Below the pieces are notes generated by a model, which saw nothing but the letters and a program-made list of their open reading frames with translations, had not been told where the DNA came from and made no database searches. The translations under genes were made by a program, and so were the position numbers. From the NCBI GenBank assembly GCA_002726235.1, contig PBSN01000007.1, positions 62,001 through 126,000 on the forward strand: a DNA stretch of 64,000 nucleotides. The letters are read 5' to 3'. Of the stretch, positions 1 through 64,000 are shown one piece after another (position 1 is the first letter of the stretch; each line of letters begins with the position of its first letter). This DNA comes from Nitrospiraceae bacterium (GTDB taxonomy: Bacteria > Nitrospirota > Nitrospiria > Nitrospirales > UBA2166).

Positions 1-93
1 TGGGGGATACGTCGGAATCCGCTTCTAGCGGGACGACGTCCTAAGTAACCAAGGATGACCTGCAACATGCGACATATACGGGAGGATTTGACA

Positions 94-783
94 ATGGAAA
101 GAGCGAGATGGAAGACTACATTATTGCTCTTGGCATGGCTATTCCCGCTTCTGTTCATCCCGGTCTTCCCCCAGCTATCATGGGCTCAGATGCCGGTTGA
201 GGTGAATGGATCAACCTACTGGGGAGGCGGAATTGCCGGCTTGATCAATGATCGAGCAAATGAAATGTTTACTGACTTAAACTCGTCTCTCACGGGGAGC
301 AAGCCAAATGATGACACGCTTGGCTGGTACGTGAGTACGGGTATGGAAATCCCAATCTGGGGCCGCTCAAATGGACACGTCATTTTGGGCGAAATTAACA
401 TGGATTTTAGGAAGTTTGGTGGTGAGGAGGCGGGTTTCCCGGGCAGTGGGGGCGGTAAAGGTTCGGGTTTCGAGATCCATAGAGTCGACTTGATTCAGAT
501 TTCAGCCAGTTTCTCGCCGAAATATCGTTTCGATAACTTTCACTCATCTGGGCGGATCTGGCCGTGGATTATTCCAGTTGGCTTAGAGCTTGGTGCGATA
601 AGCCCTCCAGGGCCTGACGTCAATCCGATTGATATTGGTACAGTTCATGGGTTTGGCGTTGATTATATGTTGAACCGCTACTTTATCGTCGGTGTTGATT
701 TTCGGTATCACTTGGCCTCAGGTATCAATGCAATTGAAACCAGCAGCTTCACTTCAGGTGTGAAGGTCGGGCTACGGTTCTGA
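94..783 (+). CDS. Outer-membrane beta-barrel protein (opacity/OmpW-like porin family)
   Basis: GGAGG precedes ATG 94. Signal peptide ends LSWA-Q, followed by amphipathic strands (GVDYML, VGVDFRYH) and a C-terminal Phe (VGLRF). Confidence 0.75.
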   Translation: MERARWKTTLLLLAWLFPLLFIPVFPQLSWAQMPVEVNGSTYWGGGIAGLINDRANEMFTDLNSSLTGSKPNDDTLGWYVSTGMEIPIWGRSNGHVILGEINMDFRKFGGEEAGFPGSGGGKGSGFEIHRVDLIQISASFSPKYRFDNFHSSGRIWPWIIPVGLELGAISPPGPDVNPIDIGTVHGFGVDYMLNRYFIVGVDFRYHLASGINAIETSSFTSGVKVGLRF

Positions 784-804
784 GGATTTGAGGAGGTGGT
801 GCTG

Positions 805-2148
805 ATGAAACGATGGGCTGTAAAAGTTGCGAGATGGAGGGAACCAATCATGAGAAAACATGGGCCAACAACCAGGTTCGGCCCTGGGGTCCGATACGGG
901 CTCTTGGCGCTGACTGTGGTCGGTATGATGGTGGGTCCAGTCATTTCTTCAGTGCTGGCGCAAGTTGTCACTCTAACGCCAACCGAAGGGGGGGCGGCTC
1001 TGGGTGTTCAGCCTGGGACTGCGACCATCGATGTTAAGCAAAACGGAAATGCGAAAGTTACATTTGACCTTTCTGGGATACCGGCGCCAAACCCAGGCCG
1101 TGAGTGTCGTGGTCTGGACAGTGACCAGTCATTGTTGTCCGGGTGGTTTCGGTTTATCAATGACGCTGGGGAATCCACGGTTAATGCGGATAACCTAGTC
1201 GAGCGGTGGGGGCCTCCACCAACTATTATTGAGGATGCTCCTGAAGGGTGCGTTGCGGAATATCCGATTTCGCGAGGGAGAAAGCCGTTCGACCCAGAGA
1301 ATCCTGAGAGTACAGATCGAGGCGGAGGGACATCTGGCTGTTATGGGAAGGCTCCAAACGTGATTACGTGGAGTCCGATAGCCAAATCGACGGCTGGCTT
1401 CACTGCCGGGATGGGTGGAACTTCGCGTCCTGATCCGAACGGGTTTGTGTCTGATATAGACGGCGATGCGAATGCAACCCTGAAGACCAATTTTGACCCT
1501 ACCGATGGGGCAACGACACCGTTGGTTCTGAATCCATGGCATTTTGGATCGAGTGTTCCACCGTTCTGGGCGCAATGTACGAATCCAAAGGTCACTCCCG
1601 CACCGCCGGTCTGCCTTGCTGCTGGAGGAAAGCTCCGGGCGAATGACAGCGGGTATAAGCGGGTATATGAGAACAAGCCATTCAATGACCATGTTGGCCC
1701 GAATGGCGAACGCATTCCGTCGAGAATACCGGGTATCGGGGTGATCGGTGAGATGAATACTTTTGGCGAAGTTGATGAGAGGGCATATGGTCGAGGCCTT
1801 ATTTTTGATATCAACGGACCCTGTGACAACAATCCTCTCGCCAGAACGCCGTGTGGGCCTGGTGGGTTTGGAAAAGAAGGTGGTCCTCCGGCACATCCGG
1901 CTGGGCGAGATATGATGGGCTTCCCGCCGAAGCCTGGGAGTGCAAAGGGTCAGCGGTTCCAAGTTCCTGATGAAAAGGGACGGCAAACTCTTGCTCGAGC
2001 AGAGGCGACGCACATATCGGTTGTTCTGCACAACGATTGTTTGACGCATGGTCACATTCCTGGGCATGGGCCAGGGATTGGACTTCCTCCACCGGCGCAA
2101 GGGTTGCCGGATGATTTTGTCGAGATCTTGAGAGGAGAAATACGATGA
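805..2148 (+). CDS. Exported Gly/Pro-rich protein of unknown function with C-terminal His motif
   Basis: AGGAGG lies 8 nt before ATG 805. Hydrophobic leader ends VLA-Q; 8 Cys; motif HNDCLTHGHIPGHGPG. Paralog of the next gene. Confidence 0.8.
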   Translation: MKRWAVKVARWREPIMRKHGPTTRFGPGVRYGLLALTVVGMMVGPVISSVLAQVVTLTPTEGGAALGVQPGTATIDVKQNGNAKVTFDLSGIPAPNPGRECRGLDSDQSLLSGWFRFINDAGESTVNADNLVERWGPPPTIIEDAPEGCVAEYPISRGRKPFDPENPESTDRGGGTSGCYGKAPNVITWSPIAKSTAGFTAGMGGTSRPDPNGFVSDIDGDANATLKTNFDPTDGATTPLVLNPWHFGSSVPPFWAQCTNPKVTPAPPVCLAAGGKLRANDSGYKRVYENKPFNDHVGPNGERIPSRIPGIGVIGEMNTFGEVDERAYGRGLIFDINGPCDNNPLARTPCGPGGFGKEGGPPAHPAGRDMMGFPPKPGSAKGQRFQVPDEKGRQTLARAEATHISVVLHNDCLTHGHIPGHGPGIGLPPPAQGLPDDFVEILRGEIR

Positions 2149-3128
2149 AACGTATGATAGTGGTCATGTTGGTCGGGTTTGCTCTTGTGATGGCTGCTCC
2201 GGTCGGCTCCCTGCTTGGATCGTCGAGCGACGCTTTGGCCGCGGGGCCAGGGGAAAAAATGATCAAGATGTTCAAGGCGCCCTTCCTGAGCCTTCCGCTC
2301 CGCGGGTTTTACTATCCACCCGCAGTGGAAACTGACAACTTTGCGACGGTCAAGGTGTTTGAGTCTGGACAGGGAGTGCGACACTCTGAGTTGAGGTATA
2401 CGTTTAGAGGGTTAACGGCTAACACGGTGCATACCTTGTGGTTTGTCAACCTGTTTATGATTACGCGTCATAGCGCGTTCCCTGGCGTTGCTCCACCAAG
2501 TCCGCAGGGGAATCCCTACTTGCCGTGGACCTCTGGGACGGCTGGTGTAGGGTATGATGCAGATGGCGACGGTGTTCTGACTTGTGGGGAGGGTGTTAGA
2601 GGCTTTGACCCCGTTCTTACCACGGAAGAACCGACGCCGGGTAACATGAATGGTGTGGCCTTTGGAACTGGGCAGTCACCGACGTTTGACCAGAATTCCT
2701 TCTGTACAAATGAATGGGGACATGCAAATCCAGTGATTCGGTTGCCCTACGACATTACGACAAAAAATGTCCCGGCACAGACGCCTCCTCTTTTCCAAAC
2801 GGAGGTAGTCGAGTTTCCAAATGGCGAAACTCTGAAGCACCGACATGTTATCGATATTTCATACAAGCGTCTCTACGATGAGAATCCAGACTCTCCTCGG
2901 TTTGGTTTTCAAAAGGTTGATAACCTTGGACGGCCAATTTTTCAGACTTGGAGGCTCATTCCGATGGTGGTCTGTACCCACTATGATGGAGGTATTGGCA
3001 TGACCCATGGCCATCACCCTGGCAATGGGCCTGGGACTGGTCCTACTCCAACGGCGTTCGGGACGGATCATGAGTGTTTGATGGCGGCGATGCCAACCAC
3101 TCAGGCACGAGACACACAAGAGGATTAG
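2145..3128 (+). CDS. Exported protein of unknown function, paralog of the upstream gene
   Basis: ATGA overlap with the previous stop and a GAGGAG RBS. Sec signal peptide; motif THYDGGIGMTHGHHPGNGPG; DADGDG Ca-loop-like motif. Confidence 0.8.
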   Translation: MKRMIVVMLVGFALVMAAPVGSLLGSSSDALAAGPGEKMIKMFKAPFLSLPLRGFYYPPAVETDNFATVKVFESGQGVRHSELRYTFRGLTANTVHTLWFVNLFMITRHSAFPGVAPPSPQGNPYLPWTSGTAGVGYDADGDGVLTCGEGVRGFDPVLTTEEPTPGNMNGVAFGTGQSPTFDQNSFCTNEWGHANPVIRLPYDITTKNVPAQTPPLFQTEVVEFPNGETLKHRHVIDISYKRLYDENPDSPRFGFQKVDNLGRPIFQTWRLIPMVVCTHYDGGIGMTHGHHPGNGPGTGPTPTAFGTDHECLMAAMPTTQARDTQED

Positions 3129-3170
3129 CATCACGTAGAGATAGTTTAAATACGGTTTGTATTCGGCAGG

Positions 3171-3203
3171 ACGGCCTGCGTAACGGTGTTACGCAGGCCG
3201 TTT
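3171..3203 (+). terminator. Perfect 14-bp hairpin, probable intrinsic terminator or processing site
   Basis: ACGGCCTGCGTAAC-GGT-GTTACGCAGGCCGT followed by TT, 42 nt after the stop at 3128. Confidence 0.6.
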
Positions 3204-3248
3204 GGCGTTGTTAGCGAGTTTGTCACGATCAGGAGGGGTTCTCGAGAG

Positions 3249-3650
3249 GTGGTTGCGTTGATTGTCAGTCTCGTTGTTTTGACGTTTCCGATCTCAGTCG
3301 GTGCCTATCATACCCCTGATCATTTTTGTGAACAGTGTGTTGCTGAGAGTTGCGGTGGTGGGGCTTCCGATCGGAATTATTTATGGTGTGTTTCTTCAGC
3401 GTGCGGCATCGAGTGTGAGGTTTGGGTGGCGGATAGGTTCGGGGCGACTGATGGGTGTGTGGCGCAGTGTGATGCGATGCTGGAAACTTGCCAAATGGCC
3501 TCGGAAGACTCCGGTGGCCTGATTGATGATTATTGTGCGGATACCGCTCAAGCGTGTTACGTTGATTGTGAAGGTGGAGTAGAAGACGAGGATGATATGT
3601 ATATCGAGGAAGGTGGGGAAGACGGATACGCTGTCTTGGATGAGGAGTGA
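3249..3650 (+). CDS. Small exported cysteine-rich protein with acidic tail
   Basis: AGGAGG precedes GTG 3249 (the ORF-track start at 3186 lies inside the hairpin). Signal peptide ends VGA-YHTPDH; 12 Cys; D/E-rich C-terminus. Confidence 0.65.
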   Translation: MVALIVSLVVLTFPISVGAYHTPDHFCEQCVAESCGGGASDRNYLWCVSSACGIECEVWVADRFGATDGCVAQCDAMLETCQMASEDSGGLIDDYCADTAQACYVDCEGGVEDEDDMYIEEGGEDGYAVLDEE

Positions 3651-3673
3651 TGGGGTGGGGTAGATTCGTGGTG

Positions 3674-4255
3674 CTACCGTCCTGAGAGAAAGATATTTCC
3701 GTAGTATGCGATCGCGGATTGCTTGGAGTTGTCGGTATCCGTCATCAGAGCAATCCCATTAGCAAACCGTGCATCCTCACTAAAATACCGGCGGTAATCG
3801 TCGCGAATATTTCGTTTCTGTATGACCCACTGTCCGACATTGGTGTTTTTGGATTGCACTGCAATTACTATGGAATGGCGTGTATACGCGCTTTGCCATG
3901 ATGAGTTGATTGGCTGGTCGCTCGACCATACATAGGTCAGGAAACGACTGCGCCGAAACATGCCCCCATTTTGAAAAATGACATATACTCGTGCAGGGTA
4001 GTCATCTCCAGCCTTCGTAAGTTCATCCAATCCTCGCAACGTGTTATTAACACGCCACGACCAGTTTAGGTATGGGGTTTTATCGAGAGCAATATCAACC
4101 AACTTGTACAGACCTGAAGCAGAGGCTGAACTTTTGGCCATGAGTGCCCGTTTTCCATCAACTTGCCCCAAGGCGTAAGTCGTTTTTCCTTTAAATTGTT
4201 TCTCTTTCCATCCAGTCAGGTCACCTGCTTCAAAGTTTCCAATTGTTACGATCAT
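3674..4255 (-). CDS. DUF3047 domain protein
   Basis: GWKEKQFKGKTTY, SASASGL, PYLNWSWRV, GDDYPARVYV and ALMTDTDNS are typical of the family. Only the 3' part of ORF 3674..5032 is real; alternative start at 4321. Confidence 0.8.
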   Translation of the reverse strand: MIVTIGNFEAGDLTGWKEKQFKGKTTYALGQVDGKRALMAKSSASASGLYKLVDIALDKTPYLNWSWRVNNTLRGLDELTKAGDDYPARVYVIFQNGGMFRRSRFLTYVWSSDQPINSSWQSAYTRHSIVIAVQSKNTNVGQWVIQKRNIRDDYRRYFSEDARFANGIALMTDTDNSKQSAIAYYGNIFLSGR

Positions 4256-4342
4256 GATAGCAAAGTATACCTGAAGTTGATCTGTCTCGTTTAAGTGTGG
4301 CGTTTGACACCCTGTTTTCATCACCCGTAGAATGTTTCCGCA

Positions 4343-5395
4343 ATGAATGGACAGTCCAATGATCGTTTTCTGAAAGCGTGTCGGCGAGAACCCGTTGACT
4401 GTACCCCAGTCTGGTTCATGCGCCAAGCTGGCCGATACATGACGGAATATCGGAAGATACGGGAACAGTACGACATTTTGACGGTCTGCAAGACCCCAGA
4501 GCTTTCCGCAGAAGTAACTATGCAGCCGGTCCAACGCTTGGATATTGATGCGGCGATCATTTTTGCGGATATTCTTCTCCCGTTGGAGCCCATGGGTCTC
4601 AATCTGGAGTTCTCCGCAGGAGAAGGACCGGTGATCCATAATCCAGTTCGAGATAGCATCGGGGTGAGCGCGCTGAATGAAGTCGATGGCGATAGCCTTC
4701 GCTATGTCGGCGACGCGATTCGGTTGGCGCAACGAAGGCTTCAAGAACAGCCGTGTCCTATTCCGTTGATAGGGTTTGCAGGCGCACCATTTACGCTCGC
4801 TAGTTATGCTATAGAAGGAGGGGCGTCGCGTAATTACATCTATACGAAAGGAATGATGTACGGAGATCCAACGGCATGGCATGCGCTCATGGGAAAGCTG
4901 TCTCATGTCGTTACGGAGTATCTTCGAAGTCAAATCCACGCTGGAGCCCAGGTTGTTCAACTTTTTGATAGTTGGGTGGGATGTTTGAATCCGGATGACT
5001 ATCGCGAGTATGTGCTTCCACACGTGCAGCAAATCATATCGAGTTTACGTAATGAAACGGTGCCGATCATTCATTTTGGCACTGGTACTGCCACCTTGTT
5101 GGAGTTAATGAAGGAGGCTGGCGGGGATGTCATCGGGGTCGATTGGAGGACGCATATTGACGACGCATGGCAGTGTCTTGGTCCGGATGTCGCAGTACAA
5201 GGCAATCTTGATCCAGTCACACTGTTTGCTCCAATTCCAGAAATTCGGCGCCGTGTTTCGGATATTATGCGGCGTGTCGCAAAACGGCCTGGACACATCT
5301 TTAACCTCGGACACGGGATTTTGCCACAGACACCAGTTGAGCATGTCCAAGCCGTGGCGAAGATGGTTCACGAGCTGAGTGCCAACCCATCGTGA
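4343..5395 (+). CDS. hemE: Uroporphyrinogen decarboxylase
   Basis: PVWFMRQAGRY, IGFAGAPFTLASY, QGNLDP and HIFNLGHG motifs. Confidence 0.97.
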   Translation: MNGQSNDRFLKACRREPVDCTPVWFMRQAGRYMTEYRKIREQYDILTVCKTPELSAEVTMQPVQRLDIDAAIIFADILLPLEPMGLNLEFSAGEGPVIHNPVRDSIGVSALNEVDGDSLRYVGDAIRLAQRRLQEQPCPIPLIGFAGAPFTLASYAIEGGASRNYIYTKGMMYGDPTAWHALMGKLSHVVTEYLRSQIHAGAQVVQLFDSWVGCLNPDDYREYVLPHVQQIISSLRNETVPIIHFGTGTATLLELMKEAGGDVIGVDWRTHIDDAWQCLGPDVAVQGNLDPVTLFAPIPEIRRRVSDIMRRVAKRPGHIFNLGHGILPQTPVEHVQAVAKMVHELSANPS

Positions 5396-6855
5396 AGGTC
5401 ACGATTATTGGGGGAGGCATTGCTGGCCTGGCAACTGCCTACTCCTTGCTGAAACACGCTGATTCAGCAAATATTCCTGTCTCCTGTACGCTCGTCGAGT
5501 CTGCGCAACACTTCGGCGGCAAGATCCTGACCGAATTGATCGATGATTTTGTTATCGAGGGTGGCCCTGATTCGTTTCTCTCATATAAGCCGTGGGGTGT
5601 TGGGTTGTGTCGAGAACTTGGGCTTGGTGATCGCCTCATGGGCACGAATACGAAACATCATCGAACCTATGTTCTCTATAACGGGAGTCTCAGGGAGTTT
5701 CCCGAGGGGATGGTGACGCTGTCACCCTCTCAATCCCTGCCATTGCTGATGAGTCCGCTTCTCTCGTGGGCGGGAAAATTTCGATTGGTTATGGAACCTT
5801 TTATTGCCAAAGCAGCAACTGGTGGAACCGATGAATCGTTAGCGAGTTTTTTTCAACGACGGTTTGGGGTCGAGGTTTTCGAACGGCTCATTGAGCCGTT
5901 GATGACTGGGATTTATGCAGGTGATGCGGAGCAGTTGAGTCTCAAGGCGACGTTTCCGCGGTTTCTTGATTTTGAACAACAATACGGAAGTATTATCAAA
6001 GGAATGCTGGCAAGTCGTCGACAGAGAATGAAAACAAAGCTTGACACTAACGCGCGACTGACGACATTCGTCACCCTTCGCGGGGGCCTTGCTGAGATGG
6101 TTCGTGCACTGGTCGCGTCTCTGGAGCGCATTGGGAAAGAAAAAATGTTGTTGCGAACCGGTGTCAAGGTCACTGGTCTCACCAAGTTAGTTTCAGGGAA
6201 AAATCCCAAGTATGAAGTAAAATTAAGGAGTGGGGAGAGTCTCATCAGTGATGCGGTCGTGCTGGCGACGCCCGCATTTACAGCAGCAGATTTGTTAATG
6301 GCTATCGATAAAGGGATTACTGACCAGTTGCGTTACATTCCGTACACGAGTACGGCAACGGTCTCATTAGCGTATCCGGTAGCAAGTCTTTCACATGCTC
6401 ACTCTTTGAACGGGTTTGGTTTTGTTATTCCCCGGGTTGAGAATCGTCTGTTGGTCGCTTCGACATGGACCTCAACAAAATGGGCGCATCGGTCCCCGAG
6501 TGATCACGTGCTTATTCGGTGTTATCTTGGAGGTGTCGGGCGGGAAGACGTTGTGTTTCGAGATGATCAAGACATCGTTCATCTCGTACGGAAAGAACTG
6601 CGAGATATTCTTGATATCACTGCTGATCCAGCATTATCGCGAATATATCGATGGAAGAATGCCATTCCGCAGTATCTGGTTGGACATCTTGATCGGCTTG
6701 TTGAGATTGAAAAACGTTTAATTCAGTATCCTGGGTTGTGTGTGACAGGATCAGCCTACCGGGGTGTGGGTTTGCCGGATTGTATTCACGAAGGTGACCT
6801 GACTGCGAAAAAAATAGTCGATTACTTCCTGGACTCAGGGTTGGTAAAACAATAG
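5392..6855 (+). CDS. hemY: Copro/protoporphyrinogen oxidase (HemY/CgoX family)
   Basis: IIGGGIAGL FAD motif, EGGPDSF, GIYAGD, PQYLVGH and GVGLPDCI. Confidence 0.93.
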   Translation: MKVTIIGGGIAGLATAYSLLKHADSANIPVSCTLVESAQHFGGKILTELIDDFVIEGGPDSFLSYKPWGVGLCRELGLGDRLMGTNTKHHRTYVLYNGSLREFPEGMVTLSPSQSLPLLMSPLLSWAGKFRLVMEPFIAKAATGGTDESLASFFQRRFGVEVFERLIEPLMTGIYAGDAEQLSLKATFPRFLDFEQQYGSIIKGMLASRRQRMKTKLDTNARLTTFVTLRGGLAEMVRALVASLERIGKEKMLLRTGVKVTGLTKLVSGKNPKYEVKLRSGESLISDAVVLATPAFTAADLLMAIDKGITDQLRYIPYTSTATVSLAYPVASLSHAHSLNGFGFVIPRVENRLLVASTWTSTKWAHRSPSDHVLIRCYLGGVGREDVVFRDDQDIVHLVRKELRDILDITADPALSRIYRWKNAIPQYLVGHLDRLVEIEKRLIQYPGLCVTGSAYRGVGLPDCIHEGDLTAKKIVDYFLDSGLVKQ

Positions 6856-7211
6856 CATGGGCAATTGGGAGATGCGGATTTGAACTTGGGGGTGCTTGGG
6901 GGATGTGCTGGCGGTTCTCATCTCTTCCCGTCTCTAGGTATGCGCACGCTGTGTTTCTCAGTGAGATTCAAAATCGCCTCTGGCCAATGAGCCATGTTAT
7001 TATTCTGTAGCCCAGTGTGGGCTCGAATGAGAGGCACGGCCCATCCAATCGTTGAAATAATCTGTGGCCAATGTGAGAGTGCTTCATGCTGATTGTTGGT
7101 TGCGATCATTGAGCAGTCTGGATACAAGGTATCATGGAGATATTGACAAGCGTTTGCGGGGTCGTTGTATGGTGGAAAAACACTCTGCGGCTGTGACTAG
7201 TTTCGAAAATT

Positions 7212-7445
7212 ATGGATATTGTTGTTAACGACGAGCCTTGTCAGGTTGATGAAGGCCTTTTGGTGAGTGGGCTTCTTGCGCAGTTAGGATTGTCGTTAAG
7301 GTATCTTGTGGTGGAGCGAAATCGCGTGATTATTCCTCATGACGCGTTTGACACAACGGTTTTGGCTGCCGATGATCGCGTGGAGGTTATTCGTTTTATT
7401 GGAGGGGGATGCGATCAATACACCCCGCATAATAGCAGAATATAA
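7212..7445 (+). CDS. thiS: Sulfur carrier ThiS with an 11-aa extension after GGG
   Basis: VVERNRVII..DRVEVIRFIGGG; directly upstream of thiG. Confidence 0.85.
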   Translation: MDIVVNDEPCQVDEGLLVSGLLAQLGLSLRYLVVERNRVIIPHDAFDTTVLAADDRVEVIRFIGGGCDQYTPHNSRI

Positions 7446-7462
7446 TATAGTGGTGAGGTAGG

Positions 7463-8287
7463 GTGATTGACGTGAAGAACACGACGCTAGAGGAACAGGC
7501 GAAGATTTCGGCAGGTGTTGATCCAGATCTGTTAGTGATCGCCGGGATGGAATTCAAATCTCGTCTTTGGGTTGGCACTGGAAAGTATAAAGATTTTCGT
7601 GAAACGAAGCAGGCCATTGAGGCCTCGGGTGCCGAAGTGGTAACGGTGGCCGTGCGGCGTGTTAATATCACAGACCGAGGGCAAGAGAATCTGCTTGATT
7701 ATATTGATCCCAAGAAGTACTACATTCTCCCCAATACCGCGGGGTGTTATACAGTTGAGGATGCTCTTCGAGTGTCTAGGCTTGCTAGGACTGCCGGCAT
7801 CTCTGATATGGTAAAGCTTGAGGTCATTGGAGATGAGCAGACGCTGTTTCCTGATACAGAAGGCTTGATCGAAGCTGCGAGAATTTTAGTCAAAGAAGGA
7901 TTCATCGTTTTGCCGTATACAAATGATGATCCCATCGTGGCGAGAAAACTTGTTGATGTGGGATGTCCGGCTGTCATGCCACTCGCAGCACCAATTGGAT
8001 CAGGCCTGGGTATTCGGAATCCTTATACCCTGCGTATTATTCTTGAAACCATTAAGGTGCCAGTGATTGTGGATGCTGGTGTTGGAATCGCATCGGATGC
8101 GGCGCTGGCAATGGAATATGGTAGTGATGCGGTGTTGATGAATACTGCGATTGCCGGCGCAAAGGATCCAGTCAAAATGGCACGTGCCATGAACTATGGA
8201 GTCCAAGCAGGCCGCCTAGCTTATCTGGCTGGGCGAATACCGAAGAAATTATACGCCACAGCGAGTAGCCCTGAACCGGATCTTTAA
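7463..8287 (+). CDS. thiG: Thiazole synthase
   Basis: [37 protein letters not shown] and VDAGVG. Confidence 0.97.
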
Positions 8288-8384
8288 TAAAGGTTTTCTT
8301 TTCCTCTACGGGTCATTGTGGTGATCCACTCAGCGAGGTCGATGTCACGATGCGTGGATTTCAGTTTGGCGTGAGCCCTTATTC

Positions 8385-9029
8385 ATGCCCCGAATTGATT
8401 TTTCTCTCTATCTGATCACCGACCGGCATAATACTGCTGGTCGCCCTCTCCATGTCGTGCTTAACGCAGCGCTTGAGCATGGTGTTCGTGCAGTTCAGAT
8501 TCGAGAAAAAGATTTACCCGTCCGGTCGCTACTGACTCTTACCAGAGAAATTGCCACACAGACCGAAAGATGTGCTGCCAGGTGTTTCGTTAACGATCGT
8601 GTTGATGTGTGTTTATCCGTTCCTGGTGTTGGGATTCATCTGCGGTCTGACAGCCTTCCGGTTGATAAGGTTCGCCGGTTGGTCGGACCAGATCGACTTA
8701 TTGCGGTGTCAACGCACAGTGTTGATGAGGTTAAGCGTGCGGAACAGCAGGGAGCTGATTTTGTGGTACTGGGTCCGATCTATGATACGCCATCAAAGCG
8801 CGCATTTGGGCAACCGATTGGACTCGCTGCCATCGATATGGCGCGCAGCAAAAGTAGCTTTCCTGTTTTTGCTATTGGAGGGATCACGCGAGAGAATGTT
8901 GGTGAGGTGATGGGAGTTGGGGCATCAGGGGTTGCTGTAATTTCTGAGATCATGGCAGCCCCGGATGTTGGTCTCACCACGCGGGAGCTATGTTTAGAAA
9001 TTGCGCGTCACCGCACAGTAATACGTTGA
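8385..9029 (+). CDS. thiE: Thiamine-phosphate synthase (ThiE/TenI family)
   Basis: LYLITD, VQIREKD, NDRVDV, STHS, GPIYDTPSK and AIGGI. Confidence 0.85.
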   Translation: MPRIDFSLYLITDRHNTAGRPLHVVLNAALEHGVRAVQIREKDLPVRSLLTLTREIATQTERCAARCFVNDRVDVCLSVPGVGIHLRSDSLPVDKVRRLVGPDRLIAVSTHSVDEVKRAEQQGADFVVLGPIYDTPSKRAFGQPIGLAAIDMARSKSSFPVFAIGGITRENVGEVMGVGASGVAVISEIMAAPDVGLTTRELCLEIARHRTVIR

Positions 9030-9165
9030 GTTGACCACCCTATAGGGCTGTGAAACAATGCCGCAATTATCAGCCGATCGTTTATGTTTGGAGCATGCAA
9101 AGGTTTCGGGTTGATGAGAGATATCAAACTTTGCGGTGAAGTGTGGGAATCTGAGGATATTATTG

Positions 9166-10872
9166 ATGGATTATGATATTCGACGTGACAACGACGGAAT
9201 GAGAAGTGGCGAAGTGTCTCGCGTGGAGATGGATGAGCTACACTGTCAAGTTCAGTCGCTGGAAGAGGCCATTAAGGAACTCTACGAAGTTCGTCGCAAA
9301 CTCAACCAGGCTCATACGCAAAATGAGCGACTGACTGCAATCCTTCACGAAACGCGGACACAAGTTGAGTCCTTACGTGCCGAAGTCGAAAAGCTTACTG
9401 CGGTGCCATCGACGTTTGGCATCTACTCTCATGCCAATCTTGACAATACGGTAACAGTCTTTGTTGGAGGGAGGAAAATGTGCGTCAATCTTCACCCTTC
9501 GATTCGCATTGAACAGCTCATGAAGGGCCAAGAGATTGTCTTGAATGAAGCGTTAAACGTGATTGAAGCAAAAGGCTTTGATGGACGGGGCGAGATCGTA
9601 GAATTGCGTGAGTGCATCGATGGTGCGCGCGCTATTATCCTTTTGCGAGCTGGTGAGAAACGTGTGGCTGAATTGAGCGATCCACTCCGAAAAGTGTCAT
9701 TGAAAGCTGGGGATCATCTACTGTATGACCACTGGGCGGGCTGCCTACTTGAGAAGCTTCCGAAGTCCGAGGTTGAAACGCTTGTGCTTGAAGAGGTTCC
9801 TGATGTGACGTATGAGGATGTCGGTGGTCTTGCGGAACAGGTGGAACAAATTCGTGATGCGGTTGAACTTCCGTTTCTGCATCCGGATGTTTTTCGGGAC
9901 CATCAATTACGCCCACCTCGCGGATTGCTTCTTTATGGCCCTCCGGGGTGTGGAAAAACCATGATTGCAAAAGCGGTGGCGCATTCGTTGGCACAAAAAC
10001 TGGAACATATGAACGGAAAAGAAACCCGGAGCTTCTTCTTGCACATTAAAGGGCCGGAGTTATTGAACAAGTACGTGGGTGAGTCAGAACGGCATGTGCG
10101 GGAGGTATTTCAACGTGCCAAGGAATGTGCGAATGATGGCATGCCGGTGATCGTGTTTTTTGATGAAATGGATGCACTGTTCCGAACTCGTGGAACAGGC
10201 ATTTCGTCTGATCTTGAATCGACCATCGTTCCTCAGTTTCTTGCCGAAATTGATGGCATGGAGCAGTTGAACCACGTTATTGTCATTGGCGCGAGTAACC
10301 GACAAGACCTCATTGATCCTGCAGTCCTGCGTCAAGGGAGGTTGGATCTGAAGATAAAAATTGATCGACCTAATAAGGATGCCGCCACGGACATTTTTGA
10401 AAAATATCTGACGCCAGACCTTCCATTCCATGCCGATGAACTCAATAGAGATGGCCAGAATGTAGCGGAAGTCGTGACCCGAATGGTCATGGCGACGGTT
10501 GATGCCATGTACAGTTTGACTGATGAGAATCGGTTTTTGGAGGTCACCTATGTCAATGGAAGTATAGAAATATTTTATCTGAAGGACTTTGTCAGTGGCG
10601 CCTTTATTGAAGGAGTGGTATCTCGTGCCAAGAAAGTGGCGGTCAAGCGGTTCCTTGCAAGTGGGGAGAAGGGGCTAAAAATAGATGATCTTCTCCATGC
10701 AGTCCGTGAAGAATTCAAAGAACAAGAAGATCTTCCGAATACAACCAATCCAGATGATTGGGCGAAGATATCGGGACGAAAAAACGAGCGTATCGTTCAT
10801 GTTCGTACCTTGACCTCTACATGCCATGATGATGTAGCTAGTAAGACCATTTCGACTGGACACTATCTTTAA
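9166..10872 (+). CDS. arc: Proteasome AAA+ ATPase ARC/Mpa
   Basis: N-terminal coiled coil and OB domains; GPPGCGKT; KGPELLNKYVGE; FFDEMD; LPNTTNPDDWA; C-terminal GHYL docking motif. Confidence 0.95.
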   Translation: MDYDIRRDNDGMRSGEVSRVEMDELHCQVQSLEEAIKELYEVRRKLNQAHTQNERLTAILHETRTQVESLRAEVEKLTAVPSTFGIYSHANLDNTVTVFVGGRKMCVNLHPSIRIEQLMKGQEIVLNEALNVIEAKGFDGRGEIVELRECIDGARAIILLRAGEKRVAELSDPLRKVSLKAGDHLLYDHWAGCLLEKLPKSEVETLVLEEVPDVTYEDVGGLAEQVEQIRDAVELPFLHPDVFRDHQLRPPRGLLLYGPPGCGKTMIAKAVAHSLAQKLEHMNGKETRSFFLHIKGPELLNKYVGESERHVREVFQRAKECANDGMPVIVFFDEMDALFRTRGTGISSDLESTIVPQFLAEIDGMEQLNHVIVIGASNRQDLIDPAVLRQGRLDLKIKIDRPNKDAATDIFEKYLTPDLPFHADELNRDGQNVAEVVTRMVMATVDAMYSLTDENRFLEVTYVNGSIEIFYLKDFVSGAFIEGVVSRAKKVAVKRFLASGEKGLKIDDLLHAVREEFKEQEDLPNTTNPDDWAKISGRKNERIVHVRTLTSTCHDDVASKTISTGHYL

Positions 10873-10906
10873 CCTCACTCTTTATCAGAGGTTCATCAGA
10901 GCAGGC

Positions 10907-12415
10907 ATGCACATTTACGGGACAGAAACAGAGTTTGGGATTACGACGCGTGATGGACAGGTTGCTGATCCTGTTGTTGAGTCGCTGTTTCTTGTCAACC
11001 ACTATCCTCTGCTTCCGTCTGCGCCAGTGGTGTGGAATTACGAAGAGGAAAGTCCTCTGTTGGACAGTCGAGGATTTGAAGTTGAGGGAGTCCCTGAGAG
11101 TCCAGGATCGGATTACAATCGGCTCCTGAATAAGCCGTTGCACAATGGTGGTCGATTGTATGTTGATGGTGCGCACCCTGAATATTCGACGCCTGAATGC
11201 TCTAGTCCGCGTGAAGTTGTCATTCATGAAAAAGCTGGTGAGCAGATTATGCTGGATTGTCTTCGCGCGGTGTTGCGAGCAAGGCCAGATCGCGGCGTGA
11301 TTGTGTACAAAAACAATACTGACGGGAAGGGTAATAGTTATGGCTATCATGAAAATTATCTATTTCCACGAGAATTTCCGTTTGACCAATTGACGGCTGC
11401 ACTCATCCCATTTTTTGTAACACGGCAAATTTTTGCAGGCGCGGGCAAGGTAGGAGCAGAGAATGGAACGGATCCTGCTGTATTTCAGATTTCCCAGCGG
11501 GCTGATTTTTTTGAAACCATTGTTGGACTTAATACCATGAACAAACGCTCGATCATGAATACGCGCGACGAGCCACATGCCGATTCAAAGAAGTATCGGC
11601 GGATCCATGTGATCGTTGGTGATGCGAATATGTCGGAAACGTCAATCTACGTGAAGATTGGTATTGCTGGAGTGGTGTTAGATATGATTGCAGCTGGCAT
11701 ATCGTTTGCGTCGTTAGAGTTGGCCGATCCGCTTGGGGCGATGAAAAGCATTTCACGAGATCTAAGCGTCACTGCTCCGGTGCGTTTGGCGAGTGGAAAA
11801 GTGTCTTCTGCTATTGAGATTCAACGGACCTATCTCAAGAAAGCTCAAGACTTTATTGCGAGTGATGGTACTGATGAGCAACGCACCGATGTGTTGCGGC
11901 GATGGGATAATATTCTCAATGAACTCGAACGGGATCCTATGACACTTGTGACAGAGCTTGATTGGGTGGCAAAGTACGCAATGATGACTTCTTACATGGG
12001 TCGTAAGGGATGTGGGTGGGATGACCCCCGCATCCGCATGATGGATTTCCAATATCATGATATCCGGCCGGAAAAGGGCCTGTATTTTGCCCTCCTTCGA
12101 CAAAACCGGATAAGTCGATTGGTCAGTGATGAAGAAATTGTTCGTGCGGAGATGGATGCCCCAGCCGGGACCCGAGCCTATTTTCGATCCGCATGTTTGA
12201 AGAAATACCCCAAAGAGGTGTATGCCACCAGTTGGAGTTCGATCCTGTTTGCGACCGAATCAGATATCCTGACCAAACTGTCTTTACTCGAACCAACTCA
12301 AGGCACGGAACAGCTTACCAAGAAAATGCTTGACGCATCGGACAGTGTTCCCATGTTACTTGCGAAACTCGCAGATTCATCACGGAATGTTAGGGATGTT
12401 TCGCATGCGACTTGA
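10907..12415 (+). CDS. dop: Pup deamidase/depupylase Dop
   Basis: GTETEFGI, NGGRLYVDGAHPEYSTPE, KNNTDGKGNSYGYHENY, ISQRADFF and NTRDEPHAD. Confidence 0.92.
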   Translation: MHIYGTETEFGITTRDGQVADPVVESLFLVNHYPLLPSAPVVWNYEEESPLLDSRGFEVEGVPESPGSDYNRLLNKPLHNGGRLYVDGAHPEYSTPECSSPREVVIHEKAGEQIMLDCLRAVLRARPDRGVIVYKNNTDGKGNSYGYHENYLFPREFPFDQLTAALIPFFVTRQIFAGAGKVGAENGTDPAVFQISQRADFFETIVGLNTMNKRSIMNTRDEPHADSKKYRRIHVIVGDANMSETSIYVKIGIAGVVLDMIAAGISFASLELADPLGAMKSISRDLSVTAPVRLASGKVSSAIEIQRTYLKKAQDFIASDGTDEQRTDVLRRWDNILNELERDPMTLVTELDWVAKYAMMTSYMGRKGCGWDDPRIRMMDFQYHDIRPEKGLYFALLRQNRISRLVSDEEIVRAEMDAPAGTRAYFRSACLKKYPKEVYATSWSSILFATESDILTKLSLLEPTQGTEQLTKKMLDASDSVPMLLAKLADSSRNVRDVSHAT

Positions 12416-13220
12416 TTTGTATGCGTATGCGGGCACTAGTTTTTCCGAGTATGTGCGCCAATGTCGGCCGGAGGTGTTGCCACGATTTGGGGCTTCGGTT
12501 TCATCACCGGATGAGGTGCGTCATCTCGGGCGCTCTGTGCCTACCGCTACCACAATCCTGGCTTTGAAGTATGAGGGTGGAGTAGTGCTGGGTGGCGATC
12601 GGCGAGCCACCGAAGGGTCACAAATTGCCAGCAACCGGATTGAGAAAGTTTATGCCGCCGATGCCCATTCTGCTATTGCGATTGCTGGAACTGCTGGTCC
12701 ATGTATTGAATTGGCCAAGCTCTTCAAGACTGAGCTTGAACACTATGAAAAGCTTGAGGGAGATGAACTCTCTTACGAAGGCAAAGCAAATAAGTTGGCT
12801 CAGATGGTGCGCGAACAGTTTCCTATGGTCTTTCAAGGGCTGGTGGTCGTTCCCATTTTTGCCGGGTATGATCTGCACCGTAGGCAGGGCCGCATCTGTC
12901 AATATGATGTTACGGGTGGGCGGTATGAAGAGATCGATTTCTGCGCCGTCGGTTCCGGAGGAAAGGATGCGCAGAATATGATTAAGGAGCATTATCATCG
13001 ATCGCTTGTTGAAACCGAGGCGATCAACCTTGCACTCTCTGCGTTATTTAGCGCGGCCGAGGAGGATTCCGGGACCGGTGGACCGGATCTCGTCCGAGGA
13101 ATCTATCCCACCATGAAGCTTGTGCAGGAAGAGGGGGTCGTTGACATTGGTGACGATCGTTTAGCCGCGATGTGCATGGAGTTGATTGAAGCGAAAAAGA
13201 GGAGGCATGACGCGGTATGA
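12405..13220 (+). CDS. prcB: 20S proteasome beta subunit
   Basis: Propeptide followed by TTILAL, GDRRAT, IAGTAG, GSGG and DSGTGGPD. Start overlaps the dop stop. Confidence 0.93.
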   Translation: MRLDLYAYAGTSFSEYVRQCRPEVLPRFGASVSSPDEVRHLGRSVPTATTILALKYEGGVVLGGDRRATEGSQIASNRIEKVYAADAHSAIAIAGTAGPCIELAKLFKTELEHYEKLEGDELSYEGKANKLAQMVREQFPMVFQGLVVVPIFAGYDLHRRQGRICQYDVTGGRYEEIDFCAVGSGGKDAQNMIKEHYHRSLVETEAINLALSALFSAAEEDSGTGGPDLVRGIYPTMKLVQEEGVVDIGDDRLAAMCMELIEAKKRRHDAV

Positions 13221-13897
13221 TGCCCTATTACGTGGCTCCAGAACAGATGATGCAGGACAAGGCGGAGTATGCCAAAAAAGGTATCGCCAAAGGCCGATCA
13301 ATTATCGCTATGGAATACGCAGATGGACTCTTGCTGATAGCCGATAATCCTGCCGCATCGCTCTGCAAAATCTCTGAAATCTATGATCGTATTGCATTTT
13401 GCGGTGTGGGAAAATATAGCGAGTTCGAAAGCCTTCGGAAGGCTGGAATTCGTCACGCCGACCTCAAAGGCTATATGTATAGCCGTGAGGATGTAAGTGC
13501 GCGGTCTTTGGCGAGAGCCTATTCCGAAACCTTAGGGGGCATTTTTAGCCAGGAAGTGAAACCTATGGAGGTAGAAATCTTGGTCGTTGAAGTTGGAGCG
13601 GTGAGCAAGCCAAACGAGATTTATCGCATTACATTTGATGGAAGTATCATCGACGAACATGGTGTGGTTGCCATTGGAGGAAGGTCCGATGCCATTCTAC
13701 GATTTTTTGATGATTGTGATCATGCTAATGACGTTTCGCTTGATACTGCCGTTGCATTATGTCGTGATGCCTTTGCGCATGCCAATGCGCAGGATGTAAC
13801 CGTGGATGTTTTGGAAATTGCTGTACTGGGACGAGATCGATCGGGACGGGCGTTTCAGAGAATTACTGCCGCAGTACACGACGAAATGGATACGTGA
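13217..13897 (+). CDS. prcA: 20S proteasome alpha subunit
   Basis: PYYVAPEQMMQDKAEYAKKGIAKGRS and KISEIYDRIAF. Confidence 0.95.
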   Translation: MMPYYVAPEQMMQDKAEYAKKGIAKGRSIIAMEYADGLLLIADNPAASLCKISEIYDRIAFCGVGKYSEFESLRKAGIRHADLKGYMYSREDVSARSLARAYSETLGGIFSQEVKPMEVEILVVEVGAVSKPNEIYRITFDGSIIDEHGVVAIGGRSDAILRFFDDCDHANDVSLDTAVALCRDAFAHANAQDVTVDVLEIAVLGRDRSGRAFQRITAAVHDEMDT

Positions 13898-15261
13898 AGC
13901 CACGCATCTTCGGCATCGAAAGCGAGTATGGATTGGTTTTTTCGCCAACTGTGTTGCTATCTCTTCCAATTGAGAAAGTCATTGGATATATCTTCGAAGG
14001 ACTGATTCCCAAGAACTGGCCATCCAGCACCTTTCTTCAGAATGGGGCTCGCCTCTATCAGGATACGGGATGTCACCCCGAATATGCGACTCCGGAGTGC
14101 TCTACCATTGTAGATTTGATTGTTCACGATAAGGCTGGTGAGCGGTTGTTGGAGGCCTGTTTGCCAGCAGCAGAAAAGCGGCTTCGCGAGGAGGGGTTGT
14201 CTGGGGATATCTCGGTGTTCAAAAACAATACCGATTTCCTTGGTAATACCTACGGGTGCCACGAAAATTTCTTGATGAACAGGCATGTCAATTTTTGGAA
14301 TGTGACAGAACAACTCATTCCATTTTTCGTGACTCGCCAAATCTTTGCTGGGGCGGGCAAAGTTATGAAAGTAAATGGGCACCCGCATTTCTTTATTTCT
14401 CAGCGTGCGCAACATATTCACGAAAAGACGTCTTCGTCTACAACCTCATCGAGGAGCATTATCAATACCCGCGATGAGCCACATGCGGACGCGGAAAAAT
14501 ATCGACGTCTCCATATCATCGTTGGGGATTCCAACATGTCTGAGTTCACGACCTATTTGAAAATCGGAACCGCGGCTGTCGTTTTGTCGATGATCGAGGA
14601 CGGGTTTCAGGTTCGAGAGCTGCAACTGGATGATCCAGTTCGTGCCATCCGCGAAATTTCTCGTGATCCCACTCTGAAGCAGAGAGTGAAGCTTGAAAAT
14701 GGTCAAGAGTTGAGTGCGATTGAGATCCAACGGACCTACTTAGAGTGTGCGCAAAATTACATTGATGCAGGCCGAGAGGATGAGGTCTCAAAAGACGTGC
14801 TTTGGAATTGGGCGAGAGTGCTTGATAGACTTGATGCTGATCCTATGAGCCTTACGCGTGAACTGGATTGGGTGAGTAAGCGCCATCTCATGTGTTCCTA
14901 TGTTGATGGAAAACGGTGTGGGTGGGATGACCCTCGGATTGCTATGATTGATCTGCAGTATCACAATATCCGGCACTCCAAAGGAGTGTACTATCTGCTC
15001 GAGCGGAACAACCGTATGGATCGGATGGTTGATGATCAGGCTATCCGCGACGCGATGTCGATCCCTCCGCAATCCACGCGTGCGAAAGTCCGTGGAGACT
15101 TCATTCGTTTTGCGCAGGCCAAAAATCGTCCGTATACCGTTGACTGGACGTACCTGAAATTAAACGGGTATTGGGAAGAGACGATCTTATGTATGGATCC
15201 ATTTGAAGCTACAAACATGCGTGTGAGTGAGTTGCTCGAACAACTTCCTGCGTCGACATGA
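13894..15261 (+). CDS. pafA: Pup-protein ligase PafA
   Basis: RIFGIESEYG, NGARLYQDTGCHPEYATPEC, FKNNTD..YGCHENF, IDLQYHNI and YTVDW. Confidence 0.93.
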   Translation: MKPRIFGIESEYGLVFSPTVLLSLPIEKVIGYIFEGLIPKNWPSSTFLQNGARLYQDTGCHPEYATPECSTIVDLIVHDKAGERLLEACLPAAEKRLREEGLSGDISVFKNNTDFLGNTYGCHENFLMNRHVNFWNVTEQLIPFFVTRQIFAGAGKVMKVNGHPHFFISQRAQHIHEKTSSSTTSSRSIINTRDEPHADAEKYRRLHIIVGDSNMSEFTTYLKIGTAAVVLSMIEDGFQVRELQLDDPVRAIREISRDPTLKQRVKLENGQELSAIEIQRTYLECAQNYIDAGREDEVSKDVLWNWARVLDRLDADPMSLTRELDWVSKRHLMCSYVDGKRCGWDDPRIAMIDLQYHNIRHSKGVYYLLERNNRMDRMVDDQAIRDAMSIPPQSTRAKVRGDFIRFAQAKNRPYTVDWTYLKLNGYWEETILCMDPFEATNMRVSELLEQLPAST

Positions 15262-15271
15262 TGGTCGTAGC

Positions 15272-16189
15272 ATGATGTTGAAAGGTTCTATCAGTAGTGC
15301 GCTTCTTGTATTTCTGGTGGCTGGAGGTATTGGATTGTGCACGAGTTGGACAGTGTTGGCGGATGGGGCAAGTGTTGACCCACCGGTCTTTCAGGTAAGG
15401 CAAGGCGAGATTGTGGAGATTGTACTTTCTGTTCCCGATCACTCGACCTCTGTGGAAGGAACGTGGGGAGGAAGGAATATTCCATTTTTCCAACTTCAAG
15501 ATTCCACCACGTTGTTAGGGTTGGTTGGAGTTGATTTGGATGCGAAGTTGGGAACCTCCTCCTTAAAAGTCACCATTGTATCTTCGCAGTGGACAGAAAC
15601 GCGGAAGTTCATCATTGAGATTGCAGATGCATCATTTCCTGTTCAAATGCTTCAATTGCCTCGCAATATGGTTGATCTTGATGCTGATACTCTCAAACGT
15701 GTTCGGAAAGAAGCGAAACTTTTACGAACCCTCTTTGCGCAAACCAACACTCCACTCGCGTGGACGGATAATTTTATTGTGCCGCTTGAGGGCAAGATTA
15801 GTGGTGCCTTTGGTCGTCAACGGATTATAAATGGGCAGAAGAAAAATCCGCACACGGGAGAAGACATTTCTGCTCCTCATGGTGCCAAAGTTCAGGCATC
15901 GAATCGCGGTATCGTGCGCTTGGCCGACGAACAGTTTTTCAGTGGAAAGAGCATTCTCATCGATCATGGTTTGGGTCTTTTCACCATGTATTTTCACCTG
16001 TCAGAGATGTTCGTGGAAGAAGGGAATACCGTTGATCGTGGTGAGTTGATTGGATTGGTTGGGTCGACCGGACGGGCCACCGGGCCACATCTACATTGGG
16101 GCGCACGACTCAATAATGCGCGTGTCGACCCCTACGAGCTTATTCAAATGAAGATAGGAGGAAGATTTAACAGTGTTAGAGTCCAATAA
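15272..16189 (+). CDS. M23 family metallopeptidase
   Basis: HTGED, DHGLG, YFHLS and GSTGRATGPHLHW; N-terminal signal/TM segment. Confidence 0.9.
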   Translation: MMLKGSISSALLVFLVAGGIGLCTSWTVLADGASVDPPVFQVRQGEIVEIVLSVPDHSTSVEGTWGGRNIPFFQLQDSTTLLGLVGVDLDAKLGTSSLKVTIVSSQWTETRKFIIEIADASFPVQMLQLPRNMVDLDADTLKRVRKEAKLLRTLFAQTNTPLAWTDNFIVPLEGKISGAFGRQRIINGQKKNPHTGEDISAPHGAKVQASNRGIVRLADEQFFSGKSILIDHGLGLFTMYFHLSEMFVEEGNTVDRGELIGLVGSTGRATGPHLHWGARLNNARVDPYELIQMKIGGRFNSVRVQ

Positions 16190-16595
16190 GAAGTTCGTCA
16201 TTTTCTCGCATGGCGCAACATACGATAAGTTGCACCAAGTGGGTACTTTGGCACTCACTGCTGCAGCTTTGGGACGTGATGTGTACGTGATTTTGATGTT
16301 TTGGGCAATCAAGAAACTTGAGATGGGTCGGTTAGACACGATAGATTTTCCTCCGGAGTACAGTGCATATACCGAAGATGTTGCCCGACTTCTCGGAGAA
16401 AAGAAAATCCCAACGATCACCAAGATGTTTTCCGATGCCAGACAGGTCGGAACATTTCACCTCATTGCTTGCAGTGCAGGATTAGAATACATGGGCGTTG
16501 ATTCTGACAAACTCATACCCCTCGTTGACGAGATCCTGGGTCTTCCAGCAATCCTCTCCATGACCTTTGACTCAGAGACATCGCTTTTTATCTAG
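16173..16595 (+). CDS. DsrE/DsrF/DrsH-like protein
   Basis: TAAALGRDVYVILMFWAI, LIACSAGL and SLFI terminus. Confidence 0.75.
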   Translation: MLESNKKFVIFSHGATYDKLHQVGTLALTAAALGRDVYVILMFWAIKKLEMGRLDTIDFPPEYSAYTEDVARLLGEKKIPTITKMFSDARQVGTFHLIACSAGLEYMGVDSDKLIPLVDEILGLPAILSMTFDSETSLFI

Positions 16596-16667
16596 TTTCA
16601 TCAACGGGAACGTAGTCAGGCTCGACGTTGTAAGTCACCCTTAGAGGGTGAAGATATTGGTATTGTG

Positions 16668-17489
16668 TCAGTTTGTGGTTGATCGACCGGTGTGTCGTTG
16701 TGGCAGGATTAGCGCAATGAAGAAGAGTGTCGTCTGAAGGAGTACAGTTGTTGGACCTGAGGGAAGGTCAAACCAGTATGAGAGGAGAACTCCAGCAATT
16801 GCTGTCACGATGCCGATTGCAATTGAGATTCGTGTCATCCGACTGAGACTATGGGTGAGTTGATACGCCGTTGATGCTGGTATGAGGAGCATCGCGAAGA
16901 CCAGCATAGCGCCGATTGCCTTCAACGAGAGAACGACGGTTATGGCAATTAGGGTGAGCATCAAAAAGAAAAGCGGTCGTGCTGGAATGCCAGACGATTC
17001 TGCCATGTCCTGATCGAAGGCGATGAAATAGAATTCTTTTGAGAATGCGAGCAGTGTTGCGACAACGACAATGCTCAGGAGCACGATAATCTTCATCTCC
17101 GATGGTGTGACCGAAAGGATGCTTCCAAACAGGTAGCTGTAGACTTCGGCGCTATAGGCTTTTATCAATCCGATAAAGAGAATGGCCATTGCCATAGTGC
17201 TGGTAAACAGAATGCCGATGGATACGTCGAGCTTCATTCTCCCTTTCTCTTCTAGCAATCCTGCTGCCCATGCCGTTAGTACGCCAAATGCAATGGCTAG
17301 CAGTAATGGGGGAACTTGGAGCAGATAGGCGAGGGCAACGCCTGCAAATGCTGCGTGTGCGGTTCCTGCGCCAATAAAAGCCAAGCCGCGGAGCACCACA
17401 AAGACGCCAAGCCACGAACACACCCCTCCGACAAAAAACGCCGTTATTAAGGCGCGTTGCATGAACTCGTAGGCTAGAAACTCAAACAT
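16668..17489 (-). CDS. Zn/Mn ABC transporter permease (ZnuB/MntB family)
   Basis: FMQRAL, AHAAFAG, YLFGSIL and DLPSGPT; multi-TM. Confidence 0.92.
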   Translation of the reverse strand: MFEFLAYEFMQRALITAFFVGGVCSWLGVFVVLRGLAFIGAGTAHAAFAGVALAYLLQVPPLLLAIAFGVLTAWAAGLLEEKGRMKLDVSIGILFTSTMAMAILFIGLIKAYSAEVYSYLFGSILSVTPSEMKIIVLLSIVVVATLLAFSKEFYFIAFDQDMAESSGIPARPLFFLMLTLIAITVVLSLKAIGAMLVFAMLLIPASTAYQLTHSLSRMTRISIAIGIVTAIAGVLLSYWFDLPSGPTTVLLQTTLFFIALILPQRHTGRSTTN

Positions 17490-17561
17490 GCCTTATGTCT
17501 TTGGAGTAGTTGCAAAACACGAGAAGAGAGAAGTATGTAAAACGATATATCGTGTCATGCA

Positions 17562-18365
17562 TTACTCATGATGAGAATCACCACCAATGACATATCCGTT
17601 GTCGGTTACAATGATTTCATCGCCGTAGACTTGAGAGAGGATGTTGTGCTGCAGTACATCGCATGGGTGCCCATTGGCAAAAAGGCGAGTGTTAAGCAAC
17701 ACCAGACGGTCCACGAATGGGCTGATGAGGTTAATGTCGTGGGTCACTAGTAGAATGGTGAGTTGTAGCTCGCGATGGAGGCGCCGGATGAGTTCTAGGA
17801 TAGTATGCTGTGTGGTAGTGTCGATGCCGGTGGTGGGTTCATCCAGCAGCAATACCTGCGGTTGTTGGGCTAGTGCGCGAGCGATGAATATGCGTTGCTG
17901 TTGCCCTCCCGAGAGTTGACCAAACGGGTAATTTTTAAAATCACGCATTCCTACATCTTCTAAGGCCTGAAGTGCAATTGTCCTATCTTCTTTCCCGCTT
18001 TGGTGAAAGAGTCCTCGGACGCCATAGCGACCCATGAGTACCGTTTCAAACACTGTAATCGGAAAGTTACGATCGATTTTCCCTTTCTGTGGAAGATATC
18101 CAATGCGCGCACGGTGATAGCATCGGAGATTTTCACATGCGCAGTCGAAGATCTGCATGGTCCCTGTTTGTGGGAGAACCAAGCCAAGAATGGCTCGCAG
18201 GATGGTCGTTTTTCCAGACCCGTTCGGTCCAATAATGCCCACGAATTCGCCTTCGTTGATGTTGAGGCTGACCTCTTCGAGAGCTGGCGTGTGTGAGAGG
18301 GTATAGGTGGCGTTCGAAAATGCTATGACGCGCCGTGGCTGTTCTTTTGCGCGATTCGTTAACAT
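17562..18365 (-). CDS. Zn/Mn ABC transporter ATP-binding protein (ZnuC family)
   Basis: GPNGSGKT, LSGGQQQR, LLLDEPT and VTHD. Confidence 0.93.
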   Translation of the reverse strand: MLTNRAKEQPRRVIAFSNATYTLSHTPALEEVSLNINEGEFVGIIGPNGSGKTTILRAILGLVLPQTGTMQIFDCACENLRCYHRARIGYLPQKGKIDRNFPITVFETVLMGRYGVRGLFHQSGKEDRTIALQALEDVGMRDFKNYPFGQLSGGQQQRIFIARALAQQPQVLLLDEPTTGIDTTTQHTILELIRRLHRELQLTILLVTHDINLISPFVDRLVLLNTRLFANGHPCDVLQHNILSQVYGDEIIVTDNGYVIGGDSHHE

Positions 18366-18415
18366 TGTATTGTACAGTGCTAGGTAGCTAGGGAAGGAGA
18401 ACGACTGGTGTGATC

Positions 18416-19318
18416 CTAAGGGGTCAACACTTCTGCGAGTTTTAAGACATTGAATTGTAGCATGCTGGTGTAGGTGTTGGTTCCTGGGAGAGCTCCTGGA
18501 GTGGCGGTTAGCGTGACTATGCGAGCGCCAGTTTCTTGTGCGAGGATTCGCGGAATTTTCTGATTGAGTTGGGGCTCCGACACGATGACTTTGATTCCTT
18601 CTTTTTTGATGTGCTGCGTCAAGGTGCTGAGATGTTTTGCAGATGGCTCTGTCCCAGGTTGCTCAATGATATTCCCAACGATCTTAAATCCGAACCGGCG
18701 GGCAAAGTATGGCCACGCAGGATGATGGGAGACGAAACGCCGATCCGAAAGTTTTTTGACGCGGCGTTTAATGTCAGTTTGCAGCGTGTCGAGTGTACGT
18801 AAGTACTCAGCCTGATTGGCCAGATAGTCGCGTTTATTTGAGTGATCAAGCTTGATAAGTCGGGTAGTAATTTGTCGAACTATGCTCTTTGCATTCTCGG
18901 GGTCAAGCCAGATGTGTGGGTTGCCCAACGCATGCCTCTTATGGTGCGTGTGCATTGTTCCAGTATTTCTCAGAAGAGAAATGCCTTTGGATGAGACCAC
19001 GACTTCGAGTGAATTGTTCTGTGCGCTTTTCACTAGCTGATTGGCCCAGACTTCGAGGCCAGCCCCAATCGTCACGAACATGTGAGCCTGACGAATCGCA
19101 AGGACATCGCTGGGTTTGAGTGCGTAACTGTGGCCATTTTCAAGTCCGCTAATCAGACTGGTCACGGTGACGTGTTCACGTCCGATTTGTTTGACGTAGT
19201 CTTTTAGGACAGTGAGGGTGGTGACAACAATTGTGGTGTTCGTTTTGGCGTCAACGTGGGAAATTACGCTGGTTAGCAGGAATCCTATAATCAGCGTATA
19301 GATCAAGGGTTTTGCCAT
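18416..19318 (-). CDS. Zn/Mn ABC transporter substrate-binding protein (ZnuA/TroA family)
   Basis: GHSYALKP, His-rich loop HTHHKRH, NPHIWLDP and HPAWPYF. Confidence 0.92.
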   Translation of the reverse strand: MAKPLIYTLIIGFLLTSVISHVDAKTNTTIVVTTLTVLKDYVKQIGREHVTVTSLISGLENGHSYALKPSDVLAIRQAHMFVTIGAGLEVWANQLVKSAQNNSLEVVVSSKGISLLRNTGTMHTHHKRHALGNPHIWLDPENAKSIVRQITTRLIKLDHSNKRDYLANQAEYLRTLDTLQTDIKRRVKKLSDRRFVSHHPAWPYFARRFGFKIVGNIIEQPGTEPSAKHLSTLTQHIKKEGIKVIVSEPQLNQKIPRILAQETGARIVTLTATPGALPGTNTYTSMLQFNVLKLAEVLTP

Positions 19319-19594
19319 GGAGAAGGACGCTATCACCCTAGTCGAGAGAAAGTCAACGTAGTGACTCGGGGGTTGTCGGAAAAGTGCGCAACGGTGTTCT
19401 CAGCTCATTGTCGTGCTCATGTATTCCGTGTACGTTCCGCGTGCCAACGACCCTCAGGTCTGCTGGATTGCCTTTTTGAACAGCCTTGTTTTCTCGTAAC
19501 ACTTGAGGAGTGGCAATTTTTGAATTATTCAGCTGAGCACTTGGGAAGGACAGATGTTTTTAGGTTCATCTGCATTGGTAATGGTCGTGCAACA

Positions 19595-19623
19595 TTGACA
19601 GGAAGGGGCATCCTGCGTAAACT
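19595..19623 (+). promoter_or_regulatory. Sigma70 promoter of the Rrf2-sir operon
   Basis: TTGACA-17nt-TAAACT, followed by the near-palindrome CTATC-GG-GATAG (possible operator). Confidence 0.6.
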
Positions 19624-19653
19624 CCTAAATCCTATCGGGATAGAGTAATTTGC

Positions 19654-20112
19654 ATGAAAGTATCAATCAAAGGGGAGTATGGCGTTATGGCCGTTCTGGA
19701 GTTGGCGCTCAATGGAAACCATGGACCGCTTCAGGTCAAGGTCATCGCGAAGAAACAGAATATTCCCCACCGTTTTCTGGAGCAGGTGATGAGTGCATTG
19801 AAACGCAATGGTTTGGTTCGTAGCATTCGAGGGGCACAGGGGGGGTATCTGCTCGCCAAATCGTCGGATGAAATCCTCCTTGGAGATATCATCGAAGCGA
19901 TTGAGGGTCCTGTCACTCCCATGCCGTGTGTGGGGAATGGAGCCGCGGGGACGTGTTGGCAAGAAACTGATCCGAAGTTGTGCGTGCTTCATGGTGTGTG
20001 GAGCGACGTGAAAGATTCAGTACTGAACGTGTTGAATGCGACGACTGTTCAGGATCTGTGCAATCGTATCCACGCGTTGAATGGTCAGCGTATTCTCATG
20101 TACCATATTTGA
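19654..20112 (+). CDS. Rrf2 family regulator (IscR/CymR-like)
   Basis: KGEYG, FLEQV and SIRGAQGGYLL; three Cys plus His; LMYHI terminus. Confidence 0.92.
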   Translation: MKVSIKGEYGVMAVLELALNGNHGPLQVKVIAKKQNIPHRFLEQVMSALKRNGLVRSIRGAQGGYLLAKSSDEILLGDIIEAIEGPVTPMPCVGNGAAGTCWQETDPKLCVLHGVWSDVKDSVLNVLNATTVQDLCNRIHALNGQRILMYHI

Positions 20113-20148
20113 TTTGCGGGTTTGCCCTTGGTTATTGGAGGTTCTGGT

Positions 20149-22593
20149 ATGGATGTACAGCAACCCACGTTGAAGGTTCCTGTTCCGGACGCGATTTTAG
20201 CTGAGATTGCCGGTTTTGAAGCCGAAGCCGAGAAAGTGAAACGGGGTGAACTGTCTGATGATGTGTTCCGGCCCTTTCGTCTGCAACATGGCATTTATGG
20301 GCAACGACAGGCTGGCTATCAGATGATTCGAGTGAAGATTCCGTTTGGTGGCCTCACCTCGACCCAAATGCGTTGCTTGGCGGCGCTCGTTGAGGAGTAC
20401 AGTTCTGGCATTGGTCATGTAACCACTAGGCAAGACATCCAATTTCATTTTGTTCCGCTCGACATGGTGGGAACGGTGATGCTTCGGCTTGCTGAGGTTG
20501 ATCTCACTACCAGAGAAGCATGCGGCAATACGGTGCGTAATGTGACCGCCTGTCCGTTGGCAGGAGTGTGCCAGGAAGAAGCATTCGATGTCACTCCCTA
20601 TGCGCTCACGGTGTCACGTCATCTTATGCGTAATGCGCTGAACCAGAGTCTCCCAAGAAAATTTAAAATTGCGTTCTCAGGGTGTGCAACAATGGATTGC
20701 GCTAAGACGATGATTCACGATATTGGCCTCTCAGCTATCCAAAAAGGTGATGGAACTCGCGGATTTCGCATGGTGGTTGGTGGAGGTCTCGGGTCGGCAC
20801 CTCGTTTAGCGAAACTTTTTCGAGAGTTTCTTTCGGTTGAAGACCTGATTCCCATGTGTGAAGCTGTCGTTAAAGTTTTCGATAATCACGGTAATCGGAA
20901 AAATCGCACGAAAGCTCGGATGAAGTTTGTAGTGACAAAGTTGGGCATTGATGAGTTTTTCCGTCAGATCGAAGCCGAATATGACGCGATCAAACAGGAG
21001 AGAAACGGATCGAGAGGGTATGATTTTCTGTCATATGCCGATGAGCCCTTCGTGGCCGATGTTCCGTTTTCGGTGAATGGAGGTCCAGGCTCCGGCGCTT
21101 CTCACGCGAATGGAGACGCCTCGGATGCGTTCGAGCGTTGGAAAAAGACAAATGTTATCCCACAGCGACAGCCTGGGTATAGTGCGATCACGTTGAAGCT
21201 TCCAACTGGTGACATGACTCCAACTCAGATACGGTTTGTGGCGGACCTGATCGATACCGAAGCAAATGGTAATATTCGAACCACTATTGGACAGAATGTG
21301 TTGATTCGTTGGATTTCGACAGCACGATTGCCTGAGATATATCCTAAACTTATTGAAGCTGACCTTGCTGATTCAGGTGCTCATCTCGTTGAGGATATTG
21401 TGGCCTGTCCAGGAACCGATACCTGTGGTCTTGGCATTACCTCTTCGAAGGCCTTGGCCCGGGCTTTGAAGGAAGTATTTCCTGCAGGAAACACGGGGGA
21501 CGATTTGACGGGAATGTCGATCAAAATCAGTGGATGTCACAACTCCTGTGCCCAGCATCACATTGCGACCATCGGGCTCCATGGCGTGACCAAGCGCTAT
21601 GGGGATCACATCGCGCCATTCTATGAAATGCATCTCGGTGGTTCATCTGGTGGTGACGGAGCGCGTATTGGACAAATGACCATCAAGCTTCCGTCTAGAA
21701 ACGTTTCGAGAGCGATTACACATCTGGTGGGATTGTTTCGACAGGAACGTCAGAACGAGGAATCGTTCCCGCAGTATCTCGATCGTGCGGGCAAATCCAA
21801 ACTTAAACAGGCACTGATCCCGTATTCGATCATTGGCAACTTTGACGAGACACCTGAATACTTTTATGACTGGGAAGCGAAGTCTGAGTTCAGTATCGTT
21901 GATCTTGGTCCTGGGGAATGTGCGGGTGGCGCGTTAGAGATGATTACCGATGGGATTTTGGAAGCCGACCAAGAGTTGTATCAAGCAGAGACACTGGCCC
22001 AAAGTCAACAATATGCCATGACGGTTAATAAAGCCTATCGGGCTGTGTTGGCAGCAGCAAAAGCGTTGCTGGTGACTGAAGGGATCGAACCTGCGACCGA
22101 TCTGCAGACGTTTGGAGATTGTGAGGCGCGGTTGATTAAAACTGGCGTTCTTCCTGCAGAATTTTCGGAGCATCTTGCGATCATCAGGGCACTCAATGAT
22201 AGTGATAAGAAACCGACGGTCGCATTTGCCGAAGAAAAACTTCGAGTGGCAAAATTGTTTGTTGAGGCATGCCGTTCAGCCTTGGAAGGGATTGGTGAGG
22301 ATTTGAAGTTAACCAAGGGTGAAGACATGGGTGATATTGCCTCTGCTCCACCAGCACTGGATGTGGGTGACGATATCGCGCTACTGGATTTGCGTGGGGT
22401 GAAATGCCCGATCAACTATGTGAAAACGAAGCTTCGTTTAGAAATGATGGATTCGGGTGAACGCCTGGCTGTCTTTCTTGATGACGGAGAGCCAATTAGA
22501 AATGTGCCAGCAAGTCTAAAAAATGACGGTCATACTGTCCTATCGCAAGAACCTATTGACGAATATTTCAAACTGGTGGTGGAGAATGCTTAA
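20149..22593 (+). CDS. sir: Siroheme sulfite reductase (Sir/NirA family) with HEPN-like and TusA-like C-terminal domains
   Basis: GIYGQRQ, TTRQD, LPRKFKIAFSGC, CPGTDTC and SGCHNSC; C-terminal LDLRGVKCPIN TusA motif; GGAGG RBS. Confidence 0.88.
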   Translation: MDVQQPTLKVPVPDAILAEIAGFEAEAEKVKRGELSDDVFRPFRLQHGIYGQRQAGYQMIRVKIPFGGLTSTQMRCLAALVEEYSSGIGHVTTRQDIQFHFVPLDMVGTVMLRLAEVDLTTREACGNTVRNVTACPLAGVCQEEAFDVTPYALTVSRHLMRNALNQSLPRKFKIAFSGCATMDCAKTMIHDIGLSAIQKGDGTRGFRMVVGGGLGSAPRLAKLFREFLSVEDLIPMCEAVVKVFDNHGNRKNRTKARMKFVVTKLGIDEFFRQIEAEYDAIKQERNGSRGYDFLSYADEPFVADVPFSVNGGPGSGASHANGDASDAFERWKKTNVIPQRQPGYSAITLKLPTGDMTPTQIRFVADLIDTEANGNIRTTIGQNVLIRWISTARLPEIYPKLIEADLADSGAHLVEDIVACPGTDTCGLGITSSKALARALKEVFPAGNTGDDLTGMSIKISGCHNSCAQHHIATIGLHGVTKRYGDHIAPFYEMHLGGSSGGDGARIGQMTIKLPSRNVSRAITHLVGLFRQERQNEESFPQYLDRAGKSKLKQALIPYSIIGNFDETPEYFYDWEAKSEFSIVDLGPGECAGGALEMITDGILEADQELYQAETLAQSQQYAMTVNKAYRAVLAAAKALLVTEGIEPATDLQTFGDCEARLIKTGVLPAEFSEHLAIIRALNDSDKKPTVAFAEEKLRVAKLFVEACRSALEGIGEDLKLTKGEDMGDIASAPPALDVGDDIALLDLRGVKCPINYVKTKLRLEMMDSGERLAVFLDDGEPIRNVPASLKNDGHTVLSQEPIDEYFKLVVENA

Positions 22594-23320
22594 AGAAATG
22601 GATGCACAAACAGTGAACACAAAAGAAGCGGAATACGATGCCCTCAATACCAAATCAGCGGAAGATGTTTTGCAGTGGGCCTCTGAGACGTTTAGCGATC
22701 GAGGTGCGCTTATGTCGAGTTTCGGGCTCGAGGATGTTGTCCTCATCGATATGATGGCCAAGATCAATCCCAAGGCACGTATCATTACCTTGGACACCGG
22801 GCGACTGAATCAAGAAACCTATGATGTGATGGATAAGATACGAGACAAGTACGGCGTCTCCATTGAGGTGATGTTTCCCGATGCGGAGAAGGTGCAAGCA
22901 ATGGTACGAACCAAAGGGATGAACTTGTTCTACCATTCTCTTGAGAACCGCAAGGAGTGTTGTCGGATACGGAAGGTTGATATTCTCAACCGTTCGCTTG
23001 CCGATTTGGATGCGTGGATTACCGGGTTGCGCCGTGCCCAGGTCGTGACGCGAACCGAGACCAAAAAAGTCGAGATTGATCATGATCGCGGAGGAATGGT
23101 CAAAATAAACCCCATTGCTGATTGGGCGGTGAATCAAGTCTGGGACTATATTAAAGCCAACCATGTTCCGTTCAATGTTTTGCATGAGCGAGGGTATCCA
23201 TCAATCGGATGTGCTCCCTGTACTCGTGCGATCTCGACTGGTGAGGATTTGCGGGCCGGGAGATGGTGGTGGGAGCTTCCGGAACATAAGGAATGTGGTC
23301 TTCACGTGCAATCGCCCTAA
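22586..23320 (+). CDS. cysH: APS/PAPS reductase, Fe-S (APS-type) CysH
   Basis: SFGLED, LDTGRL, CCRIRK, GYPSIGCAPCT, RAGRWWW and ECGLH. Start 22586 or 22598. Confidence 0.93.
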   Translation: MLKEMDAQTVNTKEAEYDALNTKSAEDVLQWASETFSDRGALMSSFGLEDVVLIDMMAKINPKARIITLDTGRLNQETYDVMDKIRDKYGVSIEVMFPDAEKVQAMVRTKGMNLFYHSLENRKECCRIRKVDILNRSLADLDAWITGLRRAQVVTRTETKKVEIDHDRGGMVKINPIADWAVNQVWDYIKANHVPFNVLHERGYPSIGCAPCTRAISTGEDLRAGRWWWELPEHKECGLHVQSP

Positions 23321-23388
23321 CGAACTTTTCCGTATTGTATTTTAAAACAAAAGATAGTGTGCTTAGTGTCATTACATAAAAACGAGGT

Positions 23389-23895
23389 ATGGACGTGGAA
23401 AATATGACGGCAGAAAATATGAAAATAGACAAATGGGAATCTCAGAATCATGGTGGAAGCCCAACGACCAATGAAAGCAAGAAATATGCAATTTTTGTTG
23501 GGCGCTATCAACCGTATCATCAGGGACATACCTCATTGATCATGCAAAAAATTAAGCAGGGAATTCCGGTATTAATCATGGTACGAGACATTGCTCCTGA
23601 TGCAAAAAATCCTTTTACAACAGAGCAAACGGTTGAGATGATTGAAAAATTTCATTCAGATCACGGCCATGACGTGAAGGTCATGATCATCCCTGATATT
23701 GAAAGCGTGAACTATGGGAGAGGCGTTGGATATGAAATCAATGAATTTACTCCGCCTGAAGACATTGGGTTTATCTCAGCAACAAAGATCAGACAATCCA
23801 TTAAAGATTCCAATGATGATTGGAGACTATTAGTTGATGAATCGATTCAGGCGGATGTAGAAAGGCACTTACTGGAAAGTGACGTAGAACTATAG
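23389..23895 (+). CDS. Small HIGH-superfamily (cytidyltransferase-like) nucleotidyltransferase; candidate minimal ATP sulfurylase
   Basis: FVGRYQPYHQGH, KNPFT, PDIESVNYGRGVGY and ISATKIR. AT-rich relative to its neighbours. Confidence 0.8.
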   Translation: MDVENMTAENMKIDKWESQNHGGSPTTNESKKYAIFVGRYQPYHQGHTSLIMQKIKQGIPVLIMVRDIAPDAKNPFTTEQTVEMIEKFHSDHGHDVKVMIIPDIESVNYGRGVGYEINEFTPPEDIGFISATKIRQSIKDSNDDWRLLVDESIQADVERHLLESDVEL

Positions 23896-23906
23896 AAATA
23901 AAAAAA

Positions 23907-24962
23907 ATGTACGCTGTGCCTCTCGATGAGATCATCGCGAAGGTGAGCCAAGGCCCGCGAGCTTCGAAAGATCTTACGTGGGGTGAGGCGAAAGCTGTTA
24001 TGAAAGGGGTTGTTGAAGGCCGTGTGACCCCATTTCAAGTTGGCGCATTAGCTGTTGGTCTGCGGATCAAAGTCGAATCAGTAACCGAGTTAGCGGCATT
24101 TGCCAGTGCTGCCCGCGATTACCTCTCGGCAACTCCGTTTCCTGACGATATCGGGCTTCTTGATGTTCCCACCTATGCACGGGAACGGACGATCCGTTCG
24201 ATGCTTGTTCCTGCGGCCATAATTGCCGTTGCGTGTGATGTCCCAGTGCTGATGCATGGGTGTGAGTCGCGTGGGTCATCTTGGAACACCGGTAGCACCT
24301 TACGGGCATTAGGCGTTCAAGCCGATGGGCACATGGCTGTGGCGTCTGACATGGTAAGGAAAACAGGGTTTGGGTATCTTGATATCGCGCTGTTTCATCC
24401 ACCGATGAGTCGTTATCTTGATTTTGCGGAAAAGCTTGGGTCCACATCATTTTTCCATCCCGTTGCTTGTCTGCTGAATCCTGGACGTGCAAAGCGGCAT
24501 CTCATTGGTATGTCTTCCGGACAGTATTTTGACAAGTTGGGGGAGACTCTTCGCATGCTTGGCTGTGACCATGGTTTGGTTGTCCAAGGGCAAGACGGTG
24601 AACCTGAACTTTCGATGATTCGGTTGCTGCGTACGTTCGAGGTGAATGCATCAATGAGTAGACCTTACGCAATGCGTCCTGCAGATTTTGCACTTTTATC
24701 GGGGACGGCTCGTGACTTTGCAATTGAAAGCGTTCAGGCAGAAGCGGCAGACATTGAACGGTTGTTGCAGAATGAGGTCACTGGAATCCGCACTGATGGG
24801 GCAGTGTTGAATGCTGCGACCATGCTGTATTTAGGTGGAAAGGCCGCCACCATTCAAGAAGGGATCCCCGTGGCTCGTGAAGCGCTTCGATCTGGTGCGG
24901 CGCAAGAGGCGTTTGTCAAGATTCGAGACGTCGAACTGTCAGTCGATAATAACGCAAGGTAG
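23907..24962 (+). CDS. TrpD-like / YbiB-like glycosyltransferase family 3 protein
   Basis: DLTWGEAK, QVGAL..LRIKVES..ELAAF, LLNP and LNAA. Lacks the GTGGD PRPP loop. Confidence 0.75.
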   Translation: MYAVPLDEIIAKVSQGPRASKDLTWGEAKAVMKGVVEGRVTPFQVGALAVGLRIKVESVTELAAFASAARDYLSATPFPDDIGLLDVPTYARERTIRSMLVPAAIIAVACDVPVLMHGCESRGSSWNTGSTLRALGVQADGHMAVASDMVRKTGFGYLDIALFHPPMSRYLDFAEKLGSTSFFHPVACLLNPGRAKRHLIGMSSGQYFDKLGETLRMLGCDHGLVVQGQDGEPELSMIRLLRTFEVNASMSRPYAMRPADFALLSGTARDFAIESVQAEAADIERLLQNEVTGIRTDGAVLNAATMLYLGGKAATIQEGIPVAREALRSGAAQEAFVKIRDVELSVDNNAR

Positions 24963-24970
24963 CGGACATT

Positions 24971-25741
24971 ATGCAGGCATGGCTTGGTCAATCAGGTTTT
25001 CTCGGAACTCACGGAACGTTTGGTGCCGATCTGAGTTTTATCTTGGCAGTGGTTTTTACGCTGCTATTTCTGTGGGGTTGGGTTCTTGCGCGGAACCGCA
25101 AAGGGAGCCACCACCACATTGTCACTCTGTGGGCTATGGTTTCGATGATCGTCTACTTCGCAGGCTATTATTTTGCGCGGAACTTAGGTGTTCTGGCGGT
25201 TGAAGGCAAGGAAGGCTTCGGGGGATCTGACGAGTTGTACAACAACGTATTCCTCCCCATTTTGACCGCCCACATTACGGTTGTGGCGTTTGGGTTGATT
25301 ATGGCGATGTACATGATCATTCTCGGTTTTCGTGTAGCAATCACGGTTAATGGCGAGCGTGTGTTGAGAGACGCAAAACTTGTACTAACTTGGCGGGGTG
25401 CCGTGAATGTTGTTTTATGGTCGTTGGGAATTTTTGCGCTGATTTTTGGCACCATTCGGTTGGGGAAGGGAGAATTCACGCTGAGTTGGGGGTTATTTGT
25501 TGTATACCTTGTCGGTTTCATCATCGTGCTCGCGGTGTTGATGATTGAGAAGATTATCGAACGAATTTGGCCAGATGGCTCGCGTCGTCACCGCATGCTT
25601 GGGCGTTTTACCATGACTTTGTTTGTGATTGTGTTGATTACTAGCACGGCTACCTACGTCATGCTCTATATACTGTATCCAGCCAAGGTCGAAATTCTAT
25701 CGCATGAGGCTATGTATGCTGTTGAGCTCGCTGCAAGTTAA
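24971..25741 (+). CDS. DUF420 family membrane protein
   Basis: Multi-TM; HH..LW, FGG..LY..FLPIL.AHI, HRMLGR and YVMLY. Confidence 0.75.
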   Translation: MQAWLGQSGFLGTHGTFGADLSFILAVVFTLLFLWGWVLARNRKGSHHHIVTLWAMVSMIVYFAGYYFARNLGVLAVEGKEGFGGSDELYNNVFLPILTAHITVVAFGLIMAMYMIILGFRVAITVNGERVLRDAKLVLTWRGAVNVVLWSLGIFALIFGTIRLGKGEFTLSWGLFVVYLVGFIIVLAVLMIEKIIERIWPDGSRRHRMLGRFTMTLFVIVLITSTATYVMLYILYPAKVEILSHEAMYAVELAAS

Positions 25742-25820
25742 GCCTCAGAAATGGTGTCTACGTACCAGTGGGATTTCGCGACTTGAATTTGATTGATCAG
25801 ACTAGTATTGACTATGGAAT

Positions 25821-26690
25821 ATGATGGTTACTGAGTATGAAGCCAAATCTATTCTGACTCCCACTGGAGGATTTCTTACTGGGTTTTCCCACACGCTTAA
25901 TCCTTACGTGGGTTGTTCCTTAGGGAGAAGTCTGTGTGGCATGGCATGTTATGCGTCAGAAATGCGGTTTGCATCCTGCGAAATGCCTCACTGGGGACAA
26001 TCGTTAAAGGTAAAATTAAATGCGGGGTCATTGTACCGGCGTGATCAGGCGAGAGCACGACAAAAGGGAGAACCGCTCTCAATTTTCATGTCGAGTGTGA
26101 CAGATCCCTATGTGCCGCAAGAACGACGCTATCGTATTACTAGAGGGGTTCTTTCGGAAATGCTGGAGTCGCCGCCAGATATACTGGTGATTCAGACTCA
26201 TACGCCAAATGTGCTTTGGGATGTTGAGACCTTGTATCGCCTCCACAAGCAATGTTATTTGACGGTGCAGATTAGCATTGAAACCGATCAGGAGACGCTT
26301 GCAGGTTTTCCACGACATGCCTATTCGGTTTCTGCGCGATTAGCTGCACTGCGTGAATTGACGAAGGCTGGTTTGAAGACTGTTGGGGTAGTAAGTCCAC
26401 TTCTTCCATTGGCGGAACCGGAATTGTTTGCAGCTTGTCTCGGTGAGGCGGCATCGGCGGTGATTCTTGACCACTACCTGATTGGTGATGGAAGTCCTAA
26501 TGGCATGCGTACTAGAAGAAAAAAGCCCTTTCACTACCTGCCTGTCCCCGAGTTAATTGCGGAGGCTGATTGTGATGCTTGGAATACGTTGGGAAAATTT
26601 TACCAAGTGGTGGAAACTTTTCAGAGAATCTTAGGCAGTGATCGTGTCGGCGTGAGTGCGGAAGGTTTCCAGGCGATGGCAGGAAATTGA
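25821..26690 (+). CDS. Radical SAM protein, spore photoproduct lyase (SplB)-like
   Basis: KSILTP, TLNPYVGC..CYA, VKLNA, FMSSVTDPY.P.E and VSPLLP. Confidence 0.8.
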   Translation: MMVTEYEAKSILTPTGGFLTGFSHTLNPYVGCSLGRSLCGMACYASEMRFASCEMPHWGQSLKVKLNAGSLYRRDQARARQKGEPLSIFMSSVTDPYVPQERRYRITRGVLSEMLESPPDILVIQTHTPNVLWDVETLYRLHKQCYLTVQISIETDQETLAGFPRHAYSVSARLAALRELTKAGLKTVGVVSPLLPLAEPELFAACLGEAASAVILDHYLIGDGSPNGMRTRRKKPFHYLPVPELIAEADCDAWNTLGKFYQVVETFQRILGSDRVGVSAEGFQAMAGN

Positions 26691-26822
26691 AATGAAGCAT
26701 GGAGATGCAATGCTAAATAATGAATGATGAATGGTGAAAGAGATGAGTAGCAGTGACAATGATCTTGGACACTCATTATTTATCATTATGAGTTTTGCAT
26801 TTCAGTCACCGGTGGCCTGTCC

Positions 26823-27416
26823 ATGGATGTGAAACAGGCGCTGGTTCGCGCTTTCGTTGAAACTGGTGCGTTTCAATGGGACAAGTCGAGTCCATTTGTT
26901 CTCGCATCGGGGGTGAAGAGTGAGTACTATGTTGATTGTCGCCGCTTTCTTTCTGATCCGGCCAACTGTCTCTTGGTTGCCGAGGCGGCTTATTCTTTAG
27001 TGTCGTCACTAGGAATTACTGCCGTTGGGGGACTGGTGCTTGGCGCGGTGCCGTTTTCAACTAGTCTTGCGATCGTTGCGCATCAGAGGAGTAGTGGGAA
27101 TGAGCATTGGCGCACTTTCATGGTTCGCAAAGAACCAAAAACATATGGACTTGGAAATCTCATTGAGGGAGATCTTCGTTCAGGCGATCAAGTATTGATT
27201 GTGGATGATGTATTGACCAGCGGAAAGTCTATTGGTTGTGCGATCGAATCCCTCATGCAGTCCGACCTCGATGTCTGTGTGAATCATGTGCTGGTCATTG
27301 TGGATCGTCAGGAGCAAAACGGACGTCAGCAGCTTGAACAACAGTATGGAGTCAAGAGCCACAGTATTCTGATGCTTGATGAGCTCAAAGCGGCTCAGAT
27401 TATGCTCAGGCCATGA
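26823..27416 (+). CDS. pyrE: Orotate phosphoribosyltransferase
   Basis: FVLASGVKSEYYVD, VRKEPK.YG and LIVDDVLTSGKS. Confidence 0.92.
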   Translation: MDVKQALVRAFVETGAFQWDKSSPFVLASGVKSEYYVDCRRFLSDPANCLLVAEAAYSLVSSLGITAVGGLVLGAVPFSTSLAIVAHQRSSGNEHWRTFMVRKEPKTYGLGNLIEGDLRSGDQVLIVDDVLTSGKSIGCAIESLMQSDLDVCVNHVLVIVDRQEQNGRQQLEQQYGVKSHSILMLDELKAAQIMLRP

Positions 27417-27525
27417 GACTCTTTTGCACCTTAACAAGGTATGTTGCTGACCTTGAGAGGGAGGCGAAGCTTTTTGATGGCAGGGCCATGCCTAACTCAT
27501 GTCATTGGTAAAAATGACGGATTTC

Positions 27526-27555
27526 TTGACAATAAAAAGTGATCTTTAGTAGAGT
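27526..27555 (+). promoter_or_regulatory. Sigma70 promoter upstream of the atp operon
   Basis: TTGACA-18nt-TAGAGT in an AT-rich context. Confidence 0.5.
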
Positions 27556-27812
27556 GCGCAGCGTTTTTGGATCCCTTCATGGGACTTGCCTTCAGCGATC
27601 AACTCTACATCTCAAGCAGGGGTGGGTGGTCGATCGTTTTTTGCGGTCGGCGTGGTTCCCGTGGGGATGCTATGGGCAGGGTTTCGGGGTTTGGGAATCT
27701 AAAGCGATCGTTTTTTTGCAAGCCAGTTTTTCCTTACACATGGGAAGCATGTTTAGCTCTTTAGCTTAGTGGGGATGCTTGTTTGGATGTGTGTACGGGA
27801 AAAGGGGGTGGT

Positions 27813-28259
27813 GTGAGTGAAGGGAGCAGAAAGATTGTTTTCAAAGTTTGGCCAGTGATTCGATATCATCTCCTTGGGGCATTAGTTCTTGCCGGGGTTC
27901 TTCTTTTTTTCGGATTGCCCAATGCGGGCTTTAGTCTTCTCTTTGGCGCGGTCTTAGGCACCATCAACGCTGCGGTGATGGCGAAGCGGTTGGATGACTC
28001 CGTCGCGCTAGTTTCAGGAAAACAGAATTTATATCTATATGTTGGGATGGCTTCTCGGTTTTGTCTTGTTTTAGCGCTAATGGGAATGGGATTTTATTTC
28101 TTTCAACTTCATATAGTGAGCCTGCTCTCTGGTTTTCTTCTTTTCCAGATTATGTGCCTTTTTGTTCTTTGGAGAGAGGCTAGGGAACCAGTTCCTGAGA
28201 AAAGCATAAAGCACGGTTGCACCGTGAGTGTTCAGCACGAGGGATACTTAAAGAGATGA
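27813..28259 (+). CDS. atpI: ATP synthase protein I
   Basis: Four-TM protein directly before atpB; start uncertain. Confidence 0.7.
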   Translation: MSEGSRKIVFKVWPVIRYHLLGALVLAGVLLFFGLPNAGFSLLFGAVLGTINAAVMAKRLDDSVALVSGKQNLYLYVGMASRFCLVLALMGMGFYFFQLHIVSLLSGFLLFQIMCLFVLWREAREPVPEKSIKHGCTVSVQHEGYLKR

Positions 28260-28975
28260 CCGGAGAAAAACATGGTGTGGCCGAACATCTTGAGCATTCG
28301 GAGTGGGTGCCCCCGTTTCTCGGCTATGCCGTTCATCTTGATACTTTTTTGATGACCGGGATTGTCGTAGGGTTCTTGATCGTCATTCTCTTCTTGCTTA
28401 TGAGAAGCTTGCATGATGGTGCTCCAACTGGGCTTCAGAATTTCTTGGAGGTTGTTGTTGAATTTATCGAAGATCTCGTCAGGGAGAACCTCCCTGTCTA
28501 TGTTTCTTGGGTGACGCCTCTCGCTCTCACGCTTTTTATCTTTATTTTGTTGGGAAACTGGCTTGGTGAAATCCCTGGGATGCAATCTCCAACAGCCGAC
28601 ATTAACACGACGGTCAGTCTTGGTCTCATTTCTTTCACCTTACTACTGTATTTTAGCTTGAAGCATAAAGGACTTGGCTATTTTTCTGAGTTTTTATTCC
28701 ACCCGTTTGGCAAATGGTTCATTCCGGTCAATCTTTTTATGAAAGTTATCGAGGAAGTGGCAAAGCCAGCAAGCCTCTCCCTGCGGTTATTTGGCAATAT
28801 GTTTGCTGGGCATGTGGTGATTCTCTTAATTGCTTATATGATTCCTTGGTATTTGAATTGGGCTGTGGGGGTTGTATGGTTGGGTTGGCATCTGTTCGTT
28901 GGCCTTATCCAAGCTTTTGTCTTTACCATCCTAACCGTGGTGTATATCGCGATCGGACAGCAAAAAGAACACTAA
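28256..28975 (+). CDS. atpB: F0 subunit a
   Basis: PTGLQNFLE, PTADINTT, SLSLRLFGNMFAG and QAFVFTILT. Confidence 0.95.
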   Translation: MTGEKHGVAEHLEHSEWVPPFLGYAVHLDTFLMTGIVVGFLIVILFLLMRSLHDGAPTGLQNFLEVVVEFIEDLVRENLPVYVSWVTPLALTLFIFILLGNWLGEIPGMQSPTADINTTVSLGLISFTLLLYFSLKHKGLGYFSEFLFHPFGKWFIPVNLFMKVIEEVAKPASLSLRLFGNMFAGHVVILLIAYMIPWYLNWAVGVVWLGWHLFVGLIQAFVFTILTVVYIAIGQQKEH

Positions 28976-29019
28976 ATGATTCGTTAAGGCGATCAATTAG
29001 TCAATAAGGAGGGTGAATC

Positions 29020-29286
29020 GTGGAACCAGGAACAATTATCATCGCAGCAACGGCCGTTTCTATTGGTCTTATTCTCGGGGCCGCGGGGCTTGGCTCTGCC
29101 ATTGGGTGGGGACTGATTACTGCAAAAGCCCTCGAAGGAATTGCACGACAACCTGAAATGCGGCCGCAGCTTCTCTTTAATATGTTTATTTTTGCGGGAC
29201 TCATGGAGTCCTTCCCGTTTATTGTCATGGCCTTTGCTCTCTGGTTTCTCTTCGCCAATCCGTTTATGCTGCAATTGGCGGGATGA
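29020..29286 (+). CDS. atpE: F0 subunit c
   Basis: Glycine-zipper helix, ARQPE loop and GLMESFP carboxylate. Confidence 0.96.
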   Translation: MEPGTIIIAATAVSIGLILGAAGLGSAIGWGLITAKALEGIARQPEMRPQLLFNMFIFAGLMESFPFIVMAFALWFLFANPFMLQLAG

Positions 29287-29338
29287 ACACCATGAAATCG
29301 TAGGCAAACGCTAAGGACAAGAAAAGGCGAGGATAATT

Positions 29339-29824
29339 GTGGAACTGAATTTGACTGTTTTTGGGCAATGGATAACATTTTTCCTGCTCCTTTTTCTGCT
29401 GACAAAATTTCTCTATGCCCCTTTAAGCAGGGTGATGAAGAACAGGACAGCCAAAATCCAAGAGGGGTTAGATGCTGCTGAAAAAGCTCGTCACGATCTG
29501 GCAGAGGCTAAAGCATTCTATGAAGCTCAACAGGTGAAGGCTAAAACGGAAGCCCAGGAGATCATCCAAAAGGCCCAACATCGAGCCGGAGCGCTCAAGG
29601 AAGAGTTTGTTGCTCAAGCCAAAGAAGAATCCAACCGTATTATCCAGAAGGCGCGTGAAGATGTTCAGCTTGAATGGGAAAAAGCCCGGATGGAACTCAA
29701 GCGGGAAATGGCTGACATCATTTTCATTGCCACCGGAAAGGTTCTTGGGGAAACCATCGATCGGGATCGTCACATGGCGCTTGTCACGGATGTGGTTGAA
29801 AATGTAAAGGTCGACGGTGTCTGA
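29339..29824 (+). CDS. atpF: F0 subunit b
   Basis: N-terminal TM (LNLTVFGQ..KFLYAPL) followed by a coiled coil. Confidence 0.93.
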   Translation: MELNLTVFGQWITFFLLLFLLTKFLYAPLSRVMKNRTAKIQEGLDAAEKARHDLAEAKAFYEAQQVKAKTEAQEIIQKAQHRAGALKEEFVAQAKEESNRIIQKAREDVQLEWEKARMELKREMADIIFIATGKVLGETIDRDRHMALVTDVVENVKVDGV

Positions 29825-30362
29825 CCATAGAGCCACAAATCGATACGCTGATGCTATCTATCAGCTTGCTAAGGAAAAAGGGGAAGAATCGCTTTGGAAT
29901 GAAGAATTGGGTAAAGCTATGGCTGTTCTTCATTCAACAAAGGTTGTTCAGATTCTCTCGCATCCCAAACTTGATCTTTCCAAAAAATGGGATGTGCTTG
30001 AGTCGTTTTTTGGAGATGGCAGGGCCATTCCTCTTCGAAAACCAACGCTCAATCTCGTGAAACTTCTTCTCCAGAATCACCGAATCTCTCTTATTGCAGC
30101 GATCCGTGAAAAATTTCAGGTTTTCTGGGAAAGAGATCAAGGAACGGTTTCTGTTCGATTGACTACGGCCGTTTCGTTGACATCTGAGGAACAAGGAACC
30201 ATGAAAGCAATACTGGAGGCATCTTTAGGCAAGACTGTCCGTTTAGACCAAATAGTAGATCTCTCTATCTTGGGAGGAGCGGTTATTCAGATTGAAGACC
30301 AAATGATTGATGGAAGTCTCCAGGCGAAAATGAGGATTATGCGGGAAGAATTGGTAGCCTAA
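29817..30362 (+). CDS. atpH: F1 delta subunit
   Basis: RYADAI and VDLSILGG..IDGSL. Confidence 0.92.
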   Translation: MSDHRATNRYADAIYQLAKEKGEESLWNEELGKAMAVLHSTKVVQILSHPKLDLSKKWDVLESFFGDGRAIPLRKPTLNLVKLLLQNHRISLIAAIREKFQVFWERDQGTVSVRLTTAVSLTSEEQGTMKAILEASLGKTVRLDQIVDLSILGGAVIQIEDQMIDGSLQAKMRIMREELVA

Positions 30363-30412
30363 AGGAGCCACCCGGCGTTATCAGAAACGACTCTAGATAG
30401 AAGGGATTTTTC

Positions 30413-31921
30413 ATGTCCATCAAGACTTCAGAGATCAGTTCAATAATCAAACAGCAGATCGAAAACCTGGATGTTCCTCTTCTTTCATCCGATACCGGGG
30501 TTATTATTGCAGTGGGAGATGGAATCGCCCGTATTTCAGGACTCAAAGGAGTTATGGCCAGTGAAATGTTGGAATTTCCTGGAGGAACCACGGGCATGGC
30601 GCTCAACCTAGAGGAAGATAGTGTAGGAGCGGTCATTCTTGGAGCGTATGAGCATCTGAAAGAAGGTGATCAGGTCAAGACTACTGGAAAAATTATGGAG
30701 GTTCCTGTAGGAGATGCTCTCATTGGCCGTGTGGTAAATGGAATTGGCAAACCTATTGATGCGAAAGGACCCATTCACGCCACTTCTCACAGTCCCGTAG
30801 AGAAAATTGCTCCAGGCGTGATTGCTAGACAGTCGGTCAGTACTCCTCTCCAGACTGGGATCAAAGCCATTGACACGATGATTCCAATTGGAAGAGGGCA
30901 GAGGGAGTTAATCATCGGGGATCGGCAAACAGGCAAAACCGCGATTGCTATTGATACCATCATCAATCAAAAAGGGAAAAACTGTATCTGTGTCTACGTT
31001 GGTGTTGGCCAAAAGGCGTCGAGTGTTGCGCAAGTGGTGACAGTTCTACAGGAACATGGGGCGATGGAATATACGATTGTGGTTGCAGCCAATGCAAGTG
31101 ATCCTGCCTCAATGCAATATATTGCGCCTTATGCTGGATGTGCCATGGGAGAATATTTTCGAGATAATGCCAAAGAAGCCTTGATTGTTTATGATGATCT
31201 GACCAAACATGCCTGGGCATATCGTCAGATTTCTCTGTTGCTGAGAAGACCGCCAGCCCGTGAGGCTTATCCGGGGGACGTTTTCTACCTCCATTCCAGA
31301 CTGCTAGAACGGGCTGCCCGTCTTAGTCCTGAATTTGGAGGGGGCTCATTGACGGCGCTTCCCATTATCGAGACCCAGGCTGCTGATGTGTCTGCGTATA
31401 TTCCAACCAATGTTATTTCTATTACTGATGGGCAGATCTATTTAGAAACGGATCTTTTTTATGCTGGGATTCGACCAGCTATTAATCCTGGGTTGTCGGT
31501 GTCACGTGTGGGAGGGGCAGCTCAAATTAAGGGAATGAAACAGGTTGCTGGAAAACTTCGTTTGACGTTGGCTCAGTTTCGGGAGCTGGCAGCCTTTGCC
31601 CAGTTTGCCTCAGACTTGGATAAAACAACCAAGGCTCAGATTGATGTGGGGATGCGGGTAACGGAGCTTCTGAAACAACCTCAATACAGCCCTATGGATG
31701 TAGAAAATCAAATTATGGTTGTGTTTGCTGTAATCAATGGGTTTATGGATGATGTTGCTGTCGAAAAAGTTAGTGACTTTGAAGAAGCCTTCCTTTCGTA
31801 TATGAAGGCAACACATCCTGATATCGGGCAAAAAATTTCCTCTGAAAAAGTCATTAGTGATGAAACACGTGAAGCCATGAAAAAAGCATTACAAGACTTT
31901 AAGTCAACCGCAGCCTTTTAA
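30413..31921 (+). CDS. atpA: F1 alpha subunit
   Basis: [33 protein letters not shown] and SVSRVGG. Confidence 0.98.
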
Positions 31922-31929
31922 GACTAGTC

Positions 31930-32784
31930 ATGGCAACAGCGCGCGAAATCAAGAGACGTATCAAGAGTATTAAGAATACTCAGCAGATTACTAAAGCCAT
32001 GCAGATGGTTGCGGCTTCAAAGATGCGCCGAGCTCAAATTCAGGTCGTAGAAACACGGCCGTATGCGGAAAAAATAAGGGCAGTCATCAGCCACCTTGCG
32101 GAACGGCACCCAGAGTATCGACATCCATTCATTGTCCCGAGGGAGGTCAAGAGGGTTGGACTGATCGTTCTTTCAAGTGATAAAGGTTTGTGCGGACCTT
32201 TAAATAGTAATCTTTTGCGGCAAGTTCTGCATTTTGTGCGTGGACAGTCTGTTTCCACAGATCTTATTACCTTGGGGAGAAAGGGCAGAGATTTCTTGCG
32301 ACGAACTGGCCAAGCTATTTTGGCAGAGGCTACTGGGATTGTGGATAAACCAAAGCTCATTGATGTAGTTCCTGCGGTTAAGGTAGCGATGGATGAGTTT
32401 CTTCACGGTAAGCTCGATCAAGTCTTTGTAGCCTACAATGAATTTATTAATACCATGGTCCAGAAGCCTACGATTGCTCAAATTCTTCCTTGTCCGCTTC
32501 CACCTGGTGTAGTAAGGATGCAGAGCTGGGATTATATATATGAACCATCGAGTGAGAAAGTTTTGGATGGCCTTATGCCTAGGTATGTGGAATTTCTTGT
32601 TTATCAATTTCTGTTAGAAAACATTGCCAGTGAGCATAGTGCCAGAATGATTGCCATGAAGAATGCTACTGATAATGCCAAGGATATTATTTTTGATCTT
32701 AATTTAACCTATAACAAAGCTAGGCAAGCTTCTATTACTACTGCAATATCAGAGATTGCTGCCGGATCGGCGGCAGTGAGTTAA
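31930..32784 (+). CDS. atpG: F1 gamma subunit
   Basis: ITKAMQMVAASK, SDKGLCG, SEHSARMIAMKNATDNA and YNKARQASIT. Confidence 0.97.
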   Translation: MATAREIKRRIKSIKNTQQITKAMQMVAASKMRRAQIQVVETRPYAEKIRAVISHLAERHPEYRHPFIVPREVKRVGLIVLSSDKGLCGPLNSNLLRQVLHFVRGQSVSTDLITLGRKGRDFLRRTGQAILAEATGIVDKPKLIDVVPAVKVAMDEFLHGKLDQVFVAYNEFINTMVQKPTIAQILPCPLPPGVVRMQSWDYIYEPSSEKVLDGLMPRYVEFLVYQFLLENIASEHSARMIAMKNATDNAKDIIFDLNLTYNKARQASITTAISEIAAGSAAVS

Positions 32785-32816
32785 CATGTTTAGGCGTGAG
32801 TTATGGGTCACGGTAA

Positions 32817-34232
<1,416 letters not shown>

Positions 34233-34235
34233 TAA

Positions 34236-34682
34236 ATGGCCACCATTAAATTAGATATCGTAACCGCTGAAAAACTTGTCCTCTCTGATGAGGCAGACTT
34301 TGTGGTTGCTCCGGGGATTATGGGAGAACTTGGAATCTTTCCCAAACACGCTCCCCTGCTGGCCACTTTGGATGTTGGGGAGGTTCGAGTGACAAAGGCA
34401 GAGGAGGTGTATTCTTTCTTTATTAGCGGCGGGTTCATTGAAATTCTTCCTGAACAGATAACAATCCTCGCGAATACGGCTGAGCGGGCGGAAGACATCG
34501 ATGAATCCAGAGCCAATGAAGCGCGAGATAGAGCCGAAATACTGATGGCTCAACAAGGAGATAATATCAGTTTTTCTCAGGCGGAAGATTCTCTTAAACG
34601 CGCAGCTGTGCGCCTAAAAGTTGTGCAAAAAAAGCGTGCGTCCCGTGGCGGTGGACTCGCCGGGACTTCTCTCGATGGTTGA
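34236..34682 (+). CDS. atpC: F1 epsilon subunit
   Basis: GELGIFPKHAPL, SGGFIEI and AEDID. Confidence 0.95.
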   Translation: MATIKLDIVTAEKLVLSDEADFVVAPGIMGELGIFPKHAPLLATLDVGEVRVTKAEEVYSFFISGGFIEILPEQITILANTAERAEDIDESRANEARDRAEILMAQQGDNISFSQAEDSLKRAAVRLKVVQKKRASRGGGLAGTSLDG

Positions 34683-34892
34683 TTTCACGCTTAACACGAT
34701 GTGGAAATGCTTCTCTCCATCAGCCTCCTAGGAGATCGTCGATAGGGGTGAGCTGTGCTGGGGATGTTTCTTGGTGAGCTTTCCCAATGGGGGTTGCCTA
34801 AAAGCCATCCCTGATCTTGAGCGCGTCAAGGTCTGCAAGGCTGACTCCAATGCGTTTCGAGAAGATGGCGAAGCGTTTTTCACGTCTTCAGC

Positions 34893-35552
34893 CTAAGCCG
34901 CCTTTCGGTTGACGCATTCAACGAGGTTCCCAAGGCCAAGGGGAGTCACGCGTTGTGTCCGAATAACCTGCATGGTTGTTCCATCTAGTACGGCCTGAAG
35001 GCCTAGGTCGGTGCGAAACCCCAAGTGCCGGCACAAGGGGGAGGCCAATTTCTCAATTGAACCAATAAATTGGTTTCCGTTACTGAAGTGGTTGAGGAAT
35101 ACGATTCTGCCGCCTGGTCGGCAAACTCGAACCATTTCTTGGATAACGGTTTTGTGGTCTGGGACTGCAGTGATAACGTATGCAGCCATAACCGCGTCGA
35201 AGCTGTTGTCCGAGAACTGCATGTTCCCTGCGTCCATATTTTCGAGAGTCACATGACTGAGGGCATGTTTCTCAACTTGCAGATGGCTGTGCTCTAGCAT
35301 CTCATTGCTCACGTCAATAGCAGTGATCGCGCAGTCTTTTCGATAGTGCGGAAGTGAAATGCCTGTCCCGACTCCGACTTCGAGAATGCGTTCGGCGCTT
35401 TGTGCATCAAGCCACCTTACCGCAATTAGACGTGGTTCATTAAAGAGTTTTCCGAAGGTGACGTCGTAAAGGTGAGCATATCTGGAATATGCACGCTCGA
35501 CTTGTGTAATGCTAAGGTAGGGGGCTGATATTTTCGACAAGTTCGTTACCAT
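34893..35552 (-). CDS. Class I SAM methyltransferase, PmtA-like (phospholipid N-methyltransferase)
   Basis: AY.RYA..YD.TFG, ILEVGVGTGISLP, YVITAVPD and RPGG.IVFLNHF. Confidence 0.8.
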   Translation of the reverse strand: MVTNLSKISAPYLSITQVERAYSRYAHLYDVTFGKLFNEPRLIAVRWLDAQSAERILEVGVGTGISLPHYRKDCAITAIDVSNEMLEHSHLQVEKHALSHVTLENMDAGNMQFSDNSFDAVMAAYVITAVPDHKTVIQEMVRVCRPGGRIVFLNHFSNGNQFIGSIEKLASPLCRHLGFRTDLGLQAVLDGTTMQVIRTQRVTPLGLGNLVECVNRKAA

Positions 35553-35688
35553 GAAGAGAGTTGTATTTCTCGAATGCAACCATTGTGCAAGGCCGCCGCA
35601 ATCTACCCAAGCACAGACGAAAAGTCAACAATTACTGTAGTTGTCATGGCGCTGTTTTGCTCACCAAACGATGATGCTCTGCAGCCTC

Positions 35689-35718
35689 TTGACAAATCAA
35701 GAGAGCGGTGCATACGAT
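35689..35718 (+). promoter_or_regulatory. Sigma70 promoter
   Basis: TTGACA-18nt-TACGAT ahead of the polyprenyl synthase gene. Confidence 0.5.
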
Positions 35719-35724
35719 TCGCCG

Positions 35725-36732
35725 ATGATAAGCGATTCACACGTTAGCAGCCTACAGACCATGGCCGATGTCTGGGATTGTTATCACTGGGATCTTGCTG
35801 CAGTCGAGGATCAAATTCTCTCCAACATTGGCTCTGATGTGCCTCTTGTTAGGGAAATAGCAACGTTCGTTCTCCAGGGGGAGGGTAAGCGAGTTCGGCC
35901 GCTCCTGTTGCTTCTGTCCGCTCGCCTGTGTGGCTGTCAAGGTCATGAGATGCATGCCCTCGCCAGTTTTGTCGAATATATCCATACCGCAACGTTGTTG
36001 CATGATGATGTGGTTGATGATGCGGGGTTTCGGCGCGGTAAAGAAGCGGCGCATAGACTCTGGGGAAATCAATCAAGCATTCTCGTTGGGGATTACCTCT
36101 ACACGAAGGCAGTGCGGTCGATCGTTGATTTTCGCATTCATGAATTGAATTCTGTCATTGCGGAGTCTGTTCAGCGGATGACAGAAGGTGAGATTATGCA
36201 AATCTCGCTCAATTGCCATAAAAGCGTATTGTCGCAAACCGAATATATCCAAATGGTTGAGCGCAAAACAGGCGCGCTGATTGCGGCGGCATGTCAAATG
36301 GGTGCCATTCTTGCGGATGCCGATGCATCGGATCAGGAGGCGCTTTTTCAATTCGGCCTACTGCTGGGGACGGCATATCAGATTGTCGACGATATGCTTG
36401 ATTATGTTGGTCAGGGAGATCGGTTAGGTAAGACACTCGGAAACGATATACGGCAGGGGAAAATTACGCTCCCTCTCTTGCACCTTCTGCATCATGTTGA
36501 TGAAATACGACGAGGTGACGTTCAGGCGGTGCTTGAACAATCGCATGTGGATCATGGCGATATTGAGCGGATTGTAGCACTTATGAACGAGTACGGGTCT
36601 GTCCAGTACTCAATGACGATTGCCCGCGAGTACGTTGACAAAGCGAAATCGGCACTTGTTGGATTTGGTGAGTCAACGGCTAAACAGGCATTGTACATTG
36701 CGGCAAATTATATGACGACTCGTGATCACTGA
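35725..36732 (+). CDS. Polyprenyl diphosphate synthase (IspB/HepT family)
   Basis: GKRVRP, HTATLLHDDVVD..RRG, QIVDDMLD and GKITLP. Start 35725 or 35761. Confidence 0.93.
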   Translation: MISDSHVSSLQTMADVWDCYHWDLAAVEDQILSNIGSDVPLVREIATFVLQGEGKRVRPLLLLLSARLCGCQGHEMHALASFVEYIHTATLLHDDVVDDAGFRRGKEAAHRLWGNQSSILVGDYLYTKAVRSIVDFRIHELNSVIAESVQRMTEGEIMQISLNCHKSVLSQTEYIQMVERKTGALIAAACQMGAILADADASDQEALFQFGLLLGTAYQIVDDMLDYVGQGDRLGKTLGNDIRQGKITLPLLHLLHHVDEIRRGDVQAVLEQSHVDHGDIERIVALMNEYGSVQYSMTIAREYVDKAKSALVGFGESTAKQALYIAANYMTTRDH

Positions 36733-36789
36733 AACATCCTAAAGTCGTTCTGATTTCCCCGTTCCTCAGGTTGTGGTTCTTCTCTCCCC

Positions 36790-37308
36790 TTATTTCTTGC
36801 GTTTTTTTCGCGGCGTGCCTCCATGCTTTGCTCGGTTCAATCGCTTGCGTCGTTGCGTCGTAAACAGATAGATCCCACTTCCGATGATGATTATCGCAGT
36901 GAGGGTAAGGAATGTGGGTGATTCCCATAATGGGGTTGCCACGCCAACGGCTCCAAAATGCACTTCGACTTCGCGTTCATCTTTCACATTATCTGGGTCA
37001 AATTTGACCTGTACTTCTTTGGTCCGTGTTCCCGTTGAGACCTCGAATTTTCTTCCGACATCCTCGCTGTGAAGATGGAGACGTATGCTATAGAATCCGG
37101 TGGGTCCTGATGTTGCCTTTCCAAGGGTGCCACCTGTGGTGTCTTTCACCACAACGTTTTTCCCGCTCTGGGCTTCCCCTTGGTCATCCCTCACGTATCC
37201 CGCAATCGTGAACCGATGGTCGATCTCATGCAAGGCATATGCCGTATTCGAGAACAGCGTTACAAAAAATAGTATGGTGCATACTCGTGGAAGCATCGCG
37301 AATATCAT
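36790..37308 (-). CDS. Exported, C-terminally membrane-anchored protein (transthyretin/carboxypeptidase-regulatory-like fold)
   Basis: Signal peptide AYA-LHEIDHRF; GFYSIRLHLH; C-terminal TM and basic tail; GGAGG RBS. Confidence 0.75.
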   Translation of the reverse strand: MIFAMLPRVCTILFFVTLFSNTAYALHEIDHRFTIAGYVRDDQGEAQSGKNVVVKDTTGGTLGKATSGPTGFYSIRLHLHSEDVGRKFEVSTGTRTKEVQVKFDPDNVKDEREVEVHFGAVGVATPLWESPTFLTLTAIIIIGSGIYLFTTQRRKRLNRAKHGGTPRKKRKK

Positions 37309-37469
37309 TTGTCCTCCCTCACCACTCAGCGGTTGTTAGGGTTCCTCATTATTCCTCTACTACGCTTCAAAATCACCGTCGGTTAGCCAGGTTCCGAGAG
37401 ATCAATATGTCCATGTGAATCATGAATATTGACAAGTGAAGTCGTGTTATGCAAGATGTGTGGTCCGTC

Positions 37470-37994
37470 ATGATGCGATTTTTGCGTGCTCAGCACCTAG
37501 TATACATTGCTGGCTTGGCCCTCGGTGTTTGGGGTGTGTTTGTCCCCTCGTCGGAGGTGTTCGCAACCCATGAAAATGATCATCGGTTTATTGTTGAAGG
37601 GTATATCACAGATTCGAATGGGAACGGGCTACCCAATACTAAAGTGTTCGTTAGAGCGGAGGTCTTGGAGACAGGGATCACGGCATTCGCTGATCAGGCA
37701 GGATTTTATTCTGCGCTTCTCCATCTGCATGATGCGGATGCGGGCAAGGCTGTTACCGTCACGGCACTTGGAACGACCGAGCATATTGCTGCCGATTTCG
37801 ATCCGGAGGACAAGGAGACCGAGCGAAAGGCGATCGTTAATATCGTGCATGCTGTTCCTCCCGTACAGTATCAAAATGATGCATCCGACAGTAGTGTTTA
37901 TTTGATTTGGGGACTTGTTGTTCTTATCGTGGGAATTTCATTCGGTGTTTTCACGCGAAAATTACTACGTCGACGGAAGGCTCCATTGGCGTAG
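37470..37994 (+). CDS. Paralog of the divergent upstream exported membrane-anchored protein
   Basis: VFA-THENDHRF; GFYSALLHLH; FDPED..ER; C-terminal TM. Start 37449 or 37470. Confidence 0.75.
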   Translation: MMRFLRAQHLVYIAGLALGVWGVFVPSSEVFATHENDHRFIVEGYITDSNGNGLPNTKVFVRAEVLETGITAFADQAGFYSALLHLHDADAGKAVTVTALGTTEHIAADFDPEDKETERKAIVNIVHAVPPVQYQNDASDSSVYLIWGLVVLIVGISFGVFTRKLLRRRKAPLA

Positions 37995-38057
37995 TTATAT
38001 TTAGCGTCCTGAGCGATTTTTACTTAAGGACAGTACACTCTTATTACTAGGGGAAAG

Positions 38058-38717
38058 GTGGAGATTGTGACACGATTGGCGAAAGATGGTGGTACAAAAC
38101 AATGGTATTTCTATGTTCTCATGATGATTGCGATCTTGGCACTTACTGCCTACGTGGGATGCTCGAAATCATCTGAGGAGGGACCTGCGTCAGCGGCAAA
38201 ACTCATTCCGCCACCAGAGCCGCCGCCGGCTTATGCTGATAAACATATGCCTGAAGGGTGGTGGAGCGATCCGGATATTATTGAGCAGGGGCGTCAACTT
38301 TACATCGGTGCGGAAAATATCGATGTCAATTGTGCCGCATGCCATGGGAAAAATGGCAAACCGGTCAAGAAAGGAGCGAGGGATTTCAGGCAGAAGGAAC
38401 GAATGCAGATGTACTCTGACAGCCAGTGGTTCTGGCGTGTCTCGGAGGGTGTGAAGGGCACCAAAATGCCCGCTTGGAAAAAGAAACTTAAGAGCGAAGA
38501 AGATCGGTGGAAAATTATTGCCTATGAACGTACGTTTGGTTTGGATGGTCTTGGCTGGGATGTTGCACGCGCAGAGTGGGTTCCGGTTGCCGAACTTGGC
38601 AAACCGGTCGTAGAGACCGAAGTGGTTCCTGGTGCGGAGGGGGTAGTGCCCGCCAGTGATCCTATTGAAGGGGATGCCCCAGCCTCACACGACGCCTCAG
38701 GACAGAGCGAGGGCTAG
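38058..38717 (+). CDS. Monoheme cytochrome c lipoprotein
   Basis: Lipobox-like YVGC, CAACH and axial Met in TKMPAW. Confidence 0.88.
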   Translation: MEIVTRLAKDGGTKQWYFYVLMMIAILALTAYVGCSKSSEEGPASAAKLIPPPEPPPAYADKHMPEGWWSDPDIIEQGRQLYIGAENIDVNCAACHGKNGKPVKKGARDFRQKERMQMYSDSQWFWRVSEGVKGTKMPAWKKKLKSEEDRWKIIAYERTFGLDGLGWDVARAEWVPVAELGKPVVETEVVPGAEGVVPASDPIEGDAPASHDASGQSEG

Positions 38718-38719
38718 CC

Positions 38720-40486
38720 ATGAATCGATTGCGGGCGATAGCCGGCCTCACTGGGCTTCTTGTTCTCAGCGCTGCCGCGGCCTATGCGCAAGTTCCTGAC
38801 CCTCAACCGGTTGATCTGCCGTACGGAGGTAATCGCACTTGGACGTGGGTCGCCGCCCAGTTACACATTCTGTTTGCTGCGTTTATTCTGGGCGCCCCGA
38901 TTTTCGTGGTGATTTGCGAATGGATCGGGATGCGTGGCAAAGATCCGCGGTATGAACGGTTAGCCAAAGAAGTTACCAAGGTCACCGCGATCTTGTATAG
39001 CATGACCGCCCTAACCGGTGCATTGTTTATTTTCGTGTTGCTGGTTGCGTATCCGCAGTTCACGAGTTGGTTTGTCTCCCGTTTCTCACCAATCTTTGCA
39101 TTTATTTATCCCGGGCTGTTTATCGCGGAAACGATTGTTCTCTATTTGTATTGGTACACCTGGGATGAGTGGCAAGGTCCGAAAAAGGCAAGGCATGTCG
39201 CATTGGGCGTTCTGCTTAACATCATAGGAACGACCACATTAATTGTCATCAACGGGCCGACTTCTTTTATGAATACGCCGGCACGGGCAGCTGGTGATGT
39301 GGACATGGACCTGAAAACCTTTGTCTTCGAACAGGCATCGGTGTTTGAGTTAGTCTACAATTTCAGCTGGATTCCACTGAATATCCACCGCTTTATTGGG
39401 AACGTCGTCTTTGGGGGCTTTATTGCCGGGCTCATTGCCGCCTACATGTATATGGCTGCGAAGTCTGATGAAGACCGGGCCTACTACGATTGGATGGGTT
39501 TCGTAGGGAATCTCATTGGTGTGGGGGCGTTGTTGCTGTTGCCGTTTGCCGGCTACCTTTTGGCCTTTGAGTTCTTCGAATATGACGCCTCGGTGGGTCC
39601 GTACATGATGGCCGATCAGCTCTCGATGTTTTTCGAAATGCAAGGCGCATTGGTAGGGCTCATCTTTTTGGCGAGTAACTACTATATTTGGCTTAGTATG
39701 AAACGTATTGAAGGGTTGGAGGATGCCCGCGGCACTATCGGGATGCCGTTGATGATGATTCTGTTTCCCATCGTCATGCTTCCAGCACTACAATTGGCTC
39801 CGCTGTACGAGGGAGTGATCAGTTGGAGTGTGTTCTTTGGTTTGTTGCTTGCAACGCTCGTGCTTCCACCAATCATTGCGAAAATTCCCCCCTTTCGAAA
39901 ATGGACGGTATCGCCAACGGCAATTATCAAGTTGGGCTTTCTTATGGTGATTTTTGGAAATGCGATTTGGATGACACCACATGCGTTTGTGGCGACACAA
40001 GCCTTGGCTACACATGAAACGGAACTTCCCGATGTCGGGTTTACGATTGGGGCGTTCGCGTATTCGACGATGGATCTTGCTCTCATGCCAACGAAGAATG
40101 TGGCGGTGGCTCTCATTGTTCTGGTGACCATCATTAACTTTGTGATCTACAACCGAGCAATCCGGCGTGGAAGGATTCAATGGGGAAAGATTGATTTCAT
40201 TTCCCAATTCGTTTTGATTTTTCTTGCGTTCAGCGCCATTTACACCATGTGTCTGATGGGGACGGTTCGTTCGCTGGTCAGGAAGTATTTCCATGTCTAC
40301 AATGTCCTGCCTGACTTTACTGCACACTCGTTTACTCCCACCTTGGTCTATTCAGGTTACCTGTGGATTGCGATTACGCTGACATTCTACGCGGTGGTCA
40401 GTTTCGCAATTTGGGTCAGTTTAAAACCGGGAGGTGAGAAGGCAAAAACATCCGCTCAAAGCGGAACCCCTGAGTTGGCAACTTAG
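38720..40486 (+). CDS. Cytochrome bd-like oxidase subunit I (CydA-like, Nitrospira type)
   Basis: AQLHILFAAFILG, FIAET, SFMNTP and NIHRFIGN; many TMs; no cydB adjacent. Confidence 0.85.
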   Translation: MNRLRAIAGLTGLLVLSAAAAYAQVPDPQPVDLPYGGNRTWTWVAAQLHILFAAFILGAPIFVVICEWIGMRGKDPRYERLAKEVTKVTAILYSMTALTGALFIFVLLVAYPQFTSWFVSRFSPIFAFIYPGLFIAETIVLYLYWYTWDEWQGPKKARHVALGVLLNIIGTTTLIVINGPTSFMNTPARAAGDVDMDLKTFVFEQASVFELVYNFSWIPLNIHRFIGNVVFGGFIAGLIAAYMYMAAKSDEDRAYYDWMGFVGNLIGVGALLLLPFAGYLLAFEFFEYDASVGPYMMADQLSMFFEMQGALVGLIFLASNYYIWLSMKRIEGLEDARGTIGMPLMMILFPIVMLPALQLAPLYEGVISWSVFFGLLLATLVLPPIIAKIPPFRKWTVSPTAIIKLGFLMVIFGNAIWMTPHAFVATQALATHETELPDVGFTIGAFAYSTMDLALMPTKNVAVALIVLVTIINFVIYNRAIRRGRIQWGKIDFISQFVLIFLAFSAIYTMCLMGTVRSLVRKYFHVYNVLPDFTAHSFTPTLVYSGYLWIAITLTFYAVVSFAIWVSLKPGGEKAKTSAQSGTPELAT

Positions 40487-40523
40487 GCATAGACCAAATA
40501 ATCTGACGGAGAGTTTGCACGAA

Positions 40524-41333
40524 ATGTTGTGGTTTAACATCTTCAAGAAGACATTCTTCGGGATCCTGCTGGCATTGATTGTGTGGTGGGTCGCGGGGGC
40601 CATGCACTTCCCATTTGTGTTTCAGGTGATGTTCATGCTGTACGTGCTGCTCGGCGTGGTCGTTTTTATTCTCCTTGATGCGCCTCCCATGGCACCAATG
40701 TCTGGGGGCATGGCATTTGTTGGACTCGTTGTTTTCTATCTTGGAGTATCCATGTTCTTTATTGGCGGGTCTGCGGTGCTTCCTCAGTACGATCCTAATG
40801 TTGAGAAGGGGAAAATCCAGAAGCTGCTTGCGCCGCGACTTGCCAAAACCGAATATGGACAACAGCTAGCACTTCAGAAACAAATCGATGCGCTTAACCA
40901 GCAAGCGGAATCAATTATGAATCGTTTGAGTGTTATTGGGGGAACGGCTGTTGCAGCTGTTGGCCCGGTGGCAGTCGAGTCAGGTCCACTGGACCTCGCG
41001 TCATTTGGCGATGATCACGTTGCTGCGGGAAAAGAGGTTTATAACCTGTACGAATGCTACAACTGCCACAAGTTAGGTGGGAAGGGTGGGACCAAGAAGC
41101 GCGGACCGCATATGGATAATCTTGGAAATGTGCTCACCAAGGAGCAGATCAAACAGAAGATTTTTGAACCAATGGCGTTTTACTCTGAAGGGTTTGAGAA
41201 GGAATATAAAAAGGGGCTGATGCCTAAAAAGTACAAAGAGCTGATGACAGATGGTGAACTTGAGGTGTTGGCCACCTACTTGGTGACGCTTAAGGATACA
41301 AGTGTGAAGACTCCGAAACCGATATTCCCCTAG
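40524..41333 (+). CDS. Membrane-anchored cytochrome c
   Basis: Three N-terminal TMs, CYNCH, RGPHMD and GLMP. Confidence 0.85.
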   Translation: MLWFNIFKKTFFGILLALIVWWVAGAMHFPFVFQVMFMLYVLLGVVVFILLDAPPMAPMSGGMAFVGLVVFYLGVSMFFIGGSAVLPQYDPNVEKGKIQKLLAPRLAKTEYGQQLALQKQIDALNQQAESIMNRLSVIGGTAVAAVGPVAVESGPLDLASFGDDHVAAGKEVYNLYECYNCHKLGGKGGTKKRGPHMDNLGNVLTKEQIKQKIFEPMAFYSEGFEKEYKKGLMPKKYKELMTDGELEVLATYLVTLKDTSVKTPKPIFP

Positions 41334-41341
41334 GGTAAAGT

Positions 41342-42280
41342 GTGGCTATGCTGATGCAACCGAAGATTAAGATGAAGGTAGTTGGGAGTGATCGGGATGT
41401 TGGCGAGGTGGCCAATGTCATTGCCGATCCAGTTGCGAAGACTATCAGTCATATTGTTGTTCGTACTGGAGATCGAGGACAGCGGGTGGTTCCCCTTGAT
41501 CAGATTGCAGAGGTGTCCGAAGATGTGCATCTGCGATGTTCTGCGGTGACGGTGTCTGGGTATCCACTTCTGTGTCGTGGCGACTATACGACGGTTCATC
41601 AACAGGAGGTTGCGGGTCTTGAGGCACGTTTGGATGTTGAACCTGGAGAAATCCTGATTCCAGTTCCCGAAGGCGATAGAGACATTCCTCGCCGTGGGTT
41701 TTTTACTAAGTTTACTGTCGCGATTAACGCCGTACTGGCTCTTCCCTTAGCCTATCCAATCTTAAAGTTTCTCATCCATCCGATGTATGGGGCGTATGAC
41801 AATACGTGGGTGAAATTGGCGAGGGCTGACCAATTTTCAGACGTTGATGCTCCCCGGAGCTATCGTTTCAAGAAAACGCTCAAAGAAGGATATTTGGAAC
41901 GGACGTTCGATAAATCCCATTGGGCTATGAAAGCATCACCTGAAACGTTGGAGGCTGTCTATCAAGGCAAGGACCTCGAGTTTCGCGATAAGAATGGTGA
42001 TGTGTATTGGGTCAATCGACGGAATGTGCCCTACATTGTATATTCTGGGAAGTGCCCGCATTTGGGCTGTGGTTACAAATGGCGAAGTACTAAAAAATAT
42101 AACATGGCGTTTTTGTGTCCCTGCCATTTGACCATTTACAACATTGCTGGGAGTGTGCTGACGGGTCCGGCTCCGAGGACGCTTGACGTTCTTCCGGTGC
42201 GTGTGACGCCGGGAGGTGACATCGAAACGATTGACGTTGAGTACAAGGCAGGTCTTGTAGGTCGAGTGCGGGTGATCTGA
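41342..42280 (+). CDS. qcrA: Rieske Fe-S subunit with N-terminal PRC-barrel domain
   Basis: PRC-like VGEVANVIADP..ISHIVV; internal RRGFF plus TM; CPHLGC and CPCH; GPAPRTL. Confidence 0.88.
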   Translation: MAMLMQPKIKMKVVGSDRDVGEVANVIADPVAKTISHIVVRTGDRGQRVVPLDQIAEVSEDVHLRCSAVTVSGYPLLCRGDYTTVHQQEVAGLEARLDVEPGEILIPVPEGDRDIPRRGFFTKFTVAINAVLALPLAYPILKFLIHPMYGAYDNTWVKLARADQFSDVDAPRSYRFKKTLKEGYLERTFDKSHWAMKASPETLEAVYQGKDLEFRDKNGDVYWVNRRNVPYIVYSGKCPHLGCGYKWRSTKKYNMAFLCPCHLTIYNIAGSVLTGPAPRTLDVLPVRVTPGGDIETIDVEYKAGLVGRVRVI

Positions 42281-43359
42281 TGAGTAGGATCGCAAAACAG
42301 ATATTCGACTGGGTCGACGAACGCGCAGGTCTCAGAGAACTCAGCGACAAAATGCTCAATGAGCCGATGCCGGGAGGGTCGAGATACGCCTACGTATTCG
42401 GTTCGATTCTGGTGTACATTTTCGTCATTCAGTTGGTGACCGGTATCTTGTTGATGTTTTATTACGCACCTACTGCCGATCATGCTTACGAGAGTACTCA
42501 GTACATTATCAATAACGTGGAATACGGATGGTTTATCCTGAGTTTTCATTTCTGGAGTTCATCCGTCATGGTGGTGATGGTAGTAATACACATGTCGCAG
42601 GTCTTTCTGTGGGGTGCGTACAAAAAACCAAGTGAGTTAGTATGGGTGGTTGGAACTGTCCTGTTTGTGCTGGTTGTGGCGATGGGCTTCACCGGCTACC
42701 TGCTCCCTTGGGATCAGCGTTCATTCTGGGCAACCACTGTCGGTATTGAAATTGCGGACAAGGTGCCTTTGATTGGAGACTTTATTGGACAGTTTCTTCG
42801 TGGCGGGCCAACGACCGGGGCGCATACGATTAATCGGTTCTTTGTGCTTCATGTAATGATTCTTCCACTCGCTATCATGGGGCTGGCCACTCTTCACATC
42901 TATCTCTTTCGCAAGGCCGGGCCTGCCGGTCCGTATAAGGGCACCCATGGAGAGTTGACACGAACTAGTGAGTATTTTTTCCCGCGCCAAGTCTATAAGG
43001 ATAGTGTTGCTATCGGGATCGTGTTTCTCATTACCTGTGCGCTCGCATTTTATGAGCCGGTTGAGTTGCTTCAAGAGGCGACTCCGGAGCCTGGAGATTA
43101 TAACCCTATTCCAGAATGGTATTTCTTGTTTATTTTTCAGATGCTTCGTTATGAGATGTTTTCTGGCGAGTGGGGACAAATTATCGGGTCGATCGTGATT
43201 CCGATGGCATTCATGATCTGGTTGGTAGCAATTCCTTTTATATTTCGAAACCCCGAGCGACGCTTGTGGAAACGGAAGCTTGGTATTGCGACTTGGGCGC
43301 TCATTCTCTTTGCGGTCGCATGGTTAACTTACGATTTCAGCATCACAGAGGTTCACTGA
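42280..43359 (+). CDS. qcrB: Cytochrome b of the bc complex
   Basis: QLVTGILL, HFWSS..HMSQ, TGYLLPWDQ, RFFVLH..LH and PEWY. Confidence 0.95.
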   Translation: MSRIAKQIFDWVDERAGLRELSDKMLNEPMPGGSRYAYVFGSILVYIFVIQLVTGILLMFYYAPTADHAYESTQYIINNVEYGWFILSFHFWSSSVMVVMVVIHMSQVFLWGAYKKPSELVWVVGTVLFVLVVAMGFTGYLLPWDQRSFWATTVGIEIADKVPLIGDFIGQFLRGGPTTGAHTINRFFVLHVMILPLAIMGLATLHIYLFRKAGPAGPYKGTHGELTRTSEYFFPRQVYKDSVAIGIVFLITCALAFYEPVELLQEATPEPGDYNPIPEWYFLFIFQMLRYEMFSGEWGQIIGSIVIPMAFMIWLVAIPFIFRNPERRLWKRKLGIATWALILFAVAWLTYDFSITEVH

Positions 43360-43360
43360 A

Positions 43361-43879
43361 GTGCAGGTTCCAAAGGATCCAAACCTTTACCTGACGGTGT
43401 TCACTGGCATTTGCGTGACGATCGTCGTGGCGTTCTGGATTCTAACGCCAGTGTATACCCCCCACCTTGAGGAGGAAAGTGAGCACGCCGCTTTGATAAA
43501 GCCTGAACAGGCGCTTGGACAGGTTGATGCCATGCTCACGGCCGCCGAGACAACTCTTGCTGAGATGGGTGGGGGGGAAATGGAATCAAAAGCATTGTCT
43601 ACGCAAGAAGGTTCAAACCTAGCGAATGTAGTGCCGGCATCTGGTCCTGATACTGGTCCTGATACTGGCCATGATCATGCTATGGGCGGCCATGATCATG
43701 CTATGGGTGGGCCTGATCACGATATGGGTGGGCCTGATCACGATATGGGTGGGCCTGATCACAATATGAGTGGGCCTGATCACGATATGGGTGGGCCTGA
43801 CCATGCTATGGGNAGGCAAACTTATGAACCTGAAGAATCTTCACATTCGCACGATGCTGGGGGTGACCATGGACATTAG
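43361..43879 (+). CDS. Single-TM protein with His/Met-rich heptad repeats
   Basis: N-terminal TM, seven G[PH]DH[DAN]M[GS] units and a His-rich end (SHSHDAGGDHGH). Confidence 0.75.
   Translation: MQVPKDPNLYLTVFTGICVTIVVAFWILTPVYTPHLEEESEHAALIKPEQALGQVDAMLTAAETTLAEMGGGEMESKALSTQEGSNLANVVPASGPDTGPDTGHDHAMGGHDHAMGGPDHDMGGPDHDMGGPDHNMSGPDHDMGGPDHAMXRQTYEPEESSHSHDAGGDHGH
43643..43813 (+). repeat. In-frame tandem repeats: 2 x 12 bp followed by 7 x 21 bp
   Basis: GGTCCTGATACT x2 (43643-43666); GGGCCTGATCACGATATGGGT-like unit x7 (43667-43813), with no spacers. Confidence 0.92.
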
Positions 43880-44315
43880 GTCAATCGTTTATCAGATATT
43901 GTTCGCTGTTTTCTTTGCTATTGGGTCAGCTTCGTTTGTCTGGTCACAGAATGGGGCTGGAAGCGCGATTGCTCTTAGCGATGTGAAGACGTTGGAAGAA
44001 TTGGCGCAGGTTGGGGGGCAGTTGTTTGAAGGGAAAGGGCAATGTACCCAGTGTCATTCACTCCAGGGTGCATCTTCCGACAAAGGGCCAACCCTTGATG
44101 GGGTTGGAGCAAAGCTTACGAGGGAGTTTCTCCATGAGAGTTTGGTCAAGCCGGATGCTTACGTCTATCTTGATTTTACCAGAGTCCCTCCGGCACCATA
44201 TGCGGCGCCTATGCCGCCCACATCCTTGGCCGAAGGCGAAATCTTGGCTGTGATCGCATATCTCCAACAGTCCAGTGGTCAACCAGTTAGTATTGAACTG
44301 TCGGAACTCAAGTGA
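43869..44315 (+). CDS. Monoheme cytochrome c
   Basis: Signal peptide, GKGQCTQCH, GPTL and APMP. Confidence 0.85.
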   Translation: MDIRSIVYQILFAVFFAIGSASFVWSQNGAGSAIALSDVKTLEELAQVGGQLFEGKGQCTQCHSLQGASSDKGPTLDGVGAKLTREFLHESLVKPDAYVYLDFTRVPPAPYAAPMPPTSLAEGEILAVIAYLQQSSGQPVSIELSELK

Positions 44316-45214
44316 TGGAAGGGATGGCCATGGGGAGCGGACATCGATTTGTTCTTGGATGTGTTGTTGTATTCGTTGTGCTGTTCAGTCTTCCTATCGG
44401 CTGTACCAGTAAAACTGATAACGCTGAATCACAGTCGAATCCGCTTGTGATGCAAGGGAAAGAACTTTTCACAGACTATTGTATCCATTGTCATGGTCCA
44501 TCTGGGATTGGGGATGGGTTTAACGCTGGGAATGTCGATCCGGGTCCGCGGGACCTGACTGATAGCGAGACAGAAGATGGCGAGGTGGGGTTTATGGCCT
44601 CGCTGACAAATGAAAAAATTTACCACGAAATATTGAGCAGGGACTTGTTGAATCCAGACGAATTTGAAGCGCTCCAAGAGGCTTATCTAGATGCTGTGAT
44701 GATGGAAGACGAGGAAGCTGCTAAAGTGGCTGAAGCAAAGCTTCCTATGCTGGTTCCTCCCGCTATGCCAACGTTCAAGTACACCCTTTCTGATGCCGAA
44801 AGGTGGGCTCTGGTTGCCTATGTTCGGACGTTGCATAAGAATGACGCACCTCCAGTTGATGTTCCTTCAACAGTCAGCACCGTACGTCCTACTTTTCCGA
44901 AAAGGCAAGCACCTTCGTGGGAGATGGCAGAGGATGAGCGCATAGCCATAGCTGAAAGCGGAAAATTCATCTTCATAGATAAATTTAATTGTAATGGATG
45001 CCATGTGTATAAAACTGGTGAACTTGGTGGAGTTGTTGGTCCTGATCTTCGAAGATCTGGGGAGCGTCTTAACCTTGACTGGACGTACCAGTGGATTAGT
45101 AGCCCTCAGGCGATGAAGCCTGATACGAAGATGCCGAATCTTGCTCTAAGTGAAGATGAGGCCAAAGCGATTACTCTGTACCTGGAAACTCTCAAGCTGC
45201 CTGCTACCTCGTAA
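44312..45214 (+). CDS. Diheme cytochrome c (lipoprotein)
   Basis: Lipobox-like PIGC; CIHCH and CNGCH; AMPTF and TKMPN. Confidence 0.88.
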   Translation: MMEGMAMGSGHRFVLGCVVVFVVLFSLPIGCTSKTDNAESQSNPLVMQGKELFTDYCIHCHGPSGIGDGFNAGNVDPGPRDLTDSETEDGEVGFMASLTNEKIYHEILSRDLLNPDEFEALQEAYLDAVMMEDEEAAKVAEAKLPMLVPPAMPTFKYTLSDAERWALVAYVRTLHKNDAPPVDVPSTVSTVRPTFPKRQAPSWEMAEDERIAIAESGKFIFIDKFNCNGCHVYKTGELGGVVGPDLRRSGERLNLDWTYQWISSPQAMKPDTKMPNLALSEDEAKAITLYLETLKLPATS

Positions 45215-45346
45215 TTTTTTAACGGCATTGTTGCAGGCATGCGTTCGGCAGAGACGGTGGTCTTTTGTCCTAAGCTACGAGGTGGTTTGGGTGCTTTATC
45301 TCTGTCGTGGAGCCTCGATTTGGCGGGGTTGCGTGGCCACTCATGG

Positions 45347-45375
45347 TTGACAGAAACCTATTAACTCGCTAGAAT
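45347..45375 (+). promoter_or_regulatory. Strong sigma70 promoter of the tRNA-tuf operon
   Basis: TTGACA-17nt-TAGAAT. Confidence 0.7.
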
Positions 45376-45454
45376 TTTCTGCTTTATTCGATTCGATGCA
45401 TTAAATAAAGTCGAAAGAGGTGTTGGTGTGTCATCGCTGTGACACTAAAGCGCT

Positions 45455-45529
45455 GCCGGCGTAGCTCAGTGGTAGAGCAGAGGTTTTGTAAACCTCAGGT
45501 CGGTGGTTCAATCCCACTCGCCGGCTCCA
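45455..45529 (+). tRNA. tRNA-Thr(TGT)
   Basis: Cloverleaf; anticodon arm GAGGT-TT-TGT-AA-ACCTC; CCA end. Confidence 0.95.
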
Positions 45530-45587
45530 CACTGTCTGAACGTTGGAACTCCGACGTGTTTGGGAGTGGCGTGGTATCGACGGTTAT

Positions 45588-45668
45588 GGGGAGGTACCCG
45601 AGTGGCCAAAGGGGACAGGCTGTAAACCTGTTGCGTAAGCTTCGAAGGTTCGAACCCTTCCCTCCCCA
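45588..45668 (+). tRNA. tRNA-Tyr(GTA)
   Basis: ACAGG-CT-GTA-AA-CCTGT, long variable arm and GGTTCGAA; CCA not encoded. Confidence 0.93.
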
Positions 45669-45753
45669 CTGTAAAATGGCGTATGCCTGATCTGTCAGAG
45701 TGGTTGAGGGCTGAAGGGAAAACGATGATTCAACGAACATTACGGGATGGGAT

Positions 45754-45828
45754 GCGGGTGTAGCTCAGTGGTAGAGCTCTAGCCTTCCAAGCTGGATGTC
45801 GCGAGTTCGAATCTCGTCGCCCGCTCCA
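45754..45828 (+). tRNA. tRNA-Gly(TCC)
   Basis: CTAGC-CT-TCC-AA-GCTGG; CCA end. Confidence 0.95.
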
Positions 45829-45859
45829 TTAGGCGCTCCATTAGGCGATGGAGTCTTGT

Positions 45860-45935
45860 GCCCACGTAGCTCAGTTGGCAGAGCACGTCCTTGGTAAGGA
45901 CGAGGTCATGCGTTCGATCCGCGTCGTGGGCTCCA
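45860..45935 (+). tRNA. tRNA-Thr(GGT)
   Basis: CGTCC-TT-GGT-AA-GGACG; CCA end. Confidence 0.95.
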
Positions 45936-46100
45936 TTCGCCGTAGTGTGGCACGTTGTGTGTACCGAGGTTTCTTTTGCAACGATCACCACAATCATGGT
46001 GTCGGGAGTATCGTCTGCGTGGCAGCAATGGAAACTCAGCTAGATTTAAGTTGATTTCTAGTGTCTAGGTTGTGTTGGTAGGTAAATAGAGGGGGTAGCG

Positions 46101-47291
46101 ATGGCGAAGGCAAAATTTGAGCGAACGAAGCCGCACATGAATATTGGGACGATTGGGCACGTGGATCATGGGAAGACGACCTTGACGGCGTCGATTACCA
46201 AAGTGCTGGCGGACCAGAAGTTAGCGACTTTCGTGGAATTTGGCGCGATCGACAAAGCCCCTGAAGAGCGGGAACGGGGCGTGACCATCAACATTGCCCA
46301 TGTGGAGTACCAGACCGTGAATCGGCACTATGCTCATGTGGATTGTCCGGGCCATGCGGACTACGTCAAGAACATGATCACGGGGGCGGCGCAGATGGAT
46401 GGGGCGATTCTGGTGGTGAGTGCCGCCGATGGCCCGATGCCTCAGACCCGCGAGCATATTCTGCTGGCTCGCCAAGTGGGGGTGCCGTACATTGTGGTGT
46501 TTCTTAATAAAGCCGATGCCGTTGATGACAAAGAGCTCTTGGAATTGGTCGAACTTGAAGTGCGGGAGTTGTTGACCAAGTATGATTTTCCGGGGGACGA
46601 CATCCCTGTTGTCGTGGGTTCTGCTCTGCAGGCCTTGGAAGGTCAGGATGGCGACTATGGGGCTCCGGCCATTATGAAGCTGATGGAGCAAGTCGATGCG
46701 TATATTCCCACTCCTACTCGCGAAATCGACAAGCCTTTTCTCATGCCAATCGAAGATGTCTTTACCATTTCAGGTCGCGGTACGGTGGTGACTGGCCGCG
46801 TTCAGCGTGGGAAGGTCAAAGTGGGGGAAGAGATTGAGATTGTTGGGCTTGAGGAGACCAAGAAGACTGTTGTGACGGGTGTTGAGATGTTCCGGAAGCT
46901 GTTGGATGAAGGAGAAGCCGGAGATAACGTGGGTATTCTGTTACGCGGCATCAAAAAAGATGAGGTTGAGCGGGGGATGGTTTTGGCCAAGCCGGGGTCG
47001 ATCAAGCCGCATACCAAGTTCAAATCCGAAGTGTATGTTTTGACCAAGGACGAAGGGGGGCGGCACACTCCGTTTTTCAAAGGGTATCGGCCGCAGTTTT
47101 ACTTTCGGACGACGGATGTGACGGGAGTAGTGGAATTGCCGGAAGGGGTGGAGATGGTGATGCCGGGGGACAACGTGACCTTTCGTGGGGATTTGATTAC
47201 CCCTATTGCGATGGAAAAGGAACTTAGATTTGCTGTCCGGGAAGGCGGCAAGACGGTGGGTGCTGGTATCGTGACGGAAGTCATTGAGTAG
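46101..47291 (+). CDS. tuf: Elongation factor Tu
   Basis: [24 protein letters not shown] and NKAD. Confidence 0.99.
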
Positions 47292-47329
47292 CCCTGAAAC
47301 CGCCTGAGAGAAATGGAAGGTAACGTGCA

Positions 47330-47479
47330 ATGCGCACAATCATAGCCCTAGCCTGTACGGACTGTAAACGGCGCAATTATTCGACCATGAAGAACAAGAA
47401 AAATGATCCCGATAGGTTGGAACTAAAGAAATATTGCCGTTTCTGTCGGAAGCATGTTCCTCACCGGGAAGTGAAATGA
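47330..47479 (+). CDS. rpmG: 50S ribosomal protein L33 (Zn-binding type)
   Basis: Manual translation: [49 protein letters not shown] (below the ORF-track cutoff). Confidence 0.95.
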
Positions 47480-47632
47480 GTGATAGGGGGAAGGTCGGCT
47501 GTTAGGTTTTTGGAAAAGCGGGAAAGCCAACGAACTGGTATGGCATATGGACGTATTTGAAGTGCTAGGTTGGGGGCACCCTTTTCCCATCTTTGCTGAT
47601 AGCTGACGCTGATCGCTGACCTGCTAATTCTA

Positions 47633-47708
47633 GGGGGCATGGTGTTAATGGCTAGCATGTCGGTCTCCAAAACCGAAGGTCCGGGTTCGAGACCTGGTGC
47701 CCCTGCCA
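47633..47708 (+). tRNA. tRNA-Trp(CCA)
   Basis: TCGGT-CT-CCA-AA-ACCGA; CCA end; usual position before secE. Confidence 0.93.
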
Positions 47709-47763
47709 GCACACATGTGTGGATTTTCGTGAGCATCAGTAGTCGTTAGAACGAGGCATACGA

Positions 47764-47958
47764 GTGATAAAACGGTGGTATTTAGCGATCGCGACGTTCC
47801 TTGACGAAGTCAAGGGTGAGTTGCGAAGAACCAGTTATCCCTCACGAAAGGAAACTGTTGGATCAACGGGAGTTGTCCTGATTTTTGCCGTGATCATGTC
47901 GATATTCCTAGCGCTCGTTGATGCCTTGCTCGTCAGGATTATTGCCATTGTCATCTGA
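47764..47958 (+). CDS. secE: Preprotein translocase SecE
   Basis: FLDEVKGELRRTSYPSRKE plus a single TM. Confidence 0.92.
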   Translation: MIKRWYLAIATFLDEVKGELRRTSYPSRKETVGSTGVVLIFAVIMSIFLALVDALLVRIIAIVI

Positions 47959-47959
47959 T

Positions 47960-48514
47960 GTGAAGAAAGAGGCGGTTTCTGGGAAACCCAAGAAGTGGTA
48001 CGCAGTGCATGCCTATGCGGGGTTCGAGCCCCAAATCTGCGAAACTGTATTGCTACAGTGCAAGCGGCAGGGGATGGAAGACACAATTGATGAGGTTTTG
48101 GTTCCAACGCACGAGGTTGTCGAGATCAAGAATGGAAAAAAAAGGACAAGTGACCGAAAATTTTTTCCTGGGTATGTTCTTGTACACATGGCAATGACTG
48201 ATGACGCTTTGCAGCTTATAAAGGCAATACCGAAAGTCACGGGGTTTGTAGGTGGAGGAGCCGTTCCTTTCCCGTTGACTGATGAAGAGGCAGAAACACT
48301 ACTAAAACAGATTGATTCTGGCGTGAATNTGCCTCGGTCGCAGGTAGTGTTTAGCCAAGGGGATACTGTTCGTGTCATCGATGGACCATTTCTTGGTTTC
48401 AATGGCTTAGTGGATGAGGTGGACGATGAACGAGGCAAGGTGAAAATTCTGGTGAGTATTTTTGGACGATCGACGCCTGTTGAATTAAATTTCCTTCAGG
48501 TGGACCCCTCTTAA
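47960..48514 (+). CDS. nusG: Transcription factor NusG
   Basis: WYAVHAYAGFE, FFPGYVLV, KOW motif VRVIDGPF and SIFGRSTPVEL; start uncertain. Confidence 0.95.
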   Translation: MKKEAVSGKPKKWYAVHAYAGFEPQICETVLLQCKRQGMEDTIDEVLVPTHEVVEIKNGKKRTSDRKFFPGYVLVHMAMTDDALQLIKAIPKVTGFVGGGAVPFPLTDEEAETLLKQIDSGVNXPRSQVVFSQGDTVRVIDGPFLGFNGLVDEVDDERGKVKILVSIFGRSTPVELNFLQVDPS

Positions 48515-48548
48515 TGCCCCCTTAACCTGATATGTAGGCATGTAAAAA

Positions 48549-48977
48549 ATGGCAAAAGAGCTAGTGACACAGATTAAGCTTCAGATTCAAGCCGGAAAGG
48601 CTACGCCGGCACCGCCTGTGGGTCCGGCGCTTGGGCAGCATGGATTGAATATTATGGAGTTTTGCAAAGGCTTTAACGCGCAGACTCAAGGTCAGGATGG
48701 AAGCATTATTCCGGTGGTTATCAGTGTGTTTAAGGACCGGTCGTTTACGTTTGTGACCAAGACTCCGCCAGCCTCAGACCTTTTGAAGAAAGCGGCTGGG
48801 ATTATCAAAGGATCGGCCGTGCCAAATAAAGATAAGGTTGGTACCGTGACGGCAGCGAAAATTGAGGAGATTGCACGGCAGAAACAGGAAGATTTGAATG
48901 CGGCAGACCTTGCTGGGGCGATAAAGATTATTGAAGGGACGGCGCGAAGTATGGGTCTTGTGGTGGTTCCAACATAG
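48549..48977 (+). CDS. rplK: 50S ribosomal protein L11
   Basis: [18 protein letters not shown] and GTARSMG. Confidence 0.98.
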
Positions 48978-49001
48978 GGAGTGTTTCGGAGGAGTTAGGG
49001 G

Positions 49002-49694
49002 ATGGGTAAGAAATTCACTGCCGCATTGGCAAAAGTTGAGACGCGATTGTATGGCCTTGAAGAGGCTATGGATTTGGTGATGTCTTTGGCTTATACGAAA
49101 TTCGACGAAGTGGTTGACTTAGCAATTCGCTTGGGGATTGACCCAAGGAGAGCTGACCAGATGGTACGAGGCACAACTCTTCTTCCTCACGGAACAGGAA
49201 AAAATGTGAGGGTTCTGGTCTTCGCAAAAGGGGAAAAAGAGGCGGAGGCTCGCGATGCTGGCGCAGACATTGTTGGTGCAGAGGATTTAGTCGAGAAAAT
49301 CCAAGGAGGATGGTTGGAATTTGATCAAGCGATCGCGACGCCAAATCTTATGGGCATGGTCGGAAAATTGGGGAAAGTTCTTGGTCCCCGTGGTTTGATG
49401 CCAAATCCAAAAACTGGAACTGTAACGCTTGATCTTGCCAAGGTGATTGGTGAAATTCGGAAAGGCCGTGCTGAATTTAAAACGGACAAGACCGGAAACA
49501 TACACGTCACTGTTGGTAAGGTGTCCCTCCCCCGAGGCAGTCTCTGTGAAAATGCTAACGCGATACTTGAATCAATTGTGAAAGCGAAACCGGCATCAAG
49601 CAAAGGGCGTTATCTTAGGGGGGTTTCGCTTTCCTCTACGATGGGGCCGGGGGTTGCACTTGATCCGGTCGCGGTTACGAAACGGCATACGTAA
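49002..49694 (+). CDS. rplA: 50S ribosomal protein L1
   Basis: [27 protein letters not shown] and SSTMGPG. Confidence 0.98.
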
Positions 49695-49730
49695 CCATAT
49701 TTTCCCCGCCTCTGTTGGAGAAGTGACAGA

Positions 49731-50663
49731 ATGAAGAAAGAGATGAAGACGCAGGTTGTTGCAGGTTTGAATGAGAAGTTTTCTCGGGCTCAGGTGGCAA
49801 TTCTGACCGAGTTTAGCGGAGTGCCGGTGGGGGAGATGACTGAGCTTCGTAGGCTTTTTCGCGAGGCAAAGGCTGAGCTGAAAGTAGTGAAAAATCGTCT
49901 TGCCATACGGGCAGCCGAGGATACACCACTTGCCATTGCGACGGATCGTTTTCGTGGCTCTCTTGCGGTTGCTCTTGGCTATGATGACCCCATCGTTCCT
50001 GTGAAAATTCTGAACGACTTCATTACGAAAGAACGTCGTCGTCAACGATTCACCATGCGTGCTGGGGTCATCGAAGGACAGATTCTTGAGGCGAAGGCGT
50101 TAAATGATTTGGCAAATTTGCCATCTCGCCACCAGTTGCTGGGAATGTTTCTCTCAGCGATGCAGGGATCGATTCAGGGGTTTGTCAGTGTGTTGTCGGG
50201 ACCGGCACGAAGCTTAGTATATATGATCAGTGGGCTCATTGAACAAAAGAAAGGAATGGGAGAGATGGCTGATGTGAAAGAAACAAGCACATTAACAGAT
50301 GACGATATTCTTGGCGCGGTTGAGCAGATGTCTGTCCTTCGGTTGTCCGAATTGGTAAAAAAAATTGAGGAACGTTTTGGGGTCACTGCGGCGATTCCCA
50401 TGGCAGCTCCTGCCGCAGGAGGGGCAGCCGCTCCTGCAGAGGCTGAGGAGAAAACCTCATTTGATGTGGTGTTGAAGAGTGTAGGTGACAAGAAAATTCA
50501 GGTTATCAAGGCGGTGCGAGAGATTACGAGCCTAGGCTTGAAGGAAGCAAAAGATCTTGTAGAAGGGGCACCGAAACCTGTGAAGTCAGGTGCCGCAAAA
50601 GATGAGGCGGAGACGATAAAGAAAAAGCTAGAAGAGCATGGTGCAACGGTTGAGATTCAGTAA
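49731..50663 (+). CDS. rplJ-rplL: Fused 50S ribosomal proteins L10 and L7/L12
   Basis: L10 ([15 protein letters not shown]) continues in frame, with no stop, into L12 ([33 protein letters not shown]). Confidence 0.9.
50265..50663 (+). CDS. rplL: Probable nested free L7/L12 from an internal start
   Basis: In-frame ATG (MADVKET) at the domain boundary, preceded by AAAGGAATGGGAGAG. Confidence 0.65.
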
Positions 50664-50708
50664 CTGTTGTTGGTCGCTGCGTATGAAAGTGGGGGGAGGC
50701 TTCACACG

Positions 50709-53700
50709 ATGACGTCCAGCCATANTGCCATCAAACGCACGGACCTTTCCAAGATTCGTACCTGTCTTGAGGTTTCATCCCTTGTTGAGATGCAAACGCG
50801 TTCCTATGCGGACTTTTTGCAATTGAATGTGCCTCCAGAGAAAAAGGAGGATCGGGGGCTTCAAGCAGCACTAACGAGTGTCTTTCCCATCGCCGATTAT
50901 AATCGCTCGGCTACGCTTGAGTTTGTAAATTACTCTCTCGGGGACTCGAAATATAGCGCTCGGGATTGTATCGAGTACGGCATGACCTATGCCGCTTCAC
51001 TGCGGATTCGTATCAGGCTCATCGTTCTTCGTAAAATGGAACAAGAGGAGCCGCAGGAAGTTCGTGATGTACAGGAAGTTCGTGATGTAAAAGAACAGGA
51101 AATATATGTTGGTGAATTGCCGTTGATGACGGAACGAGGCACGTTCATTATCAATGGAACCGAACGCGTCATCGTCAGTCAGCTCCACCGGTCACCAGGT
51201 GTGACGTTCATGCATGACAAAGGGAAAACATATGCGAGCGGAAAGGTTTTGTTTTCCGCCAGAATCATCCCATATCGTGGCTCTTGGCTTGATTTCGAGT
51301 TCGACACCAGAGATGTGTTGTACGTGAGGATTGACCGAAGAAGAAAAATGCCTGCAACGGTTTTGCTGAAAGCCTTTGGCTACTCCACGGATGAAATTCT
51401 CAAGATGTACTATTCGGTAGAAGAAATCACGGTCGTAAAAGGGAAGCTCTTTCGGAAGTTGGATGTGGAAATACATGCTGGTATCCGCTCCCCAGCCGAT
51501 GTTCGTGACAAGCGCTCGGATGAGCTCATTGTGCGTGAAGGCCAAAAGCTGACGCGATCTAGTATTCAAAAGATGATTTCTGCGGGGGTAAAAACGGTTC
51601 CCATTGACCCTGAAGCGTTGGTGGGGCGGACTACCTTGACTGAGATTGCGAATACGGCGAGTAAAGAGATTCTCGTCGAGAAAAACACCGTGATTTTGGA
51701 GGCCGCACTCGAGGTGTTGCGGAGTGGCAAGGTAAATGGTTTTAAAGTGATCTATGTTGCGCCCGCTGCCGTGCCGGTTATACAGATTACCTTGGCTGCG
51801 GAGAAGTCCAATTCCACAGATGAAGCCATGGTTGAAGTGTATAAACGGCTTAGGCCAGGCGAGACTCCAACCGTCGAGACTTCCCGCGCGCTCTTTGAGA
51901 ACACTTTTTTTAACTCGAAGCGTTATGATCTTTCGCCTGTTGGACGGTTAAAAATTAATAATCGGCTGGGGCTTGATGTTCCTCTCGGTGACCGGACCCT
52001 CATGGCTAAGGATATTGCCGAAGTTGTCCGCTATCTTGTTTCGTTGAATGAGGGCAAAGGGGATGTCGATGATATCGATCATCTCGGAAACCGGCGAGTG
52101 AGAGCTGTGGGAGAATTATTGGAAAATCAGTTCAGGCTCGGTTTAGTGTGGATGGAGCGGAATGTCAGAGAGCGGATGACCCTGTCGGATTTGGAAATGG
52201 CTCTTCCTCACGATGTTGTAAATGTGAAACCGATTATTGCAGCCATCAAGGAGTTTTTCGCAAGCAGCCAGCTGTCACAGTTTATGGATCAAACGAATCC
52301 GCTTGCCGAAGTCACCCATAAACGCCGGCTTTCCGCACTTGGTCCAGGGGGACTCACTCGGGATAGGGCGGGATTTGAAGTTCGTGATGTCCATCCCTCT
52401 CACTATAGTCGGATTTGTCCCATTGAAACTCCTGAAGGGCCAAACATTGGTCTTATAACCTCGCTTGCAACATATGCCAGAATTAATCACTTTGGTTTTA
52501 TTGAGGCTCCCTATCGTCGTGTGTCCAATGGGGTGCTTACGGATGAGGTAGAGTATTTGTCTGCGGTTGGAGGTGAACGGAACACCATTGCGCAGGCGAA
52601 TTCTCAGGTAGATGGCAACGGACGCCTGAGTGCAGAAAGCGTGTCAGCGCGTTTTGAAGGAGACTTTGTTCTTGTTCCTCCCAAGAAGGTGGAATACATG
52701 GATGTTTCGCCAAAACAGGTAGTGGGCGTGGCTAGTGCGCTCATTCCTTTTTTGGAACATGATGATGCCAATCGTGCCTTGATGGGGTCCAATATGCAAC
52801 GACAGGCTGTGCCCCTTCTTTATCCCAAAGCACCCGTCGTTGGAACTGGCATGGAACCGATTGTGGCACGAGATTCTGGGTATGTGATTCAGGCGAGCCG
52901 TGCTGGCGTGGTTGAAAGTGTTAGTGCAACTCGAATTGTTATAAGTGCGAAGTCCGAGGGCGCTTCGAAAAATGATGTTGGGTTGGATGTATATCATCTG
53001 TTGAAGTTTCAGCGGTCCAACCAGAATACCTGTCTCAACCAGCGCCCAGTTGTTTATCGTGGGCAACAGGTGACAAAGGGACAGTTGCTTGCTGATGGAC
53101 CGTCCATTCATTACGGGGATTTGGCACTTGGAAACAACGTCCTCGTCGCATTTATGCCATGGGGAGGGTACAACTTCGAGGACGCGATTCTGATGAGTGA
53201 ATCGCTGGTTCGCGAGGAAAGCTTTACATCCGTTCACATTGACGAATTTGACATTGAGGCACGAGAAACAAAGCTTGGGAAAGAAGAAATTACTCGCGAC
53301 ATTCCCAATGTTGGGGAAGAAGCGTTACGCAATCTTGATGAGAGCGGGATCGTCAGGATCGGTGCCGAGGTAAAAGCAGGCGATATTCTGGTTGGGAAAG
53401 TGACGCCAAAAGGTGAAACTCAACTGACTCCTGAAGAGAAGCTACTGCGTGCCATTTTTGGAGAAAAAGCTGGAGATGTGAAAGATACCTCGCTGACCGT
53501 TCCTCCAGGGGCTGAGGGTATTGTTGTCAACATCAAGGTTTTTTCTCGAAGACGTTCTAATGATGATGATTGGGCCAAGCTTTTTGAGAATGAAGACCTG
53601 AAGGCACTCCAACGAGATCACCGAGATGAAGTTCGGACTGTTGAAGAAGAGGGAAGTCGAAAAAGGCGTGTCCAATTGATTGGAATGCAGATAGGCCAAG

Positions 53701-54677
53701 ATCTGATAGACCCTAAGTCTGGCGAAGTGCTTCTCAAAAAGAAAAAGTGTCTGACGGAAGAAATTGTTCAAAATCTCTCTGCTGAGAGTGTCAAAAATAT
53801 CATTCCCAGTGATGCTTCGGATCAGGCTACGCTCGACGAGATTCATAACGCGACTAAAGGGCATGTCGAGCTTTTAACGGCCAGTTACGATGAGAAGGTT
53901 AGCCGACTGCGACGGGGCAGTGATCTTCCCCCAGGAGTCCTGAAACTGGTCAAAGTCTATGTGGCTATGAAGCGGAAGGTCTCTGTTGGGGATAAAATGG
54001 CCGGCCGACACGGAAACAAGGGGGTAGTTTCTCGCATTTTACCTGAAGAAGATATGCCCTATCTTCCGGATGGACGGCCGATTGATATTGTGCTGAATCC
54101 GCTTGGTGTTCCTTCGCGTATGAATGTTGGCCAAGTGCTGGAAACACATCTTGGCTGGGCCGCCCAAGCACTAGGGTTGTACGTTTCCACGCCTGTGTTT
54201 GATGGGGCCACGGAACAGGAAATTCGGACGTTGCTGAAGAAAGCAAATCTTCCAGAGTCAGGTCAAACTCAGCTGTACGATGGTCGTACTGGCGAATCGT
54301 TTGCGAATAAGGTAACAGTCGGATACATGTATATGCTGAAGCTTCATCATTTGGTTGATGACAAGATTCATGCGCGATCAATTGGACCGTATTCGTTGGT
54401 TACTCAGCAGCCTCTCGGAGGTAAAGCGCAGTTTGGAGGCCAGCGGTTAGGGGAGATGGAAGTATGGGCATTGCAGTCCTACGGTGCGGCATCAACCCTT
54501 CAGGAGTTCCTCACAGTGAAATCTGATGACGTCCCAGGGCGGTCTCGAATCTACGAAGCCATTGTCAAAGGGGAAAACTTCCTTGAGCCTGGGTTGCCTG
54601 AATCGTTTAATGTGCTTGTAAAGGAACTGCAGAGTCTTGGGTTAGACATTGATCTCATGAAGCGGTCCGATAATTGA
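50709..54677 (+). CDS. rpoB: RNA polymerase beta subunit
   Basis: [39 protein letters not shown] and GGQRLGEME. Confidence 0.98.
51054..51089 (+). repeat. Perfect 18-bp tandem duplication in rpoB
   Basis: CAGGAAGTTCGTGATGTA x2, encoding QEVRDV x2. Confidence 0.9.
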
Positions 54678-54697
54678 GTCTGCACGGAGGCAAAACG

Positions 54698-57600
54698 GTG
54701 GAAACAGTATCCACACTGTTCGATAATAAGCCAAAAAACACGATTTCATTTGACTCTCTTCGTATAGGGATCGCGTCGGCTGACAAGATTCGATCATGGT
54801 CCTACGGTGAGGTGAAAAAGCCTGAAACGATTAACTATCGCTCATTCAAACCAGAAAAAGATGGGCTGTTCTGCGCCAAGATTTTCGGGCCGACAAAGGA
54901 TTGGGAATGTAATTGCGGAAAATATAAGCGCATGAAGCATCGTGGGATCGTCTGTGATAAATGCGGCGTTGAAGTGATTCAGTCTAAGGTTAGAAGAGAA
55001 CGGATGGGTCATATTGAGTTGGCAGCGCCAGTGGCTCACATCTGGTTCCTTAAGGGGTTGCCAAGTCGCATTGGAACCCTGTTGGATATGAGTCTCAAAG
55101 TTCTGGAGCGGATTCTGTATTTTGAAAGCTATGTCGTGTTTGAATCAGGTGATGCGCCAGTAGAATTAGGGGAGGTTCTATCGGAAGAACGATATTGGGA
55201 GCTTTCCCAGGAACATACGCATGGATTTAGGGCTGGCATAGGGGCTGAGGCGATCCGTGAGATGCTTGCGACCCTGGATATCGAGTCGCTCTGGAAGGAC
55301 CTTCGCGAAAAGGTCAGAGGTCAGGTCTCCAATGCCGTAAGGAAAAAATATATCAAACGGTTGAAAGTGGTTGAAGACTTTCGTCGATCCAATAATCAGC
55401 CTGAGTCTATGATTCTCTCCGTGATTCCAGTTCTGCCTCCGGAACTGCGGCCTCTCGTTCCCTTGGATGGTGGCCGTTTTGCGACGTCAGATCTTAACGA
55501 TCTTTACCGGCGAGTGATTAACCGGAACAATCGGTTGAAACGCCTGCTCGAACTTCGAGCGCCAGGCGTGATCATCCGTAACGAAATGCGTATGCTCCAA
55601 GAGGCAGTTGATGCGTTGTTTGATAACGGCAGACGAGGCCGCGCTATACGTGGGGCGAACAAACGAGAGCTCAAGTCGTTAAGTGACATGGTGAAGGGAA
55701 AGCAAGGCCGTTTTCGCCAGAATCTTCTCGGAAAGCGTGTCGATTATTCTGGTCGATCGGTTATCGTGGTTGGGCCGGAACTCCGTTTAAACCAATGTGG
55801 CTTGCCTAAAAAGATGGCGCTGGAGCTGTTTAAACCCTTTGTTTTGCACAAGCTTGAAGAGAGGGGAGCGGCCATTACCATTAAGAGTGCGAAGAAGTTG
55901 ATTGAACAAGGAACAGCAGAGGTGTGGGATGTTCTTGATGAAGTGATCTGTGAGCATCCGGTGTTGCTCAATCGTGCACCAACGCTACATCGACTTGGAC
56001 TTCAGGCTTTTGATCCGGTACTGGTTGAAGGGAAAGCGATCAAGTTGCATCCGTTGGTTTGCGCAGCCTTCAATGCTGACTTTGATGGTGATCAAATGGC
56101 TGTGCATGTACCCCTGTCGATCGAAGCCCAGATCGAGAGCCGTGTGTTGATGCTTTCTGTGCACAACATTCTGTCTCCAGCGAACGGGAGGCCTATTGCA
56201 GTTCCCTCTCAAGACATGGTGTTGGGGTGTTATTGGCTCACGAAGGAGGAAACTGGCGCGCAAGGTGAGGGGAAAGTTTTTTCTTCTCCAGAGGAAGTTC
56301 GGATTGCCTATGATGCCGGTGAAGTGGCGTTACACGCACAGGTTCGAGTGCGCATCAATGCTGCAATGGTTGATACGACCGTTGGACGCGTTCTTTTGGG
56401 AGAGATCCTCCCTCCTGGCATTCCGTTTTCTGCAGCAAATGTTCTCATGACTAAGAAGGCTGTCGGTGCATTGATTGACATGTGCTATCGCAATGTTCCT
56501 CTCAGGGATACCGTGGTGCTGCTCGATAAAATCAAGAATCTTGGTTTTTCGTATGCGACAAAAGCCGCGATTTCTATTTGTATTGATGACATGTTGGTCC
56601 CGGCAAAGAAGCCAGCACTTATTGCCAAGGCCCAAAAAGACGTTTCAGATATTCAGGACCAATACGCTGATGGTTTGATCACGAGGGGCGAATGCTATAA
56701 CAAAGTTATTGATATTTGGGCACATGTGACAGAACTTGTCGCTAGTGAAATGCAGAAGGAGCTCGAAGGTAAGTCAAAAAGTGATCGAGGCGGCGCCTTC
56801 AATCCGATCTTCATGATGACAGACTCTGGTGCCCGCGGCAGTGGGCAGCAAATTCGGCAGCTCGGTGGAATGAGAGGCCTTATGGCGAAGCCGTCTGGTG
56901 AAATCATTGAAACACCCATTACCTCCAATTTTCGCGAAGGGTTGACCGTGCTCCAGTACTTTATTTCAACCCATGGTGCGAGAAAAGGATTGGCTGATAC
57001 GGCGCTGAAGACTGCCAACTCGGGGTATCTTACGCGGCGTCTTGTTGATGTGGCTCAGGATGTGATTATTAACTCTGATGATTGTGAAACCATTGATAGT
57101 ATTCAGGTGACTTCGCTTGTTGAAGGGGGTGAAATTATTCAACCCTTGGAGGATCGCATCTTAGGGCGGATTGCCGCTGGAGATATTCGTGATCCTTTGA
57201 CCGGTGAGATCATTGTCCAAGTTGGTGAAGAGATTGACGAATGGCGTGTGAAAGCGATTACTGATACTGGAGTTGATCAAGTCAAAATTCGGTCTGTATT
57301 GACCTGTCAATTGCGTCGTGGTGTATGCAAAAAATGTTATGGACGTGATCTTGCTCGTGGAAAACTGGTTGAAAGCGGAGAGCCAGTTGGTGTGATTGCC
57401 GCACAGTCCATTGGAGAACCAGGAACCCAGCTTACGATGCGAACGTTCCACATTGGCGGCACGGCGAGTCGGGTTGTTGAGAAAACAGTACTCGAAGCAA
57501 AGAATTCTGGAACTCTCAAATATCTCAATCTGCGGACGGTAAAAAACAAAGAAGGTGATTGGGTTGTCATGAGCCGCAGTGGGAAAATTGCCGTGTGTGA

Positions 57601-58831
57601 TAAAACTGGGCGTGAGCGTGAAAAATATCCAGTTATTTATGGCGCCAAGATTAAGGTAAACGAAGGAGATGTGGTTGAACCTGGGCAGAAATTGCTGGAG
57701 TGGGATCCGTATTCTCTGGTTATGCTGACCGAAGTCGGAGGGCGGGTCGCGTTTGGTGACTTGATCGAAAACGTGACAATGAAGGAACTCCTTGATGAAG
57801 TAACAGGACTCTCTCGAAAACTGGTCATCGACATGCCTGGTGCCTCGTATCGTCCACGCATTTCGATTAAGGATGATTCTGGAAAAACTGCTAAGTTGCC
57901 TCAAGCATCCTCTTCGGCGAGGTATCTGCTTCCATCCGGAGCGCATATTCTGGTTGAGAAAGGTGAGATGGTACATCCAGGAGATGTGTTGGTGAAGATT
58001 CCTCGTGAAACCACAAAAACAAAAGACATTACTGGTGGCTTGCCACGGGTTGCCGAATTATTTGAAGCAAGAATGCCAAAGGAACATGCTATCATAAGCG
58101 AAATTGATGGAGTGGTTGAGCATGCTGGTTTAGTCAAAGGTATGCGCAAGGTCCTCGTCAAGAACGATTTGGGTGATGTTCGTGAGTACTATATTCCAAG
58201 AGGGAAGCATGTCAATGTGCACGAAGGAGATTGGATTCAGGCTGGTGAGCCGCTCATGGATGGTTCACCAGATCCGCACGATATTCTTGATGTATTAGGG
58301 CCAAAAGAACTCCAGAAGTACCTTGTGGATGGGGTTCAGAAAGTGTATCGGCTACAAGGGGTTGTTATCAATGACAAGCATATCGAGACGATTGTTCGGC
58401 AGATGCTTCGAAAGGTAAGGATTGAAGAATCGGGAGATTCTGATTTTCTGGCCGGTAGTCAAATTGATCGATTTGTCTTCCGTGATGAAAGTGAAAGAAT
58501 CCGAGCAGAAAAAGGATCCCCGCCAATCGGAAAACCGGTTCTCTTGGGCATCACGAAAGCCTCACTAAACACCGAAAGCTTTATCTCTGCCGCTTCGTTT
58601 CAGGAAACCACGCGAGTACTCACAGAAGCTGCGATTACTGGGAAAATTGATCCGTTGAGTGGATTGAAGGAGAACGTTATTGTCGGTCGGCTCATTCCAG
58701 CTGGAACGGGTCTAACGGGGTATCGTGATACACAGGTAATCACGCATGAGTCTTCGGCTGAGGAGCTGTTGGACGCTGGGGAAACCAACGAGAACGTTGA
58801 GGTGTTCCAAGCCGACCATGCTTTAGCGTAG
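54698..58831 (+). CDS. rpoC: RNA polymerase beta' subunit
   Basis: GGAGG lies 7 nt before GTG 54698; NADFDGD; Zn-finger [19 protein letters not shown]. Confidence 0.98.
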
Positions 58832-59014
58832 CCCGATGGCACTATAGGCCTCATCGTTTAGGGCACCGGCGACTTTGGTCTTGGGCCTACATTAAACTTC
58901 TCTCCAGTAACTGGCCATTGCTCGCAACCGGGCCATTTTCTTCCGTGCTAAACACAATTGTGGCGTGTGATTTTGTGGTGCCGTTGCCCAAAGCTGGGAA
59001 ATTTGTGTGTGCCA

Positions 59015-59581
59015 TTAGGTCGTGCCTTCCGGAATACTTCTTGTGGCCAAGCCAAATGGACTGTCACCATCAATGGTATGTAGCGTAATCTGTTGATCTC
59101 CGGTGAACTTAAATACCGATAGTCCGCGTTCACTCAGCGGGAGATCTTGTTCAGGTATATGCCATACACCTTCCCAATGGAGATGAACGGCATAATTGTG
59201 CTGTGCGATGAGTATTCGATCGACTGAAAATGTCAGTGAGATGCTGTCATAAAACTCAACATCGTGTTGTATCTCATTGAGGATTCGTGCAGATCCCTCT
59301 AGCGGTGTGAATAGGACGCTGATGGCGCTAAGGTCTTTGTTCTCGTAAGATGAACGAAGGGTCTCGACCGTGGCATCAAGGCGTCTGAGGCGGGAGGAGG
59401 CATCTTCGCTTTGAACATGAGGGGTGGATTTGCATCCTGGAATATACTCTTTGAGAAGGAATTGCATTCCGATAACCTCTGTAGGCTCACTTTCTTCAAA
59501 CTCTTGATTTGGTGTAAGAGAGATGGAATACAGCGTGATAAGGCAAATGGTGATGCCACCTTGCAGGATGACGCGGATCAT
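59015..59581 (-). CDS. Hypothetical exported protein (possible NTF2-like domain)
   Basis: N-terminal hydrophobic segment; helix LRSSYENKD then strands ending VHLHWEGVW; lies downstream of moaB on the same strand. Confidence 0.55.
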   Translation of the reverse strand: MIRVILQGGITICLITLYSISLTPNQEFEESEPTEVIGMQFLLKEYIPGCKSTPHVQSEDASSRLRRLDATVETLRSSYENKDLSAISVLFTPLEGSARILNEIQHDVEFYDSISLTFSVDRILIAQHNYAVHLHWEGVWHIPEQDLPLSERGLSVFKFTGDQQITLHTIDGDSPFGLATRSIPEGTT

Positions 59582-59597
59582 TGGGTTGTTTTTTGCC

Positions 59598-60101
59598 TTA
59601 CCTACAAAGTTCTCCAACGATATGGCCGAGTTCTGGAAGGATTAGTTTTTTCATTGCCAAGCGGACAGCATTTTCCGATCCTGGGAGCGCAAAAACAACT
59701 GTTCCACTGGAAACGCCTGCGATGGATCGACTCAGGATGGCAGATGAGCCAATCTCTTCATAGCTAAGGAATCTGAAGAGTTCGCCGAATCCATCAAGGC
59801 GTTTATCGAGCATTGTGCTCACCGTTTCATAGGTCGAGTCTCGTTTTGACACTCCAGTTCCCCCATTGATAAGGATTGCTTGTATCGCTGAGATGGCAAT
59901 ATTTTGGTCAATCGCGCTACGAATCTGAGAGGGTTCATCTTTGACAATTTCGTAGCGTTCAACAATATGGCCTTCAGTCTTTAGCAGTCGCATGATCAGT
60001 TTTCCGCTAATATCATTCTCTTGAGTTCGGGAATCGCTGCATGTGACGATGCCGCATCCAACGTGGGAAGGAGACTGTGCTTTGTGGTGTGTATGGCCCA
60101 T
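59598..60101 (-). CDS. moaB: Molybdenum cofactor biosynthesis protein MoaB/Mog
   Basis: TCSDSRT, NGGTGVSKRDSTYE, GFGELFR and FALPGS. Confidence 0.92.
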   Translation of the reverse strand: MGHTHHKAQSPSHVGCGIVTCSDSRTQENDISGKLIMRLLKTEGHIVERYEIVKDEPSQIRSAIDQNIAISAIQAILINGGTGVSKRDSTYETVSTMLDKRLDGFGELFRFLSYEEIGSSAILSRSIAGVSSGTVVFALPGSENAVRLAMKKLILPELGHIVGELCR

Positions 60102-60121
60102 CCTTTACTCTTTAGGGTCTC

Positions 60122-60448
60122 TTAGTCCCAAGAGTCATCAGGCATTCTCAGTCGGTCTACCGGTTCCCCTTTTCCAATGTGTTGATCAAGAATATCAGCA
60201 ATATCCGTTTCTCCCACTTGCTGATACCACACACCGTCAGGGTAGATGACGACGGATGTTCCCCTATCACACGGACCAAGGCATGTTGCGCCTGTTACCA
60301 CAGCTTTTCCCATGAGATTGCGTTCGATGAGTCCCATGGTGAGATTCATAAGGAGCTCTTCTGAGCTTTTCTCTCCGCAGGATCCTTTAGGATGGCCCGG
60401 TGGTCGTGTGTTGGTGCATACAAAGATGTGGTATTGCGGTTTTGGCAT
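60122..60448 (-). CDS. Thioredoxin-like [2Fe-2S] ferredoxin
   Basis: HIFVCTN..GSC, TCLGPC and IYPDGVWY. Confidence 0.92.
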   Translation of the reverse strand: MPKPQYHIFVCTNTRPPGHPKGSCGEKSSEELLMNLTMGLIERNLMGKAVVTGATCLGPCDRGTSVVIYPDGVWYQQVGETDIADILDQHIGKGEPVDRLRMPDDSWD

Positions 60449-60522
60449 TGGGTCTTCCTCCTACAGGGTGACGTGATTTGGATAGCTTCGCATGTCAGTC
60501 TTGAAGCCAGTCGTCCAGTGTC

Positions 60523-61161
60523 CTATGGTGGAGGTAGAGTCATGCCTTCAGGTAATTGGGGTGTTGGGAATCGTCTCGGCGGGTGATGATCAATGCCGAT
60601 ATATGCCTCGATAAATCGAACGATGCGTTGTTTATCGTATGAGTCAAATGTATCAATGCGTTGCCATGCCGTCAGTGCAATCTTGGTATCCATGCCTGGA
60701 TAGGGAGCGAGAACCAGGTGATGGTATTTGCTGCGCAGGTATGGGTTTTTTTGTCTCACATGGTCTGGCACTTCTGCATTGGCTATTTGCTGGTATTGCG
60801 CAAAAACCGCTTCCAGATTTTCAACAAGCTTGGGGCATCCTTCCGGGCAGTTGTATTGCATGATGACCCCACCGTCCTCGAGGTTGTGGACTTGAAGTTC
60901 CTTCGGAATTGGTTCCGAATGAATGGCCCATTTGGCCACGTACTTGAGATGATGGCCTGAGGTTGGAGGGTTAGTATTGTAGGGGGGATGAGGGTCGTCC
61001 ACAGATTCAACATGGGCATTTCCAAGGGACGGGAATAATGTGCCGGGGGATGTATCGGCGTTGGCTACCGAGGTAACCAGAAACGCGGGATAGAGCAGGA
61101 AACCCACAAACATAGGAATCATAAGAATCAGGAAGTTCTTGTTAATATCGAGCTGAGGCAT
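60523..61161 (-). CDS. DUF3105 domain protein
   Basis: YNTNPPTSGHH, VHNLEDGGV..QY and IALTAW; N-terminal TM. Confidence 0.85.
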   Translation of the reverse strand: MPQLDINKNFLILMIPMFVGFLLYPAFLVTSVANADTSPGTLFPSLGNAHVESVDDPHPPYNTNPPTSGHHLKYVAKWAIHSEPIPKELQVHNLEDGGVIMQYNCPEGCPKLVENLEAVFAQYQQIANAEVPDHVRQKNPYLRSKYHHLVLAPYPGMDTKIALTAWQRIDTFDSYDKQRIVRFIEAYIGIDHHPPRRFPTPQLPEGMTLPPP

Positions 61162-61443
61162 CGTGTTCCGTTCCTCCCGCTATAATGATGATCAATCGGT
61201 GTCAGTCTGTCTTATCTTCTGCCGTCTAATCCAGCCTTCCGGAATACTACCACATATCTTTCGGAGAGGTCAGCAATCAACGGGCAGCAGGCAAGATCCG
61301 GATGGTGAGCAACTGATCATTGACGACTGAATGCTGCTTGCTTTGTTCCTCAGGAGCACTGAGGGTAGCTATCGTGGCGTCTAATGAAATCGGTTTCACC
61401 TCTCCTTGACGCTCTTTTGCCTTATTGTTACCCTGCCTTCCCG

Positions 61444-61932
61444 ATGAATTCCCAGACTGCTGAGGATGAGATCTACATGCAATTGGCGTTGGAAGAAGCC
61501 GTGCGCTCGGTCTTTCATGGAGAAGTTCCAATTGGTGCTGTGTTGGTTCATAATCACACGATTTTGGCCAAAGCCCATAATTTTCGTGAGTTGTGGCAGG
61601 ACCCGACAGCTCATGCCGAAGTTGTCGTGATTCGCAAGGCCGCTGCGAAGTTAGGGACGTGGAGGTTGACTGGGGCGTGCCTGTATTCGACACTCGAACC
61701 TTGTGCCATGTGTGCCGGCAGCATTATTCACGCTCGTATTGCGCGTCTTGTGTTTGGAGCTTCTGATTCGAAAGCTGGAGCCTGTGGGTCTATCTTTAAC
61801 ATTCCGGCGGAACCACGTATGAATCATAATGTTACGGTGGTAGGTGGAGTCTGTGCACGGGAAAGTCGCGACATGCTTCAGTCATTTTTTCGTGGTCGAA
61901 GGGAGCGAGGAATACCGGCAAACATGCCATGA
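61444..61932 (+). CDS. tadA: tRNA adenosine(34) deaminase
   Basis: GEVPIGAV, DPTAHAE, TLEPCAMC and KAGACGS. Confidence 0.93.
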   Translation: MNSQTAEDEIYMQLALEEAVRSVFHGEVPIGAVLVHNHTILAKAHNFRELWQDPTAHAEVVVIRKAAAKLGTWRLTGACLYSTLEPCAMCAGSIIHARIARLVFGASDSKAGACGSIFNIPAEPRMNHNVTVVGGVCARESRDMLQSFFRGRRERGIPANMP

Positions 61933-61963
61933 ATGGTTTGCTGGGTTCGGGCTAGTAGATAGA

Positions 61964-62052
<89 letters not shown>

Positions 62053-62119
62053 TTTGTGGTCTCATTTCCTGCCATGAGGTGTGGTATTATAGGGCCCCTA
62101 TGGGGTATTTACGTTAGAA

Positions 62120-62206
62120 GGAGAGGTGCGAGAGTGGACGAATCGACGTGCTTGGAAAGCACGCGTGCTGGCAACGGCACCGTGGGTTCGAATCCCACCC
62201 TCTCCG
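62120..62206 (+). tRNA. tRNA-Ser(GGA)
   Basis: CGTGC-TT-GGA-AA-GCACG and long variable arm; ends CCG rather than CCA. Confidence 0.93.
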
Positions 62207-62233
62207 CCGCCTGTTTAACCAAAAACCAGAGCT

Positions 62234-62334
62234 AGGGCTGGGCCCTGTGCGACGAGCACCTGTGAACCCCGTGAGGTCCGGAAGGAAGCAGCGGTAAGCA
62301 GGGATGTTTGGGTGCCGCAGGATCACCTGGCCCT
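62234..62334 (+). ncRNA. ffs: Signal recognition particle RNA (small bacterial type)
   Basis: AGGTCCGGAAGGAAGCAGC core; ends pair (AGGGCTGGG/CCTGGCCCT); usual position before dnaX. Confidence 0.92.
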
Positions 62335-62347
62335 TTTCTTCCGAATT

Positions 62348-64000
62348 ATGAATTATCAAGTTTCTGCAAGAAAATGGCGACCGATGTCGTTTCCTGATGT
62401 GATTGGCCAGGCTCATGTCGTGCAAACCCTTGTCCATGCGGTCGAAGGGAAACGTGTCGCCCACGCCTATTTGTTTTCAGGAATGAGGGGTGTTGGAAAG
62501 ACAACGGTGGCGAGAATCCTGGCTAAGGCGATGAACTGTCACCAAGGTCCGACACCAACACCCTGTGCTGAATGTCAAAGCTGCGTCGAGATTGCAAATG
62601 GACAGTCATTTGATGTCATGGAGATTGATGGTGCTTCGAATTCTGGGGTCGATGACGTACGGAGTCTCCGAGAGAATATCAAAATTGGGCCTGCAAAAGG
62701 CGCACGCCGGGTGTATATCATTGATGAAGTGCACATGTTGACGACAAATGCATTCAATGCGCTACTGAAGACGCTTGAAGAACCTCCGGCACACGTCATT
62801 TTTATTTTTGCGACAAGTGAACTGCATAAAATTCCGCTAACGATCCTCTCGCGTTGTCAACATTTTACTTTCCGTCGAATTCCTGTTCAGACCATTACCG
62901 ATCATCTTCAACATATTGTGGCACAGGAAGCCATCACGATCAGTCCTCGTGGTCTTGAGATCACAGCAAAAGCCGCTGATGGGAGTTTGCGAGATGCATT
63001 GAGTTTACTTGATCAGATCGTTGCATTTGCCGGGCAGGAAGTCGCTGATCATCAAATTGATACTGTACTTGGGAATATTCCTCACGAACTTCGCCGGGAA
63101 ATGTTTCATGCTGTTGTGACCCGCGATCCGGCCAGAGCACTTGAGGTAGTGTGGGCAGTGGGAGATCAGGGAGGTGATCTTCATCGGTTTTTGGGAGACC
63201 TCGTTGAGGATGTTCGATCTCTCATCGTGCTGAAGATTTCTCCAAAGTCGCTGGGAAGGATTGATGTATCAGAGGGGTTGAATCGCGAAGCAGAAGAGGC
63301 CGTGAGGACATTAACTATTGATGACCTGCAGCGAGTCTTTGATATTTTGACTCAAGCTCAAGATCATCTCAAGCATACTGAGTTTCAAAATTATGTCTTG
63401 GAGATGGCGGTCATCAAAGTGTGCCAACTTGCGGCATCGGAGTCAGTATCTCACATGGATATGACCAATTGTGCAAAGGATCAAATAACCACGTCGCGTA
63501 CGCAGACCTCATTGGAGACACCCCAGGCAATAACGCGAGGACAGGTCTCGCGGACGACAAAGCCTTCGGTAGCTACTCGTCCGAAGTCCCAGCGTGTTAC
63601 TGCCCCCGGTTTCTCACGACCTATAGGTTCAAAGGCACCAGTCATTCCGAATGATAAAAAGACTACGCGTATGTCTACGCTGACGATTGATTGGACAGAG
63701 CTTGTAGAACGGGTTGGTGTGGAAAAACCAAACCTTGCGACGTATCTTGAAGCGGGTGTTCCAGTTAAGGTCGAAAACGGGATCATTCTGATTGCTTTTT
63801 CAGAGAATCGAGATATGTGTCGTGAGGTGATGGCACGTGACGACAATCAACAATATGTTCAGAATGTGTGTCGGTCGCTGTGTGGAAGTGAAGTCGAACT
63901 GAAGTTTGTTCGTCTTGCGAAATCTTCCGAGCCTGTGAAAACCATTGGAGAATTGGGTCAAGAAAAACATAAGAAACAAGCCCAGAATTTGCGCGATCGG
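62348..64000 (+). CDS. dnaX: DNA polymerase III gamma/tau (runs off the window end)
   Basis: Manual translation: MNYQVSARKWRP, GMRGVGKTT, EIDGASN, IIDEVHML, LLKTLEEPP and TILSRCQ. Confidence 0.95.
   Translation, partial: MNYQVSARKWRPMSFPDVIGQAHVVQTLVHAVEGKRVAHAYLFSGMRGVGKTTVARILAKAMNCHQGPTPTPCAECQSCVEIANGQSFDVMEIDGASNSGVDDVRSLRENIKIGPAKGARRVYIIDEVHMLTTNAFNALLKTLEEPPAHVIFIFATSELHKIPLTILSRCQHFTFRRIPVQTITDHLQHIVAQEAITISPRGLEITAKAADGSLRDALSLLDQIVAFAGQEVADHQIDTVLGNIPHELRREMFHAVVTRDPARALEVVWAVGDQGGDLHRFLGDLVEDVRSLIVLKISPKSLGRIDVSEGLNREAEEAVRTLTIDDLQRVFDILTQAQDHLKHTEFQNYVLEMAVIKVCQLAASESVSHMDMTNCAKDQITTSRTQTSLETPQAITRGQVSRTTKPSVATRPKSQRVTAPGFSRPIGSKAPVIPNDKKTTRMSTLTIDWTELVERVGVEKPNLATYLEAGVPVKVENGIILIAFSENRDMCREVMARDDNQQYVQNVCRSLCGSEVELKFVRLAKSSEPVKTIGELGQEKHKKQAQNLRDR

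Follow-up and report, generated by a model that had tools for sequence, protein, structure and literature searches.

A gene of 168 codons in the sulfate assimilation operon of a marine Nitrospirales bacterium probably encodes a minimal ATP sulfurylase of an undescribed kind, which would supply APS both to the APS reductase (CysH) and to the APS kinase (CysC) of its host. We infer this reaction from the gene itself, the fold of its product, synteny, phyletic patterns, gene fusions and the decay of motifs in a second sulfurylase of the same genome. The protein is a small HxGH (HIGH-type) nucleotidyltransferase whose nearest known relatives are the archaeal NMN adenylyltransferases (NMNAT); it is not a Sat.

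The operon and its small nucleotidyltransferase gene

The window, i.e., the whole stretch of DNA that was analyzed, is 64,000 nucleotides long and comes from a metagenome-assembled genome (MAG) that is 90.65% complete. The genes of interest are listed in Table 1. As the initial annotation had noted, the operon contains sir and an APS-type cysH but neither sat nor cysDN, and cysH is followed by a nucleotidyltransferase gene; the range given for it there (23330-23905) consists of the ORF plus its AT-rich flanks.

Table 1. Features of the sulfate operon (window positions)
Feature	Position	Strand	Evidence
Rrf2-family regulator (CymR/IscR-like); opens the putative operon	19654..20112	+	PF02082, 130 bits
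Sir, assimilatory sulfite/nitrite-reductase-type hemoprotein with C-terminal HEPN-like and TusA domains	20122..22593	+	PF01077, PF03460, PF05168, PF01206
CysH, thioredoxin-dependent APS reductase type	22523..23320	+	TIGR02055, NF002537
AT-rich spacer, 68 nt, cysH to nucleotidyltransferase	23321..23388		Sequence; promoter/terminator scan
168-aa HxGH/SxTxxR nucleotidyltransferase ORF, candidate minimal ATP sulfurylase	23389..23895	+	PF01467, 28.6 bits
TrpD-like/YbiB-like glycosyltransferase-family-3 gene	23907..24962	+	PF00591, PF02885
DUF420 gene	after TrpD-like gene	+	Gene order

CysH scores 273 bits with TIGR02055 (APS_reductase, cut-off 235.3) and 283 bits with NF002537, and it is 85-91% identical within the genus. 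The regulator and the TrpD-like protein score under the cut-offs of NF047409 (CymR, 119.7 bits, cut-off 195) and TIGR01245 (160.9 bits, cut-off 199), respectively; the trpD-like gene is a conserved operon member across the order, as judged by synteny in relatives. The two C-terminal domains of Sir match PF05168 (HEPN-like, 24.5 bits) and PF01206 (TusA, 64 bits), and identity to its relatives in the order is 52-65% across whatever parts their loci contain, the C-terminal part included.

The strongest promoter-like site, at 19595-19623, lies just ahead of the Rrf2-family gene; in the promoter and terminator scans of the locus, site counts were not above those of shuffled sequences. The scan found no terminator-like site between cysH, the small ORF and the trpD-like gene, which starts 11 nt past the ORF. 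One marine metatranscriptome has a 163-nt piece identical to the ORF and a 265-nt piece of cysH, which is too little to support transcription or co-transcription of the two genes; parts without coverage are uninformative.

The small gene is AT-rich as first noted: its GC content is 0.396, whereas cysH has 0.490, the trpD-like gene 0.524 and the window as a whole 0.49, and the sliding-window minimum is 0.387. Its start may be M1, M6 or M11, the uncertainty arising because most relatives are 158 aa long and begin near M11. The three motifs picked out in the initial annotation are all present, GRYQPYHQGH at residues 38-47, YGRG at 109-112 (in YGRGVGY) and ISATKIR at 129-135. In an alignment of 50 family sequences (A1), the invariant or nearly invariant residues are G38, R39, P42, H44, G46, H47, R66, P75, P102, D103, G110, R111, V113, G114, Y115, S130, T132, I134 and R135, and the window protein carries 19 of these 19. 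It also conforms to the family signature, namely GR.QP.H.GH, VRD, NP, PD....GR.VGY and S.T.IR within a PF01467-type domain that is about 130-170 aa long. The AF2 model of the protein is a single compact alpha/beta domain (pLDDT 91.4).

The gene is kept in all five species of the genus at 81-88% identity. Its mean dN is 0.086, compared to 0.070 for CysH, and so the small gene is constrained as strongly as CysH. We used dN because dN/dS is unreliable here, dS being saturated in three to five of the 10 pairs for the ORF and for three regions of a Sat-CysC fusion described below, and in two of the six pairs for CysH.

Sulfate activation in the genus and in other carriers of the family

The presence or absence of cysDN in the order displays a simple pattern. 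CysN was found in none of the five genomes of the genus and in 53 of the 56 other genomes of the order, whereas the small ORF is present in 5/5 and 0/56, respectively; these genomes are MAGs related to one another, and so the counts are not independent. Profile searches of the host genome found neither CysD nor CysN, as the initial annotation had asked to be checked. In 52 of the 54 relatives in the order that have cysH, CysN lies 1.5-3.9 kb from it. In a sister family, CysDN takes up precisely the position that the ORF has here, with cysH on one side and the trpD-like gene on the other; one such locus (L113) has the order Sir-CysH-CysD (360 bits)-CysN-TrpD-like, and thus a known ATP sulfurylase fills the exact slot of the ORF. 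Two other relatives (L110 and L112) seemed to have a single frame of about 800 aa, with 240 N-terminal residues that match no family; this frame was rejected, since its start is placed too far upstream and masks a separate cysD, as is evident from L113. The initial annotation had proposed an in-place displacement of sat. An acquired small HIGH-type gene in the sulfate operon was borne out, and relatives do have a sulfurylase in this operon, in the exact slot in one family; however, it was CysDN rather than Sat that was displaced.

In other genomes and in viruses, members of the family show a close link to enzymes that use APS. The initial annotation had mentioned that similar small proteins of marine bacteria and phages adjoin APS kinase or are fused to it, and the neighborhood analysis that it suggested agrees with this. 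CysC is directly upstream of or fused to the family member in 25 of 80 genome loci, and cysH adjoins it in four; the 51 loci without an adjoining sulfur gene are mostly from Dadabacteria and Thermodesulfobacteriota. Among 55 long representatives, 44 are fusions with APS kinase (33 with the kinase first and 11 with the kinase last). CysC lies within 3 kb in 60 of 80 viral loci, and Sat in none of the 80. In one Flavobacteriales cluster, CysC and a homolog of the ORF are accompanied by a flippase, a CysQ-like gene and two sulfotransferases; another cluster has the first four of these and no sulfotransferases.

All 32 family-carrying genomes searched encode an APS kinase, three encode Sat and none has CysD above the cut-off, which leaves 29 of the 32 with CysC and neither known sulfurylase. 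CysH is present in all five chromosome-level Dadabacteria genomes that carry the family. A sample of 151 Flavobacteriales genomes gives a similar picture: among the CysC-positive ones, CysN occurs in 0/5 with the family and in 64/67 without it. The distribution of CysDN is therefore complementary to that of the family, both in the order and in this sample. The family is not strictly exclusive with Sat, because one species of the genus (G034) has intact Sat motifs and an Acidobacteria genome (G031) encodes an intact Sat-CysC alongside a CysC fusion with the family. A further point against the proposed function is that some control genomes that lack both Sat and CysD have orphan APS-kinase matches, too.

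These patterns tie the family to enzymes that use APS rather than to a reaction, and the pocket for the second substrate is remodeled relative to NMNAT. Hence, the protein could have a sulfur-nucleotide role that does not form APS, such as activating another anion (selenate, thiosulfate or phosphite), interconverting APS and ADP/ATP, or serving as a partner or regulator of CysC or CysH. We consider such a role unlikely, since it would leave 29 of 32 genomes without a source of APS despite their CysC (and CysH in the five tested), and the near invariance of HxGH and SxTxxR favors catalysis over regulation.

The absence of sat from the operon does not extend to the whole genome, as the initial annotation would have required. 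The host encodes one Sat-CysC fusion, on another contig (C18), that scores 794 bits with NF004040 (cut-off 669) and holds its only CysC; in the window, the ORF adjoins cysH, not CysC. The motifs of this Sat domain are altered, QTRH and VGWDYAS compared to QTRN and VGRDHAS in the Aquifex protein (2gks), and its HxxH motif is intact (HRVH). Both VGRDHAG and QTRN are kept in one of the nine sequences of its clade versus 108 of 111 more distant homologs; put another way, at least one motif is lost in 8/9 and 3/111, respectively. The arginine of GRD is replaced in three of the five species of the genus, variously by W, Q or P, and in G034 both motifs are intact. The Sat catalytic domain has a mean dN of 0.179, compared to 0.084 for the CysC domain, the motifs of which are intact. 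Judged by these sequences, decay of the active site of Sat took place separately in different species of the genus.

The arginines of QTRN and GRD are presumably the two that a docking study places on sulfate. That study puts two arginines on docked sulfate (PMC11697783), and another reports that replacing any residue of VGRDHAG with alanine weakens or abolishes activity (PMC6607087). The altered Sat domain of the host might keep some activity. Its score, its HRVH, a reading frame that is open in all five species with a dN/dS of about 0.12 (subject to the saturation of dS mentioned above), the species with both motifs and the Acidobacteria genome with both systems would all fit an explanation in which the fusion makes all of the APS and no functional displacement took place, the small gene being either a second sulfurylase that is redundant or used conditionally, or else a passenger kept in the operon. 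The replaced arginine, the motif loss, the reported mutants and, for the small gene, constraint like that on CysH with retention in every species argue against this explanation, which we regard as quite improbable.

Relationship to Sat, PPAT and NMNAT

The initial annotation saw the three motifs as parallels of the catalytic motifs of Sat. This likeness did not hold up as homology. A Pfam scan of the ORF gave PF01467 alone, with neither PF01747 (the catalytic domain of the homo-oligomeric, Sat-type ATP sulfurylases) nor PF14306 (PUA-like), an NCBIfam scan matched no sulfurylase model, TIGR00339 included, and phmmer against the PDB found no Sat at E ≤ 1. When the family alignment A1 was compared to an alignment of Sat sequences (A2) in hhalign, there was no significant match (probability 2.4%, E 0.019), and on this ground its pairing of GRYQPYHQGH with QTR-NPLHRVH, and the parallels in general, cannot be called homologous. 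The motifs are superfamily-wide, and GRxQPxHxGH and SxTxxR fit archaeal NMNAT better than Sat.

The predicted structure leads to the same placement. Only NMNAT and PPAT were among the matches listed by Foldseek against the PDB (TM about 0.6), and likeness to Sat surfaced only in an exhaustive VIA structure search. With the model of the ORF, the Thermus thermophilus Sat (1v47, chain 1v47_B) gives Z 9.9 and rmsd 3.4 Å over 130 residues (22% identity), the Aquifex Sat/CysC (2gks_B) gives Z 8.1 and the yeast Sat (1j70_A) gives Z 6.8. The ORF and the Sat catalytic domain thus share, on this model, a fold at the superfamily level only. Sat is also larger (about 350-400 aa, compared to about 150 aa here), and its PUA-like N-terminal domain and catalytic domain of about 200 aa are absent from the ORF. 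The motif set listed for Sat in PMC6607087 is QXRN, HXXH, VGRDHAG and PFR; QXRN, VGRDHAG and PFR do not occur as such in the ORF. The two do have in common an arginine a few residues ahead of the HxxH-type motif. Both are also found fused to or beside APS kinase, and we propose the same reaction for both.

NMNAT and PPAT are nearer to the ORF in fold than Sat is. PPAT (CoaD), with about 160 aa, is a minimal adenylyltransferase of the HxGH type (Z 12.6 with the model), and the CoaD step followed by CoaE, a P-loop kinase acting on a ribose 3'-OH, would be a parallel to the two-step logic of APS and then PAPS. Its substrate differs, and the host has its own CoaD (186 bits, cut-off 103). The archaeal NMNATs are the best matches, in sequence to the M. 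thermautotrophicum enzyme (1ej2, E 9e-8 with phmmer against the PDB) and in fold to that of M. jannaschii (1f9a_A, Z 13.9, rmsd 2.5 Å over 133 residues of the model). They share with the ORF a similar size and the motifs GRxQPxHxGH, (D/N)PFT and SxTxxR. However, the ORF is well under the cut-offs of the NadM-type models (PRK01153, 48.3 bits, cut-off 127; TIGR01527, 43.9 bits, cut-off 181.2). The HMMER alignment skips residues 102 to 129 of 1ej2 (about 26) and places the GRG loop (110-112) of the ORF opposite ALW in NMNAT; we take these NMNAT residues to bind NMN, the Trp of ALW stacking on the nicotinamide.

NadD (169.8 bits, cut-off 150), CoaD and RfaE-II are all above their cut-offs in the host genome, which therefore does not depend on the ORF for NAD, CoA or heptose. 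NAD genes were found neither in 14 annotated bacterial neighborhoods of homologs nor at the window locus. The sole NAD-type neighbor seen is a NADAR-domain gene in Xylella phage Bacata, next to a fused and distantly related homolog, a hint that this branch may be concerned with NAD/ADP-ribose chemistry; moreover, one source labels a close homolog of the ORF as NMN adenylyltransferase. Despite these two observations and the NMNAT and NadM matches, we find it very hard to believe that the protein is a phage-derived enzyme with a role related to NAD, be it as an NMN/NaMN adenylyltransferase or otherwise, and that its gene came to lie beside cysH by chance insertion, given the low scores, the skipped residues and GRG loop, the NadD of the host, the bacterial neighborhoods and the recurrent fusion or adjacency to CysC across the family.

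A proposed third route to APS

Sulfur assimilation, like every PAPS-dependent sulfation, begins with the activation of sulfate. The host needs APS, because its CysH and Sir are conserved and it has at least five sulfotransferase ORFs and one CysQ. As a minimal ATP sulfurylase, the ORF product would be a stand-alone enzyme of about 150-170 residues, a third kind, that most likely converts ATP and sulfate to APS and PPi. Sulfate would be bound by the family-specific R39, R66 and R111, the last in the GRG loop. One branch of the APS would go to the adjoining CysH and then Sir for cysteine synthesis; the other would go to the intact CysC domain of the fusion, giving PAPS for the sulfotransferases, with CysQ clearing PAP. 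In that fusion, the Sat domain may be on its way to becoming a mere attachment, without catalytic function, to an APS kinase that is still active.

The equilibrium of ATP sulfurylase is unfavorable and is pulled by APS consumption and pyrophosphatase. Presumably, APS-consuming partners and pyrophosphatase do the same for the small enzyme, which has no GTPase partner, whereas CysDN, with an unrelated fold (a PP-loop ATP pyrophosphatase plus a GTPase), ties the reaction to GTP hydrolysis. The fusions of ORF relatives with APS kinase, about 300 aa long, follow the same logic as the PAPS synthases (animal PAPSS1, 1x6v, and bacterial Sat-CysC), in which the sulfurylase half is a Sat domain instead of a domain of about 130-150 aa. 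Unlike a fused PAPS synthase, the window protein stands alone beside an APS reductase.

In a quick tree, the Nitrospirota clade is nested in Bacteroidota (supports 82-86, none starred), which suggests a donor in the gene pool of marine Flavobacteriales and their phages. The gene would have been gained once by the ancestor of the marine Nitrospirales genus, probably from that pool, and inserted between cysH and the trpD-like gene; the operon would have lost its ancestral cysDN, and the Sat domain would since have drifted at its catalytic residues.

To our knowledge, textbooks and annotation pipelines recognize only two enzyme types for sulfate activation, Sat and CysDN. Our literature search found no description of such a minimal sulfurylase, although subscription journals and supplements outside its reach may hold one. 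On balance, we favor the broader view that these proteins form a third class of ATP sulfurylase, minimal in size, that is the sole sulfate activator in several abundant marine lineages (uncultured Flavobacteriales and Dadabacteria) and in many large marine phages, and that its arrival made both cysDN and Sat dispensable in this genus. Compared to the phage cases, the present locus adds linkage to the reductive branch (cysH and sir), loss of cysDN from the same operon and decay of the Sat active site.

If this prediction is correct, the enzyme would be the smallest ATP sulfurylase known, and it would offer a handle on how a minimal HxGH fold drives a very unfavorable reaction without a GTPase. 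Genomes scored as negative for sulfate activation would have to be re-read, including those of marine Flavobacteriales, Dadabacteria and phages with cysC and sulfotransferases, and metabolic models of the ocean sulfur cycle would change accordingly. The Nitrospirales genus itself would then represent a natural experiment that is still in progress.

The small gene and its operon

The ORF lies in a run of same-strand genes (see the table of features), separated from cysH upstream by 68 nt and from a trpD-like gene downstream by 11 nt. A terminator scan found no terminator-like site between the three. The initial annotation described this ORF accurately as a whole. The 168-aa product carries the motifs GRYQPYHQGH, YGRG and ISATKIR, the gene is AT-rich (GC 0.396, against 0.490 for cysH, 0.524 for the trpD-like gene and 0.49 for the window), and neither sat nor cysDN is among the genes of the operon. 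A GC dip of 4-12 points is seen at the homolog in all four syntenic relatives. RNA evidence consists of two short identical pieces from one library.

Features in and around the operon and at other loci
Feature	Location	Strand	Remarks
Rrf2/CymR-like regulator		+	Heads the listed genes around the ORF
Sulfite reductase	window 20122-22593	+	823-aa fusion with HEPN-like and TusA domains
CysH, APS-type		+	TIGR02055 273 bits, cut-off 235
The ORF	window 23389..23895	+	Candidate minimal ATP sulfurylase
TrpD-like gene	window 23907-24962	+	Directly 3' of the ORF
DUF420, radical-SAM protein, PyrE		+	Beyond the TrpD-like gene
Sulfotransferase-family ORFs	G000:C8:402987-415506		Own genome; at least five in one cluster
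Tandem PF01467 genes	L026: 5596-5994 and 5998-6450		132 aa and 150 aa
Xylella phage Bacata fusion and neighbours	L202:1058-2821		246-aa fusion

The assimilatory sulfite reductase has C-terminal HEPN-like (24.5 bits) and TusA sulfur-carrier (64 bits) domains, and this fusion looks conserved because relatives across the order match its C-terminal part at 52-65% identity, within the stretches that their loci cover. The TrpD-like/YbiB-like glycosyltransferase-family-3 gene recurs as a constant part of the sir-cysH(-cysDN) operon throughout the sampled families of the order (L091-L113); the window copy does not reach the TrpD cut-off.

Loss of cysDN and alteration of Sat in the genus

All four other genomes of the genus have a homolog of the ORF (81-88% identity); the 56 genomes from three other Nitrospirales families have none. 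CysH is encoded by 59 of the 61 genomes, and in 52 of the 54 cysH-bearing genomes outside the genus a CysN match lies 1.5-3.9 kb from cysH on the same contig. Nine loci from two families have the gene order Sir-CysH-TrpD-like, with CysN downstream by its coordinates. The order Sir-CysH-CysD-CysN(partial CysC)-TrpD-like is annotated in locus L113, where CysD scores 360 bits (cut-off 195); tblastn matches point to it in nine further loci as well. CysN is absent from all five genomes of the genus versus present in 53 of the 56 others; for Sat the figures are five of five versus three of 56. This distribution and the gene orders in relatives indicate that cysDN belonged to the ancestral operon and was lost in the genus, where the small gene occupies the slot filled by cysDN in a sister family. 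The in-place non-orthologous displacement proposed initially thus gains real support from the operons of relatives, but the displaced enzyme is CysDN and not Sat.

The operonic CysN of three relatives (L110, L112 and L113) ends in an APS-kinase domain that covers profile positions 2-108 of 152 and, being partial, may be inactive. In contrast, the genus has a full CysC within a Sat-CysC fusion.

The initial annotation also presupposed a genome free of sat and cysDN. This holds for cysDN, as neither CysD nor CysN was found, but a single 579-aa Sat-CysC fusion (794 bits, NCBIfam cut-off 669) is encoded on contig C18 between carA and rmlD. A canonical sat or cysDN elsewhere, combined with no APS-forming activity, had been named as evidence against the proposal; on its face this Sat supplies half of that refutation, but its catalytic motifs are altered. 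It reads FQTRHPLHRVH and VGWDYASPG where the Aquifex enzyme (2gks) has FQTRNPMHRVH and VGRDHASPG.

Sat active-site motifs in the five genomes of the genus
Genome	QXRN/HXXH	GRD	ISxTxxR
Own genome	QTRH	GWDY	ISATQVR
G034	intact	intact	LSGAQVR
G036	QTRH, YRVH for HRVH	GQDY	ISATQVH
G035	QTRS	GRDH (intact)	ISSTQVR
G033	QTQS	VEPNYAA	ISDSQVQ

Among the best 120 database homologs of the fusion, the nine closest (76-100% identical) form the genus clade, and only one of them keeps both QTRNPxHRxH and GRDHA, versus 108 of the other 111, which come from other phyla at 71-75% identity. The substitutions are not the same from species to species and so arose repeatedly. In comparisons within the genus, no part of the fusion is less conserved than the Sat catalytic domain (67-80% identity, mean dN 0.179); the CysC domain is 84-89% identical (mean dN 0.084), and its P-loop and DGD motifs are intact. 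In PAPSS1 numbering, the QTRN and GRD arginines would be R421 and R522. PMC11697783 places two arginines with these numbers on docked sulfate and reports the double His mutant as inactive. PMC6607087 gives QXRN, HXXH, VGRDHAG and PFR as the conserved active-site motifs and reports that alanine at any VGRDHAG residue reduces or abolishes activity. The simplest interpretation is that selection no longer maintains the sulfurylase function of the fusion but does maintain its kinase function. A caution is that G034, which also carries a homolog of the ORF, keeps its QXRN/HXXH and GRD motifs intact.

The family in other genomes and viruses

Of 8000 candidates from a word-indexed search, 7993 proteins pass E <= 1e-3, and many of these are 158 aa long and 78-80% identical to the ORF protein. 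An exhaustive search over representatives gave 1222 matches at the same threshold. Of the 55 representatives of at least 214 aa in the top 150, 44 have an APS-kinase domain (kinase first in 33, last in 11). A few family members (P0161, P0140 and P0194) have other fusion partners: DUF2061 (a predicted membrane protein), DUF6717 and a fragment of an MFS transporter.

The anticipated link to sulfur genes is borne out. An APS kinase is fused or directly upstream at 25 of 80 genome loci (Flavobacteriales/Bacteroidota, Saccharibacteria and Acidobacteria); four loci are the syntenic Nitrospirales, and 51, mostly Dadabacteria/Thermodesulfobacteriota, lack a sulfur gene next to the homolog. CysC lies within 3 kb at 60 of 80 viral loci, adjacent on the same strand at 37, and Sat at none. 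In one annotated Flavobacteriales cluster (L015), CysC is followed by the homolog, a CysQ-like phosphatase, a flippase and two sulfotransferases, and another (L006) has the same set minus the sulfotransferases; together they make up a PAPS cycle with the sulfurylase as the sole missing step. In a Bacteroidetes single-cell genome (L026), two different PF01467 genes follow cysC in tandem, with metK and ahcY next.

All 32 family-bearing genomes compared, nine of them chromosome-level assemblies, encode an APS kinase; three have Sat and none has CysD over the cut-off (one has a weak fragment). CysH is present in all five chromosome-level assemblies tested. In a sample of 151 Flavobacteriales genomes, 72 with CysC, CysN occurs in none of the five CysC-positive genomes with the family versus 64 of the 67 without it (for two of the 64 the match is weak, about 210 bits). 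Sat over the cut-off was found in none of five Flavobacteriales checked, namely two carriers outside the 32-genome set and the three CysN-less exceptions. As the genomes are mutually related and many are MAGs, these counts describe a pattern and not independent trials.

Some cases call for caution. In the Acidobacteria genome G031, an intact Sat-CysC coexists with a fusion of CysC to a member of this family, and orphan APS-kinase matches also occur in control genomes. Distant branches of the family may do something else. The cultured Salvovirus Xylella phage Bacata encodes a weak APS-kinase-like P-loop domain fused to a distant member (about 35% identical). Its neighbours are a NADAR-domain gene and one that matches sulfotransferase below threshold; this fusion is a possible culturable test case.

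A quick tree places the ORF protein and the four Nitrospirota sequences in one clade (SH-aLRT 96), nested in Bacteroidota sequences (supports 82-86). The Flavobacteriales loci have a GC of 0.28-0.33, the nearest Atlas clusters are mostly viral, and the identity of viral homologs is as high as 77%. A single acquisition from a low-GC marine Flavobacteriales/phage pool is likely.

Protein fold and proposed role

Pfam matches the protein to PF01467 alone (28.6 bits), and the best NCBIfam models, NadM-type NMNATs, are far under their cut-offs (48 vs 127 bits; 44 vs 181). By sequence, archaeal NMNATs (1ej2, E 9e-8) come closest among solved structures, and no Sat was found in that search. With a confident AlphaFold model (pLDDT 91.4, from a 50-sequence alignment), Foldseek gave NMNAT and PPAT only, among the matches listed (TM ~0.6), and an exhaustive VIA search gave 1f9a (Z 13.9), PPAT (12.6), NadM (12.2), Thermus ATP sulfurylase 1v47 (9.9; 130 residues, 22% identity) and Aquifex Sat/CysC (8.1). 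These matches make the protein a small HIGH-superfamily nucleotidyltransferase, with the Sat catalytic domain a more distant structural cousin. The motif parallels with Sat drawn initially are therefore superfamily-wide; hhalign pairs GRYQPYHQGH with QTR-NPLHRVH at a probability of only 2.4%. Unlike the ORF protein, archaeal NMNAT has ALW in place of the GRG loop and about 26 residues that are skipped in the HMMER alignment. R39, R66, R111, HxGH and SxTxIR are near-invariant across the family. This conservation and the NMNAT alignment would fit an intact ATP site with a remodelled second-substrate pocket.

NadD, CoaD and RfaE-II are all over cut-off in the own genome, so that NAD, CoA and heptose synthesis do not depend on the ORF. 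Both APS-consuming branches look active, since the genus conserves CysH and Sir and the own genome has sulfotransferases and CysQ (293 bits, cut-off 229). The interpretation as displacement by a new sulfurylase is thus upheld in part: the slot was taken over from CysDN, but the genome is not sat-free. We found no published description of a minimal ATP sulfurylase of this kind. We consider it probable that the ORF encodes one, as successor to the operonic CysDN and to a decaying Sat domain; the new evidence specific to the window is the operonic cysDN loss and the clade-specific decay of the Sat active site. APS made by this candidate enzyme would pass to CysH and CysC. The sulfotransferase cluster implies that this marine Nitrospirales makes sulfated products, either secreted or at its surface.

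Follow-up and report, generated by a model that had tools for sequence, protein, structure and literature searches.

The window analysed here is a 64,000-nucleotide stretch of a metagenome-assembled genome (MAG) assigned to a Nitrospiraceae bacterium (contig PBSN01000007.1). Its + strand carries, in this order, tRNA-Trp, secE, nusG, rplK, rplA, a 310-codon ORF and rpoB. The ORF, also on the + strand, begins with the ATG at 49731, ends with the TAA at 50661-50663 and encodes ribosomal protein L10 followed by L7/L12, with zero in-frame stops between the two parts. A single 310-aa ORF joining L10 and L12 had been described in the initial annotation, and the ORF list, the sequence and the Pfam and NCBIfam matches agree on it. 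The locus had been placed at 49695-50663, which is right at its end and wrong at its start: 49695 is the first base of the spacer behind rplA, and the ORF starts at 49731. The position of the fused ORF between rplA and rpoB is the same in 30 loci. The features are as follows.

47633-47708, + strand: tRNA-Trp
48549-48977, + strand: rplK
49002-49694, + strand: rplA (L1), from the ORF list; its stop ends at 49694 and anchors the spacer measurements
49695-49730, + strand: rplA-rplJ spacer, 36 nt, with GGAG at 49717-49720, 10 nt 5' of the rplJ ATG
49731-50663, + strand: fused rplJ-rplL ORF, 310 aa and stop, sole copy in the genome
49731-50255, + strand: L10 part, residues 1-175, globular rRNA-binding domain and C-terminal helix (NF000955; solved L10 chains)
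50127-50255, + strand: L10 C-terminal helix (alpha8), residues 133-175, predicted docking region for L12 dimers, of the long type (1zav_A alignment; AF2 model)
50247-50264, + strand: junction AAG AAA GGA ATG GGA GAG, the putative SD region of the nested L12 start (purine-rich motif in 30/30 loci)
50265-50663, + strand: nested L7/L12 cistron, Met179 to stop, 132 aa (ATG in 30/30 loci; TIGR00855; solved L12 chains; weak RNA structure)
50298-50378, + strand: L12 N-terminal dimerisation and L10-binding domain, residues 190-216 (PF16320 at 191-236; AF2 helices)
50379-50459, + strand: Ala/Pro/Gly-rich L12 hinge, residues 217-243 (sequence; non-regular in the AF2 model, pLDDT below 50)
50460-50660, + strand: L12 C-terminal factor-binding domain, residues 244-310 (PF00542)

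Both parts of the protein are assigned by family models. In Pfam, the L10 domain covers residues 1-97, L12_N residues 191-236 and L12_C residues 244-310; PF00466 scores 82.9 bits against a cut-off of 22.8, and PF00542 matches residues 244-310 with an E-value of 6e-31. The NCBIfam L10 equivalog NF000955 covers residues 5-173 (155.9 bits against 85; profile positions 2-167 of 168), and the L12 equivalog TIGR00855 covers residues 186-309 (154.1 bits against 84.4). The rplJ part passes the curated bacterial uL10 models above their cut-offs, whereas the archaeal L10 models reach 23-28 bits against cut-offs of 331-381, and the L10 part is therefore not an archaeal-type uL10. The rplL part passes the curated bL12 models with N-terminal domain, hinge and C-terminal domain all present. 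The source genome (1.87 Mb, 27 contigs, 90.65% complete) has one L10/L12 locus. No second rplL or rplJ is found in it, and the other genomes of the order give one match each, split cases aside.

The L10 part aligns over its full length to the solved chains 1zav_A, 4v63_BJ and 5o60_I. The L10 chains of Thermotoga, Thermus and Mycobacterium, which are 173-180 residues long, are matched over their whole extent, while alignments to the 165-166-residue chains of E. coli and Bacillus end near residue 150. No gap interrupts the alignment of residues 122-173 with residues 127-178 of the Thermotoga maritima chain 1zav_A, which has 180 residues. These alignments assign the L10 helix to the long type with three dimers. 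The three segments that the initial annotation had recognised in this helix lie at residues 136-170, and the gapless alignment puts them in a helix of the Thermotoga type. In 2005 Diaconu et al. are said to have found three L12 dimers on this L10 helix in the 1ZAV crystal, whose L10:L12 stoichiometry we take to be 1:6. Davydov et al. reportedly treated L12 copy number in 2013, with three L12 dimers for the Thermotoga-type helix. The nested L12 aligns to solved L12 chains from its residue 9-11 onward and has 8-10 extra N-terminal residues, which together with residues 176-178 form a linker of about 14 residues. In the solved-structure search with the L12 part, the short L12 fragments of 1ZAV are not among the matches listed.

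The protein was also modelled as an AF2 monomer from a 31-sequence alignment. The model is divided as follows.

Residues 1-120: L10 body, pLDDT 80-89
Residues 133-175: predicted docking helix (helices 133-144, 149-152 and 158-175), low confidence from residue 146
Residues 176-189: junction, predicted coil
Residues 190-198 and 202-216: L12 N-terminal helices, low confidence
Residues 217-243: hinge, non-regular, pLDDT below 50
Residues 244-309: C-terminal domain, pLDDT about 45-62

Between residues 146 and 248 the pLDDT stays below 50, which is expected where a part folds on a partner, and the monomer model thus says nothing on docking of the tethered domain in cis. The alignment and the predicted helices at 133-175 agree that the L10 docking helix is complete to its end; L12 docking is its predicted role.

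The rplA-rplJ spacer measures 35-37 nt in the 5 loci of the window's genus and 12-103 nt over the 30 loci of the order. It is about 70 nt in unfused relatives of the same class (L064 and L069) and about 220-240 nt in unfused Nitrospirota of other classes (L034 and L040-042), so that it shrinks stepwise from other classes to the same class to the order. The Rfam scan of 46500-51500 gave no family at E <= 1 except the tRNA, and no L10 leader (presumably RF00557). None was found in 9 related and outgroup loci, including unfused ones with spacers of about 220-240 nt, and the scans therefore say nothing on regulation. The initial annotation had counted 36 nt between rplA and rplJ and had seen in this no room for an L10 leader. 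The count is confirmed and no Rfam leader is present, but the lack of room is not specific to the fusion, the spacer of unfused relatives in the same class being only about 70 nt. Downstream, the likely rpoB ATG at 50709 follows the L12 stop after about 45 nt (50664-50708); the corresponding distance is 43-45 nt within the genus and 47-131 nt in the other families. With its short spacers and the 45-nt gap, the whole rplKAJL-rpoB cluster is unusually compact. Within rpoB, a direct repeat lies inside an acidic insertion of the N-terminal region (about 51000-51080, residues about 125-140).

Integrity and distribution of the open frame

An assembly or sequencing error that deleted the rplJ stop from this MAG would produce the same picture. 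Ambiguous bases do occur in the window, in nusG (47918-48514) and at the start of rpoB (N at 50726), where they appear as X in the translations; they are a sign of a consensus MAG, and the fused gene is untouched by them. With N bases present elsewhere in the window, the junction was checked against Logan contigs of other studies. Contigs from three independent marine metagenome studies bridge 50240-50270 with 0 differences (X3 record 3, 49997-50562; X4 record 12, 50064-50419; X6 record 16, 49910-50370). A check of reads over this interval had been named beforehand, and no stop precedes 50265 in any of the three. The same open frame is common to more than 200 genomes, among them many single-contig assemblies. 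An artefact is refuted by the independent contigs and the order-wide open frame, and we regard it as extremely improbable. The window's sequence occurs in runs from marine and hydrothermal-vent metagenomes. In X4, one contig of 82 nt has an additional T behind 50389 and, before 50376, a loose end, whereas the longer X4 contig over the same place has neither; the short contig probably comes from a related strain or reflects an error of assembly. The contig of an RNA library, X19, covers 49600-50031 only and ends short of the junction, so that it cannot show a transcript across it.

The fusion occurs throughout the order Nitrospirales. Of the nearest 41 genomes (4 families and 13 genera of one order), 38 have a stop-free match from query residue 1 (or 10) to 309/310. 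A sample of the phylum with 301 genomes contains a stop-free spanning frame in 72 of 75 genomes of the order, and among the rows listed for the 225 other Nitrospirota, a list that ends before 275 low-scoring rows, there is no stop-free spanning match. By our own count, 47 rows outside the order span both genes with 1-5 in-frame stops each, and in the other genomes the two genes lie in separate frames. In four outgroup rows the open frame looked suspiciously long, and inspection showed stops between the two genes in every one. The survey of Nitrospirota for the missing stop that the initial annotation proposed finds the fusion throughout the order. The annotation had supposed that the fusion may be shared by other Nitrospira, and it is; its range proves wider, taking in all four sampled families as well as MAGs of Chloroflexota and Armatimonadota.

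A larger sample of the order comprises 251 genomes from families f1 (5, including the window's own), f2 (113), f3 (112) and f4 (21). A single match at E <= 1e-84 was obtained in 230 of the 251; of 247 matches in total, 150 were read row by row and are all stop-free, and the others were judged by their E-values. Shorter matches in 10 genomes comprise 9 truncations at contig ends and one frameshift (G426), which is located well away from the junction, in the N-terminal part of L10. The junction is covered in eight of these 10, all but G031 and G425, and the frame is open across it in all 8. No match was obtained in 11 of the 251. In five of these (G395, G235, G391, G439 and G407) the L12 family model also has no match, and in the first three the rplA search is empty as well. 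The five genomes are 95-99% complete and one is a single contig; the empty searches look like a data gap with a technical cause. One genome of family f3 (G329, about 16 Mb in 20 contigs, 98% complete) is far larger than any other in the order.

Judged from the sequences compared, the rplJ-rplL fusion is derived within Nitrospirota, and it is real, ancient and order-wide, with the internal start retained. A relative of the same class outside the order (G247) reads ...AEAG*TIDCWEGDFEMATLTNDD, with a single TAA and a 10-codon spacer in frame with rplL. From such a spacer, the loss of one stop and some shortening would give the Nitrospirales state. No stop-free joint frame was found in 27 loci from other taxa, nor a fused rplJ-rplL in 79 diverse metagenomic loci, neither set being a random sample. 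The 79 background loci are metagenome matches to the Chloroflexota protein P0134 and represent distant, ordinary rplJ-rplL pairs with 36-46% identity.

Fusions are also found outside Nitrospirales. When 1.84 billion cluster representatives were searched, 183 proteins matched at E <= 1e-30, and among the best 150 of these, 22 proteins of 297-332 aa match the whole query in one stretch, 21 of them with 33-45% identity. Ten clusters were looked up. Eight are singletons, P0132 has three members from different sources (Armatimonadota) and P0134 has four (Dehalococcoidia/Chloroflexota). A search with P0134 gave at least 120 proteins of 278-370 aa, all with L10, L12_N and L12_C, and those that are named are mostly from Chloroflexota. 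A Met follows the Gly/Glu-rich junction in 21 of 22 aligned sequences from outside the window. P0134 and P0285-P0399 make up a large fused L10-L12 family (about 305-325 aa) from Dehalococcoidia/Chloroflexota MAGs, and P0132, P0279 and P0280 a smaller cluster from Armatimonadota. The Chloroflexota and Armatimonadota proteins are probably independent fusions of the same kind; this origin, like SD conservation outside Nitrospirales, is read from protein sequences only. Seven further proteins of 593-1066 aa (P0130, P0131, P0140, P0143, P0144, P0180 and P0184) match the L12 C-terminal domain in 5-8 separate stretches and are tandem arrays of this domain.

The probable internal start of L12

The nested L12 has its own ATG and SD and no upstream stop in the 310-codon frame. 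Its in-frame ATG (50265-50267, Met179) follows AAG AAA GGA ATG GGA GAG at 50247-50264, and the junction in the window reads ...GAA CAA AAG AAA GGA ATG GGA GAG ATG GCT... The initial annotation had pointed to this ATG behind a purine-rich SD, and both elements prove to be conserved. The start-site comparison covers 30 related loci from all four families: an ATG stands at the homologous position in 30/30 and a purine-rich SD motif precedes it in 30/30, counts that overstate independence and come from statistics without phylogenetic correction. The motif is retained though the residues it encodes vary between families. The sequence is AAG AAA GGA GAA GGA GAA ATG (KKGEGEM) in f2, f3 and one f4 genus, AAG AAA GGA ATG/ACG GGA GAG ATG in the window's genus and AAG GAG GAT TCC ATG (KEDSM) in most f4 loci, where the residues are KEDS/KEEP as against KKGEGE in f2 and f3.

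The predicted duplex of the junction with the anti-SD sequence CACCUCCU has an energy of -7.0 kcal/mol in the window and of -6.3 to -10.6 kcal/mol across the 30 loci, and the junction SD is stronger than the SD of rplJ itself in 25/30. In the window's genus only 2 nt separate the GGAG core from the ATG, and AAAGGA, which is better spaced, is weaker. The idea that the junction is the strongest anti-SD site of the ORF was ruled out, with 0-12 equal or stronger sites elsewhere in each ORF over the 30 loci; SD strength alone is therefore not diagnostic, and conservation is argued instead. Codon use and RNA structure provide further indications. The first glycine codon of the junction is GGR (GGA or GGG) in 21/21 loci of the KKG type, while GGR makes up 20-77% in 14 other conserved glycine columns. 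A 40-nt segment centred on the internal ATG folds more weakly than the ORF mean in 30/30 loci (mean z +1.24), and a median of 7% of segments are as open. The conserved ATG and SD, the glycine codon bias and the low RNA structure point to a working initiation site. A conserved in-frame start with a ribosome-binding site inside a longer ORF, the arrangement by which nested isoform genes are recognised, is what is found here. A promoter and terminator scan of 47500-51000 gave no more promoter-like sites than shuffled sequences, and none convincing inside the fused gene.

Proposed products of the fused gene

The sequence itself shows the fused frame and how widely it is conserved, together with the conserved signals for an internal start, the presence of only one gene copy and the long type of helix. 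The best explanation for these features, one that the sequences support well and that we consider quite probable, is that the gene yields both an L10-L12 fusion and, by internal initiation, free L12, giving a stalk with one tethered L12. The ancestor of Nitrospirales would have lost the rplJ stop together with most of a short rplJ-rplL spacer, and the original initiation region of rplL (SD and ATG) would have been kept as sense codons inside the 310-codon frame. Initiation at 49731 would then produce an L10 that carries one complete L12 past the end of its docking helix by way of a coil of about 14 residues, and initiation at 50265 would produce free L12 to supply the remaining copies for the three dimer sites. 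We infer the making of both products, and likewise the place of the tethered copy. The most economical composition would be the fusion with 5 free L12, in which the tethered N-terminal domain would pair with a free L12 on the last site; the fusion with 6 free L12 would also be possible.

If only the 310-aa fusion were translated, a protease could cut the coil at the junction and set an ordinary L10 and an ordinary L12 free. Residues 176-189, which form the junction, are indeed predicted as coil, and their sequence varies between families as an exposed linker would; some processing may occur. This same variation (KKGEGEM against KEDSM) leaves no conserved cleavage motif, however, and a polyprotein does not account for the ATG in 30/30 loci, the SD nucleotides that are kept or the low RNA structure. 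It would also yield the two proteins 1:1. With a three-dimer L10 helix and no second rplL, one L12 per L10 cannot fill the helix and free L12 is needed, which makes a polyprotein unlikely. L10 might instead still be released on its own despite the missing stop codon, if ribosomes underwent programmed frameshifting onto a stop in another frame or dropped off close to the A-rich junction, in which case the fusion would be rare. In the window, counted from the internal ATG, one alternative frame has TGA at -25 and +5 and the other has it at +10, and the junction has the A-rich run CAA AAG AAA. Nine of the 30 loci, including most of genus g3, have no off-frame stop within -60 to +30, and no canonical slippery heptamer is conserved. 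Frameshifting to an off-frame stop was rejected on the ground that such stops are not conserved, and this explanation as a whole is very improbable.

Both products could also be made with the tethered L12 having no special role, if loss of the stop was harmless and became fixed by drift. The step is a small one, given a sister lineage with one stop and an in-frame 10-codon spacer, in which a single mutation and a small deletion suffice. The junction residues are poorly conserved between families, and fusions elsewhere include sporadic singletons (8 of the 10 clusters looked up have one member). Against neutral tolerance, no genome of the order whose junction could be read has regained a stop, and large fused families arose in Chloroflexota too. 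A stop could return by many single mutations, and the persistence of the open frame therefore argues for at least weak selection. Neutral tolerance shares its mechanism with the preferred explanation, an L10-L12 fusion made alongside free L12, and that the tethered copy is simply tolerated is unlikely.

Comparison with known systems

Comammox bacteria and the main nitrite oxidisers belong to Nitrospirales. All translational GTPases are recruited by the L10-L12 stalk. To our knowledge, its composition of one L10 and separate L12 dimers is taken to be invariant among bacterial ribosomes. No paper that describes an L10-L12 fusion in nature turned up in full-text literature searches, subscription papers being outside their scope. 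Many such proteins of 310 aa are deposited in GenBank and IMG under no other name than '50S ribosomal protein L10' or 'L7/L12' (for example HAN48040.1, OYT25058.1, MBA5864372.1 and TRZ97560.1). For an order of environmental importance, such labels can lead marker-gene phylogenies, estimates of completeness and the quantification of proteins astray. With moderate confidence we propose that in Nitrospirales, and independently in large groups of Chloroflexota and some Armatimonadota, the stalk base protein is covalently joined to one L12 as a convergent counterpart of P0. The stalk would consist of the fusion and 5 free L12, an odd count; synthesis of L10 would be obligatorily coupled 1:1 to that of one L12, the rest would be supplied by internal initiation, and the classical feedback through an L10 leader would be dispensed with. 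If true, the tethered-L12 stalk is a natural experiment on how many free L12 copies are needed and on stalk assembly. It would inform how one ORF that gives both proteins sets the L10:L12 stoichiometry, and would bear on whether the P0 solution evolved again in bacteria.

The canonical rplJ-rplL operon and its L10(L12)4-6 stalk (E. coli, B. subtilis and T. maritima) have the same proteins, the same domain set and the same gene order, rplK-rplA-rplJ-rplL-rpoB. As in the canonical operon, the L12 of Nitrospirales has its own SD and ATG, and its L10 helix is of the long type of Thermotoga and Thermus. Unlike the canonical operon, the Nitrospirales locus has no stop and essentially no spacer between the two genes, so that every L10 chain would carry an L12. 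The rplJL leader of E. coli and B. subtilis is long. These operons are autoregulated through the leader transcript, according to a passage in PMC4538822. The Nitrospirales locus differs in having a 36-nt spacer before rplJ and no Rfam L10 leader.

Nested isoforms made by in-frame internal initiation are found in bacteria for IF2 (infB), for the long and short forms of cheA and for clpB. The fused gene resembles these in being one ORF with a second in-frame SD and start, the short product being the C-terminal part of the long one. It differs from them in that its two products would be subunits of one complex, at about 1:5, and in that the internal start would be the ancestral start of a once separate rplL. 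Among gene fusions, rpoB and rpoC are joined in Wolinella succinogenes and Candidatus Adlerbacteria, as mentioned in a passage of PMC11515920. That fusion is likewise lineage-specific and unites adjacent genes of the same conserved cluster whose products belong to one complex. It joins subunits used 1:1 and needs no internal start, whereas the L10-L12 fusion joins subunits used at about 1:6.

In archaea and eukaryotes, P0 is a uL10 with its own C-terminal factor-binding tail, and the free stalk proteins use the same element to recruit translation GTPases. This stalk has the composition P0(P1-P2)2, as given in part of PMC3794596. The stalk base of Nitrospirales would resemble P0 in principle by carrying one factor-binding element in cis. 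Unlike P0, it has as its appended part a whole bacterial L12, with dimerisation domain, hinge and globular C-terminal domain, and not a short acidic P-protein tail. The added part is not homologous, and the Nitrospirales form would be a recent gene fusion inside one bacterial order. By analogy, then, the likeness of the L10-L12 fusion to P0 is one of function and not of membership.
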